A stretch of 64,000 nucleotides of DNA from Sphagnum compactum (GCA_965153455.1 OZ234493.1:35082213-35146212), one strand, 5' to 3'; counted from the stretch's first letter, positions 1-64,000 are shown. Translations and numbers: made by a program. The notes: generated from the sequence alone by a model not told the origin.

Positions 1-1249
1 ATTGAAATCTTGTAAGTTGTGAACCTTTATTCTTCAGGTCACATTGTCACAACATCAACTCCAAATTCACAATGTAGTGCACATATTGTCACACTACATA
101 GATGTTTGTCTAATGATTTTCCATCTAGAATATCAAGTTGAACTTAGTAATGACTAGTTATTATAATGTACATTAAGCACCAATGATGAGTCTTGTAGGC
201 TTGCAATGTGGAATGTGTTCAATGCACATTTTTTATTAAATGTACATTTGGCCCTTTTAAGGTACTCATGTGTGGCTACATGGTAAAGTTGTAAAGACAA
301 TGAGAAAAATCAAATGTTGTTGTTGGGTGACAATTACAAGCTAGTTGTTAGTTGCTACACGCTACAATTTAGAGGCTAAAACCTTAGACCTAACCTTTAG
401 CTTTTAAGTGGTGACCATAGATTTAGGTAGGTCTTCTAGGAGGTGACCATTGATTTAAGTAGGTCAACTTTCATGTTATCCAACATGGTGTGGAAACTAC
501 TTGGAAAAAACCCTCCATCCAAGGGATATGATGACGACACTTTCCCACCTAAAGTCTACTTGTGGCAAATTTGGATAATAAAAGTGTTGCAAATGTTGGT
601 GAATCATTCCTACCCAAGCTTAAATGACAAGCTACACAACTTTTCCAAATGTAATCTGTGTTTCTTTTTTTCCATTGGGTGGTCATTGCCCCATTTTTTT
701 GTAACACATCGATGAAATTTTGTCAAAAAAGATCATTGAATAGACAAGATTTTGTAACATAGATTAAATAAAATTTCAAATCAAAACTTTGAACTATAAT
801 TGGAGATTTTTCATTTTAACAAATACTTAAAGAACAATTATACTTGAATGATTGATTATGTGATGTACTTCCAACATTTTATGTGTTGGAGTTAAATAAT
901 AATAGTTGTAATTTCTTGACAACTTTGTATTTTTTCAGAAAACACTTTTATTATCAATTTTATTTTTATTTTTTTGGTTTATTTTAATTATTGAATAGAA
1001 ATTTGGTTGATTGTCCTTTTTACATCACATGTTGCATAAATAAATTAGTCATTACAACTTTACTCCACACTATACATTGCCAACGACCATGAAATTGGAA
1101 GACTAAATTTTTGATGTTTGTTTTAATCGATTGATTTTGCATTAAGTTTCCTCACATTGTACAAAGTACAAACTCCAATGCCACTATTCATAGCAATTCC
1201 ATTGTCACCATCTTTTCCTACATCATATTATGTGTCCCAAGATGGATGG

Positions 1250-2200
1250 TAGTCGTCTTATAATACAAACGATTGTGAAGGTCAAAACATGTTTGAATCC
1301 CTAAGAGAACTTTACTTTGATTGTGTTTTGTTTTTTGTTTGAATATGCAATCCTTAAAATCTTCCTTTCAACATCTCAATGCAATGTTTTCTTTTCACCA
1401 AAAGAAAAGGAATGTCGACATTGAATTGAAAATTACCATGTAAAGAAATATTGTAATACTTGGGTAGCTTCGGCACTAATTATATTATTTTCAGTTTTGT
1501 CGAAATTTTTTTAAAAGTGAATTTTATATAAAAAAACTTTAAAATTCAATAAAGGTAGCCATATTCAAACCCATGCCCTATACATTGAACTCACATTAAC
1601 TTTGATCAATCTAATTGAAAAAACAACATGTAATTTATGAAAGCTTTTTTGATTTTGTTATATTTATTCATTATATGTAAAAAGTTTCTAAATCAAAAAT
1701 TATAATGCTAAATCAAAAACTTCAAATTACAATAATTATTTGACACTATTGTGCTGAAGCCACCAAGGTACTACAATAGTTGATTACTTGTATGTTGTGA
1801 TATGTATTTTTGAAAAGGGAGTCAATGCAAAGAGTAAAAAAAAATCTAATCTAAGTACTTAGAGAGAAATAAACCTTAGGTGTCAAAGTGTTAATCACAT
1901 TTATGAATTAGTGAAATCATGACTTTCATGACAAGATTTGGGAATTGAAGCATCATGTTTAAAACTATTTTCTAAGTTCACAAATAATTTTATTTGAAGT
2001 TTAACCTTCACCATGTAATAGTTTTCACGTTGGTTCATGGGTTCATAACCTAATGGAATCAAGGTTCCATCAATTGACCCCACCAATAAAAGAAAACCAA
2101 AGATCCTATGAATCTTTTACTTGAGCAATTGATTTTCAAACATTTTTTTAAAGGTTCATCTTAGTTGTGACACATTCAAGTTAGAAGATGCATAATGTAT
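1250..2200 (-). mobile_element. Decayed PIF/Harbinger DDE transposase relic
   Basis: The minus-strand ORF 1901-2086 reads VGSIDGTLIPLGYEP...YY..K (Harbinger G.IDGT.IP motif). A minus frame near 1350-1400 reads KRKHCIEMLKGRF (Harbinger EH.FG.LK.RF-like). Many stops and frameshifts; boundaries approximate. Confidence 0.7.
1451..1776. mobile_element. Old MITE with TA target-site duplication (Tc1/mariner, Stowaway-like) nested in the Harbinger relic
   Basis: Imperfect ~30-bp inverted termini (TTGTAATACTTGGGTAGCTTCGGCAC... and ...GTGCTGAAGCCACCAAGGTACTACAA), flanked by TA at 1449-1450 and 1777-1778. Confidence 0.6.
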
Positions 2201-2513
2201 GCACATGTTTACGAACAATGTTATGATGGTTAAATTGAGATTTCAAGGTGAAATAACGACGATAAGAATATTTGACTAGCTTTAATCATATGATGAAAGT
2301 TAAATTTACATAATATGTGTACCAATTGTGGAAAAAAAAAAAACTTGTTGACAACTCTATTAATTATTAAAACACGCCTAACGTGTGTTACAAAGAACAT
2401 TTTGCTAAGTGCATCGTGTGATACCATCAAACACTTAATGACTGGCAAAAGGGTCATTTATAATACAAGTCAATTAAGTTTGATGTGAAAATTTTCAAAA
2501 TATGGGTCACAAT

Positions 2514-2805
2514 TAGTGTTTCTTTTTTTTTTTTTGCAAATTTTTGCAAATCGGCAACAAAAAAAAGAGGGCTAGTGAATCCAATAAAGGGATTATTGAG
2601 ATTTTAAAAATAAATTCATCACATCTTGACCAAAAAAACTCAAAAGTCGCTAGATTTAGACAATGTGTTATTGTAGGTCATTAGAAGTAGGCACAATTCC
2701 AAAAGATATCTACTAGTCCACGAAGACAATTGCCATTTATTGCTAATTAATGTTGAGGATCCTAGCCAATGCACTTACTCGAGGAATTGGAAAAAAAAAA
2801 CTCGG
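2514..2805. mobile_element. Decayed hAT-type MITE
   Basis: Flanked by a near-identical 8-bp direct repeat, GTCACAAT (2506-2513) / GTCACAAC (2806-2813). Ends are TAGTGTTTC(T)n ... (A)nCTCGG. Its right half resembles 63195-63278. Confidence 0.5.
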
Positions 2806-3305
2806 GTCACAACCATAATAATTAGGTTTAAAAATTATTGTTATGAATTTAAAAAAATTAGGCTTGTTCAAATGCGTAGTTTTTGAGGCGAATTTTCACA
2901 TTACATCCAACATTTGAAAATTTGGAAATTTCAAATGCTTAATTCTATAGAAGCTAACTAGGTATACAAAAATTGCAAAAATGTTGGATATTTGCAAATT
3001 CAATGACTTGTTACCAAGTTGAAAGAGGGGGCCACAAAAATACATAATATGGTACAATAATATCCACATAGATTTCAATTTTGGAAAAAGGTATTTGGTT
3101 ATTTTAATATTTATTTTATGGGGAAAATTCTAAACTTTTGGTTGAAGCATTTGCAATATACAACAATAAGTAGAAAAAAGATAATCAATTAAAGAGTTGT
3201 TCATTGGATGAAATAACAAAAAGAATCGTTGTCTCAGTGGAAGAAAAAAACTTGGTTTATGAACGAGAACGGGTTGGTTCGTGAACGAGAAGTAGGTTTC
3301 TTACT

Positions 3306-3680
3306 TGCACGAGATTCGTTGGACTTGTGGACGAGAGAACTGGGTCTTCTTAGTCGTCGACTTGCACAAGATTTGCTCGTCATTTGTGCGAGAAGTGTGT
3401 CTCTTGCAGGAGATTCGTTCGTTCATCATTTGGACGAGAAAATTGTGTTTCTTATGCGTGATTTGCAGGAGATTCGTTCGTTCATCATTTGGACGAGAAA
3501 ATTGTGTTTCTTATTCGTGGTTTGCAGGAGATTCGTTCGTTATGTAGACGAGAAGCGGGGTTCTTAGTTCTTAGCTCTTACCCGTCGATGTGCACGACAT
3601 TCGTCCGGTATATGGGCGAAAACAGGGTGACTTGCACGAGATTCGTTCGTTACATGGACGAGGGGCAGGGAACGTTCGTT
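3306..3680 (+). repeat. Degenerate tandem repeat array immediately upstream of symplekin
   Basis: Motif TGCA(C/G)GAGATTCGTT...GGACGAG, with variants, starts at 3306, 3363, 3405, 3464, 3523, 3591 and 3633. The copies at 3405 and 3464 are near-identical 59-bp units. Confidence 0.85.
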
Positions 3681-3921
3681 GGGCATGGGAGGAGGAAGAG
3701 CTTGCGGGAGAGAGGGGAGAAGAAGAAAGAGACCAGTGGAGGATGAAAGGGATGGCGGCGGCGATGGCGTTGCAACGGCCGCAGAGATGGCCTTCTTCCT
3801 CGATGTTGTGCACAATTTGATGACTGTGACCTCCAGAAGGTACGTAGCAAAGCGCTCAAGGAGTGGTAATCGCGCGTAGTTGAAGCGTTGGGGAGGTGGG
3901 GGGAAGGAGAGCGTGGAGGTG

Positions 3922-6900
3922 ATGGCATCGGCGGGGCGGATGATGGGCGCCAGGGAGCAAGCCGTCGGGCTGCTCAATGAAGCCAAGATGCAGGCTGATG
4001 CCACTTCTAAAGTCGATCTGCTCAAGAATGTCATGGAAATCGTGCTGCATAGGGAGCCGTCGCTTCTGGCCGAGTTTGTACCCTACCTCATGGAATTGCA
4101 GAGCGAGCCTGGCAGTCCCGTGAGGAAGTACCTTGCTGAGTATGTATGCGCCTCCTTCCCCTGGTTTGCGTCTTTCTTTTCCTTTCTAACGGGCCACTAG
4201 CATGTCCTTGCCTTATTAGGTTTCCGTTTTTCTTGCGTTTTTAGGGTTCGCATTCGGAACTTTGTGTGTTTGGGTGCAGAGTATGTTTTAGGTCTTTGGT
4301 TTCATATAAGCTTGATTGTTATTTTTTGCAAAAGAAACTCTATTTGGTTTGCTTGACCCTTGCAAAACAATCGGCTTTGCATTGCTTCAGTCAGCTCCAG
4401 TTTTTTGCCTCTGCATATGAAGCTCCATTTTGGTCGCTGCATTCTGTTATAGGGTTTTGGGTTGTCTCCATATCCGTGTGTCATCTAGATAGAGCTTGGT
4501 TCTGTTCGAGTTAGGGGAATAGCAGTTCATTTTTTGACAATGTTACAGGAAACTCTAGAGTTTGTGAAATTTTTCCACATGACTGTGTGTCTTTTACTGA
4601 CCTTGCAATTGTTTTCATCAGCTTTCCAAGCAGGTATAGAAGTTTTTGTTTGTGTTGTGTTCAAATCTTTGTCTGATTGCTTCAGAGTTTTTTAGGGTTT
4701 GACATATGTGTGGACTAGAATTTTGCATTCAATTGTAGCTTTGGCTGCAATTTTCCTCACCTAGCTGTCCACATTCAACCCCTGCAATTCTATCTCCCTC
4801 TACCATAGGCGTCTTGAGCTACATTGAAAAGACCTATGGTAGAGGGAGATAGAATTGCAGAAAGTGGGGAGGATTGTGTATTTATAGTCATTTTTGCAAA
4901 GATGCCTCTTTGAGTGCTAGCCATTGTCATCACTAAGACTTCCTGTTGCTTCTGGAAATGTGATAGAAACTCAGATGCAGAATTTTGTGCAATTGTTTGC
5001 CCTAATTTTGTAGCAGATTATTGTCTGCTTATCTACACACACTGTCAGGAGCTGATGATGTCAGTGAGGAGTAATGGTTAGTGACTTGCCATTCAGGACA
5101 AAGGTAATGGTGTGATATCTTGTTAGTGATGCCCTCAAAGGGTTATGACCACCCTCATCTTATTGTGTAGGTTTTGCTTTTGATGTAACTGACAAAAAAT
5201 ATATATCTCTTGAGTGCTATCCAATACTTGCCCTTGAAAGATTATGCTATACATCTTGATTGTCTCTTTTTTGTTCCTCTTTTCTTGTTTGCGTTTTTTC
5301 TTTTCCTCTTCTCTCTCTTTTTATGTTCCTCTTGTTTCTTTGGTCTTCTGGTTCTCTTCTATGTTTTGTTGAGCCAGCCTGTATCATGGCTGAGTTTACC
5401 CATTACTGCTCTTTTGGCAGAACTCAGTATGTTGGTTAGTGTATGATGTTGACATCCACTTAATGCTGAGAGCCAATGGAATCACTGTGTATTTCATGGT
5501 AACTGGTCATTACCGGACATGTTGCGGGCGAAGGTCTCAACCTGCATTTGATTGTTGTTGTTCTATGAAACCAATCCTCACTTTTGGGAATTTTTTGAGT
5601 ATGGATGTTGGGATCTCTCCTCAGCCCTGCTGAGTCCAGGCTTTTGATGTGGAGTAAGATATGGAGGTGTTAGACTCATCTGGAGGAAATTCTGTGTTCC
5701 AGGATAGTAGAAGAAATTGGCACGAGGCATGTAGAGCATATCTCTACCATGGTGCCAGTGCTACTTGCTTTATTGCAGGATACTACACCTGCAGTTGCTC
5801 GACAGGCAATAACCAGTGGGAGCAACATCTTCCGTACCGTTCTTGAGCAGGTTGCTTCACAGGTATGTTGTTCAGTGACCTGAGCTCTCTGAGAAATTGA
5901 GAGTTTCATCTAGGTTGTTTGATCTCTTATTTGCCTGCAGATTCTTAAGCCTTGTCATGGTGTTATCATCATGTTTCAGAGCCAGGTTGAAGTTCCAGCA
6001 GGTTTTTTCCAGTGTTGTGAAAGAATCCAGTTTGCAGGGGTTAAAACTGGCGGTTCAGGTCCAGGTTCTTGTGACCTGGACCTGAGTTGACACCCTTTTG
6101 TTGGAACTGGCACAAGAACTGGACTGTGGAACTATTCTTTTACTAGATTTGGAACCAAAACCAGAACCATGAAGAAACATTCTTGAACACAGTGTCAGGG
6201 TCTTTAGGTAGGAAAGTTCTTTTTTTTTGAAAAGTTGATAATTATTCTGAACTTTATAGTTAAGTATTAATAATTAGTTGTTGAACTCTGTACCTATATA
6301 GACCCCTGTTTTAATTTGTTGTAAAACTTTGTACCCATACAATCTCTAGCATTGGGGAGTATGTAGTATGTACATGGAACCAGACCCAGTTTTGAACCAG
6401 GCCCAAAGGTTCTTGAATTTGAGAAAATGTGCCAGAACCAGAACAGAGGGGTTTAGAAATTAGAAGAGCCAGACTGAAACCGCCACCTGGAGAACAAATA
6501 AATTTTACTGTGTGAAAATGAGGACCAGAGGTTCTCTTATAAAGGAAGAACAGCACAACACTGGTTTTTTCTTCAGCTCACAATATAAAAGGGTTATTAT
6601 GATGCCAACAGTATCTGTAGATTGTACGGAAATCTGTGGAGGATTAGAGTCATTTGGTGTCTCGGCTGTTTGCTTACGGTGTACCATGGTATGCAACATA
6701 GACAAAGTTTGTCTTTCTCATGAATCTTTTGGGGAGCACAGGGCATATATGCTAGTCAGGTGGAGAAGCAGCTGGTTGATGCCTGGAACTTGATGATCCA
6801 CTTCAAAGATGCAGTTTACCCTGCTGCTTTTCAGGTATGCAGTGAACCCACTTTTGTAGGTTCTTGAGTTGTGTTGTAATTCCTCTGCTACTGTACACTC

Positions 6901-7016
6901 CTTTAGTCAATTTTTACTCGGGAATTGTAGCCATGCATAAAACTCTCTCTTCCCCAAATGTCTTCCAAACTTGATTCTGGGATCTGTCACCTAAATTATA
7001 GGGTTACATCCTATGA

Positions 7017-7056
<40 letters not shown>

Positions 7057-10000
7057 ATGAAATGCTGAAATTATCTGCTTGAGTACTTAACTTATTCTTT
7101 GATAATGCCAAGTGGTACTTATGAGGTTTCTATCTAGGGTATGTTTTCACCTGTTGTTTCCTAGACACCCACCCAAGGTAGTGGCTGTCATCTAGCAAAG
7201 TTTGACACTTTTGAGCTTTGGGGACTCAAATAACAGCATGGAAATGATGGAGTAAGGTTGCTGGCGGTGAAGTTTGTTGAGACTACAATCTTGCTCTTCA
7301 CACATGATCCCAATGGATCATCTCGACCTCTGCCAAATCAACAAAATTCTGATGGTGAGCTAGGCAGTCTGTTTATTTCAGCATTCAATGGTGATGTTGA
7401 AGTTGGACAGTACAATATGGTCTTGAATCTCATTTCATCAGTTTCCTGGCGAGTCTCCTGAATTGTCAGGTGTTGTAAAGGGCTTCAACATTGCATGGAT
7501 AGCTGGTGGACACCCTTTGTTGGATGCAAATGCTATGGGGCAAGAAGCTAGTAAAAACCTTGGGCTTCTGCTCAATCAACTGCGGGCACCAGAATCCTCA
7601 AGCCTTCCTGGCCCTGTTGCCATTGTACTTGTAAACAGGTATGTAAGTGACAGGTTTCTTCACCATTTCAACTGCTTAGATCTCATTTGTTATGGGAATG
7701 GAGTGCTACTGAAGGGACTTGAACAGGTTGAGAATCTGGTGAACTCTGTAAAGGCTGATCTTTGGGTATTATTCATCGTTTGATACTGCCTGGAGTGTAC
7801 ACTTGGTTAGCATCTTTTTCTGTGTTTCTCTGCAGCTGTTTCTTCCTCAGGCTGTACATTAGCGGTTTGCCTTAACAGTTTGGCAGGTATAGCAAAGCGA
7901 CGACCTTCTATGTTTGGGCGGATTCTTCCAGTATTGCTGGCACTAGCACCAGATTGTGAACCTATCAAAGGAGGCCAGGTGGCCAGTGTGATTCACACTC
8001 TCAAAACTGCATTCCTCTCTCTTCTCAAGTGTTCACAACCTGGAGCTTTGCCGGTATGATTCACTGGCTTTGGTTGGTGTGTGTGAGTCTATTATTGTTA
8101 TTAGTTTAGCAATTTATTTATCTGCATGCAAGGGAATCAAATCTTACAAAGTTTCTTATGTTTGGCAGTGGCGAGACCGCTTGACAAAAGCATTGCGTTC
8201 TATGAATGCTGGTGATGTTGCAGATCAAGCACTTAAGCAACTAGACAGGGCACAGCGAGCAGACCGGGATCGTGCATCCAAAGACCCTTGGACTGTCAAG
8301 GTTATAGCAAACCTTTCTTCAATAATCTTTGGCAATCTGACTTGAGATCATCAAAGCTTGATAGCAATTATGTTGTTATTACACCCAGATATTATATAAT
8401 TTTAAAGTTGTCAATAGAGTGATCTGAGCTCTGTGGAGGAGCATTTTGCTGGTTGTGCTCTGCTGAAGTCACTTGCTTGGTGTACATAGGATGAGGCAGT
8501 GCAGCAGTTATCAACAGCAGCAGTAGTAGAAGAAAGACCCTTTCAGAAAAGACCGGTTGCTGATGAAAATGGAAACCAATCGGTGGAGGCAGAGGAGAGT
8601 CTTGGTAAACGTATGCGTTTAAATCCAAATACAAATAGTGTCCAGCCAGAACTGGCTTCCCTCTCTTCAAGTGTTGCTGAACCTAGCTCTGGAAATGATG
8701 GTGTAGTCTCAGACAACAGCCTAGCACCATTGTTAGCATACTTTGGTGCCTTAATAGCTCAAGGAGAAAGAGGAGCAGCTTCAGTGGAAATCTTGATCTC
8801 CAGCTTGACACCAGATATGCTTGCAGAGCTTGTCATTGTGAACATGCAGCATTTACCTAGTACTCCCCCTCCTCTGCCACCAGGGGTTGGCCCTAGTGTG
8901 AGTGGCAGTCTGGTGACTCTTCTGTCTTCAGTTCCGTCACAGAGTGTTCTGCTACCTCCAGGATCTGCTGCAGCTGTGGAGACTTGTGTGCTCTCTTTTC
9001 AACCTATACCTCAACATGTTGAAGTTTCTCGAGATCCACGAAGGGTAAGTTAATTTCTTTTTTGGCTTTTGTAAAAAAAAAATGCAATCTTGGAGGAACC
9101 CATGAAGTTTTGATATAGGAACTGATTTTGACTTTGGCAGCAAAATGAACCTGGTGGCTGAATGACCCAAAAATGCCTTACCCAGTCTTGTGCTGCACAG
9201 GCCTCTTGTTGTTTAATTGTACATTCAGGCAGAGACTTTTTGACTTGGCTCTTGTCTACTGACTGAGAGTTTCTGAAACTGTCCCTCGACTTCAAGCTTG
9301 TGGTTGCATGGATTTTGAGGTTTTGTTTCTAAGCTGGGTGATGGTGATTCTATTTGAAGTGGTAATTTTGCCGACAGTCTCACCACCCAGCACTAATATC
9401 TGGTGTCTTGAACACATAAGGTGTACCTGGCCGCAGTCCATTTGAGGATTGTATCTGACGTTTGGGGTTGACCTTGGATGAAGATTGGTGTTGAGCTTTT
9501 GCAGCTTGTGTGCCACATTCATGGCCAAGGTGGTGATTTGCTAAAACTGTTAACAGGAGAGTGTTTATTATCTTGTGCCATAAAATAGTTTTGTCTGCAA
9601 ATGAAGAGTGGACATAGAGAACACAGTGAGGGTTACATCCTATGTTTTAGGTGTTGAAGTTGAAGAACAGATGGGTTTAGATGTGATGCTTATGTTTTCC
9701 AGGTGAAGCTTTTTCTTGCCTCTTAGCAAATTTCAATTCTGTTGCACATCAATAATAATAAACAAAATTTTCTTCTACCTTCAGACATCACCTTGTGTTA
9801 TGTGCAAACAATGTGACGTGACCCTATCAATGTTCCACCTGTCAACCTTGTACATGCTTTTGCACACCATGATTGGCATCATGTCCCATCAGTAGTCATT
9901 GATGCAATTTAGCCTCCTGGATAAGCTTGCTTTGGAAGACCCTCTTTTGGGTGCCAGAGAATAAAGAAGTCAGAGACTGTTGTTGGGGCTGTATTGGTTC

Positions 10001-13000
10001 TGTAAGCAGCTCTCATGCCACTGTAGTTGCAGCTGCACAGTTTTACATTATGTGCAAAGGGAGGAGGGTGGGCAATTTTGAGTTGTCTCTTGTGATGCAA
10101 ATGCATATACTCAAGCAGTTTTTAGTCTTCCTTGAACATTTGTCTTCCTTATGTCCATGTAGTGAAATGGTTCCAGATCTATGCTCTCTTTCTAGCTTGA
10201 GATTAAGGATTGTCTATGCTGAGAAAGTTTTACTTCAAGGCCATCCCAAATGTCTTCTACTTACATTGCTTTCAGTGTTATGGACATCTTTAACTTTGAT
10301 GGTGTTATATATGATTACATTTAGCATTGCTAAAATATGTCGAGGTTTGTCAGTGTGTTGTGGTCCTTTTCATTTGACTAGGTGTGGATTGGACAGATTG
10401 AAGAACACCATATATTGTGTAGATACAGTTCCTTCTCAATCTGCAATGTTCTTGAGAATCTGGACACATTGGATAAGCAGCAACTCGTGGTTTCCAGGAT
10501 CCATGGCGTATGGACCCACGGCGTGCTGCTGCTAAAGAGGTGGCTCCTACAGCTCTTTCAACACCAAAGCTTAAGGCAGAGGAAGTGGATCAGCTGTCAA
10601 ATATGACAGTTGAAACAATGACTCAGGCAACTGTGAAGGTTGAAGGAGCAGCATGTTCCTCAACTTTGAGCAGCAGAGACCCAAGAGCAGCTCTGTTGCA
10701 AAATGTCACCAATCACCCTCCTGCCCTGCCACCTGTTCAAGTGAAGCAGGAGCCAGTAGAAGAATCTGGGCCTCTTGCATCAACTCCTCCTCTGTCACCA
10801 CCTGACTCTTTGATGGCACCTTCCTCTGGTCCTGCCATTCCTGTGAAGTCAGAACCCACCAGTTCATTCTCTGTCTCAGCCTCAGCATTGCCTCATGATC
10901 CTCAACGTGGAGCATCATCAATAGCATCAGTAGGTCAGTAGAACTTTCTGGTTGACCCTTCAGCTCTAGGTCTCAGCTTGAGCTATTGTTTCTTTAATAA
11001 ACTCCTGTAGTTTGATTGTATATGCTTTCAGGTTGTGGTATTGGTTCAAAAGCTTGCTGCCACCATCTGTGTTGAATTCTGATGCCTGATAGTTTGAAAC
11101 ATGGGTGGGTGTGTTTGAGCAGGAGCAGGATCTTCAGGCGTCCCAGTTTCAGTTCCTATGCAACCAATTCCTCTTGTGCCATTAACTGAGGAACAGCAAA
11201 CATCATTAAGTAAAGCTGCATTAGTGCGAATACTTGAGGGTCATAAGACTATTGCTGCAGCAGGAGGTGGAGATCTCCGTGTTGCTTTGCTGGCTCGCTT
11301 AGTTGCCCAGGCAATCTCTGCAAAACCTATATTTGTTGATTTTGATATTGTTTTCTCCATTTTGAGGCAGCATTTTAATTCTCTTCTACAAGTTGTTTGT
11401 GGTCCTGTCTATTTTCTTCTCAAAATGTCTGAGACTTTGTTATGCAGCTATATTTCAAGGTTTATGTCAACTTCTTTCGGATGACAATTGCCTGATGTTG
11501 GGTGGCAGTCATGTGATGATGCGGAGGCATTAGAACTTCTTCAGAAACACATTCTAGCAGATTATCAGAGCCACAAGGTACGGATGCATTCTTGTACTTG
11601 AAGGAATGTAGAAACAAAGATCCAGGATCTTTTTTGTTGGTAATCAGCCCTTGAATTTCTGGCTACTTGAATGCAATCTTATGGGTTTGGTGGAAGATGT
11701 ATTAGAGGGAATGCTCATGTGCACTAGTGCTTCAACTTGAAATGTGCTGTGATGAGGCAGGGGCATGAAATGGCATTGCATGTGCTATATCAGCTGTATG
11801 CAGAACAAGCCAGCAATTCCTCAGAGATTGCAGTGTCAACAACAGCAGCTTATGACCAATTTCTTTTGTCACTGGTATGTCCATAATACTGAATGACTGT
11901 TAGTGCATGTTTGTGGTGTGAACAATGACATCAACCTAACACCTGCGGGATTTTCAGTGCATTTGAGCTTTTCCAATCAATATATCTGATCACTCACTAA
12001 ATATTGCAGGCAAGAGGGTTGAGAGATACACTACCTGCTTCAGATAAGTCTCTTAGTCGACTTTTGGCAGAAGCTCCTCTACTGCCATTGACGTCATTGA
12101 AGCTGCTGGAGGATCTTTGCAATCCAGGAGCTGTGGGAGAAGTAGCAACCAGTGACCACATTACACAAGGACTTAGTGCTCTTTGGAGTCTCATCTTGCA
12201 GCGGCCTCCCACACGTGACACCTGTCTAAAGATGGCTCTCAAGGCAAGCCCCCTGCCACCCCCAACTCTTTGCATGTATGCCAGCTATTTTGTATCGCAC
12301 ATCACTTGTCTAACATGCACAACCTTCTAGTCCGAACTTTCCTTTATGTGAGCTGTTCTTTGTGGCACATTGTTCATGTTTTTTTGGATATTCCCACGAA
12401 GGTGCTGCAGGAAAGAGTATCTATCCCTCAAAACAGTTCAAAAGGCAGGTGCACAAAGTTTGGCAAAGAGGACAATCAGGTGTGGCTGGTGGGTTGGAGA
12501 GAGATTGTACTGATCATATATAGTTGTGTTTTGCAGTGTACAGTTCATGAGTCTGATGATGTGCGAGTGAAGGCCATTCGCTTGGTACTGTATCTTCATG
12601 CTCTTACAAAAAATGTTGCTATTCATTTCTGTCAAAATGTGACAACTTTGGATCAAATCTTGCAGAGGAACTTTCTTTCTTCAGAATTCACTCTGGAACT
12701 TGGTTTACACAACAAGTTCTGAAGATGCATTCATCCAATTGATCAAATGCACAGTCCTCAGTGACATCATGCATTTAACGGTATCTTGTGTTCTCCATGC
12801 CTATTCAAGAAACTTTCATTTTGTTTGAGATCAGTTGATTGAGTGCAGTCAATGACTTGGGTAGTTTTTGGTCTATTTCTGTTGGTTTTTTGTAGGTTGC
12901 AAACAAGCTGTACCCACTTACCTATGTGGCTGAAACGATTGAAGAATTTGCAACCCAAAGTCTCCTTGCAGTGGTGGACTTTAAACCAATAGATGCAGGA

Positions 13001-16000
13001 CAAAGGGATCCAATGGAAATAGATAGTATTAGGACCACACAAGGGGCTAATGGTGACCAACACTTAGGGGATGGACTCACACTGATGGATATGACAGTTG
13101 TTGAAGATGAGAACCAACAGAACTCTGCTAAAAGCAGTACAGTTGTATTGATTTCTGATGCTCAGCGCCACATGTCTCTCTTTTTTGCCCTTTGTACAAA
13201 GGTGTGTTTTGTACAAAGCAACTTCATTTCCTTTTGAATATAATGAATTGTCTGTGTACCTTCAGTTTGATAGCAAGTTGACTTTTGGGAGCTCTTGTCA
13301 AAAAGCACCGTATGTGGTTCTTTGCAGAAGCATACACTTTTACAACAACTATTTACAGTATATGGCCGTGCTTGTAAGGCTGTCAAGCAGGTATGTTCTT
13401 TTACATGACTTTGTCATAACCTTTCCAATCTTCTTTTCTGCTTCATGCATCTGTGGGGCTCTTAACTGAGAGTTTTTTCTTTGTTATTTCAACCTCTACT
13501 TTCTGTGCTGAAATATGGAGAACTATTTTGCAACAGGCAGTTCATCGGCACATTCCCAAACTCTTTCGCACCATTGGGTCATCATCACCAGAGCTCCTGC
13601 AGCTCATTGCTGACCCACCTGCTGGCAGTGAGAACCTGCTCTTGCTGGTAAGCTTCGATATCCTTTCTTCCTCTGCTGGGACATACAATATAACCAAGTT
13701 ATGTCTTTTTGCATGATTGCAAACCTGAGTCTTAAAGCTATATGCAGATTGGTTAGGTATGAAAGTTCTATAGATGGTTTGCTGACTGTTTCTTTTGCAT
13801 AAATCTGTCTCTGTATGATATTTTTGAGAAATGTCTGTGAATATATGGTTTTCTTTCAACAGATTGAATCACTGCTGTGCTCCAACACAAACTATCATGC
13901 AAGCTGTTGATATTCTTGTAGGGTAGGTTCAGGGCCCAGTTGTTGTGTTCTAGTGGTGGATACATGAACTTAGTTTTGAAGTGAATTTTTGCAGGTTCTT
14001 CATAGTTTGACAGAGGGGACTGAGCCCTCAGCAGAACTGATTGCCACTGTAAAGGAGCTCTATGAGACTAAACTCCAGGTTTTTCAATCACTACTTGCTG
14101 GGCATGAGTACTGTGCATGTTCATTGCAACCATGTAGATACTTGATGGTTCTGCATTTACTTCAGTTCTCACGTTTTCCCTGAAAATACTCAGATTTCAA
14201 GGGACATAGGCTTCAGTTTGAAACAGCTCAGTTATGATCCTGAAGGCAAAGTGCCAATGCATTGAACTGCTTTCAGTTAACCCAGGGTCCTTGTTGTGAT
14301 GATGTTGGAACAGGATGCTGCCTTTCTTATACCTGTGCTTTCCTCATTGTCTAAAGAAGAGGTTGCTGTTCTGAACCCAGCTCCTCAATGAAGACACTGA
14401 AGGCTTATTCTCTTTGTTCAAGATGCATCTTTTTCTTAGGTGGACTTCAGAATTGCAAGGGTGTTGTTTTGTACAGGTGTTGCCTGTTTTTCCACGGCTG
14501 GTTGACCTTCCTCCTGACAAATTCCAGGCAGCCCTTGCCCGCATTTTACAGGTAGCCACAACCTTCTCATTTAGGTCTAACGGCACCCAAAATGTTGGAT
14601 GCAGGGTCAGGAAGAATTAGCAGACGCTTGCCTGAAATGTTGGATCCATCTGGGTGACTCATGACAAATGTATACATCAAACAAGAGGAATGTGCTATTG
14701 AGCATGGATTGTGAATGGGTTATCTAGTCTATGATATTTGAGTTGAGATTTTCACCCAATCTCCTTATGGCCTGCAGAGACTAGTAGATTACCTTGGAGC
14801 CTGTTGATTACTGTAAGCCCTGTAGCCTGTCAACTTGTCAATTGAAAAACACCTTGATGGTGGAGGTTTACATAGAGAACCAAACAGAGATGAGATCTAA
14901 GAATTTGATGTGGGATTGGTTCAATTTGTGAAGGGCTCAGCACACACAGGTCCTGCCCTAACACCAGCTGAAGTTTTAATTGCCCTGCATGGCATTGACC
15001 CGCACCGTGACTCTGTTCCGCTCAAGAAGGTTGATACAGCTACACATTTTGTCCTTATTTGCCAATTTGTGGTAGGCTTATAGCATAGTGTGGAAATAGG
15101 AATGAAGATTGAGAAGACTTTGGTGGGGGATGGTGGAGCAGGTGATGGATGCATGTTCAGCTTGTCTTCAGCAGCAGAGTGTCTTTACACAGCAGGTCTT
15201 GGCCAAGGTGTTGAATCAACTGGTAAGGTCACCTATTTCTAATATCTGAGTAGTGAAGAAATCTCTTAGGAGCTCTGGTCTACATCAACTGTGCATTGAT
15301 GAGTGTCATGATCTTTTGTGCCCAGCTATTCCTGTTATACTTAGGATTACTGACACAGGACTGATAATTCATCACATACTTGTCTAGGCTGATCCCAGTA
15401 TTGTCTTGATTCCTGCTTAATGTGACAGCTCATCTGTTGTCCTTGACAAATGGATGGCAATTGATGAGCCTTTGAGAGAAAGACTCTGAGAAGAGGTGAA
15501 TGCATTCTGAGTGAGAAATTGGGTTAATGTGGTGTGATGGGTTAAACAGGTAGAACAGACTCCTCTTCCGCTTCTCTTTATGCGAACGGTTATCCAAGCT
15601 GTTGGTGCTTTTCCTACATTGGTCTTTCTCTCTCCCTTTTCCTACTGATGCCATGGTATAGTTGAAGTTTGTGCAGCAGCTGCATGTTTGTACCTGTTCA
15701 TAGAGAGTTTGTTTCTGTTAGTTAGAAGCACAAGGGATTTCAGCTGGGTTCTTTGGAAGAAAGACTTTGTGGAAAGTCGTGCTCCCAACAGTGTCCAATC
15801 CAGATACAGAATTCTGGGCAAATCAGGAAACATGTTTTATGCTCCTCTTCAGCATACAGAAGAGGGCAATGCTAAGGGTTTCTCTTTGTATGCAGGTGAG
15901 CTTTGTGATGGAGATTCTCTCTCGTCTTGTGAATAAGCAGGTACAGGATAAGGTCTCACGGTATCCCCTGTAGTTGGTTTCACAGCTTCAACATGTGGTT

Positions 16001-17383
16001 GGACAGTGCTATTCTTTAGTGTGATTTACCCTTTTTTGAGCTTCCCTTGGAATATATTGTGGGCACTGTAAATTCTGAACCTAGTCAGCAATAGATTTCA
16101 GAAGACATGTTTCCTGACCTGAGAACAATCTAGTGTGTGGGGTTTGGTTGTCAGGAATTCTCTTGCAAGAAAGGTTTCTGAAGTATGGAAAGACATTTCT
16201 GTTTCTGTTCCTGGATGTGTAGATTTGGAAACTACCTAAGCTGTGGATGGGCTTTCTCAAATGTGCACATCAAACAGTTCCCCATTCTTTCCACGTCTTC
16301 TTGCAGGTGCAGTGGCATTCTGGCATACTGGTTTGATGTGTTTTCAATGTGATATTGAGGTGACCCTTTTTCAGCTGTGTAATATGTTTTCACAGAGAGT
16401 TCATACATAAACAGAGAGATGCCAATATAACCGGACAGTGCGCAATAAGTGGCAAGGGATTTCAAGATCTTAACACAAAGAAGATACAGAATTTACAAGG
16501 CAAATTTCACACAGATGGAATGACTAATGGACACACTTGGGAGAATTGAAGATGTACCAATGGGCAGAAGATACGGTCTTATGAACAGAAAAGCCACTGA
16601 AGACCAACTAGGAATGGCAAAACAAGCATGACTTCTGATGAAAAGGATAACTAAAAGTGCATGGATCTTCAAGCTGGTCCTCATGACCAAGAAGAATGGA
16701 TGAAGAAGGAACAGGAAACAGTGTTTAAATAACAGGGAAATGTCTGGTTGACAGGTGAGAACAACCGGAAGGAATGATGGACCTGCCAACTGGAAGAGGT
16801 TTTTGGGTTGTTCTTAGCTAAGGATTCTTGAACACTTACAAGCCTTTTTGGAGTCTTGCAGCTACCAACTTTGCAACTGGAAGATGCACTGAAGGAGTAC
16901 CCAACATTGCGAGGACCTCTTGCCACTCATGCTAATCAAACTGCTGTCCGACCCACTGTACCCAGGTTACTCAATTTTCCCATATCCCCAGAAACTCTGT
17001 TTGTGTAGCAGGTAGCAAATGCAGGCATCTGCAGGAGTTATAATTTCTCTCACTCAGGAAAAGTGGGGTGTCCACCTTCTTTGGTCCCTAGTGTTTGATG
17101 AGACAGACCTTGATGTGTTTCAGTACAAGTGGTCACATGGTTGATATATACCAGGATCCTGTCTCTTCTCAGATGCTCATGTAATATCCAGACCTAACAA
17201 TAAACACCCACCTGTGTTTTCATCAGGTCATTACTTGTGCTTCTAGGACTTGCACAGGAGGCAACGCTGGTTTCAGATGCAGGGTCTGGTGTTGCCCAGT
17301 CAATTGCAGAGCCAACTTCAGGAACGAAAGCAGCAACAACTGATTTGCAAGCAGCTGAACAAGCTTCCAAAGTCAGCCAATAA
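3922..17383 (+). CDS. ESP4: Symplekin (CPSF/CstF scaffold; plant ESP4-like), 27 coding exons, about 1344 aa
   Basis: Exons: 3922-4139, 5703-5862, 6742-6834, 7237-7354, 7470-7638, 7879-8053, 8169-8300, 8490-9044, 10498-10933, 11123-11310, 11509-11577, 11761-11874, 12010-12243, 12537-12584, 12896-13201, 13328-13390, 13537-13647, 13995-14078, 14314-14361, 14477-14551, 14934-15029, 15142-15222, 15550-15621, 15896-15940, 16223-16306, 16862-16965, 17227-17383. Total 4035 nt with consistent phases, ending in TAA. Motifs: DGVRLLAVKFVET, IAKRRP, RDPRR, VANKLY, SLFFALCTK, GSAHTGPALTPAEVLIALH, PLPLLFMRTVIQA, IWKLPKLWMGFLKC. Confidence 0.93.
4782..4860. other. Perfect 28-bp inverted repeat (hairpin) in symplekin intron 1
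   Basis: CTGCAATTCTATCTCCCTCTACCATAGG (4782-4809) is the exact reverse complement of 4833-4860, with a 23-nt loop. Confidence 0.95.
6010..6563. mobile_element. Non-autonomous hAT element in symplekin intron 2
   Basis: Terminal inverted repeats CAGTGTTGTG / CACAACACTG, a perfect 8-bp TSD GTTTTTTC (6002-6009 and 6564-6571), and many internal GGTTC/GAACC motifs. Confidence 0.85.
7021..7053. repeat. (CT)16 microsatellite in symplekin intron 3
   Basis: Uninterrupted CT run, directly visible. Confidence 0.95.
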
Positions 17384-17831
17384 CAAATCCTCAAACGCTC
17401 TCAATTTGAGTTGAAAGCAAGTGTGAGTTTTAAGCAAGGAATCAGTGTACCGACTCCTTTTAATGTGATAGATAGTGTCATGCAAGTGAGTGATGATGAT
17501 CTTGTATTCATTTTGAGTCATAACCAACATGTGACTTCAGTTCTTTTTCTCTTCTTTCCAAAGTATGGTAAGCTCAGGTTGTGTGAGTTTTATCAACTTT
17601 ACACTTCCCCCAAAATGGGGATACTTGATTTTTGTTGACAATACACCAATTTCAGTAAAAGGGCTTCTCTCCAAATTAAGTTTCTTCAAATTGACCGCAT
17701 CTAACTTTGATGCTTTCATACCACGACTCTTTGTGGAAAACCTGTTGTGGATTGCCCCAATTAAGTGCACCATCACCGGAGGCGAATGACTATACATCTG
17801 GTGGGTGAGTTATTCTTAATTGCAGGGCTTA

Positions 17832-18404
17832 GAGCATCTCCACCCACATGTATTTAGGGGATTAACGCAGGGCCTACTTATGTGGCTAACTAAAGATTTC
17901 ATAGTTTAGGGGATATTTAAAGGTTACATAAGGGGCTACGTAGGGCGGGTTCAAAGTCCTTATGTAGACTGTATGTAGCCCTTTAAGTAGCCCTTAGGTA
18001 TTTTCTAATTTACGTAGGTCCTTAAGTAGCCTCGATGTAGCATCGCAAGTAGTCCCTATGTAACCCACAACGTATGCTCTCTCTCGATTGCCCATATCTT
18101 AAATAGCCCATAACCTAGATAGGCCCCTAGGCAGGACTGTAGTTAGTCTCTAAGTTACTCCTTAGTATCCCCTAATTTAGGGTAAGCCCTTTGGTAGTAC
18201 CTAAATAGGTCCCTCTATAGCTCTTAGGTAAGTCCTTATGTAGGTTCTATGTAACCCCTGATGTAAGCTTTTTCATTACCCCTATCCTACATAGGTAGGT
18301 GGGTAAGTAGGTATGTAGCCCATATGCTATGTGCTTTCCATGAGAAGTGACACTCAGTGGAAAGTCACAGGTCGGTTTCAAGAGATGGATAGGTAGGGTG
18401 TTCT
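17832..18404. mobile_element. Decayed Tourist-like (PIF/Harbinger) MITE downstream of symplekin
   Basis: The left end TTA|GAGCATCTCCA matches the TIR of the intact MITE at 47331. The putative eroded right end is GGTAGGGTGTTC|TTA. The interior is low-complexity TAGG/CCTA-rich. A second TIR-like copy occurs at about 18420. Confidence 0.4.
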
Positions 18405-19174
18405 TAGGAAGGGCTATTAGAGCATCAATCATCTCCACCCCCACACCTGCAAACAGCCCTTTTCATCAAATCTTGCATCAGGATAGCGTCAAATCAATCG
18501 TGCTGCGCTCCTTCCTGTTGTATTGATGGTCCATTTTGCAGTGGTCATTTTCAACCCCTTTTTAAATCTTTTTTCTACTATGGATTCGGACAGTGACTAA
18601 ATTACTCACTCGTCCAAATGTAAAGACATACATGGTGTTTTGAGTGTTTAAAAGGGACTTTTTTTATGACGTTTGTGGGTGGGGACAGTGATCATTAAAC
18701 ACTATTCTACATCGTTTTCCAACAAGTAATTGTGATGCACATAACACTCAATAGAACCAAGTTTTTTTTTTTTTTTTTCAATTTTGTGAGGTAAGTGGTC
18801 TGGCGATTGTTTGTCTGCAAGAGGACTTAGCCAAATTTGGCTACAGATCACAGAGGAAAGTAGAAAATTTTAGGATTATATATTTTGGCTGGAACCTCTT
18901 GTTTACATGTGGCAATTTTTTCAGATTTTTTTTTTCAAAATAAATCCTTTGTATGAGTCGCACTGGGTGATCTGTTTTTGCTATGTCTGATTGCGATTTC
19001 CGGATCTGTAGTCATTCCTACCAGAAGTTATCATGTTGCACATGATCATGTGCACTGGATAGAATTTGCACAAAAAAGCTAGCTTCAATAGATAAACTTG
19101 TATTACTCATCTGATGAGCTCACCCACTCTCTTCACCCTACCCACCTTCAGTGAAAGTCTGATCTGTTTGACGC

Positions 19175-19182
19175 TATATAAA
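19175..19182 (+). promoter_or_regulatory. Putative TATA box of the phytocyanin gene
   Basis: TATATAAA about 150 nt upstream of the ATG at 19327. Confidence 0.55.
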
Positions 19183-19326
19183 CAAGCTCCAATGTTCACA
19201 TTTTGCACTCCCATCCTCGAATCATTTGCATTGGACTTTGTGTTTCTTTCAGGCTTCTTTTCTTTGCTGATTGTTCCAAACTCCCCAGTGCTGCCAATCA
19301 TCGAGCTTCATAAGGTGTCACTGGCC

Positions 19327-20276
19327 ATGATGTCAACAACTAAAGCTCAAGTAAAATTCACACTGCTCCAATGTGCAGTACTCATGCTGCTGCTGCTGCT
19401 GCTGCAGCAACAGCAAACAGCGATGGCTCATAACTACCTAGTGGGCGATGAAGCCTATTGGGAGGTGCCCCCTTTCCCAACCTACTACGATGTGTGGGCT
19501 GCCCATGCTGGTCCCTTTCTCATGGGCGATACTCTTAGTAAGACATTATCAATTCCTCCATTCTCTGAAAACCAAATGCATTCTAACTCGTGTCTAACTT
19601 CACATGTCATGCAATCAATGCCAATGCTCAATGCTCTGTGCATGCTTAATGCTCAGTGCTCTTTTGTCAAGTGTGTATTACAAAACATTAGTTTTTTGAA
19701 ATTATTATTCGTTGTTGGATCAATGTGATAAGGAGTGTCTTTGGAGTCTATCTTTTATGTGTCTTACAATTTTCATGGTGTTGGGTAACAATCTAGTAGC
19801 ACAAGACACCTTCAATTGTGTCATAATTTCAAATGGTTGGTTGGTTGGTTTCATCTAGTGCAAATAGAACAATTTTTTAGTAGTCTTTTGGGGGTCTCAT
19901 CTTTGGTGTGTATGTTTTTGTATATAATTCTTGTGTGAATTTGTTAATTTTGGTGGTGTTGGCTATCAACTTAGTAGTGCGATCTTCAATTGTATTGTAG
20001 TTTTATCGAACATTGCAAATCTTGTTTAGTTGATTTTTTGATATGTTATTGATATGTTAATGATATGTTATTGCAGATTTTGTGTATAGAAGAGGTGATA
20101 GTGTATTGCGTGTAAATGGACCCGATTATGCCACTTGCAACATAGCAAACCCAATTGAATCTTGGACTTGGGGACCTCACTCATACTCTCTTAATATAGT
20201 GGGGAATATTTACTTCATCAGTGGAACTCCAGGTCATTGTGCCTCTGGCCAACGTTTGGCCATGGTTGTGCTCTAG
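19327..20276 (+). CDS. Phytocyanin / early-nodulin-like (ENODL) plastocyanin-like domain protein, 136 aa, 2 exons
   Basis: Exons 19327-19537 and 20077-20276 with a phase-1 GT-AG intron. A Leu-rich signal peptide precedes YLVGD..W......Y..WA....F..GDTL-N-FVY...DSVLRV...DY..C ... YFISGTPGHCASGQRLAMVV*. Confidence 0.9.
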
Positions 20277-21903
20277 TGATGTTCTTGAACTACCATGACA
20301 AAATGAGCAACTACGAACTTTATTTCTTGTTGCTATGCATTCTTCTCTCATGAATAATGTTGTTTTCATTTCAAGTTGAAAATAAACTTCCAAATTGCAA
20401 AACAAAGTTAGAACTTTGTTTGTTATAAATAGGAGGAAGAGGTTGCAAAGCTGAAATTGTATTTTAGATTTTGTTAAGGTTTGTGCACCATCAATAACAT
20501 CTCTGAGTGAAATGTGAGAGAATTATGTGATAAAAGCTTCAAATTATTGTTAAAAGTTCTTTCAACTTTGCATATGTTATGCATGCAACATGTAAATACT
20601 AATTCACTAAGGTAACTCTTTAAAACAATTCAAAGCATTGATTTGAACAATCTCACTTACCACAATTGTTTTCTTTGCACTTAGACACAAAGCAACCTAT
20701 GAAACCATTATAACATTTAAGCACTAGTTTACTCAAGTTATTTCCTCAAAAATATTCAAGGCTCCCATTTTAACAACTTCATATGCTCTAATAAGTTTTT
20801 TTTCACCCCTACGCAAAGGTCTATTTTACCAACCTTGTATTTTTACATTAAATCATAATTCTTGTTTGTATACACAACAAATGTTAACAAAATCACAAAC
20901 ATATGAGGAGAAAATGTTATCACTATTTTTAAACAACAATTTGATGCTTCTAAAACAATAACTAAAAAAAACTTATTGTGGCCACCTATCAACCCTTCAT
21001 AGATGCCTTCTATGATTATCATTAAAAGTTTCTTGAAATGTCTCAACTTTTGATGCAAGCACATTGTCACGTGACAATAGATGGAAATCAAATTGCTTAT
21101 TCTTCAAATAGAATAACAAAAATCCATTAAAAAATAAACCAAGAGAAGAATACATAGACTTCACAAGAAAGAATTAACTATTGAAAAAAATGTATATTAA
21201 TAGTCTTATGGAAAAAAATGGAAGACCATATTAATTCTAGTCCCAAGCTTTGAAGTGGGCAATATATCGACAACAAACAACAATTTATAATTATTTGGTT
21301 TTCAAAGAAATCAACTTGTTTGTGAAATTGCACAAGATTTCAAGGTTTAAACTTCTTGTTTCCATAAACATTTGCTTGTATGCAATAAGCCTTTTCCACG
21401 CCTTGGGAATACATGTTTCAAGTCAAATCGATAGTCATACCATGCATGCTACAATTTAATTTGATTGCACAACTAAAATTTATAAATGCAGATGGGAAAG
21501 AAAAGATGTGACAAATAGTGAGTTGACGAGGATTGACAATGAGTTACACCAATCCATCACCCAAACACTTATTTCTTTGAGTATTTTATGTATACGAATT
21601 TGGGATCCTATGGATACTTATTGTCAATGCTACCTATTTGTTGGGGTATTAGTTAGTTGTAGAGGTGCATTTTAATGTGTGTGTGTTTAAAACAATGGGC
21701 TTCTTTGATTGGCCTTAAGCCAAAAAAATATTCACACTATAAAACCTCCAAAAATAGCCTTTCCTTTGTCTAGTTATAGGTAGAAATTTGGGAACAATAT
21801 ATGGGATAGGGATAATGTGTGGTGTGAACATGATGAGAATATGATGGGAGAACAAAATCCCAAAAAAATCTCAAACCTTGTCGTCTTTCAAATGAAATAT
21901 ACA

Positions 21904-23274
21904 TGTCACAAATAGTCAACTAGTGCCATTACCATGGCCTTGAGCTTACGACCAAGACTAAAACATGACATATGAATAATATCATAAAACTTAAATGCAC
22001 TCACACAAATGCAAGAAAGTGTAAAGAAATGAGTCTCAACACTCTCTAATGGATTTTCACTTTGGGAATCAAAGTCCCACATGTGTTTCAAATCTTTGGG
22101 ACAAGGTTTTAAATAAAATATCTTGTCCAAATTACGCATTTTTAGATTATTGAAAAGATCTTAAAGATTAGATATCGAGTGTGGGATCATAGTTTCCATT
22201 TGAAGATTGTTAACCCAATTTTTTAATATGTATATAGTAATTGGTTAAACCAACTGGTAACCAATGAGGTAGTATAAACCGATGAGGCTATTTTAGTTTT
22301 TGGTTAATAGGTCTTAATTAACCAATCTATTATAGAACTAGTAACTAATCTGTTACAATAATCGGTTGATTAACAGAACAAGTTGATTTGAACTTGTGAC
22401 CAATGACTTGCTATTTTAATTTTGAAGTTTATATTGGCTAGTGACTGTTTAAGTTGAAACAACACTATAAGTTGGTATAACTAGGAGTTTTTTTTTTTTT
22501 TTTGGTAATTCTTAAAAAGAGTTTTTTTTTTCTAAAATAATTTTCTTTTGGTTTTCTTTTGAAGCTTTTGCTTTCTATTTTTGGAATGCATGCTTTAGAA
22601 ATGTTGTTCTTGATGAATAAGTAAGAAAATAAAATGCTTCTTGTGTTTTAATATTCAGATTTGGATAAACTTGTTGATAATTTTAATAAACCAAAATTAA
22701 AAATTGGAAGAGAATATGTGAAACTAAAAGGATAGAACAAACCCTTAACAAATATGGCCAAAATAATGATTAAGAATTAACCTAACAATTTGATTCCCAA
22801 CCATTAAAACAAAAAAATTAGGGGTCAAATAACATTTGATTATAATGAACAATACAACATTGGAAAGGCATTTTCAAGGGATGTGACTTTGCCCTTGCAA
22901 ATTCATCAATCAAAGTTTGAATGTGGGAGTTATGAGTTCACATAGTTGTGAGATTCATAATTGGCCAAAAATAATAAAAAATTAGGACTCCCATTTTGAA
23001 ATCCAAAGTTGTTCACATTTTGATGCAAGCCCATGGTTAATCACAAAATGTATTCTATAAAGAAACATGGTGAGGTCCTTGCAAGTCTAGGTTATGGTTT
23101 GTCTTGTGAGTTTGGTCAATTATGAGCCATTCATGCTAGTCCCATCTCAAAGCTCCAACACCTTCTTTCCTTGTGTGAATTAAGGAGTGCACCTTGAGTT
23201 TACATTTTGTTGCAAAATAAAAAATTGGTAGATTTTTTGCCTTTGTATCACATGACAAACCTAAAGGTGTGTCA
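21904..23274 (+). mobile_element. Highly decayed LTR-like fragment with an internal insertion (~22205-22760)
   Basis: Begins TGTCACA and ends GGTGTGTCA. Patches (GAGTCTCAACACTCT, GGAGTTATGAG, GGACTCCCATTTTGAAATCC) resemble the reverse complement of the LTR at 36085-36825. No TSD was recovered. Confidence 0.35.
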
Positions 23275-26200
23275 ACCCTGCCCCTCCCATAAAGAAACAA
23301 ATAACTCAATTAATTAACAATGGTAACTTTATCTATTAATATGAGGACCACCTTGAGTAAAATCAAATAATAGTGTGAAAAAAAAAAATTTGGGTTAAAA
23401 TTAGTCGTTTGTAGTTTACATGTCATTACACAACATGTAAATACTAAGTTCAATAAGGCAAAGTTTTAAAATAATGTGAAACACCAATTTGAACAATCTC
23501 ATTAGTCCTTTCCCATTACATTGGGTGCATCACCCAACTCACTTTAATGGGCTCACATGGCACCTTACCTTTAACACAATGGGCAAGGGTTAGACCATTA
23601 TATGATACATAATCAACTTGCACAATGAAATCATTAGTTGGGATGCTTTGGATTTGTCAAGGAGTTGTATGGTTTAAGGCCTTAGTTTAGAGAATATTGT
23701 TTGTGTAGATTATCAGGTTCAAAACTATAAGCATTTAAAATGAATTAATATATCACATAATTATGCATAATTACATCTATTGTGTTTTTTTAATTAATTA
23801 ATTATATTATGATTATTTTATGTGATTATCTAACTAATAGGTAAATAGGTAGATTTTTAAGATGGGCCAAAAAAATTCATAATGGTTTAAATTGTTCTAA
23901 GGATGAAACAACAAAATAAATGCATGTTGATAAACCACAAAAGTGGGTCACCATGAGTAAAAAATTGTAAATAACAATATTATGGCCTATGGATAAAAAG
24001 ATGGGTACATATGAAAAATAAATAATACATCTTATGAGCACTACACTTGAAATTATTTTGATTAAGGACTTAAGCTTAGATTAATGAAATATTTTAAGTT
24101 AGGCATAATCAAAAATAAATTGTGTGGACTTGACTAGATCTTAAAAATTAAATTTCATATAATTTAATGACCCATTCATAAAAAGGATGATACTTCTAGT
24201 TCATGTTAATATGTAACATAATATAATTAGTTTGAGGTTGATGAATGATTATATCTAGTAAATGTAAATGAATGAGGTCGATAATTCATTCATTCATCCT
24301 TTCAAGTAATTCAACAGTTGTGATGGAACTTTGAGTTCATTCTTCATTTTAATGAATTCATGTTGCCATATTTTTTTACTAACCCTTGGAATAAAACTTT
24401 GTGTGTAATGAATTTACAATGCAATCAACCCATTTTTTGTTATGATTGTGAAAGTATTCACAAGGGAAACTTATGTGATTTTGATGAGTGATATGATCCT
24501 AATAATGAGAGGTATTTAGGAATGTGTGATGAACTCTCTTTTGGGTGTAGCTCACATAAAGACCAAGCTTTAATCATGTGGATGATCTTAACCCAAACAT
24601 ATTTAAGTTTTTTATAATTGTGTTATGTGTTTTGTGTGAATGGTGCATGTGTTGTGTGTGGGACTTTAATTTGAATAATTTATCAATGTGTTCATAAAAT
24701 TTTAATTAAAAATTAATCTTCATAGGTAAGGACCCTTCTTAGAATACAAGTCCATCCCACATGGGTGCAAATTTCAACAAAAGATATATTTAGAAACTTC
24801 TACTTTGCAAGGGCTATGTATTTTTTGCCAAAATCTAGGTAACATTCGTATTTGAATGTTACAATGGATTATCAATGCCTGGCTTGCATTTTTGCAAAAG
24901 TGTCCAATTTCTACCATATATCATAAAATCAACTATGGAATGCATGTTTAAACTAGCATTGGGAGAGTTTTAGTTGTTTTATAAATTTGCTAGGTTTGGG
25001 TTTCAAAAGCTTTTTTGATACCCAAATTAGTTATGTATATATGTAAATAAACCCAAGAAGGATTTCAAAAAATTGAAAAAAAAATTCCCTAGGTTTCAAG
25101 GTCTCGATTCTCGGACATTTCATACCAGTTGATTTTCAAAGGCAATTCTTAGACAAAGGGTATCAAAAGTTTTGTTACTTTGAACATTAGATTATTATTC
25201 ATTTTTACAAAATTAAAAAAATTCAAAATCAAATAAATTTTATGAACAGTTTACATGTTTAGAAGTTCATCCAGCTCAAAAAAACTTTCAAAATTCTTCT
25301 AACTCCTCAAAATTTAAATCCTTTTCAATCAACTCGACCAAATTGGAAGGTGGTTTATAATCAATATTAAGATCATTTAGCCAGTTTTTGCTTACAAATA
25401 ACAATCTCTTCAAATTTTTTGATTGTAAACAACATCTCTTAAAGTTTGTAAATATCATTGTTAAAAATGTTAGATTATAATGCATCAGACAATAACTAGT
25501 GGCTACTAAACTAGTTCAAAACACATGCATTGACAACAAGAGAAAGACAATCCACAATTATTTGAAATATGTGCAAAGTAAGAAGAGAAGGCACCATGCC
25601 ACTAATCTTAACAATATTCTGCCTATTGCAGCAAAGGATAATGACATCCTTGAATTGCAAAGCCTTTTGGAACATAATGATTTTACTAGTAAACCTACAA
25701 TTGGAATTAAACAAATGTTATGTATCATTCAGTTTTTTTTAAAACTTACATAAAAATAAATAAAATTTGTAAAAGATCAAACTTTCACCTTGTTTTCATT
25801 GGAATATTCCATTTTGCGAGTGAATGTTTGGATTTACATATACCTTGTCCCATTCTTGTCTACCCTTCCCCAACTTTTAAGGCCAAATGATACATTTTTG
25901 CAAATATGACTATAGAAACTTGATAGAAATAAATCAAAGGTTTTTGCGATGTCTTTTTATCAATTGTATCATATTGACATGCCTTAGAAAAAACATGGCC
26001 AAAACAAGTGCCATGAAAACTTTATCAAAACCTAAAACTTCACATTGAATAATTGATTTTTAAACAATTACCAATATTGTAGTTAAATTTGACCTTTCAT
26101 CTTTCACATATGTAATAATTTTTTTCTCAATCCATATTGATCAAATAATTTATATTAGATTAGTGGTCAAGGATTGACCATTAGTTTTTGTTGCTTAAAA

Positions 26201-26809
26201 CAACCCAATAGTCATTTGTTTACGTTGCTAATTAGATCCTAAAAGTTAATCACAAGAGAAAAAATATCATGTGCCCCCTTGAACATCCATAAATCAAAAC
26301 TTACTTTGTAAATATCCAATCTCCCTATTCTGGTAAAACATATACTTGTATCATTTTCTCCACCAATTTAGGTAATATCTCATGAGCAAATTATTTTCTA
26401 GAAGGAAAGACAACTCGAGGACATAGATGTAAAATTAAATGTTTGAACCAAACACTTTCCACAAACTATAATGGCAATTGATTTTCATAATTAGAAGGAC
26501 AAGGTCTTTCCAAAAGTCTTTATGTTGCTCATCATCCTTTTTTAATAAGGTATTTGACGAACGACATTGATTTTCACCAATTCGAAAACCCCCTGGGTGG
26601 CTTTACTTACATTAATCAGCTAATTGACATTGTTAGAACCTTTATCCTATTTTACTTATGGAGTGATATGCCTCTACTTATGGAGTGCCTCTACTTTAAA
26701 GATGATTTTTTCTCCACTTAATCCATCTTCCACTGTACTTGCACCTCCACTGTTGAGGTCGGCATTGTGACTTGGGACATGATTCAACTTTAGGTTAATT
26801 CTAGGGACC

Positions 26810-27538
26810 CCCTTAGGCAAGGTAGCTTAGAACGATTATTTTATGATATTTGGTGCTGTCATGGCATGTTTGCGGACTGGGATGGTTGCCTCCACTGGAA
26901 GCACCTCTCGCCATTGTATATTTCTAATGTTAATATGTGATGCGGTTGTCCCCGCTTTCCCCCTCTTTTGGGGTTTCATCTATGACTTTTTGCAAAGGCT
27001 ACATCCAAATGACATTTTTTCCTAGGACTCTTGTTATCTCGAAAATTTGGACGATCATATTTTCTTCAAATCAAACATGTTTGGGGCATGCAAAGACAAT
27101 GTTTTATAGCCTTCAAAAAGATCTTTTCAAAAATGTATTTCATGTTCCAATCAGTGATTTTTTGACCCCTATTCTAAGGGGTTTATGATCAGGAGTTAAA
27201 TTCCCAATTTGATTCCCAGCTTTTCTTTTGATCATGCATTTCAAATCTAAATGAACAATGAGAGGGAATTTTAAGCATTTACATTTCAAGACCTTTCCAA
27301 TGGTATCTTGGAGGCCCAATTTGGTGTTTGTTTTCCTTTTCAACCAAGGTTCTAAACATTCAGAACTCTTGCATGAATGCAACTCCCAAAATGGGAGTGC
27401 ATTTGAGAATCATTGGGCTCCATCTCTTGCACTATTTCTCATTTGTGAGAATGTCTTTCACATTCGAACACACACTTTTAGCCTCATAGGCCCTTGCATT
27501 CCACATTTAATCGCAAACCCAATGTTAGGGTTGCAACA
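26810..27538 (-). mobile_element. Decayed LTR fragment
   Basis: The minus strand starts TGTTGCAACCCTAAC, the same terminus type as the TGTCGCAACCCTAC end at 36825, with patchy internal similarity to that element. Left boundary approximate. Confidence 0.5.
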
Positions 27539-27539
27539 A

Positions 27540-28090
27540 GTGCCAAATAACACCAACAAACATAACAAAAAGGGCACCAACCAACACCAACAAACCACAT
27601 CAAGGAGGTGCCAACAAGCACCAATATAACACAATAAGGATGTATTGACAAACAACAAAGGGGCATTGAGGAGCACCAAGAGAGCACAACAAGGGGGCAC
27701 CACAAACGCCAACAAAATGTGGCAAGGGGGCACCAACAAGCACCAATAGAGCCCAACAAGGGAGCACTAACGAGCATCAACAAATCACAAAAAGGGGCGT
27801 TGATGAGCACCGACAGAATATAGCAAGGGTGCTAATGAACACTAATAGACCATAACAAAAAAACACCGATGAACACCAACAAAACACTAAAATGGAACGT
27901 CAACGAGCATCAACAAAGCACAACGAGCACATAAATGGACATCGATGAATAACAAAACACAAAAAGGGAACATCGATGAACAACAACAAAGCACAACAAG
28001 GGGACACCAAAGAACATTAACAAAACACAACAAGGAACAATGTAACAATGCAACAAGGAATGCAAGTAAAATCCAAACAATGAACATTAA
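27540..28090. repeat. Degenerate A/C-rich minisatellite-like tract
   Basis: Recurrent (GAG)CACCAACAAAGCACAACAAGGG-like units; strongly T-poor on the + strand. Confidence 0.7.
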
Positions 28091-28963
28091 TCAAGCAAAA
28101 AAATAAATTAACTTTAGATTTAAAATGCATTAAACATAATCTTATTTATAAAGAGAACAAGGAAAAAAAAAAGGAAAAGCAACACTTGTAACCTAAAACA
28201 CTAATTCTAAAAGAAAATTTTAACCCTCCCTACTATCTGTTACTAATTTATTAACTATTGACACCCTAACCTTATTATTTTTAATACCTTGACAAAATAT
28301 TTTAAAAATTAAATAAAAAGATTTCAAATGCGTGTTTTTCAACCAATGGGACCCTTTGAAGGGGTTTTTAAAAGGGTATCACCTTTTATGAAACCTTGAC
28401 GTATACGTCAAGGTGAAGACTAGCTTGAAACCTTGGCTAGTTCTCATTTTTTTTCTAAGAGCCACCCAACACTAGTCTAAATGTTGAGTAACACAACTTT
28501 CAAATACAATGTTACAGACAAATATATAACAAATTCATCAACCTTCAAGCACAATCTTACAAACAAAATTGGTGAAAAATTGTGTTCAACATGTAACCTA
28601 CTTCTTGGTCTTCATTCAATTTCTTCACATGGCTTCTTCGATGTTCAATGATGGCAATCTATCACTCACAACCTTATTGTCCCAAGCTTAGACCAAGAAT
28701 GCCTTATTTGAGAGAAAGACCGTTTTTAGGCTTGGATTAACCAAGGTTGTTGATCATAACCATAATTTAGTGGTCCATGACTCCATTTGACCCTTCCTTT
28801 TGTTGGGTTGCCATTTTTACCCCAATGTTAAATCGGCCATGGCTTGCATGCAACATGTAAGTATTACCATAGTTATTTGCCACACATTTTTCCATTGCAC
28901 CGAGGGACAAACTCTATGATGCTATTACACCATTTAAGTGCCCATTTATTGAAGTTTAGGGAG

Positions 28964-29293
28964 AAACCCTAAACCCTAAAACCCTAAACCCAACACAATT
29001 TAAGGTTCCCATTCTAACAATGCAATTAGCCGGATAGGCCTTTTTTTTCATCCCTATTCCTCTCATATTAGTGTATAATTTCTACACTAATCCTATAACC
29101 CTTGCCTTTTTGAACAGTTCCAGATCTTTCATCCACAACTAGGGTGTGGTCTTGAACGGCCCAGATCTTTCATCCACAATCAGGGCGCAATCACGGCCCA
29201 GATCTTCATCCACAGCTAGTGCACAGTCCTGAACGGTCCAGATCTTGTAAGCCTAGGGAGCGCCAAGACAAGGAAACAAAACCCTAATCAAGG
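28964..29293 (+). promoter_or_regulatory. Putative promoter/first leader exon with telo-boxes and site-II-containing repeats
   Basis: Tandem AAACCCT(A) at 28964-28991 and AAACCCTAA at 29279. Four ~40-bp repeats carry CCAGATCTT (29120, 29161, 29198, 29238), two of them with GGCCCA. A donor-like AGG|GTACGT lies at 29293/29294. The link to the B3 gene is inferred. Confidence 0.5.
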
Positions 29294-31334
29294 GTACGTT
29301 GAATCTACTTCCCGCTTCGCAGTTTTGGACGTATCTGTTTTGCTGGACAACGCTCTTGCGCTCGACGACAATGGGTTGTTACTATTTCGTTTTCTCTTCT
29401 GCGTTTCCAATTGCAGTTCGCGAAGAGTTGCAGTCGATTGAGCACACTGATCCCATCATGAGGTATGATTTTCGTTGTGTTAGTCTTTGTTAATTTTCTT
29501 CTTCTTCATAGCTTTTTCCGATGCTCTGTTTCTTTTGTCTGGAACTGCAGTTGCTGCACACACTGTTTTCTCCCCCGTTATAACAACGATGATTCTCAGC
29601 TCTTGTTTGTAGCATCCATGGACCGAACAAAAAAAAGGCTTGGTCGTATTGGAGGAGCTCATAGCTTCTTCTTCTTCTTCTTCGACTCTGCAAGCGTTTT
29701 GATGACGAGTTCCATAGGACTTGTTAGATTCCTCATATGTGTGGCACCTGAGCTTCAATTTTGGCCACCTGAGGTGAACAAAAATCAAAACTTTTCTTGC
29801 TTCTTCCGAGTGTTTTTCGGGGGGAAGTGCGTGAGACTAAGGCCTTGAGACCAGCTCGAAAGATCTGCCGGCTTCGACAATGAGACCAGTGTTTTTGTAT
29901 TATGGAATATAGCGCTTTCTCTAACATTTCATGATGATTGTGGAGAAATGTAGTAGGTCACGAAAGAATGGTTCGTTTAGTGGAAACGATTGTGAAGATG
30001 ATTGGGGATGGGACCCCAGCTTGGTGCTTCAAGATGCTTTTATTGTTCATAGATTCCAAGTGTTATGATTAAACTCAGCTGATTTCAAAAGCTAACTGTG
30101 TTTGTTAGTCCATAGTTGAGTTTGTTGTCAGGGTTTAGGGTTGCAAATCCTACAACCAAGCCACACATTATATGTCAGCCAAAGTTGTCAAGAGTAGAGG
30201 TCACTGTGTCCAGGAGTCATCCAAGCTGCCAGAAAATTTGAGTGCTTGGGTGATGATTCATGCAAGCTCGATGCTCTGGTTTTAGCTGCCTAGAAAGTCT
30301 CTAACCCCAACATGATGGCAGTAAGACTTATGACATAACTGTGCGTAAGAGACTCTCTGTGACACTTGAGTCTCCCATTTGTTGGCAGAGATGGTGGCAA
30401 TTTTCTTCTACTTCTTATCAATTTCAGTGCACACCAAGTGGCGAAAATTTTGCTGTAGGGTTAAGTGTACTTTGCCAACAGTAATCCAACTTGAATTGTT
30501 GTGGGAAGGGTTGTTTGAATGCAGGAATGTTGAGAACCCAAGATAGTCTCTGGGAAGCCTGTGAACAGAAGCACAGCAGTCTGTAGAGAAGGGGAGAGAG
30601 AGCCTCTTTGAAGGTGGTTGCCACTTTGGTAAGAATCCCTCTGCTGCTATTATTTAGTTCTTGAGTTTTAGGGGTCTCTGAAGAAGTGTGTTGTCAATTC
30701 TCTTGCCAACATACTTCAACTTAATCACACAGCAATTTTCAGCCTGCATTCATGTTGTCCATCATGCTTCAATTTCCATGTTTGCCTCAAGTGAGATATA
30801 GTGACAGAATTCTCCTTGGTTGCCATGTTCCATCACTGCCTGGCAAGTCAATGTGCTTCCTCAGTCCTACTCTTTGTTTTCCCGTAGTTCTCCCTGTATT
30901 TTAATTGTCCTATTATCTGATTATTTGTAATTTGCTTATAATGTGCAGTTTTGTGATGTTTCCTTCCAAATGTTCTCAATGCATCCTGGATCATTGTTTG
31001 CTTCATCAAAATGCAGGATCTCATATAGAGTGTGCTTGGTGCATTGTCCAGTTCTCAGTACTCTGATTTTGTAGGCTCATTTCTGCCAGACCCTTGAGAA
31101 AGACCTCTTTTACTTGTTCTGGGTAGATACCAACTTCATTCAAAATGTCATGCCTGAGATTTGAATTCTGTATATTTTCCTATTCAGGTTTCGATGTAGT
31201 ATTTGGGGGGGAGGAGTTTCCATTTGAGAACAATGCTAAGAGAGAGGAAGCAAAGGCTAGAGTAAAGAAAGGGCCCACCAACTGGCTGGTAGGAGGAACT
31301 CACTCTCATCTCCGAGACTTCAGTTGCAATTGAA

Positions 31335-32222
31335 ATGAAGCCAAATGGGAGCTCTTATGAGGATGTTCGCAAACAGCGCATGGAAGAAAATAAGCGGCGC
31401 ATGGAGGAACTTGGCCTTGCAGACCTTTCAAAGAGCTTATCAAAACCCAAAGTTTCAAGGCCATATAGAAAGCGGCCGACACTTGAGGAGCAGGGTCTGC
31501 AAAGGCGTCGTTCCTCACGTGTTGCTGCAATCCAAGAAGCCAAGGAAGAGGTAATGAATAGCAAAGATGAATCAGAGGAGGAGGCCTCTGACTCTGGAGA
31601 TTCAGATCCTGAAAGTCCTGTGGTACGGAAAAGTTACAGCTTTCGAAGTAACAGGAAGAGTCTGCCTTGGGGAGATTCTTCTAACAGAGCTAGCATTGAG
31701 GCAACCGAGGCTGCAGAGGATATTGAAAAAGAGTTGGAGAATCCCGGGTTTGTGATATCTATGCTGCAGTTAGATGTGTCCTCTGACTTCCTGAAATTTC
31801 CTGACAAGTTCTGCAAGGAGTATCTGCCTAGTGGTGATCACAAAGTCAAATTGATGCATGAAGAGAAGGAGTGGGAAACATTGTTTGTAGCTAACCTGAG
31901 AGGACTCAGTGAGGGTTGGATGGGCTTTGTACAAGACAAAAAGTTGGAGGCCGGAGATGCCTGTGTCTTTGAACTCATGGCCAAAGATGGATTTAAGATT
32001 CATATCGTACAAGCATCAGAGCAAGCATCTGCAAATACTGGTAAGAATGGGTCAGGTGATAATCCGAAGAAAGATAAGAAGGGGTCCAATGGAGAGCTGG
32101 CAATTGACTTGGAGACCTCTGAAGATGAGAATGTTGGGGATGCAACTGAAAGTGGGGATGAGTGGGTGCCTCGAAATACATCTGATGAAGATGATGACAA
32201 TGATGATACCTGGAAGCCATGA
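31335..32222 (+). CDS. B3-domain DNA-binding protein (REM-like, single B3), 295 aa, intron-free CDS
   Basis: N-terminal SYEDVRKQRMEENKRRMEELGL motif, a basic RRRSSRV segment, a B3 domain (PGFVISML...FPDKFCKEYLP...LSEGWMGFVQDKKLEAGDACVFEL..FKIHI) and an acidic tail. Acceptor-like sites at about 31074 and 31187 suggest 5' UTR introns. Confidence 0.9.
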   Translation: MKPNGSSYEDVRKQRMEENKRRMEELGLADLSKSLSKPKVSRPYRKRPTLEEQGLQRRRSSRVAAIQEAKEEVMNSKDESEEEASDSGDSDPESPVVRKSYSFRSNRKSLPWGDSSNRASIEATEAAEDIEKELENPGFVISMLQLDVSSDFLKFPDKFCKEYLPSGDHKVKLMHEEKEWETLFVANLRGLSEGWMGFVQDKKLEAGDACVFELMAKDGFKIHIVQASEQASANTGKNGSGDNPKKDKKGSNGELAIDLETSEDENVGDATESGDEWVPRNTSDEDDDNDDTWKP

Positions 32223-35189
32223 TTAATCATGGACTCTTTGTGGATTGCTGTGTTGGTAATCTACAAGGGGAGGCTAGTAAGTGAACCAAAGACTGCATGG
32301 CTTGAAGTGAACCAAGAAGCCCAATATATGTCTGCAAAGTGTTGAGTATACAACAGTGGGCAACAGATGAGACACGCTAATAGTAGTTCTCTCTTTGATG
32401 TAGTTAGTCTGGCACTGCAGATATTGTTAAGAGAAGCCTAGATCACTATGTGAAGCTCTTGTACATACTTGATCCCACAGCGGAGACTCACGAAGGATAA
32501 TTACATTCAAGGATCCTAGACTCCTAGCAAACCTGTTTCCACCGTATCAAGATATGCTCTTTTGATCCTGCAAGTCTCCACATCTTAAACTAGCAAAGAT
32601 GGGTCCATTGCATGTGTATTTGCTTGTTGTCACATTTGCTTCCTTCCATGCAGGTTTACAGAAGGTCAGGCAACTGGAGTAAGGGTTTTGTTATTCTATT
32701 TGAAGGAAGTTTTCTAAGTATTTTGAACTTATATTCTCCTATATTTAACTAACACATGCATACAAGAAATTTGCCCTTTGAGATTGGTAACCATTATTGA
32801 CTGTTTTTTCATTTCAGCATACTATATGATCCAAAATTCCATATTTTACCATTTTTTATTACAAACTTGATTTCAAAGTGTTGAATAAAATAGCTTAGGT
32901 ACTCCAATAATCCAAATCTTCCTTCTCTTCTAGAGTAATATGTATTATCCAATTTGGGTTCATAACCATTTGATGGAAAAGAAATGTTCCTTTCAAAAAC
33001 CTTTCCAAAATGATGAAGTCAATTTCAAAACAAGTATCATTAAATCACTTTGTTTTTTTCGACCTAAACGATTTCAAACAATGTTAAGAGAATCAATGAC
33101 ATAATTTTGTTCCTTTTTACCACCTTTTACAAATTAATGTACCCAATTTATTTTTCCAATATATCTTTTAAAACATTTCAACCCATAAACAACACATTCA
33201 TTGAAAATAGTATTTGATTGTCTTTTATATCATGCATATTGCATTATAATTTCTTTCCGTTACATTTTCAACATTCACCTTTTCAATTGCACACATCATT
33301 TGTTACAAAGTTTTTTTGGTTCAAATTTGTGATGTACTACAAGTTACAACCCACCTTAAGATGATTTAGCCAAATTTGGCCTTAAAAAAAAGGTAGAAAC
33401 ATTTACAACCACTCTATTTTTTGGTGACCTATTCAAACCTAATGTAAATTTTTGGCGATTCTAGCCCAAAAAATTCTAAGCTTAGTGATCAAAAACTTCT
33501 TTTTTTCGCTATTTTTTATTTTTTTAAATCACCAAGTTGCGAAATTTCACCACATTGAAAATGTTAATTTGTTATGCAATATAATTTGAAATTTATTTTT
33601 CTTGTCCAATATCAAAAAGTAGATGGGCATAACATTTTGAAAGACTACCATAGTTGTCACAAAGGTCTTAGGCTCATTGCATGATTCAATAATGCAATGA
33701 TATAAATAAATGTCCCCCAATTTGTTGAGGATGTTCAAAACAACCAAATTTTGTTTCACAAATTCCCAAATTTTTCAAGCATAATTGGTGGTAAAACTCA
33801 CCAATCTTAATGGAATGCAAAGAGTTAAAGCATGTTCCCTAATTCCTTATGATTCAACAAGAGTTTCAAAATAAGATGACGATTAACAAGTTGAGATCAC
33901 AACATCTTCAAGTTGGTGCATAAGATATTGGAAATCCATTCATGACTACAATTTTTTTATAAAAGGTCCAAAATACATAAAAGACTCACTCAAGATTATG
34001 GAGACAATTTGCAAATTCAACAACTAAATATTACATTGTCAAAAATAGTCCAACAAACTTGACTTTCCTAGTAAACCAACACAAGTGATGTTACTATCTT
34101 TTATGATCAGCTCTTAAAGAGCCTATTTAGGACCAAAAAATTGTACATATGCAAAGAACTTCTTGGCTACATGCAAATAAATTGGTTTGATAGCAAGCTC
34201 CAATTTATGGACATCCAAGAAGAGTCTACTATAGAGTGCATGAATTTCTATCTATATACATAGATTGTAAGGATCATATTAGTAATTATGCTACTAGTTA
34301 TTTCATCCAAAAGGTTACATAAATGTCATATGAAACATTTCATTTAGTTGACATGTTTAGGTTGTCATACCACTTGACACTCACTTGCTTGATTCGAATG
34401 GCAAAAGCACCAATTCTAGCAACATAAAACTTATGGCTACCTATACCCTCAACAATCTCACATCGCCTTGACATATCTTTGTAGTGTTTAAACTTTGAAC
34501 CAATCACGTTGATAAATCATGTATTGAATACATACAAAATCAACTATCCATGCATCTTTGTTTATGGAAGTTTTGACAGATGTTCCTACTATCCAAGCTT
34601 TGTAGCTTGTCATTTTTTGCCTATCATCATTCTTCTCTTCGTTTTAACTTTATCCTTAGGCTTGTGAGGACATTATTTCATTCATGTAGTTCAAGCATAA
34701 TGAAGTTTCTTTTAGTTTTTCGATCTCATCTTTGCATGCTTTATGTTATTCAAGCCTCAAGGTTGATTGATGTCCTTTAGAACTTTGGTGCTTGAAAAAT
34801 CAACATTCTTTGCCACAAAAGCTCTAGAACATTGTCCCGAGAAAGCAATTTGGTTTGACATTCTTCAATGAACAAACATGTTGTCATCGTGTCAAGATTC
34901 TTTGTTGGACCATCTAGTACATTGTTTTAGGATGACCAAAAATGGCTTTGTCTTTTTGGGAAATTGCAAATGATTTTAAGAATAACAATTGAATCATTAA
35001 GGTGTTGCTTAAGCCTCACAATTACACAAGGCCAAGACATGTCTTTCATGACTAAAACACTTTATGATTACATGTTCTAATTTAGTCATGTAGTCAAATC
35101 TCCTTAGTCATATACCTTAGTTAGTCATCATTGTGACTACATTGTGACCACATCATCATTACATGACTATAACTACAATGCAACTACAT

Positions 35190-35560
35190 GATTAACCTAC
35201 CTAGGTTAATAGCTTACCTGGGTATTACCTACTAAGTATTTACTACCTACTAGCTATCTAGTAGTACCTACATGAAGGTACTTACTAGCTACTAGCTATG
35301 TCTTAAGTACTTATTAAGTAGGTACTTACCTTAATTATTTACTAATTACTACCTCCCTTGTACCTAGGCCTACCTATTATTTACTACCTGAATAGTTATT
35401 AGATAGGTACCTATTAGTTATCAAATAGGTAATTATTTAGTAACATACCTACTACCTACCAAGGTACCTACTAGGTTACTAAATAAGTTACAAATTACTA
35501 GGTTGATACCTATGTAGGTTACAAGGTACTTAGCAAGAGTAGTTAGGCTACTGAAGTAAG
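35190..35560. repeat. Low-complexity TAGGTA/TACCTA tract inside a probable decayed TIR element (~35046-36010)
   Basis: Dense ACCTAC/GTAGGT words. The flanks CATGACTAA..ATGATTACATG..ATGTAGTCAAAT and an approximate reverse complement at 35953-36010 suggest eroded TIRs. Confidence 0.45.
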
Positions 35561-36084
35561 TTAGAAAAAAATATTTGTGATAATACATGGTGATTATTTT
35601 TATCATTAAAAAAATGTGGTGCAATGGTTAAGGACTTCATCCCTCAATGTGAAGGTGAAAGGTTCAAATCTTCACATTTGAAACCTAATCCTAGGCTAAG
35701 TTCATAGTCTAGGCTAGGTAACTAGGTTAATCTACATCCTTAGGTTGGCTATGGTGTACATTCTTAACATGTAGGCTAGGTTTTTAGGCTATGATACCCC
35801 ACATTTTGATACGTTACCTAACCTAAGCCAATAGGTAGCTTGGAGAGTATATTTTTGATGTCCTTCATGATTATAGATGCAAAACTCAATCACAAAAGAT
35901 ATCATCCTTTGTGACCATAATCACAAAAAACATGTCTTACTCGATGTGTTTTATTTGACTACATAATCATGTAATCATGGGTGTGTGAAATGACTACCAA
36001 CTTAGTCATGATTGGGGCTTTTGATGTTGTGCTAATTTATGCTCATTTCAATATTTCCATAATATTCTACAATATCTTTTCCAC

Positions 36085-36825
36085 CCTCCTAGCTCTTAGC
36101 ACTAAAAGTGGTAGAGGGGCCTGCTGAAGCTCCAGGATGGGACTAGGAAGAGTGACAAGCTTTAATTACTCACTCGAATCTGCATCAAACCAACTAACAA
36201 GTTGGTTAGTTCACTTTCTGGATCACCTTTAGTGTTAAGACAAGCCATGGGCAACTCTGGACTCACAAGACTCACCACGGCCCGGACTCGGGGGAAGCCA
36301 CACACCTTCCCCCATATAGTGTTCTCTGTGTCTTTCCGCGGAGCCTACATCCGAATGGCTTTTTGTCCCAGGACTCCCAAGGAGGAGTCCCAAAATTGTC
36401 CCGGTTTGGACTTTTGTAACTTTGCGAAGCTATAATTCTTTGCTCAAACCTCCAATTGGGACGAGGTCTCAAACAAAGTTGTAGTTCTCATCGAGAACTT
36501 TCCAATGGTGTGTTGCACTTTACCTACACGCACCAGGGTTGGGTCGATTCCCGACTTTTAGTGGTCGGGAGTCAAACTGCTAGTTTGACTCCCGGCCTTT
36601 CGTTTGGTCATAACTTGTGCTATAGATGTCCAAATGGCTTATGTGAGCCCATTTTTGACATCTACACTTCAATAGCTTTCCAATGATATAAAGAACTCTT
36701 CAATGCAAGGTGTTTTGACCCCTGCAATCGAACTCTAAAATTTTGGGAGTCCCGAAGGACTCCCAAGTCCCCATTTCGAGAGTGTGAGTCTCATCCTCAC
36801 ACTCTTTCCGAGTAGGGTTGCGACA
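36085..36825 (-). mobile_element. Truncated LTR of an LTR retrotransposon
   Basis: GC-richer island with a sharp end reading TGTCGCAACCCTACT on the minus strand, and repeated GGACTCCCA/TGGGAGTCC words. The other end is missing; no PBS, PPT or internal ORFs. It resembles a high-copy peat-moss LTR as recalled, not verified. Confidence 0.7.
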
Positions 36826-37429
36826 CTTCATATTGCATTTGTGAAAAGCTTTCTTGCAAATGGTGAATGTTGTTTATGGTTCTTTGCTCATGAATGTGAA
36901 TTATGAGTTTGTTCCAAAATGCTGCAAATGTTTCACATCACATCAAAATCTTTAATGGTCTTTGATCCATTGTTTGATTGTCATTTTTTCCCAACTAACA
37001 ATTTTTGTAATTTCCATTGTTATTACAATGACATCATTTCTTGCTATCAAGATTGGTTTGGCTTTCACCCTTGAAACACATCCATAAGTTCCTTTTCCCA
37101 AAAGTCCCAAAAGATTGTTCACATTTGATAATTCTCTTCACCATTAACTCTTTCAGCATTGCTTAGTTCCTTAGCAATTGGATCCATTATTGACTATTTC
37201 TTTCCAATGAAAATTTTGACACTTTGTTAGATTAACAACAAGAATCAAGGATATATATATATATAAGACTAAGATGCACAAATAAAGTCATTTTTTTGTT
37301 TTTGAAAACAACAAATAATAAAAATTATAAATTATTACTTAAATTTGTATTATCTTATGATGTAAAGATTAATGCAACCTTAAAATGTAAAACTCTTAGA
37401 AGGCATGTATGAGTATGGGCCCATAACGT

Positions 37430-37734
37430 TTTGCATCATAAACTTACCAATTTCATTGGTTCATTTGGAATTCACACAAAATCTGATATTTCATGGGTTC
37501 ATTTTTTTGCACATGGATGTTGTGTTTAAAATACACACGATGCAAGTATAAGTAGGATGAAAATATTTTCAAATGTTTGAAAATATATTTGAAAATATTT
37601 CATCTTACTTATACGTGTATCATATTTGTTTTAAATGCATGACATTCATGTGCAAAAAATATGAATTCGTGAAAGAACAATTTTTGCATGATTTCCATTA
37701 TCAAATCATGGGATGGGAAGTTTGTGATGCATAA
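37430..37734. repeat. ~305-bp imperfect palindrome (foldback MITE-like)
   Basis: Arms pair along the whole length, e.g. TGCATCATAAACTT / AAGTTTGTGATGCA, TTTTTTGCACATG / CATGTGCAAAAAA, GTATAAGTAGGATGAAAATATTTTCAAAT / ATTTGAAAATATTTCATCTTACTTATAC. Centre about 37580. Confidence 0.8.
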
Positions 37735-38439
37735 ATATTTCATCAAGAAAAAGGTTCATGCAAACATCTCAAATGGACTCAAATACAAGACATTAATTCA
37801 AGATTGTGGAGACTATCTACAAATTCAACAATTAATGTTACATTATCAAAAATAATCCAGCAAATTTGACAAGAAATCAACATGATGTTGCAATATTTTA
37901 TGATTAGCCCTAAATAGCCTATCTAGGAATAAATGTACATATATAGTAAACTTTTTGGCACCATGCAAAAAAATTAAAATGACAATAGACTCCAACTTAT
38001 GAATGTGCAAAAAGAGACCATAAAATGTGCATGACTTTTTAAGTATATATATAGATTGTAAGGATCATACTAATAATTACACTAATAGTTACTTTGTTTA
38101 GAAGATCTTGCACAAATGTCATCTCATTGAACAATCATTTTGTTTGTTAAGTAAGTGATTAACAAAATATCTTTCATATTAAGGGAAAGAAAATCACTTA
38201 CAATATTGAAAAGCAAATGACTATAACAAGGATGACAAATGAAATTGTTCTTGTGGAGTTCAATACGAAAGTATTTGAACATTGAAGTCCAAATATTTAT
38301 GCAAAATACGTGGTTTTTTGTTTTTTTCTTCAAATCTTGTAACTCATTCACTCACTACTTGGATTATATGGTGATTTTGGAAACATGCTCACACAAACCT
38401 TACATGTTACAAATAGAGTCGTGCAACCCATCAAATTCA

Positions 38440-38660
38440 AAGAGATCATGGTATTACTTTTGAAGACCTTTGAGAAGGCATTAGTTGAAGAACAAAAATT
38501 CAACAAGCATTAAAGATTAAAGGAGATCATGTTTTTACTTTTGAGGAGGCATTAATTAAGGAAAAAAAAGTTCAATAAGCTTAAAAGATTAAAGGAAATT
38601 GTGTTCTTACCTTTGAGGAGACATTGGTTGAAGAACAACATAATTTCAGTAAGCTTAAGG
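38440..38660. repeat. About three diverged ~71-bp tandem repeats
   Basis: TTTGAG(A/G)AG(G/A)CATT.GTTGAAGAACAA...AAGATTAAAGGA units start near 38468, 38538 and 38610. Confidence 0.75.
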
Positions 38661-40879
38661 TCATTTTTTGATTTTGTATTTAGTCATGATGTCTTTCTCC
38701 TTATTTTTTGAATAATTTTAACTTTGTGGTTTGTTCTAATGTTAAAGCCTACTTTAGAATGTAAGATGCCCCTCATATCTCTTGGGCAATATTACCCAAG
38801 ATATATTGTGTTGTCTAAATCTTTTAGGAAAATTCTACCAAATTTCAGTACATGGTTTTTAATCATCATATTTAATATTAGGTTCCAATAGGTGGCATAC
38901 AATGTAGAAGGATGTTTATTGCTTTAAAAAATTAATGTAATTTATAAAAACAATTGGCTAAACCTTCTTATGGATGTTTGTGATTGTAGCAACCTAAAAA
39001 TTTGGAAAAAAAAATTATAATAAAAAGTTGTGTCTATTTGTGCCATACATACCTACCTCTTCCATCCCTAAATATTTCACTCCTTTCATGTCCCCACTTA
39101 CATGGATATGAAAAGGCATATTAACATGTGCCACTTCATTTTCATATTATGATATTGAAATAATCTAATAACCTACCAAACTTGAAGCTTAACTACCTAG
39201 ACCTTTACTCACCTACACAAACATGAAATACACAATATAATTTTGAGATCCTAAATAAATAATGAAAAACTATTGGGAACCATGTGGGAACATGAGGGGA
39301 AAAAAATAGAAGGTGATTGGGATGCAATTAACATGGTAGAAACAAGATTACAAATAGATGCATTAAATGGATGATGTTACATTTTTTATTTTAATAAAAA
39401 GTTTATTGGTTTGAAAACAAAAATATAGTGTGAATGATTTTTTCATTATTACCCATGAATTTATTTTGAGATAGAAATGTGGTTTAATGTTCCCTAGTGG
39501 AATGAAGGTTGACAAGTTTTGAGACGATTAACCCAATTTTACTCATACTTTTCTCAACAAAATTGTTGTTATCGTAAAAAACATTTTGATAAATTATGAT
39601 ACCCATTGTTTGGCCATTAAAATACCTCATTCAACAAGGTGAAAATATTAATGTGGATGTCAATTCATTGTATATCCATGATCTTGGTAGTTTTAAATAT
39701 AGATCATGTGAAGGTTGATAGGTGTAAAACCACACAAAACACCCAAAAAATGCATATTTAATATGTCTACTATCAAGGAGAACTATAATCTAAAAACATA
39801 AAGTAAAACCTTTGAAAAATAAAACAAATGCTCAAGAAAACAATTGTTGAAGTAGTTATTGACTTGTTCATCTTTTTTGTGTTATTGTAAGTTGTACCAA
39901 AAAATGAAAAGTACCTTCATTATTGTGAAATTTTGTCCACCGCTGTTGCTAACCTCCTTGGTTGTTATATCATCTAATAACTTTTTGAGAAATAAATAAA
40001 AATAAAATAGAGCCATAATCTTCTACATCAAACAAACTAAATACTTTCATTTCACCAAGTCGAAACAACCACAAAGAAAAAGAAATATGGGTCACAACTT
40101 TCCATTAAACATTTTACATTCTTCCTTATGTAAATGAAATATTTTTCTTTTCTAGCCTTCTTAATCTCCAAGAAGTAACAAAAACAAATGAAGATTCCAC
40201 ATCCAAAACAATTAAAGAAAATGGGGCTCCAAAAAGGTTTCTCACCACCAATATACACATGGGTCTTTCCTTATTTTCCAAAATTTTCACCTTATTTTCT
40301 AAAGTCATCTTATCCAATCTTCTTCACAAATCTCTAGTTAATGACAAATTAGTTGTCAATCATCCTATCTTTAAAGATTTAATTAATCCAAGTTTACCAT
40401 TAATAATTAAGAAGTTACTAGGATGTCCACCAGGCTAATTAGATCATAAAATTTACGAACTAAAAAAATATTTTTCATTGAAATTCCACTCTAAAATTTA
40501 TCTCTATCTATTTATCCCTGAAAGCATTTCATGACAATAATCACCATAAGGTAACATTCACCTTAGTTGAAATGATGGAAACTATGGGTGTCCTCAATTA
40601 TTGTAATACCTTTTCAGTTTTGATGGTAATACTATTTTTTTTTAATTTTTTAATTTTTAAATATATATATTTGAATGATTTAAAGTTTAAAATTCTATTT
40701 ATCCATCAATTTTAAAAATTAGAAATTTATACAATTGTGTAAATTGTATTTAGGGTCTATCATTTTTTATATATATTTTATTCATTATTTAATAGGTAAT
40801 TGGTGGTATAAATAAATATCTTCAATAAAAGTAACATTTAATTGCAATGACATATGACCTTTGTTTCATCTTTTCTCCT

Positions 40880-42500
40880 TGAGGCCTTGGATGAGGATGT
40901 GTGCCACATATAAGTGTTCCCAAAATTAAGGGATGTTCATATGGCTTTTGGCATCCTCTTAAGGTGTTTTATCCAATTTTATACTCTCATTCCTCATTTT
41001 TAGAGTTTTATAGTTAGACCTTTTTCTTTTTTTGATTTCATCCATGTTTTTGAAAGGCTTTTGAAACTATATTTAAAAAGTGTACAAGAGTTCCTTTAGT
41101 TTGTTGATAAACCATTTTCCCCATTTCTAAAGGGGGTTAGGTTTCATGTTTATCAAGGTCATTGCCTTGATGGCCTGCTTGGGGAGCTTGCAGTTTGTAG
41201 CCCCAACCATTATTTTTATTTTTTTTGTAGAATTGTTAGCCTTTTTTATTAGAGGTTATAAGGGCCAATAGTTTAGGTTCATTTTCATTTTAGGCCCATT
41301 TGAAGTTAACACATGACCTTTTCATTTTAGTAATGCATGTTTGCATCCCTCCTTTTGAATGATTTTCAAAAAAAGGAGTTGATTTGCAAAACTACATTTT
41401 AAAAAGTTTGCATGAGCCTTTTTTCTTCAATGTCATCTCTAACTTGTCTTTTGATCCTTGTTGCACTCACTTAAATTTGCACAAGCTTAGGTTTGGATGC
41501 TTGGATTACTATTTGCCCAATTATTCGATCATTTCATATGGTTTCAATTTTTTTTTTTTTAACACTACTCACCAAGTTGGACCTCCCCCATCCAATAGTT
41601 AACAGTTTGGTTTAATGCATTTGTGACAAGCCTATATACTTCATGAGGGTACATACACTTAATGTGATGTTCTTATGGGGAATGCATTGCTATTCAAATG
41701 ATGTTGGAGATACTTTTGTTTCCATTGCTAGAAATGTTGAGTTTCATGTTGCATGTGAACAAACGTATGATGTTGTCTCATTGCACTCCTTTTAGTTTTT
41801 GCATCGATAATTAATATTATATTCATTTTAGATGGGGCCTACACTCTAGTTAATGTTGTCATTGTTGATTCCACTCAAATAAATTTAATTGTACAAGTTG
41901 TCATTTCTCAAGAAATGATTGCAACCCAGGCAAAAAAACGAGCTATACCACGATGGGCACACCGTAGATGTGTTTCTTCCTCTTGCCATAGAAATATTTG
42001 AGTGTTGACACCAACATGCATACAAACCAATTTCCTTCATCGATTTTCTAACATCGAAAACCATCATCACTTGCATACAAACCAATTTCCTTCATCGATT
42101 TTCTAACATCGAAAACCATCATCACTTGCATACAAACCAATTTGCTTCATCAATTTTCTAACATCGAAAACCATCATCACTTGCAAACAAACCAATTTGC
42201 TTCATCAATTTTCTAACATCGAAAACCATCATCACTTGCATACAAACCAATTTGCTTCATCAATTTTCTAACATCGAAAACCATCATCACTTGCATACAA
42301 ACCAATTTGCTTCATCAATTTTCTAACATCGAAAACCATCATCACTTGCATACAATTCTCTTCTTCATGCAACCATTGAGGGTTGGTTTTAGATCCTATG
42401 TTGCTACTTTAACCTCTTTTGATGGGTTCTTGTTGAACTCTCTTGCAACTCCGATTAATGCAATTACACTTTTGGGTGCTATCAATTGGTAGGATGTTGG
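40880..42500 (+). mobile_element. Decayed non-LTR retrotransposon, RLE (restriction-like endonuclease, CRE-like) 3' portion
   Basis: Broken frames give, in the expected order, FPISKGG-LG (post-RT motif), CICDKPIYFMRVH (zinc knuckle), DGAYTLVNVVIVDSTQ and VFLPLAIEIFEC*HQHA (RLE core). Confidence 0.6.
42017..42355. repeat. Six near-identical 55-bp tandem repeats
   Basis: Unit GCATACAAACCAATTT(C/G)CTTCATC(G/A)ATTTTCTAACATCGAAAACCATCATCACTT starts at 42018, 42073, 42128, 42183, 42238 and 42293, plus 8 bp at 42348. Confidence 0.97.
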
Positions 42501-43184
42501 TGCTCTCTTTTTGTGTCTCCCTTTGCCTTTCGGAGTGGAGTGTTTGTGTTTTCAAAAATTAAGTTTGGCAGGGTTTTATGAAGATGGCCAAGGAAATGGG
42601 CTGCTGGTGGTCTTCGTATATTGAGCGTATACTTGTATTTCTACGGATGTAGGCAAAATACGTACCTATTTCTTTCTGCCGCTTAGGGCCTGGATTTCTT
42701 CATCCAAGTCAACAGCGGTGCGGTGGTATACCGCCCTCGCCACCTGGGCTGCGAAATGTCGGGCTTCCGCCGCCTGTCCTCGCTCTCCTCGGGCTCCTCC
42801 TGGCGGCGAGTGAGTTCCCTCGCGAGCCGCGAAGAAGAGGAGCGCGTGCACGGGCGCTTTGGTCGTTGTGTTTTGCAGCGAGAATTCGATGGCGTCAGGG
42901 AGAAAGAAGGGATAGGAACGCATTACTGACTGTAAAGCGAAATGAGAAGCTGTCGTTTTTTTTTTTTTTTTTCCTTCCGGAAGTCAAGACATTTAGTGGA
43001 GAATCGCTGCACAGTATTTATTTGTGCGAAATTGTCGCTCTGTCGAAGCAGACGAGTGTGAGGAGTGGAAGACGAGAACGAACAAGAACAGAAGTCGCAC
43101 CGGACAGTCGACAGAAATGTGTCCGTAGTTTTGGAAGAGAATCGGCAATCGTTTCGCAACTTTTGAAGGAGAGACTGAAGCATT

Positions 43185-46417
<3,233 letters not shown>

Positions 46418-47330
46418 GTTTTGGTGTCATGTCATTATGGTAGGAAATTATCTGGAGCTTGTAGATTTCAAACTGGCTTGCTCTGCCTATGGAGCCACAA
46501 AAGTGGGAAGTTAGTTCTTAGTCTCTCAGGAACATCGACTGGTGATGAGCAGTTTAAAGGAGAGTATCTCTGTTAAAGACTTAATGCAACATGTTCTCTA
46601 GAAAGAAAACTGTTTCATGTTCCAGAGAGAAGCATGATATCTTTGTGTCTATTGATCTCACATTCCTGGTTGGACAGTCAATTGGTATATGAGTTGGTTC
46701 AATCCTTGGTGTGGATCTTTGGCGTCATTTCTATGTCCAAGCAGATGGTTATGACAATGTTCACAAGGTGATTTGGGCACTTTTCTCAAGTGTTCCAATT
46801 GTGCTGTTGGAACCTGTGATCCACCCTAATCAAACTCTCATCAAGATAAGAGCTTCATGATTTCATAATCTGCTGTAGAATTGTTATTTATTTGTTGCAA
46901 TTTTATTGCTGTACTAAGAATCCGAGTGCAATTGCAGGTGACTGCAGAGTAATGGTGAAGGTTCTAAGATTCTTGGGGTTAAGTCAAGTGCAGATTCCAA
47001 ATCCTGGAGTTATCAGTACATTGGTTAGGGATATTCAGCTTGCAAGAGAATTCATGTTTCTTTGGCTACTGAAAAATTTCACTATGAATGGAGCATTGTA
47101 GTAGCGATTACTAGTTTCCAGTCTTGAATATTTGTGGTAGCTTCTTGCTGTTTTTACGCCGTTGCTTATGTTGGTTCTTTTGAGGAGAAAGAGTCAGCCT
47201 TTGTGAGAATCCTTGAAAGAGGATAGAACTAGTTGTTTTTCAAGGATTTTCTTTGGGAAAATTTGTGCACAAAATTTGCTCAATTTGGTTAATGAATGAG
47301 GAAAATATTGGAAAGGGTTTTGTGGTGTTA

Positions 47331-47814
47331 GAGCATCTCCAGCGGTGCTCAGTATGTGATCCTGCACAGTGAAAATGGATGAAGAAAATCCAACATATGC
47401 CGGTTTGACTCAGGAAATTGGTTTTGGCTCAGCATAACTGCGCAGGTTGCCGTCCCTGGTAAAAGGCTCAGCAGCGCTGTGCACCTGCCGAAAAGAGTGT
47501 AATAAATATGATCTAAGTGCTGCTCAGTGTTTCTGATTGGCCCATCATAATGATTGGTCCAGGTGGTTTGTTATTAGTAGTCAGTCACCTGCAAAAAAGA
47601 GTGTAAAAAAATATGATCTAACTGCTGCTTAGTGTTTCTGATTGGCACATCATAATGATTGGTCCAGGTGGTTTGTTATTAGCAGTCAGTCCCCCACCTA
47701 TTTGCTGTCCCAGTTTCAGTTTTATTGGTGGGGTTGCAAAAGAGTACATAACTAAACTTGGATGTGAAAAATATTTTGCACAGGGTCACATACTGAGCAC
47801 TGCTGGAGATGCTC
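47331..47814. mobile_element. Tourist-like PIF/Harbinger MITE, 484 bp
   Basis: 34-bp TIRs (GAGCATCTCCAGC(G/A)GTGCTCAGTATGTGA(T/C)CCTG) with 2 mismatches, a TTA TSD at 47328-47330 and 47815-47817, and an internal ~104-bp tandem duplication (47483-47691). Confidence 0.93.
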
Positions 47815-50800
47815 TTAGGTACATGTTAGGTGATGGGTAGTTCTATCCTATTAAGATTCTAGGTTAGTACATTGCCATGAAATCTCATTGTTACCTAAAA
47901 GGATGATTTTCAACTTTTCTAAAAAGATTTGCATGACTTCCATGCAACTTGTTACTCGAAACAATTATGTTTGTAGCTATTTTGATTTTTATTGCTAATG
48001 GCATCATTCATATCTATAAAAAATACTTTCAAAACAGCTTTAATATTTTGAATGAATTTTATAATGTTTATTAGTGTTGATTGAAACATAGAACTTTAAA
48101 TTTTAGAACACAAATGAATACCATATGAATGAATGATATTCCAAAATAGGTTATAAAGATGTTCTATGCAAAGGGGAAAAAAAAAGCAAAGAAATTGAGT
48201 TTTGGTATGAGTTATGGGGTCAAAGGTGCCATAAGCAATTGAACATTGTAAGAAACTTAGCCATGGAACCCTAGAAATATAAATTTGAATGATAAAACCT
48301 ATACTTTCAAAAAATTTTGGTAAGAGTGTCACTTGTTCATTAAATATTGACATTTGTATCTATGTATGTATTTATAGATATATACTTGTCATGTAATCTC
48401 ATTTAATATTTAAAATAAATTTATCAAAAAATACTGAAAATAGGTACTGATTAATATTTCAATATACGAGTATTATTAGTAAATTTACATGTATTATATT
48501 TTAGTCTTGATATATGAATAACTTAATCAAAATGATGGTGGGTCTAATTTGATGCCATATTAATGGTTTTGCAAAGCATTATTATGCACATACATTTACC
48601 TTAATTCATTTTCATAAAGGCAAGGCAATTGCACATTGTCTATTGCAACAATAAATTATTGCAAACCAAGTTAGTAAATTGATATAATCTATTCCAATGC
48701 TCCAAGCAATGGTTTTTTTAGGAATTTTTTTTTGTTTGTAGCCAAAGTGGCTATCATCCGTATGAAGATGTAGAAAAAATGGCCATCATCCATAAGAAGA
48801 TTTAGCCAAAAATAAAACCTTGTTGAAAAATCACACACACACACACCATAAACTTTTTGAGAACCTTACTTGGAAATCCACACACTAACTAAAACCTCAA
48901 GAGCGGCTAGAAACCTTACTGAAAAACCCATTGCTCACCAATTGGTTGGTCATGGGAAATGGAAACCGTGCCAATTTAGTGCACCAACACAACCAATGTT
49001 GTTGGTGGTTACCAACCTGCTATTGTTGCAAACCCCACCAATCTAATGAACCCGCACCCACACCCCTACCCACATGCACTTGGAAACCTCTTGTTGTTGT
49101 CAAACCCTAGGCTAGAACTTGAACATAAATAGGAACACAACCTAAACACCACACATGAACTACAAAGTAAAAACCTAAACGATTGGTACAATACTAGACT
49201 TGCTTGAGCAATTTGCTACAATGTTGGACTTGCCTAAGTGTTTGTTACAACGTTGGACCTACATTCTCAATATTGGACACCTTCCAAAACAATCACATTT
49301 AACAACAATGATGATTTTAAGGTTTAGGTGAAACTTACTTTAACAATATTTAACCAAGATTGAGAACATACCCAACTTTGAGTATGGTATTTTTTAGATA
49401 TTTCCAAGGTTATGAAATGGGTATATTTTTCCAAATTTATATACCTTTTTATTATGCATTTGATTAAGATATATTGATTCAGAGTAAAGTAAATATTATA
49501 AACTATTTCTACCTGACAAACATATTCGGGTAATGATATACCCACACAACAATGGAATATTTTTGAAGATTCAATATTTTTTTTAGAAAATTTTGTAATT
49601 GGGGAAAAACAAATTACAATTCAACATTTTTATAAATATATAATTAATGATGAAATTGCCAAATTATTATGGTATACAATGAACTTTTTTTAAATATTAT
49701 ATGTTAGGTCATTAGCTAACATCCCAAGAAAGATTTAGCATTAAATGGTGACTTTTTTTTAATATTTTAAAATAGTAATAAAATTAGTTTAAAAGTTGCT
49801 ACCAAACTAAAAGCGAAATTCAAATGTGGCAAAAAAAATTAATCTTGAAATTTTGCAACTTTTATTATATAAAAAATTTGTGACATATTATTCCCTTTTT
49901 ATTTTTTTCATTTTGGAAAATTTTTGCGCCACAAAAACATTAATGGTATATTGTGTTTTTTGGGTGAAAGCACATTAAAGGTGAACCATTTTAATGATGT
50001 ATAACAAGTATTATAATACACAATAAGCTAAAATCTTGATGGCATCCTTTGACTATTATAAACACAAGCAAAAAACTTTAGAATTTGCACAACAACATTT
50101 TAAAACTCAAAATTTACTTTGAGTCAAAATTAATCTTGATCCAATGGTTAAATGAAGACGATTGGATAAAATCAATGTACATAAAACATATAGTTGATAG
50201 TTTTTCAACGGCCATAGGGCTCATGTTTATGGTTCATGACATATTACCAATTTTTTTAAAAGAAAAAATAATCCAACGCCCATTTATAAAATTTCCTCCT
50301 CTTTGATATGGTAGTGGTGTCTCCCTAAAAAAATAATATTATTATGCATGCATTGGTAATTAACAAATACAAAAAAACACATTTCTTAAATGAAATTTCA
50401 TTCAAAAATATTTAATTTATAAATTATCCTAGATTTTATTATTGTATTTCAATATCATACACCATAAAAAAATTCACCCAAGAATTCCATTGACAACCCT
50501 AGTTTTAAAGTATATATTCCAAATTTCAAATTCTATGATGGGTATTATTTTGTCATAGATATATTCTACACATTCAAATTCTTCAATAGTTGTTGAATTT
50601 TTTACCTTGTCTACATTAGGTTTTTTTGTGTGTAAAAATATGCCAAAATGAAAAAAAAACACAAGAAAAAAATGTTCTACAACAATATTCCCATTATCTA
50701 AATTCTTTTCTCACATTTTGAACAAAATTGAAATTTTTTTTCCTCATTTGGAATATGATTTTAATTTCGAAGCATTTTTTGAATTTTTTTTACAATTCTA

Positions 50801-50865
50801 ACAAGTTTTAAAAACGTGTTATCATTTAATGTTGAACTAGTTTGAACCCTGTGCCTAATGCACAG

Positions 50866-51288
50866 GATCAGTTGACGGGGAAGCTCCTAGGAACCAAGAC
50901 ATCGGCGGGGTTTTTACCTCTGTTCGCGCGTGTCGCATCAGCCGAACAGGCGGCGGCTGTGGCTGCTACATTAGAGAGATGGCTGGACTGCGTCAAGAAT
51001 GGCATCCCCAGCTACGACCCAGAGGCTGCAAACTTTGAACCCCTGCGTTACTAGCGTGGACCCGTGTGGGCGATCATCAACTGGATGATCACTGATGGCT
51101 TGCGTCCTTATGGGTATGAGGATCTTGCGTGTCGTGTTGAGGCTGACACTTACGAACTCCTGGTCTCGCATGGGATCAGTGAGTATTATAACCCTGTCAT
51201 TGTTGCGGCTGCTGGTGGCAAGCTCTTCTCGTGGACTACTGCCATGTGCTTGGCCTGGCTCAGCAAAATTGCTACACCAGCTTGCTAG
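50866..51288 (+). pseudogene. C-terminal fragment of a GH63 mannosylglycerate/glucosylglycerate hydrolase-like glycosidase, with an in-frame stop
   Basis: One frame reads ...TSAGFLPLFA...GIPSYDPEAANFEPLRY*RGPVWAIINWMITDGLRPYGY...GISEYYNPV...GGKLFSWTTAMCLAWL. The TAG at 51052-51054 replaces the W of the YWRGPVW motif. The N-terminal part of the protein is absent. Confidence 0.85.
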
Positions 51289-52507
51289 AACGTTGGTTAT
51301 CGCACTAGCAGCAAGCAGCCCACAAAACACAAAACAGCCTAGGTTCATGGAAGATGATTATGATCAGCTTCCATCTGATCAGCAAAACACGAATCCCATA
51401 AACCTCACAATCATTTAAGAGATCTGCAAGCTTCACTTCACCCATGAACTCCTCACCATTTCTATCAAACTTGCAGATATAGAAAATCTGCAAAACTCTC
51501 TTTCTGCAAACCTTTCTACAAAACTTAATCTGAAACCCAAGTAGTCTATCTACATAATGGTAGATTCAAGCCCTCTCTCTTCCTTCAAGATGAAAAGGAA
51601 GGTGGCATTTAACCTAGGACAATGATGAAGCTGCCCAAGCTTTCATGAGATGGGTTTGGTGGCTTCTTCTTCCTTTGTTTTTTTAGTTTTATAGGGACAT
51701 GGATGAACCCCGTGCCTAATGCACAGGTGTGTATGTGTCAGCAGCAATTCAAGCTTGCTCTTCTTCTGCTTCCACCAGTTATATAACATTTTCCGGTAGT
51801 TGAAGCTAGTGGGAACAGAAATACTACTCATTAGGCTCATCGACGATATCTTTCCTTCAGACCCATATCTCCTGCTGATCAAGCCGCTACACCTGCTCCT
51901 CGTGTTTGCCCTCGCTTCGCCTCGGAAGCTGACCATATGCATCAAGAAGCTTTAAAGCTTTAAAGGTTCGACAACCTTAAAAACCTCAAACAACAGTTTG
52001 TTGCCTGCCCTCTTTCTCTCTCTCTAATTTATCGGTTTCCCATTACCCAACAATCCAAAGTCCTGCAGGGTAACAACAACAATCAAGCTACAGCTTCCTG
52101 CGATATGTGCAAAAGAAATGTTGCAACAAAGGATGATGATCACGTCTACACAACTCCACGAAGAAAAAAACAAATTGTTTCTTCTTCTAACAACAGAACC
52201 CAATGAGGAGAAATCAAAGTGTGTGTAGTAGAAGCTTGCGTCTTCGTCTTGAACTTCTTTTGCTGGTTGTCGCTTAAGAAGTAGACTCCTTAAATAGGGA
52301 CATGGATGGAGGGCCATTCCTGGTTTATTTCCTTCCCATTTTTGGTGGGCAGAAAGCTACAGTGTTAGACTCAGTAGAGGGATGGTGTGCAGCCGGCAAC
52401 CTCGAAGCTTCCAGGGTGTCGATTCGCATGGACGACCAGACAGATGGAGAGAGGGACGACGGGACGGATTTAGGGGAAGCTTCATTTAACATCCCGACGT
52501 CCTTTAC

Positions 52508-52936
52508 CAGGAAATTGACGACGACGCAGAACAAATGGCCAATTAGTCCCGGAGGGGGACATGATGATGCGGGGTATGAACACACGTTTGCTGACATTGT
52601 TCCCTGTGATGATCTCCGCTTCAATGACATGTTGACCCAATCTCTTGACAATCAACCTTGTACCATTGCACAATCCTATTGATTGATTGAGATTGCGCAA
52701 CAAAAGGATTGGCACGCCCACTTTGAGTTCCAGCTTATGATTTGCAATATCGCTGAATTGCAAAGTGTTTAGAAATTCCATCGGATACAATGAATCCATT
52801 GAAACTCCTGCAGCAGCACTTGCACCTTCTTCTGTTGGAGTCAAAGAATTTACGCTCAGGTACGTGTGCAATTTTTCAAATAGCGATTCTAGAATTGCAT
52901 TGTTGACTTCATTGATGTCAGTATTTTTGGTGGGCA
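52508..52936 (-). pseudogene. Helitron RepHel PIF1-family helicase fragment
   Basis: Reads KNTDINEVNNAIL...TYLS...LYPMEFLNTL...HKLELKVGVPILLLRNLNQSIGLCNGTRLIV...RVFIPRI...WPFVLRRRQFP. Truncated right after QFP. Confidence 0.92.
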
Positions 52937-53154
52937 GAAAGCTGCAGTGGGGATGGTGTGCAGCAGGTAACCTCGGAGCTTCCAGGGTGTCGATTCGCTA
53001 GTCTGAACCCCGTGCCTAATGCATAGGTGTGTGTGCATTTGACAGTACATATTACAAAATTGCAATCTCAGTAGAGGGATGGTGTGCAGCAGGCAACCTC
53101 AGAGCTTCCAGGGTGTCGATTCGCTAATATACCCCATGCCTAATGCACAGGTGT

Positions 53155-53750
53155 GTGTGCATTTGACAGTACATATTACAAAATTATAATTACAAACTAT
53201 ATTTCCAAAACCTCTTTATATACGACATTTCGCATGAATCTATGGAAACCCTGGCCGCTGAAAATCTTGATGTTTGCACTACTTGTGACGGGTGAACCGG
53301 CACCCACACTAGTAAAAACCCTGAAATTTTTTAGGATGCTTCTAACCCTGGTAAATATGGTATCCTTAATACTAAATAAGTACCCCAAGTTTATATGGTG
53401 ACAAACAGTTTTGGAAATAGAATTTTCATGCAGCCAACAGGAAGGCTCAGCGTGCATTTGACAGTACATGGTACAAAATTACAATTACAAACTACATTTC
53501 CAAAACCTCTTTATATAGGACATTCTGCATGTACGTATCAAGACCTTGGCCGTTGAAAATCTTGATGTTTGCACTACTTGTGAAGGGTGAACTGGCACCG
53601 ACACTGGTAAAAACCCTAAAAAATTTTAGGATGTTTCTAACCCTGGTAAATATGGCATCCTTAATACTAAATAAGTACCCCCAGTTTATATGGTGACGAA
53701 CAGTTTTGGAAATAGAAAATTTCATGCAGCCAATGGGAAGGCTCAGCATG
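53155..53750 (-). repeat. ~295-bp tandem duplication containing the extreme C-terminus of Helitron RepHel
   Basis: Both copies encode (V/F)TSSANIKIF.GQG...M.NV(V/L)YKEVLE(I/M)* (ORFs ending at 53197 and 53492), matching the SRVTS...NVVYKEVL end of Helitron helicases. Confidence 0.85.
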
Positions 53751-55039
53751 CACTCAAAAGGCCCAATTTTTTTAAGTTTTGGGTTGGGGGGGAAGGATTT
53801 TGTTTTTCATTTTTCCTTTGTTCCCAACATGTTCCTTTCAAGTTCCCAATGGGTTCCCTAAGGGTGTTCCCAATAGCACCTCCCTTTAATTCCATAGCAT
53901 GGACTGGGGAGGGCACAACATTTTTATTCCAGGTTGAAGGAGGGGTTTTTTGCTCAGGAGGTGGTGCTCTTCTGTCTAGGCAGGTTTGCATGAGCCCTAG
54001 TTGGCCTGCTAAGAAAATACCTTTTAAAATGGGAGGTAACTTATATTTGAACACACTGGCCCTTCTCTTTTGGTGGTTTTCTTTTCTAATTGTCACATAT
54101 ATAAGCTAAAATGATGTGTCACGTGGAAGCCCTTATGCTTCTATTTTAAATAGTGGGGATGACATAGCTGCATCCGTCCAAATGGATGACGGGACAGACG
54201 AATTCAGGGGAAGCTTCACGACATCCTTTACTATATATAATCCCTCTTGGGATATTTGCCAATGATGCAAAATCGAAAAAATTATTAAAAAATCAATGGT
54301 TTGTATACATAAAGACAAGGGTTATAATTATAATCTAAAAATATACACAAACATAAAGGTATGTGGAATAGGCTTGTTATGCCTATAAGTGCAAAGAAAA
54401 TGTATATGTTAGATGTATATGTCCAATGAGATTGTTAGAATGGGAGCTTGAAATGAATTTGAAGAGTTAATTTCAACAAACTAACATTTAAATTTTGGAA
54501 TAACCTCATAGGGTTGTTGTGTTTAAAAGCAATGAAAAATCTATGGCCAATGAGATTGTTCAAATCAATGTGGCTTGATTTATTTTTCAAAATTCCCATG
54601 GTGAACTAATACTTACATGTTGTATGTGACGTGTGAATAGCAAAAACTTTTTACAAGCACTTGGGGATTTTAACACATCATTCTCATTTGAACTCTATGG
54701 GCAAACCGTTAACAATTTTTTGCATAATTTCAACTGTGTGACTTGTTCCTTGTATTGATAAATGAAGTTATGGCACAACTTTTTGCGCTTTTTGTTTGAT
54801 CAAAATTAAGAGGGAATCATCCATTTGGGGATGCAGAAAACATGGCAATCATCCCTATCAAAATATAACAAATATAATTATAGACGAAATATGACATACA
54901 AATCTTTAGTGCCTTTTATACCTACAGCTACATGTTGACAACTAAGTATATGAATCATACAACTTTTTATCTCATTTTTTACAATTGGTACCTTCCAAAA
55001 TCACTTCATAATTTTTATTTGTTAATAGAAAAATGATGG

Positions 55040-55660
55040 TATTATATTGTATGGGTGTTCAACTTTTATAATGTGTTCATGGGAACAAATGTCTAGGGCA
55101 CATGAGGTAGTGTGTAATTTTTTGCATCCATTCCTTGCGAAGTTGGTTTCCACATGAAATGGGAGCAATTGCATGCACTTCCTTTTATCATATTCAACTC
55201 CTTTTGTTGACGAATCAACATCATCCTTTCTAAAAAGAGGATTTGCACTTCAAGCGATGTTGTTATAGTTGATCCCAACATATCCAAACTTATTCATCGA
55301 TCTTTTTTTACAGGAGGATTCATTGTTCAAGAGGCAACATAACTAAAAGAAAGCCACTATTTTGCAATTAACACCTAAAAGATCAAATCTTCCTTACAAT
55401 AATGATTAAAACATTTGGATCTTTACATGAACAAGCGGATGTCTATTTACATGATTATGCCAACATGACTTGGGGAAAGAAAAGGTTAAATGGTCCCTCA
55501 CTTTTCATTTCGTTCATTTTTCTTTTGTGAAAAATTTACCCTCGCAATTCAAATATACAAACATCTTCCATCCTAAATTGAATGGTAGTAATGGACTTGA
55601 CCACCTTTTGAATTCCCTTCTCCCAACCCCACCTCCCATTCCTATTGTTGATTTGTTGTA
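55040..55660 (+). mobile_element. Second decayed RLE-type non-LTR retrotransposon 3' fragment
   Basis: Broken frames give ICTSSDVVIVDPN and MIKTFGSLHEQADVYLHD, colinear with the motifs at 41830-42020. Confidence 0.5.
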
Positions 55661-58600
55661 AACATGTGGTTAGGAACTCCATATTAGTCCTTAGTCCAAG
55701 ATGATAGTTCAATTAGAAGCCCCATTTAGAATTTCTATGGGATTTAGTGTTGTCTTTGTTGGAAGGTGCCTAATTCTAAATTACTCAAGTTTAGACTTTT
55801 TATGGGATTTGGTGTCTTATTTTTTAAAGGTGATTCGAGCACTATAAAACCGTATTCCTACTAAACAAATATTCACAAGTGTGTACATAGAGATGTGTCT
55901 CTAGGAAAATAGACCATGTGGATGGTTTTTTGTTTTTTGTTTTGGCAAATAAATGGGGCATTATTTTCTTCCTAGTGGAACCATTTATTGCCAACTGAAA
56001 AACATATATGGTTTTGGCTTGGTGAGCAAGTCATAAAAAACATGTCTATTAAATTTTAAAACATCCAAACTATGGCACCCATGTTTGCTCCTTTCTTCTT
56101 GCCCAAGAGTACTTCCACCCCTCCAAGTTACATACATAGATTGCATGAAAGTTTTCAACCTACAACATCAAAAGTTCCAACACAATTTGTAGTTCTAGAT
56201 TGATGAAATGCAAGCTTAGGTAGGCTAGTAGAAGTGGTTAGGTACTAGATTTTTTTCCATGCATTCATGTACAACTTCAACCCAACATTGTCATCACCCT
56301 AGTCATCACACTGTCAGCCACAAAAAAAATAACACACATGAAAACCAATGTATTTTTTCCAACAAAATTTGTTGTTTTTTAACAAAAAAACTGATTTTTT
56401 TTTATCCTATTGTAAATTCAACTAATTTTGTCAAATTTTATGGAAACTTTTGCCAAATTTTAGAAATCACAAATTTGAAAAAAAACACTGTAATGAAAAG
56501 TGGGAAAAACCTTTGGTAAAATATCTAATGACTTTATGTTATAAATCTGAATAAACCCATCACAAAAATCTTGAAATTTCTTGTGGGCATTTTTTCTATT
56601 GAAATGCCCATGTTTGTTATCATCAATTGTTCTTGTACAACCCTTCAAAATCTTTAATATGTGCATGTCAATCTTAGCCACTAATGGATGTGCAAAATGG
56701 TGACAAGCCATCTACACATATTTGACCCACAAATTATTAATTTTGACCATGAAATTAACTTTTATTTTTTAAAGAAGGTGTTTTGGTGTTTGTTTAAAAT
56801 GTTGGAAATTAAGACATTCATCTTTCAAAATTAAATAAGAAACTTTTTATATGATAAAATCCAATATTTTCTAATGAAGAGACAAAATCAATTATGCACA
56901 TATTAGGAAATATGTATTACCATCCCCATTATCAACATTGAAATGGATGACAAGGTTGATATAATATTATCACAAGCCAATGAAAAGATGAGATCTGGGA
57001 TCAAGTTTGGTACACAAAAGCTTGGACATTAATACTTCTAATTGCATACAAACAAATTATCTTTTAAACCTTTTTATGCAATTGATTTTGAACATTTTTT
57101 TATCAAATGATGTGTTCTAAGTTGTGAGTTATTTTCAATTTATGAGTTGGGATTAATGAGTTTCCTTCTTTAAAGAAAATGGGAAAATTTATAGTGTTGT
57201 GCAAAATTTCTTTTGAATTATTTTTGGAAAAACGTAAAATTTTCAATGTTTTGTTTTAGCAAAAATTCACTTGCCATAGTTGCAAGAGAGAGGTGTGTGT
57301 GTGAAATCTTTGCATACTTCAAATTGTAAGTATTTCACATCCAATAAGGTCTAGGTCATGAAAAGTTTGGGGCTTTAAAAGGTTTTCAATCAAAATGCTT
57401 AGATATGGACCATTTTAAGATGATTATATATATAACAAATGTCCACAACTAATAAGGTAGAGGCATAACTATTTACAACTTTGATTAAAATGCAAACAAT
57501 TGGCTTCACTCTAAAAACAATCTAGTTACCAATTTAAACAAATCTTACTTGACCAAAAAATGGTAACCATATAAGTAATATATCAACTAACATTGCAATT
57601 ACCCAATAGAATTAACTTATTACAACTTCTATAAGGAGTTCCATATGGTGTTTTGGAAATACCAAATTGTTCCTAGGAATTGAAAAAAATAATCTTTGAA
57701 TTTAGCTATGGTTTCAAAATATTCAAATGCACATTCTTGTGGTGCTCTTAGTATGCCATGGATAAGGTGGTTTGTGTAAATTTGCAAAGCTAGTATGAAC
57801 AATATGGCATGTCACTGCTTATATTGGCCAAATTCAAACCAAAACATTGGCTATGAGTGTTATAAGTTTAAAACATTTGCCAACATTTTGAGGAAAAAAT
57901 AAAATTTCAACAAAATTCAACACATTTTAATTGAATTTTAAAACTTTTATTGCATGCATATAAGGGTTATAGTATTGACTTACTACTACTATAATAAAGG
58001 GGTGGCTTCAACACATACTCATTGGACAATTAATTCATTTTGAAGATTCCATTTCAAAAATAAAATATTCTTTCAACTATTTCACCAAAAAAATCATTTT
58101 CCTTCACATAAATTTTTTCTTTGAGAAAAATAATTCTTGAAATTTTCATCTAAAATATATAATTTGTGCTAAAAGGTAATATATAGAGGGTGTTAGAATG
58201 AAAAAAATATGTTATGACCAATGAAATTACTGGATTTGATCATCTAAATTGTTTTTCCTAATTATCTTGTTGTTCAATTTGTAAACATTAGTTTGGTATG
58301 GTTATTTTGATTAATCTTATTTTTGTATACCATTGTGGTCTCAATAAAAACATAAGTGCTTGCAAGGATTTTGAATATCTACCTATTAAAATGGGTGTTT
58401 TTTTGGTATTGCTACAAAGACTTTGACAAAGTGGTGTGCATATTTGTCATTTTGCAATTTTCAAAAAAATGGAGCAAAAGTTATCAAATAAGAATGATTT
58501 TGATATTTGGAAAAGAAATTAAGATTAATTTAACAAAGTTTCATAAGGATTCTAAAATTAAGCCCATTTCAATTGAAGTAGTAATATAATGAGTCACATT

Positions 58601-59827
58601 ACATGAGGTCTAATATATTGGTTGGCCAATGGCATAAAGGCCCACTGGTGAACATGAATATTTAATATCTACATAGTACATACCGATTGGTTTAATATAT
58701 GCACCAAAGTAAGTTCAAAAAGTATGAGAACAAAAACATGTACCACATTCACATCTAAAAGCAATGTTAGGTGTTGTGACTTACATCATTGCTTTAACAC
58801 TTGATCTAACAATATCCCATTCATACCAATAATAATAAAAGGTGGTAAGTGGGAAGCATGGTGGGACCAAATTTTATGCTATGTAACATTGAGTTAATTG
58901 ATTTTTTGTGCCCTCTTTGCATAACATTGCATGAAAAGCTTAAAATCTAAGTTTAATGTTAGAATGAATGTTAATTACGACAGACACATGCATAGTTAGT
59001 ACCACATGTCAACTAGAATTCCACGTCATTGCCAATGCTATTTGACATTAGATATGTGAAAGCAACCCAAATTCAAGAAAATTTAACATTGTCTCACCGT
59101 TGATTTAACACTAAGCGTGAAATGTGCTTTAGCATGGAAGAAGAACAACAAACAAGGGGGAGGAAAAAAAAACTAAGTTAAACATTTTACATGACTAGAT
59201 ATGTAGAGTGTAAAGACCTATAAAAAAAATTTAAAAATATTTCAAGGTAATGTTATATAGTGGAATTTTTCATTTGCAAAATGTGGGTGTCTTACATGCC
59301 ATCTATTTTTTATTTTTTTTTTCACCAAGTATCACAAGAAACAAATGAAGAAAAAAAAAGTAATCTTACGGTTGTATTGTAGGTGTTTACACCAAGTATG
59401 GTCCAAGGAACAATGCATTCCCAAAATAAGCACCATTCCCTTGACTCTCCCTCAAGCATCAAACATGTGATTATTTCAAAAACACATTGCTCCTCAAATG
59501 TTGTTCCTACACCAAATCATTCAAAAAGAAAAACAAGGGTAAATGTGCCCTCATATTTTATGCATTACTAAACATTATAAGCCCTAAACCTCACACATAC
59601 ATATTAAGAGATAAGTAAAAGAAGTTGTAACTTTGTAACCCATTAATCAAGAGGAGTCATTGTGAAGATGAAGCTCCGAGTATGAATATGCAAAGTCTAA
59701 AGGAAGGCCCCAATTAAAATAATGCCCATTACTCCATATGATACATGTTTACTCATACTTCTCAAGGACTCTCTCTCCCTATATTATATTACATATTTTT
59801 CTATCCTATGACATTTTTGTATATATA

Positions 59828-60329
59828 CTAAAATCATCAAAACGGATTAGAATTGAAAAAGTTACAGCCCCCCAAAAGTAAAGGGGACCAAGAACTCAAA
59901 AAAACAAACCACTGAACACTACAAAGCCCATTTTCCATCACCGAAAAAAATTCTTGTATGTTGCTCCCTTGCAATTAGAGTTCAAAGATGATTTGTAAAA
60001 CTGAAGGTGGCGCTCCTATGGCACTTTAAATCATTTAAAATAAACAAGAAATGAAAAAGTTAGAAGGTTTGAAAGTAGGAGGGGTCGAAAAAAAGAAAAG
60101 AGGAAAAAAAAGTGTTTTGTGAGTTGGAAAGCTTACTTTTCTTCTTTCTATTTTTTTCATTACTGGTTTTCATTTGCGCTTCAAAGATGATTTCTATAGC
60201 TTCAGGTGGGGCTCTTGTAACATTTTAAATCACTCAAAATGAAGCATAGATTATGAAGATCTAAAGAAGTGATCAGTGATAGGGCAGGGATCGGTGATGG
60301 GCAGTTCTACCCTAATATCTTCTTATAGA
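59828..60329 (-). mobile_element. Possible small non-autonomous Helitron
   Basis: The minus strand begins A|TCTATAAGAAGATATTAGGG at 60329 (Helitron-like 5' TC after A). The other end shows only TTAG|T at 59828-59831 and no clear hairpin. Confidence 0.35.
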
Positions 60330-61017
60330 TGATCACCACTTTGGTTACAGCACAAGATTGGAAGTAAAACAGTGCTCCTCTTGTCCTCTGCATAACATCA
60401 TTGCATACAAGTAATAATACAAACATTATAATATCAAGTGTCAGGTCCAACTATTGCCAACAATTATCATAATATTTAGAGTTTCTGTAGAGTGGGAATG
60501 ACTGAAAAATGTTCAACTGGCCAATGTTTTTACTACCAGCTGTAAAAACTGTGTTGTAAAAAATGTACCCTCACAATGTTTTTAAACTTGTCTGCACTTT
60601 GAGTGTCTAAAAATTTCTCAGAAAATTTAATGAGATACAAGAAGGATGGCCGGACACCTTTGGTATCCATAACATGCCTTTGGTATACATAGTATGCTAT
60701 ATACACATTAAGGTCTGGGGTCACAGATTATGTCATTTTCTTGATCACGTTATATGACAGAATCTTCCCATGACAATCATACACTCATAATAGTTCCCAA
60801 TTTCTCTGTTGAATTTCTTTAAGAATTGTTGAAACTGCCACCTCAGACCTGAATGTCATGGAATCTTCTCACCCCTTGCCCATTATGTTGGGTGTGTCAC
60901 CAAGGTCACCTTAACACACTCACCTGGCACATTACACAACATAATGGGCAGGAACTTGATTGTCCCATACTCATGGCCAATGTTTTTTTTTAAAAAATTC
61001 TACCGTTGTGTGGTTGG

Positions 61018-63737
61018 TGAGCGTATACCCGGTGCATAATGCACCCGTCGAACTCCCCCCCGCCTGGTCCTTCCCATTGCCCACTCCGGTTCTTTACCCC
61101 GTCGACCCCCCTCGTCCTTCGCATTTTCCACTCCGATTTCTTTAACCCGTTGATCCCCCCCCCGTTCCCCTGTTATATATAATTAACTTCCCGCCCCGTG
61201 CTGGCCCCCCCCCCCCCCGTGTTGCCCCCCCCCCCTTGTGCTGCAAAATCTCTTTGTTCCAGTGACTTTTTTAGTTTGCAATTTTTTGATTTCGCAAATG
61301 TGGCCATTTTTTGCAGGGAAAACTCCTTTCGCACCAGCAAAAACACAAATTTCCCAAGTTTTTCCTTAATTTTTGTACTGCACAAAAACTCACCACTTTG
61401 CTCATATACTTGCTAACATTCACCAAAACTGCACTGGATCTATTCAAAGATCAAATTTTTATACCCTTACCAGGGCAGGTTTAATCCAGGTTGAAGGCTG
61501 AGGATAATGAAATGTTTACTGCAGCTACAAAGGTTGGAGGGAAAGGGCTGAATCCGAGATACTGATGGAGCTTTACCTCAAATTCATCCACCTTAATCCT
61601 CAATTGTTATTTTCTTTTTCTTTTCATCTATTTCATCCTCTTCTCTCCACTCTTCAAACCATCCCCCCCTTCCTGATGTCCAATTAGACATTAACTCTGG
61701 CCTTAGTGACAACATGTGAAGGCAAGAGACTTAATAGTGTACTTCAGACATATTCAAATTAGATCTTCAAGCAGATTCCACAATAGAGATATCTATAAAG
61801 TCACCTTGTCTTCACCCTGTCTTTGGACCTCCTTTCACCCCCTAACCCCTCTTTTAGTGGTATCCGCAAAGTAAGGAAATTTTATAAAATCTCAGTATGA
61901 AATGCTGAAACTCAGTACGAAATGCTCAGTAGCAGCAGTGGAGGCGCTCAAGAAGAAAAGAAAGACAGGGTGTGGTTGCTCTTCTTCTTCTTCTTCTACA
62001 TTAACACTCAAGGGGGGGGGGGGGTGACCAAGCCCTGTCACCCGCTGCTTCACCGGCCTCTCCCTCCCCCACCCCCCAAAACCTCCGTCACAGACAAACT
62101 TACTGAATTAATATATATGACTAGTGTGAACCCGGTGCATAATGCACCCGTCGAGCTCCCCCCCCGCCCGGTCCTTCCCATTGCCCACTCCGGTTCTTTA
62201 CCCCGTCAACCCCCCCCGTCCTTCGCATTTTCCACTTCGATTATTTAACCCGTTGATCCCCCCCCCCCCCCCCGTTCCCCTGTTATATATAATTAACTTC
62301 CCGCCCCGTGTTGGCCCCCCACCTGTAAAAAAACTTATAGGTGGATAGTTATTGAGTCAGGTATTAGGTTGGGTATCTGAAAACTAACTCTTACGCATGA
62401 AAGGGTGGGTATTAGAGATATCCACAAATTCACCATCTTTGGGCCCCCTTTCGCCCCCTAACCCCTCTTTTAGTGGTATCCGTAAAGTAAGGAAATTTTA
62501 TTAAATCTCAATATGGAATGCTGAAACTCAGTACGAAATGCTGAATCTCAGCATTTAATGCACAAGGTTCGAAAGGTTTATAGCAGCTGGACAGGTAGGA
62601 GCAGTGAAAATATATATAGTAGCAGTGGAGCGGCTCAGGAAAAAAGAAAGACAGGGTGAAACTCAGAAAACCATCAAAAATCGCCCATGCTGGCCCCCCC
62701 CCCGCCCCGTTACCAAGCCTTGTCACCCGCTGCTTCACCGGCCTCTCCCTCCCCCACCCCCCAAAACCTCCGTCACAGACAGACTTACTGAATTAATATA
62801 TATGACTAGTGTGAACCCGGTGCATAATGCACCCGTCGAGCTCCCCCCCGCCCGGTCCTTCCCATTGCCCACTCTGGTTCTTTACCCTGTCGACCCCCCC
62901 CCCGTCCTTCGCATTTTCCACTCCGATTCTTTAACCCGTTGATCCCCCCCCCTGTTCCCTTGTTAAATATAATTAACTTCCCGCCCCGTGCTGGCCCCCC
63001 CCGCCCGTGCTAGCCCGGCGAAATTTCATAACTTGTTGAATTTTTTTTCAGGAATGAAACAAACATGAATTTTTTTGGTGATTTAAACATGTTTTCGCCA
63101 TTTTTGAAATAAAACTAATTAATTTAACCAAATCTAGACCCAGGCACATCTTAGGTCGCCACTTGTAGCAGCAATTTTGTAAAAATGCCTAGCAGGACAG
63201 TCCCCATTTAATACTAATTAATGCTTAGGGAACCACTCCAGTGGACCCAGTTGAGGAATTTGAAAAAAACAACCCCGCTTGGTTCTCCCGTTATCTGGCC
63301 CCCCCCCGCCCGTGCTGGCCCCCCCCGCCCTGTCACCTGTCACCCGCTGCTTCACCGACCTCTCCCTCCCCCACCCCCCAAAACCTCCGTCACAGACAGA
63401 CGGACTGTCTGAATTAATATATACTAGTGTGAACCCGGTGCATAATGCACCCGTCGAGCTCCCCCCCGCCCGATCCTTCCCATTGCCCACTCCGGTTCTT
63501 TACCCCGTCGACCCCCCCCCCCCCCCCCGTCCTTCGCATTTTCCACTCCGATTCTTTAACCCGTTGATGCCCCCCCGTTCCCCTGTTATATATAATTAAC
63601 TTCCCGCCCCGTGCTACACCCCCCCCCGGCGTCACCTGTCACACGCTGCTTCACCCGCTGCTTCACTGGCCTCTCCCTCCCCCACCCCCCAAAACCCCCG
63701 TCACAGACAGACGGATTGTCTGAATTAATATATATGA
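61018..63737 (-). mobile_element. Head-to-tail array of four non-autonomous Helitron units with variable interiors
   Basis: The minus-strand 3' end GGGTGCATTATGCACCGGGTTCACACTAG is directly followed by the 5' end TCATATATATTAATTCAG. Junctions at 62120/62121, 62805/62806 and 63423/63424 (TC lost at the last). Units are about 61018-62120, 62121-62805, 62806-63423 and 63424-63737. Confidence 0.85.
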
Positions 63738-64000
63738 CTAGTGGGTACCCGTGACCTTCAGACACTGTGAAGTCCCTTGGTTTCTTTAAACCGAGAAAGA
63801 CACACACAAAGGTGCAAAGCAGCTATTTTTATTTTTATTTTATTTATTTTTTGTGGCGAAAATCCGTTGAAAAGTCCCCCATGAAAACATACATGGTGAA
63901 GCGAGCGTTTTGGAAAATTTCCAAAAAAAAAACTAAATCGCCACATTTACAGGAGGGTGAAAAAAAAGAGTTTTGAAATCGGCACATTTTGAGGAGAAAA
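63738..64000 (-). mobile_element. Probable 3' end of a different Helitron joined to the array, possibly continuing beyond the window
   Basis: CTAG at 63738-63741 abuts the 5' TC of the last unit. The adjacent imperfect hairpin is different (+ strand CCGTGAC-CTTCA-GACACTG). Confidence 0.5.

Follow-up and report, generated by a model that had tools for sequence, protein, structure and literature searches.

Head-to-tail Helitron arrays have been read in two ways, as rolling-circle concatemers and as the outcome of repeated insertions. In maize, a pair in which CTAG is joined to the TC of the next element was interpreted as consecutive insertions, one option being an insertion at the A↓T formed by a host A and the first T of the resident element (arrows mark insertion points or joints; Du et al. 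2008, PMC2267711). Accounts from Fusarium and maize describe Helitrons in or beside the 5' ends of others, composites with several termini and a preference for sites near or inside other Helitrons; they proceed by cases and models, and the parts that treat such insertions give neither a genome-wide count of split 5' ends nor a strand bias (PMC5148889, PMC3288121). Circles with precise junctions are described for Helraiser and in wheat (PMC4778049, PMC5876387, PMC13286980), and tandem arrays have been attributed to rolling-circle copying or to double insertion (PMC12628747, PMC5932611, PMC12001565). In searches of the openly licensed literature we found no report of a count of split Helitron 5' ends.

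The locus analyzed here lies at the 3' side of a 64,000-nt stretch of Sphagnum compactum DNA (the window) and is a stack of five non-autonomous canonical Helitrons from two families, placed end to end. With the maize pair it shares the direct CTAG-TC joint between elements that differ inside; unlike that pair as described, it has five units of 0.3-2.5 kb, two families and no gene fragments in the cargo frames scanned, and a clipped junction together with an upstream residue gives the direction (PMC2267711). As with the self-inserted Helitrons reported from Fusarium and maize, insertion is in or next to another Helitron's 5' end, whereas the Fusarium FoHeli elements are described as non-canonical (PMC5148889, PMC3288121). 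The 5' TC, 3' hairpin-CTAG and A↓T target are those given for Helraiser/Helibat1 and wheat Xuan-Feng, unlike which the present units code for nothing and are known from sequence alone (PMC4778049, PMC5876387, PMC13286980). Helraiser is described without local hopping, whereas here family ends abut family heads (5' ends) beyond the expectation of a simple target model (PMC4778049). The array resembles rolling-circle arrays in its head-to-tail order and CTAG-TC junctions, but those arrays (Xiong et al. 2016; Pritham and Feschotte 2007), as reported, are repeats of a single element that often show numerous 5' ends for a single 3' end, and the units here are members of different subfamilies, every one with a 3' hairpin of its own. 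It is also like the Drosophila transposable element (TE) dimers, which are described as tandems arising from insertion-site preference and not as concatemers; those dimers carry a target-site duplication (TSD) at the junction and Helitrons have none, so split heads serve as the tracer here (McGurk and Barbash 2018, PMC5932611).

The array is real, and on the minus strand its units follow in the order E, D, C, B, A (Table 1). The preliminary description had placed four junctions (63737/8, 63423/4, 62805/6 and 62120/1) and four hairpins, all of which lie where it put them, and it was also right about the shared 5' and 3' blocks, the unit sizes within its limits (D 314, C 618, B 685 and A 1,103 bp) and the approximate cargo sizes. 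Alignments of the blocks common to units A-D are 100-330 bp long and 85-94% identical, with E values from 1e-32 to 1e-125, far beyond chance. Units A, B, D and E begin with TC and unit C is clipped; the loss at 63423/4 had been recognized, the missing letters being three (TCA) rather than two (TC). Units B, C and D close with a 3' hairpin (6-bp stem) and CTAG, and unit E with a CTAG preceded by a weaker predicted stem-loop. The array had been counted as four units, of which all are present, but the CTAG at 63738 belongs to a fifth, E, a second-family Helitron upstream of D that continues past the window end.

Table 1 Units, cargos and neighboring features of the Helitron stack. Positions are those of the window unless stated otherwise.
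Feature	Position	Strand	Description
Unit E, 3' part	63738..64000	-	2,488-bp non-autonomous Helitron, second family; terminus GGGTACCCACTAG at 63738
Unit E, 5' end TCTACTTATATAATATCC	G000:C1:35148437, 2,225 bp outside the window	-	TCATA immediately before
Unit D	63424..63737	-	Minimal family-1 Helitron, 314 bp; TC start and hairpin-CTAG end intact
Unit D 3' hairpin GGGTGCATTATGCACC	63437..63452	-	Same motif at 62819-62834, 62134-62149 and 61031-61046
Unit C	62806..63423	-	618 bp; head clipped at A↓T step, TCA gone; hairpin-CTAG intact
Cargo C	63012..63292	-	~280 bp; part of a dispersed repeat, trimmed at the ends; relatives at 73-81%
Unit B	62121..62805	-	685 bp; TC start and CTAG end both intact
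Cargo B	62325..62684	-	First 282 bp common to a dispersed subfamily; last 78 bp (62325-62402) without a match among listed hits
Unit A	61027..62120	-	~1,094 bp; TC start and hairpin intact; final 9 nt including CTAG lost
Cargo A	61245..62015	-	771 bp; first ~235 bp from the repeat family of cargo B; other ~530 bp in A-type copies only, among scored hits
Block common to cargos A and B	61820..61937 (A), 62436-62553 (B)		118 nt, 91% identical
Repeat Y, downstream	59830..61032	-	CC(G/T)GGT near-match joins unit A; upstream part of Y absent here

In unit A the hairpin is kept, the CTAG is absent, and because the sequence beyond the hairpin passes into another repeat (repeat Y), joined at a 6-nt near-match, the true end of the unit is at ~61027. 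Other copies of repeat Y (L211-L213, 83-98%) carry different sequence on their upstream side and also have the CC(G/T)GGT near-match where the two are joined, a pattern indicative of a deletion at the end of unit A; owing to this deletion the empty site cannot be rebuilt. The best-supported pieces listed for the five-unit stretch were short contigs and Hi-C reads, none of which spanned it or crossed a joint between units, and at this locus the reads of hundreds of paralogous copies pile up.

The units belong to dispersed families. We searched the 382-Mb genome (702 contigs) and scored the best 40 candidates per DNA query, and unit D gave at least 65 matches in the best 40 of 875 candidates. 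The family-1 3' end, as an exact 25-mer, occurs 375 times (reversed control, 0) and the 5' end, as a degenerate 17-mer, 429 times (control, 26); 79 intact family-1 heads lie in the fetched loci. Among the solo family-1 elements with both ends at these loci, 45 of 51 read A↓TC...CTAG↓T, in agreement with the initial assignment of the units to non-autonomous Helitrons with TC and hairpin-CTAG ends. Because these solo copies have TC and CTAG as their exact ends, we rejected the possibility that the junction lies inside a larger element. Direct repeats flanking the 51 solo sites were of the same length as in shuffled pairs, meaning that there is no target-site duplication, and outside junctions the base after the 3' end was T at 89 of 90 family-1 ends and all 23 family-2 ends. 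Unit D is thus a dispersed non-autonomous canonical Helitron with a TC start, a hairpin-CTAG end, A↓T insertion and no TSD. The 5' region of unit E has at least 40 other matches; 29 loci were fetched, most with an identical TCTAC start, and unit E is assigned to a second Helitron family.

The consensus on the 3' side of solo targets has A at +9 in 70% and A at +10 in 63%, a preference common to both families; for Helraiser, the AT preference is described as strongest 3' of the insertion (PMC4778049), and the asymmetry here is the same on the side tested. At several solo insertions (for example L115, L117, L129, L146 and L153) the host target itself looks like the element 5' end, with an AT-rich run followed by AATTC. 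We also observed chimeric elements of ~360-660 bp in which a 5' end of family 1 is combined with a family-2-like 3' end (L136, L143, L159 and L036), and head-to-tail stacks of family 2 with CTAG↓TC junctions (L198-L201 and L204-L207), some of them after helicase-coding sequence.

The cargos of units A, B and C adjoin the element's own 20-bp G-rich repeat. They had been taken to differ in each unit, but cargos A and B overlap in a block that sits within ~230 bp of one repeat family. Cargo A has at least 10 further near-full-length matches (82-93%), most of which adjoin one or both family blocks. The first 282 bp of cargo B is matched over most of its length at 95-99% in 19 of 19 fetched loci, mostly followed by the family 3' block, and cargo C has at least 13 further matches at 87-97%, 12 of them followed by the family 3' end. 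Since most of each cargo occurs elsewhere within the same termini, the units are ready-made subfamilies and not fresh captures, and the distance of the cargos from their nearest copies (2-8%) likewise means that they are not fresh. Capture occurred in the earlier history of the subfamilies, not as sampling at the array locus.

Judged by their sequences, the shared parts of the cargos appear to be pieces of other repeats: the part common to A and B comes from a ~430-bp repeat bounded by terminal inverted repeats and corresponds to one of its sides, and the source of cargo C is a ~280-bp repeat. For the ~530 bp of cargo A, which among scored hits was seen in A-type copies only, and for the last 78 bp of cargo B, which had no counterpart among them, these hits contained no donor. 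Pfam returned no hit for seven reading frames from the cargos, and an Rfam scan of 60000-64000 gave no match. We also considered the cargos as later insertions with their own TSDs and rejected this: no intact TSD-bounded element was observed, one side of the inverted-repeat element is what cargos A and B contain, and cargo C is without the ends of its relatives, for which the automatic inverted-repeat search was unreliable.

Very probably, the stack was built by successive separate insertions, each on the same strand at the 5' end of an older copy. Helitrons enter at A↓T steps and leave the target unduplicated, and a resident copy offers such sites both at its own boundary (A↓TC) and among the dozen AT-rich bases with which it starts (TCA↓TATA↓TATTAATT). 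In the proposed mechanism, a copy landing at the boundary would create a perfect CTAG↓TC junction, and one landing a few bases into the head would give CTAG followed by a clipped head, with the clipped letters remaining upstream. At the array locus we infer that unit A is the oldest, that B and then C would each have entered at the A↓TC of its predecessor, that D would have inserted inside the head of C and E subsequently at the TC of D, the newest unit being at the 5' end, and that some of the units did not arrive as a ready-made pair. Each unit would have come with its cargo already inside, as a member of a genome-wide subfamily, the cargos being presumably for the most part pieces of other repeats captured before arrival, and the end of unit A would have been deleted later. 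A RepHel transposase elsewhere in the genome is the putative helper supplying the activity.

Successive insertion predicts mixed units and clipped letters upstream, whereas a concatemer predicts one repeated element and nothing upstream. Searched genome-wide, the junction pattern had 26 hits: by eye, 20 were true end-to-head junctions, and 6 were set aside as host flanks with a mere likeness to a head (L141, L146, L153, L154, L155 and L161). Intact heads not directly after CTAG numbered 70, and a clipped junction lies downstream of 11 of them. The letters that complete the clipped head were found directly upstream in 8 of these 11 arrays versus 3 of 59 controls, counting any of five tested strings (Fisher p 2.5e-6, or 2.8e-5 without the single case requiring a longer head). 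At L136 and L197 there are two residues each, arranged in last-in-first-out order around different inner units. No residue was found in 3 of the 11 arrays (L026, L134 and L152, the last of which may be a mutated intact head), L036 had none by eye, and L035, L192 and L193 were left out of the count as they could not be scored. Insertions in reverse orientation into the internal AT run were also seen (L049/L202 and L195).

At the array locus itself, TCATA directly precedes unit E, and when it is placed before the clipped start of C it restores a head that exceeds the common form by one TA; the residue fits only if C had this longer head. Heads longer by TA exist at L007, L011 and L088, and the same pairing is found at L208. 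A second TCATA further upstream of E is not accounted for by the insertion reading. The L208 locus (G000:C5:18067000-18076000) contains, in addition, nested family-1 units and an inverted duplication, with ends within the internal AT run of the 3' block.

A mixed origin is unlikely but is the strongest of the other explanations: the junctions would have formed by insertion, but part of the stack would have been assembled elsewhere and moved as a composite when internal 3' ends were read through. Published accounts describe both end bypass and composite Helitrons (PMC5148889, PMC3288121), and the interior of unit E holds three 3' ends, mostly damaged, that recur in other copies. Such an origin would also fit the arrays without a residue. 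However, the same unit order was present at no other fetched locus (best 40 candidates per DNA search), and the residue upstream of E favors assembly in place.

The preliminary description offered either a concatemer or a self-targeting stack, of which the stack is the better. For the array to be a rolling-circle concatemer, a CTAG-TC circle would have to be copied several times and inserted as one array whose units diverged later. Precise CTAG-TC junctions are described for Helraiser circles (PMC4778049, PMC5876387), and 3 of the 4 junctions in the array are precise, yet the three intact junctions look alike under insertion and circle joining, and it is because the units are mixed, not from these junctions, that insertion is preferred. 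The array has four unit lengths and two families, and each unit has its own dispersed subfamily. In the shared blocks, units A-D differ at 2-3 of ~80-94 bases on the 5' side and 3-8 of ~170 on the 3' side (~2-5%), and the block copies closest to each unit are mostly elsewhere in the genome, so that the units are no nearer to each other than to outside copies. Moreover, a concatemer leaves no clipped letters upstream, and here 1 of 4 junctions is clipped and TCATA stands before E. We therefore consider a concatemer very improbable, and for the whole array it is largely refuted, given the dispersed subfamilies. The locus L032 (G000:C18:7537804-7539749, minus strand) is a better candidate for tandem amplification than the array in the window: it has six or seven family-1 units of similar length (~300 bp), several of which share one variant head, lacks an upstream residue, and may be a concatemer or a product of unequal crossing over.

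It is barely conceivable that the array is a sampling locus, gaining genomic pieces between its conserved blocks and serving the host, for example as a source of small RNA. TE clusters yield siRNA in plants, the array has a repeat/variable-insert look, and 78 bp of cargo B is without a match among the hits. The units were first thought to have sampled different genomic pieces on site; however, the cargos are multi-copy inside the same termini at unrelated loci, those of A and B overlap, and their 2-8% distance from the nearest copies is not that of fresh captures. The inserts are thus neither unique to the array nor acquired in place; similar arrays exist at 11 other loci, and the array locus is not singled out from several hundred family copies. 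Equally hard to credit is a local misassembly in which repeat copies were falsely joined in tandem, since, even with no listed read or contig across the stretch and a region made up of repeats with long G runs, the units differ in sequence and cargo, all junctions are precise to the base at Helitron ends, and other loci with different units follow the same junction logic.

RepHel sequences are many in this genome (Helitron_like_N matches, 150 scored of 398 candidates). One of them, L242 (G000:C1:12797604-12805532, minus strand), is a decayed helicase-coding element of ~7.9 kb with broken frames, a family-1 5' block and a family-2 3' end, and its 5' end is capped by short family-1-type units; its mixed ends suggest that the two families share machinery and swap ends. 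In another, L244, family-2 3' sequence comes after an open frame of 1,638 aa. We saw no intact helper bearing both ends of family 1 in the few stretches examined (four extra). The window itself contains, at 52485-52997 on the minus strand, part of a Pif1-type helicase frame (Pif1_2B_dom in Pfam, E 3.7e-22) that is probably a decayed Helitron RepHel and that overlaps a 124-bp tandem duplication at 52950-53185. Nearby, at 53157-53752 on the plus strand, are two 295-bp tandem copies, the first with a Helitron-like end, GGGTG...CACCCACACTAG followed by T (~53290-53312), unlike those of families 1 and 2, and a 55-bp unit is repeated 6.2 times with 98% match at 42017-42355.

The 5' end may be a preferred target. 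At least 17 of the 375 exact family-1 3' ends, at 12 loci, abut a family-1 head, a lower bound taken from fetched loci to which the array on C18 contributes 4. At loci outside the junction-pattern fetch, 10 of 91 ends (5 loci) lie at a same-strand head and 1 lies, reversed, in the internal AT run. A position-weight target model built from 107 solo ends and a 150-kb background, which leaves out the 5' flank and dependence between positions, assigns 0.03-0.4% of insertions to heads when 400-1,500 of these are assumed; at 0.4%, the probability of 10 or more among 375 is 4e-6. The end-on-head frequency is thus about ten times or more that of this crude model, and the site TCATATA↓TATTAATT was used repeatedly despite its modest model score. 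With a strict head, 15 same-strand junctions were found by eye and no head-to-head one in a search for two strict heads facing away, two patterns that differ in sensitivity.

The excess of 3' ends at family 5' ends is suggestive of a special target. One tentative and rather doubtful explanation is that the transposases steer insertions to a resident 5' end, on the same strand, by binding it as an origin and then as a target. If so, stacks would grow from one side, newest first, and would be a readable record of the order of subfamily activity. The excess may also come from regional clustering, which is reported for Helitrons (PMC12477314), from a model that is too simple, from junctions copied within composites or through tandem duplication, or from the loss of head-to-head insertions, which would form palindromes.

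The stack is a known kind of pile-up, and the locus itself is ordinary transposon debris. In this genome, split 5' ends tell the concatemer from the insertion reading of head-to-tail arrays and give the order of events. The excess at 5' ends, if upheld by a full genome count, would point to origin-directed targeting by the transposase, and such targeting, if true, would bear on the way in which Helitron clusters, chimeric families and TE-derived tandem arrays start.
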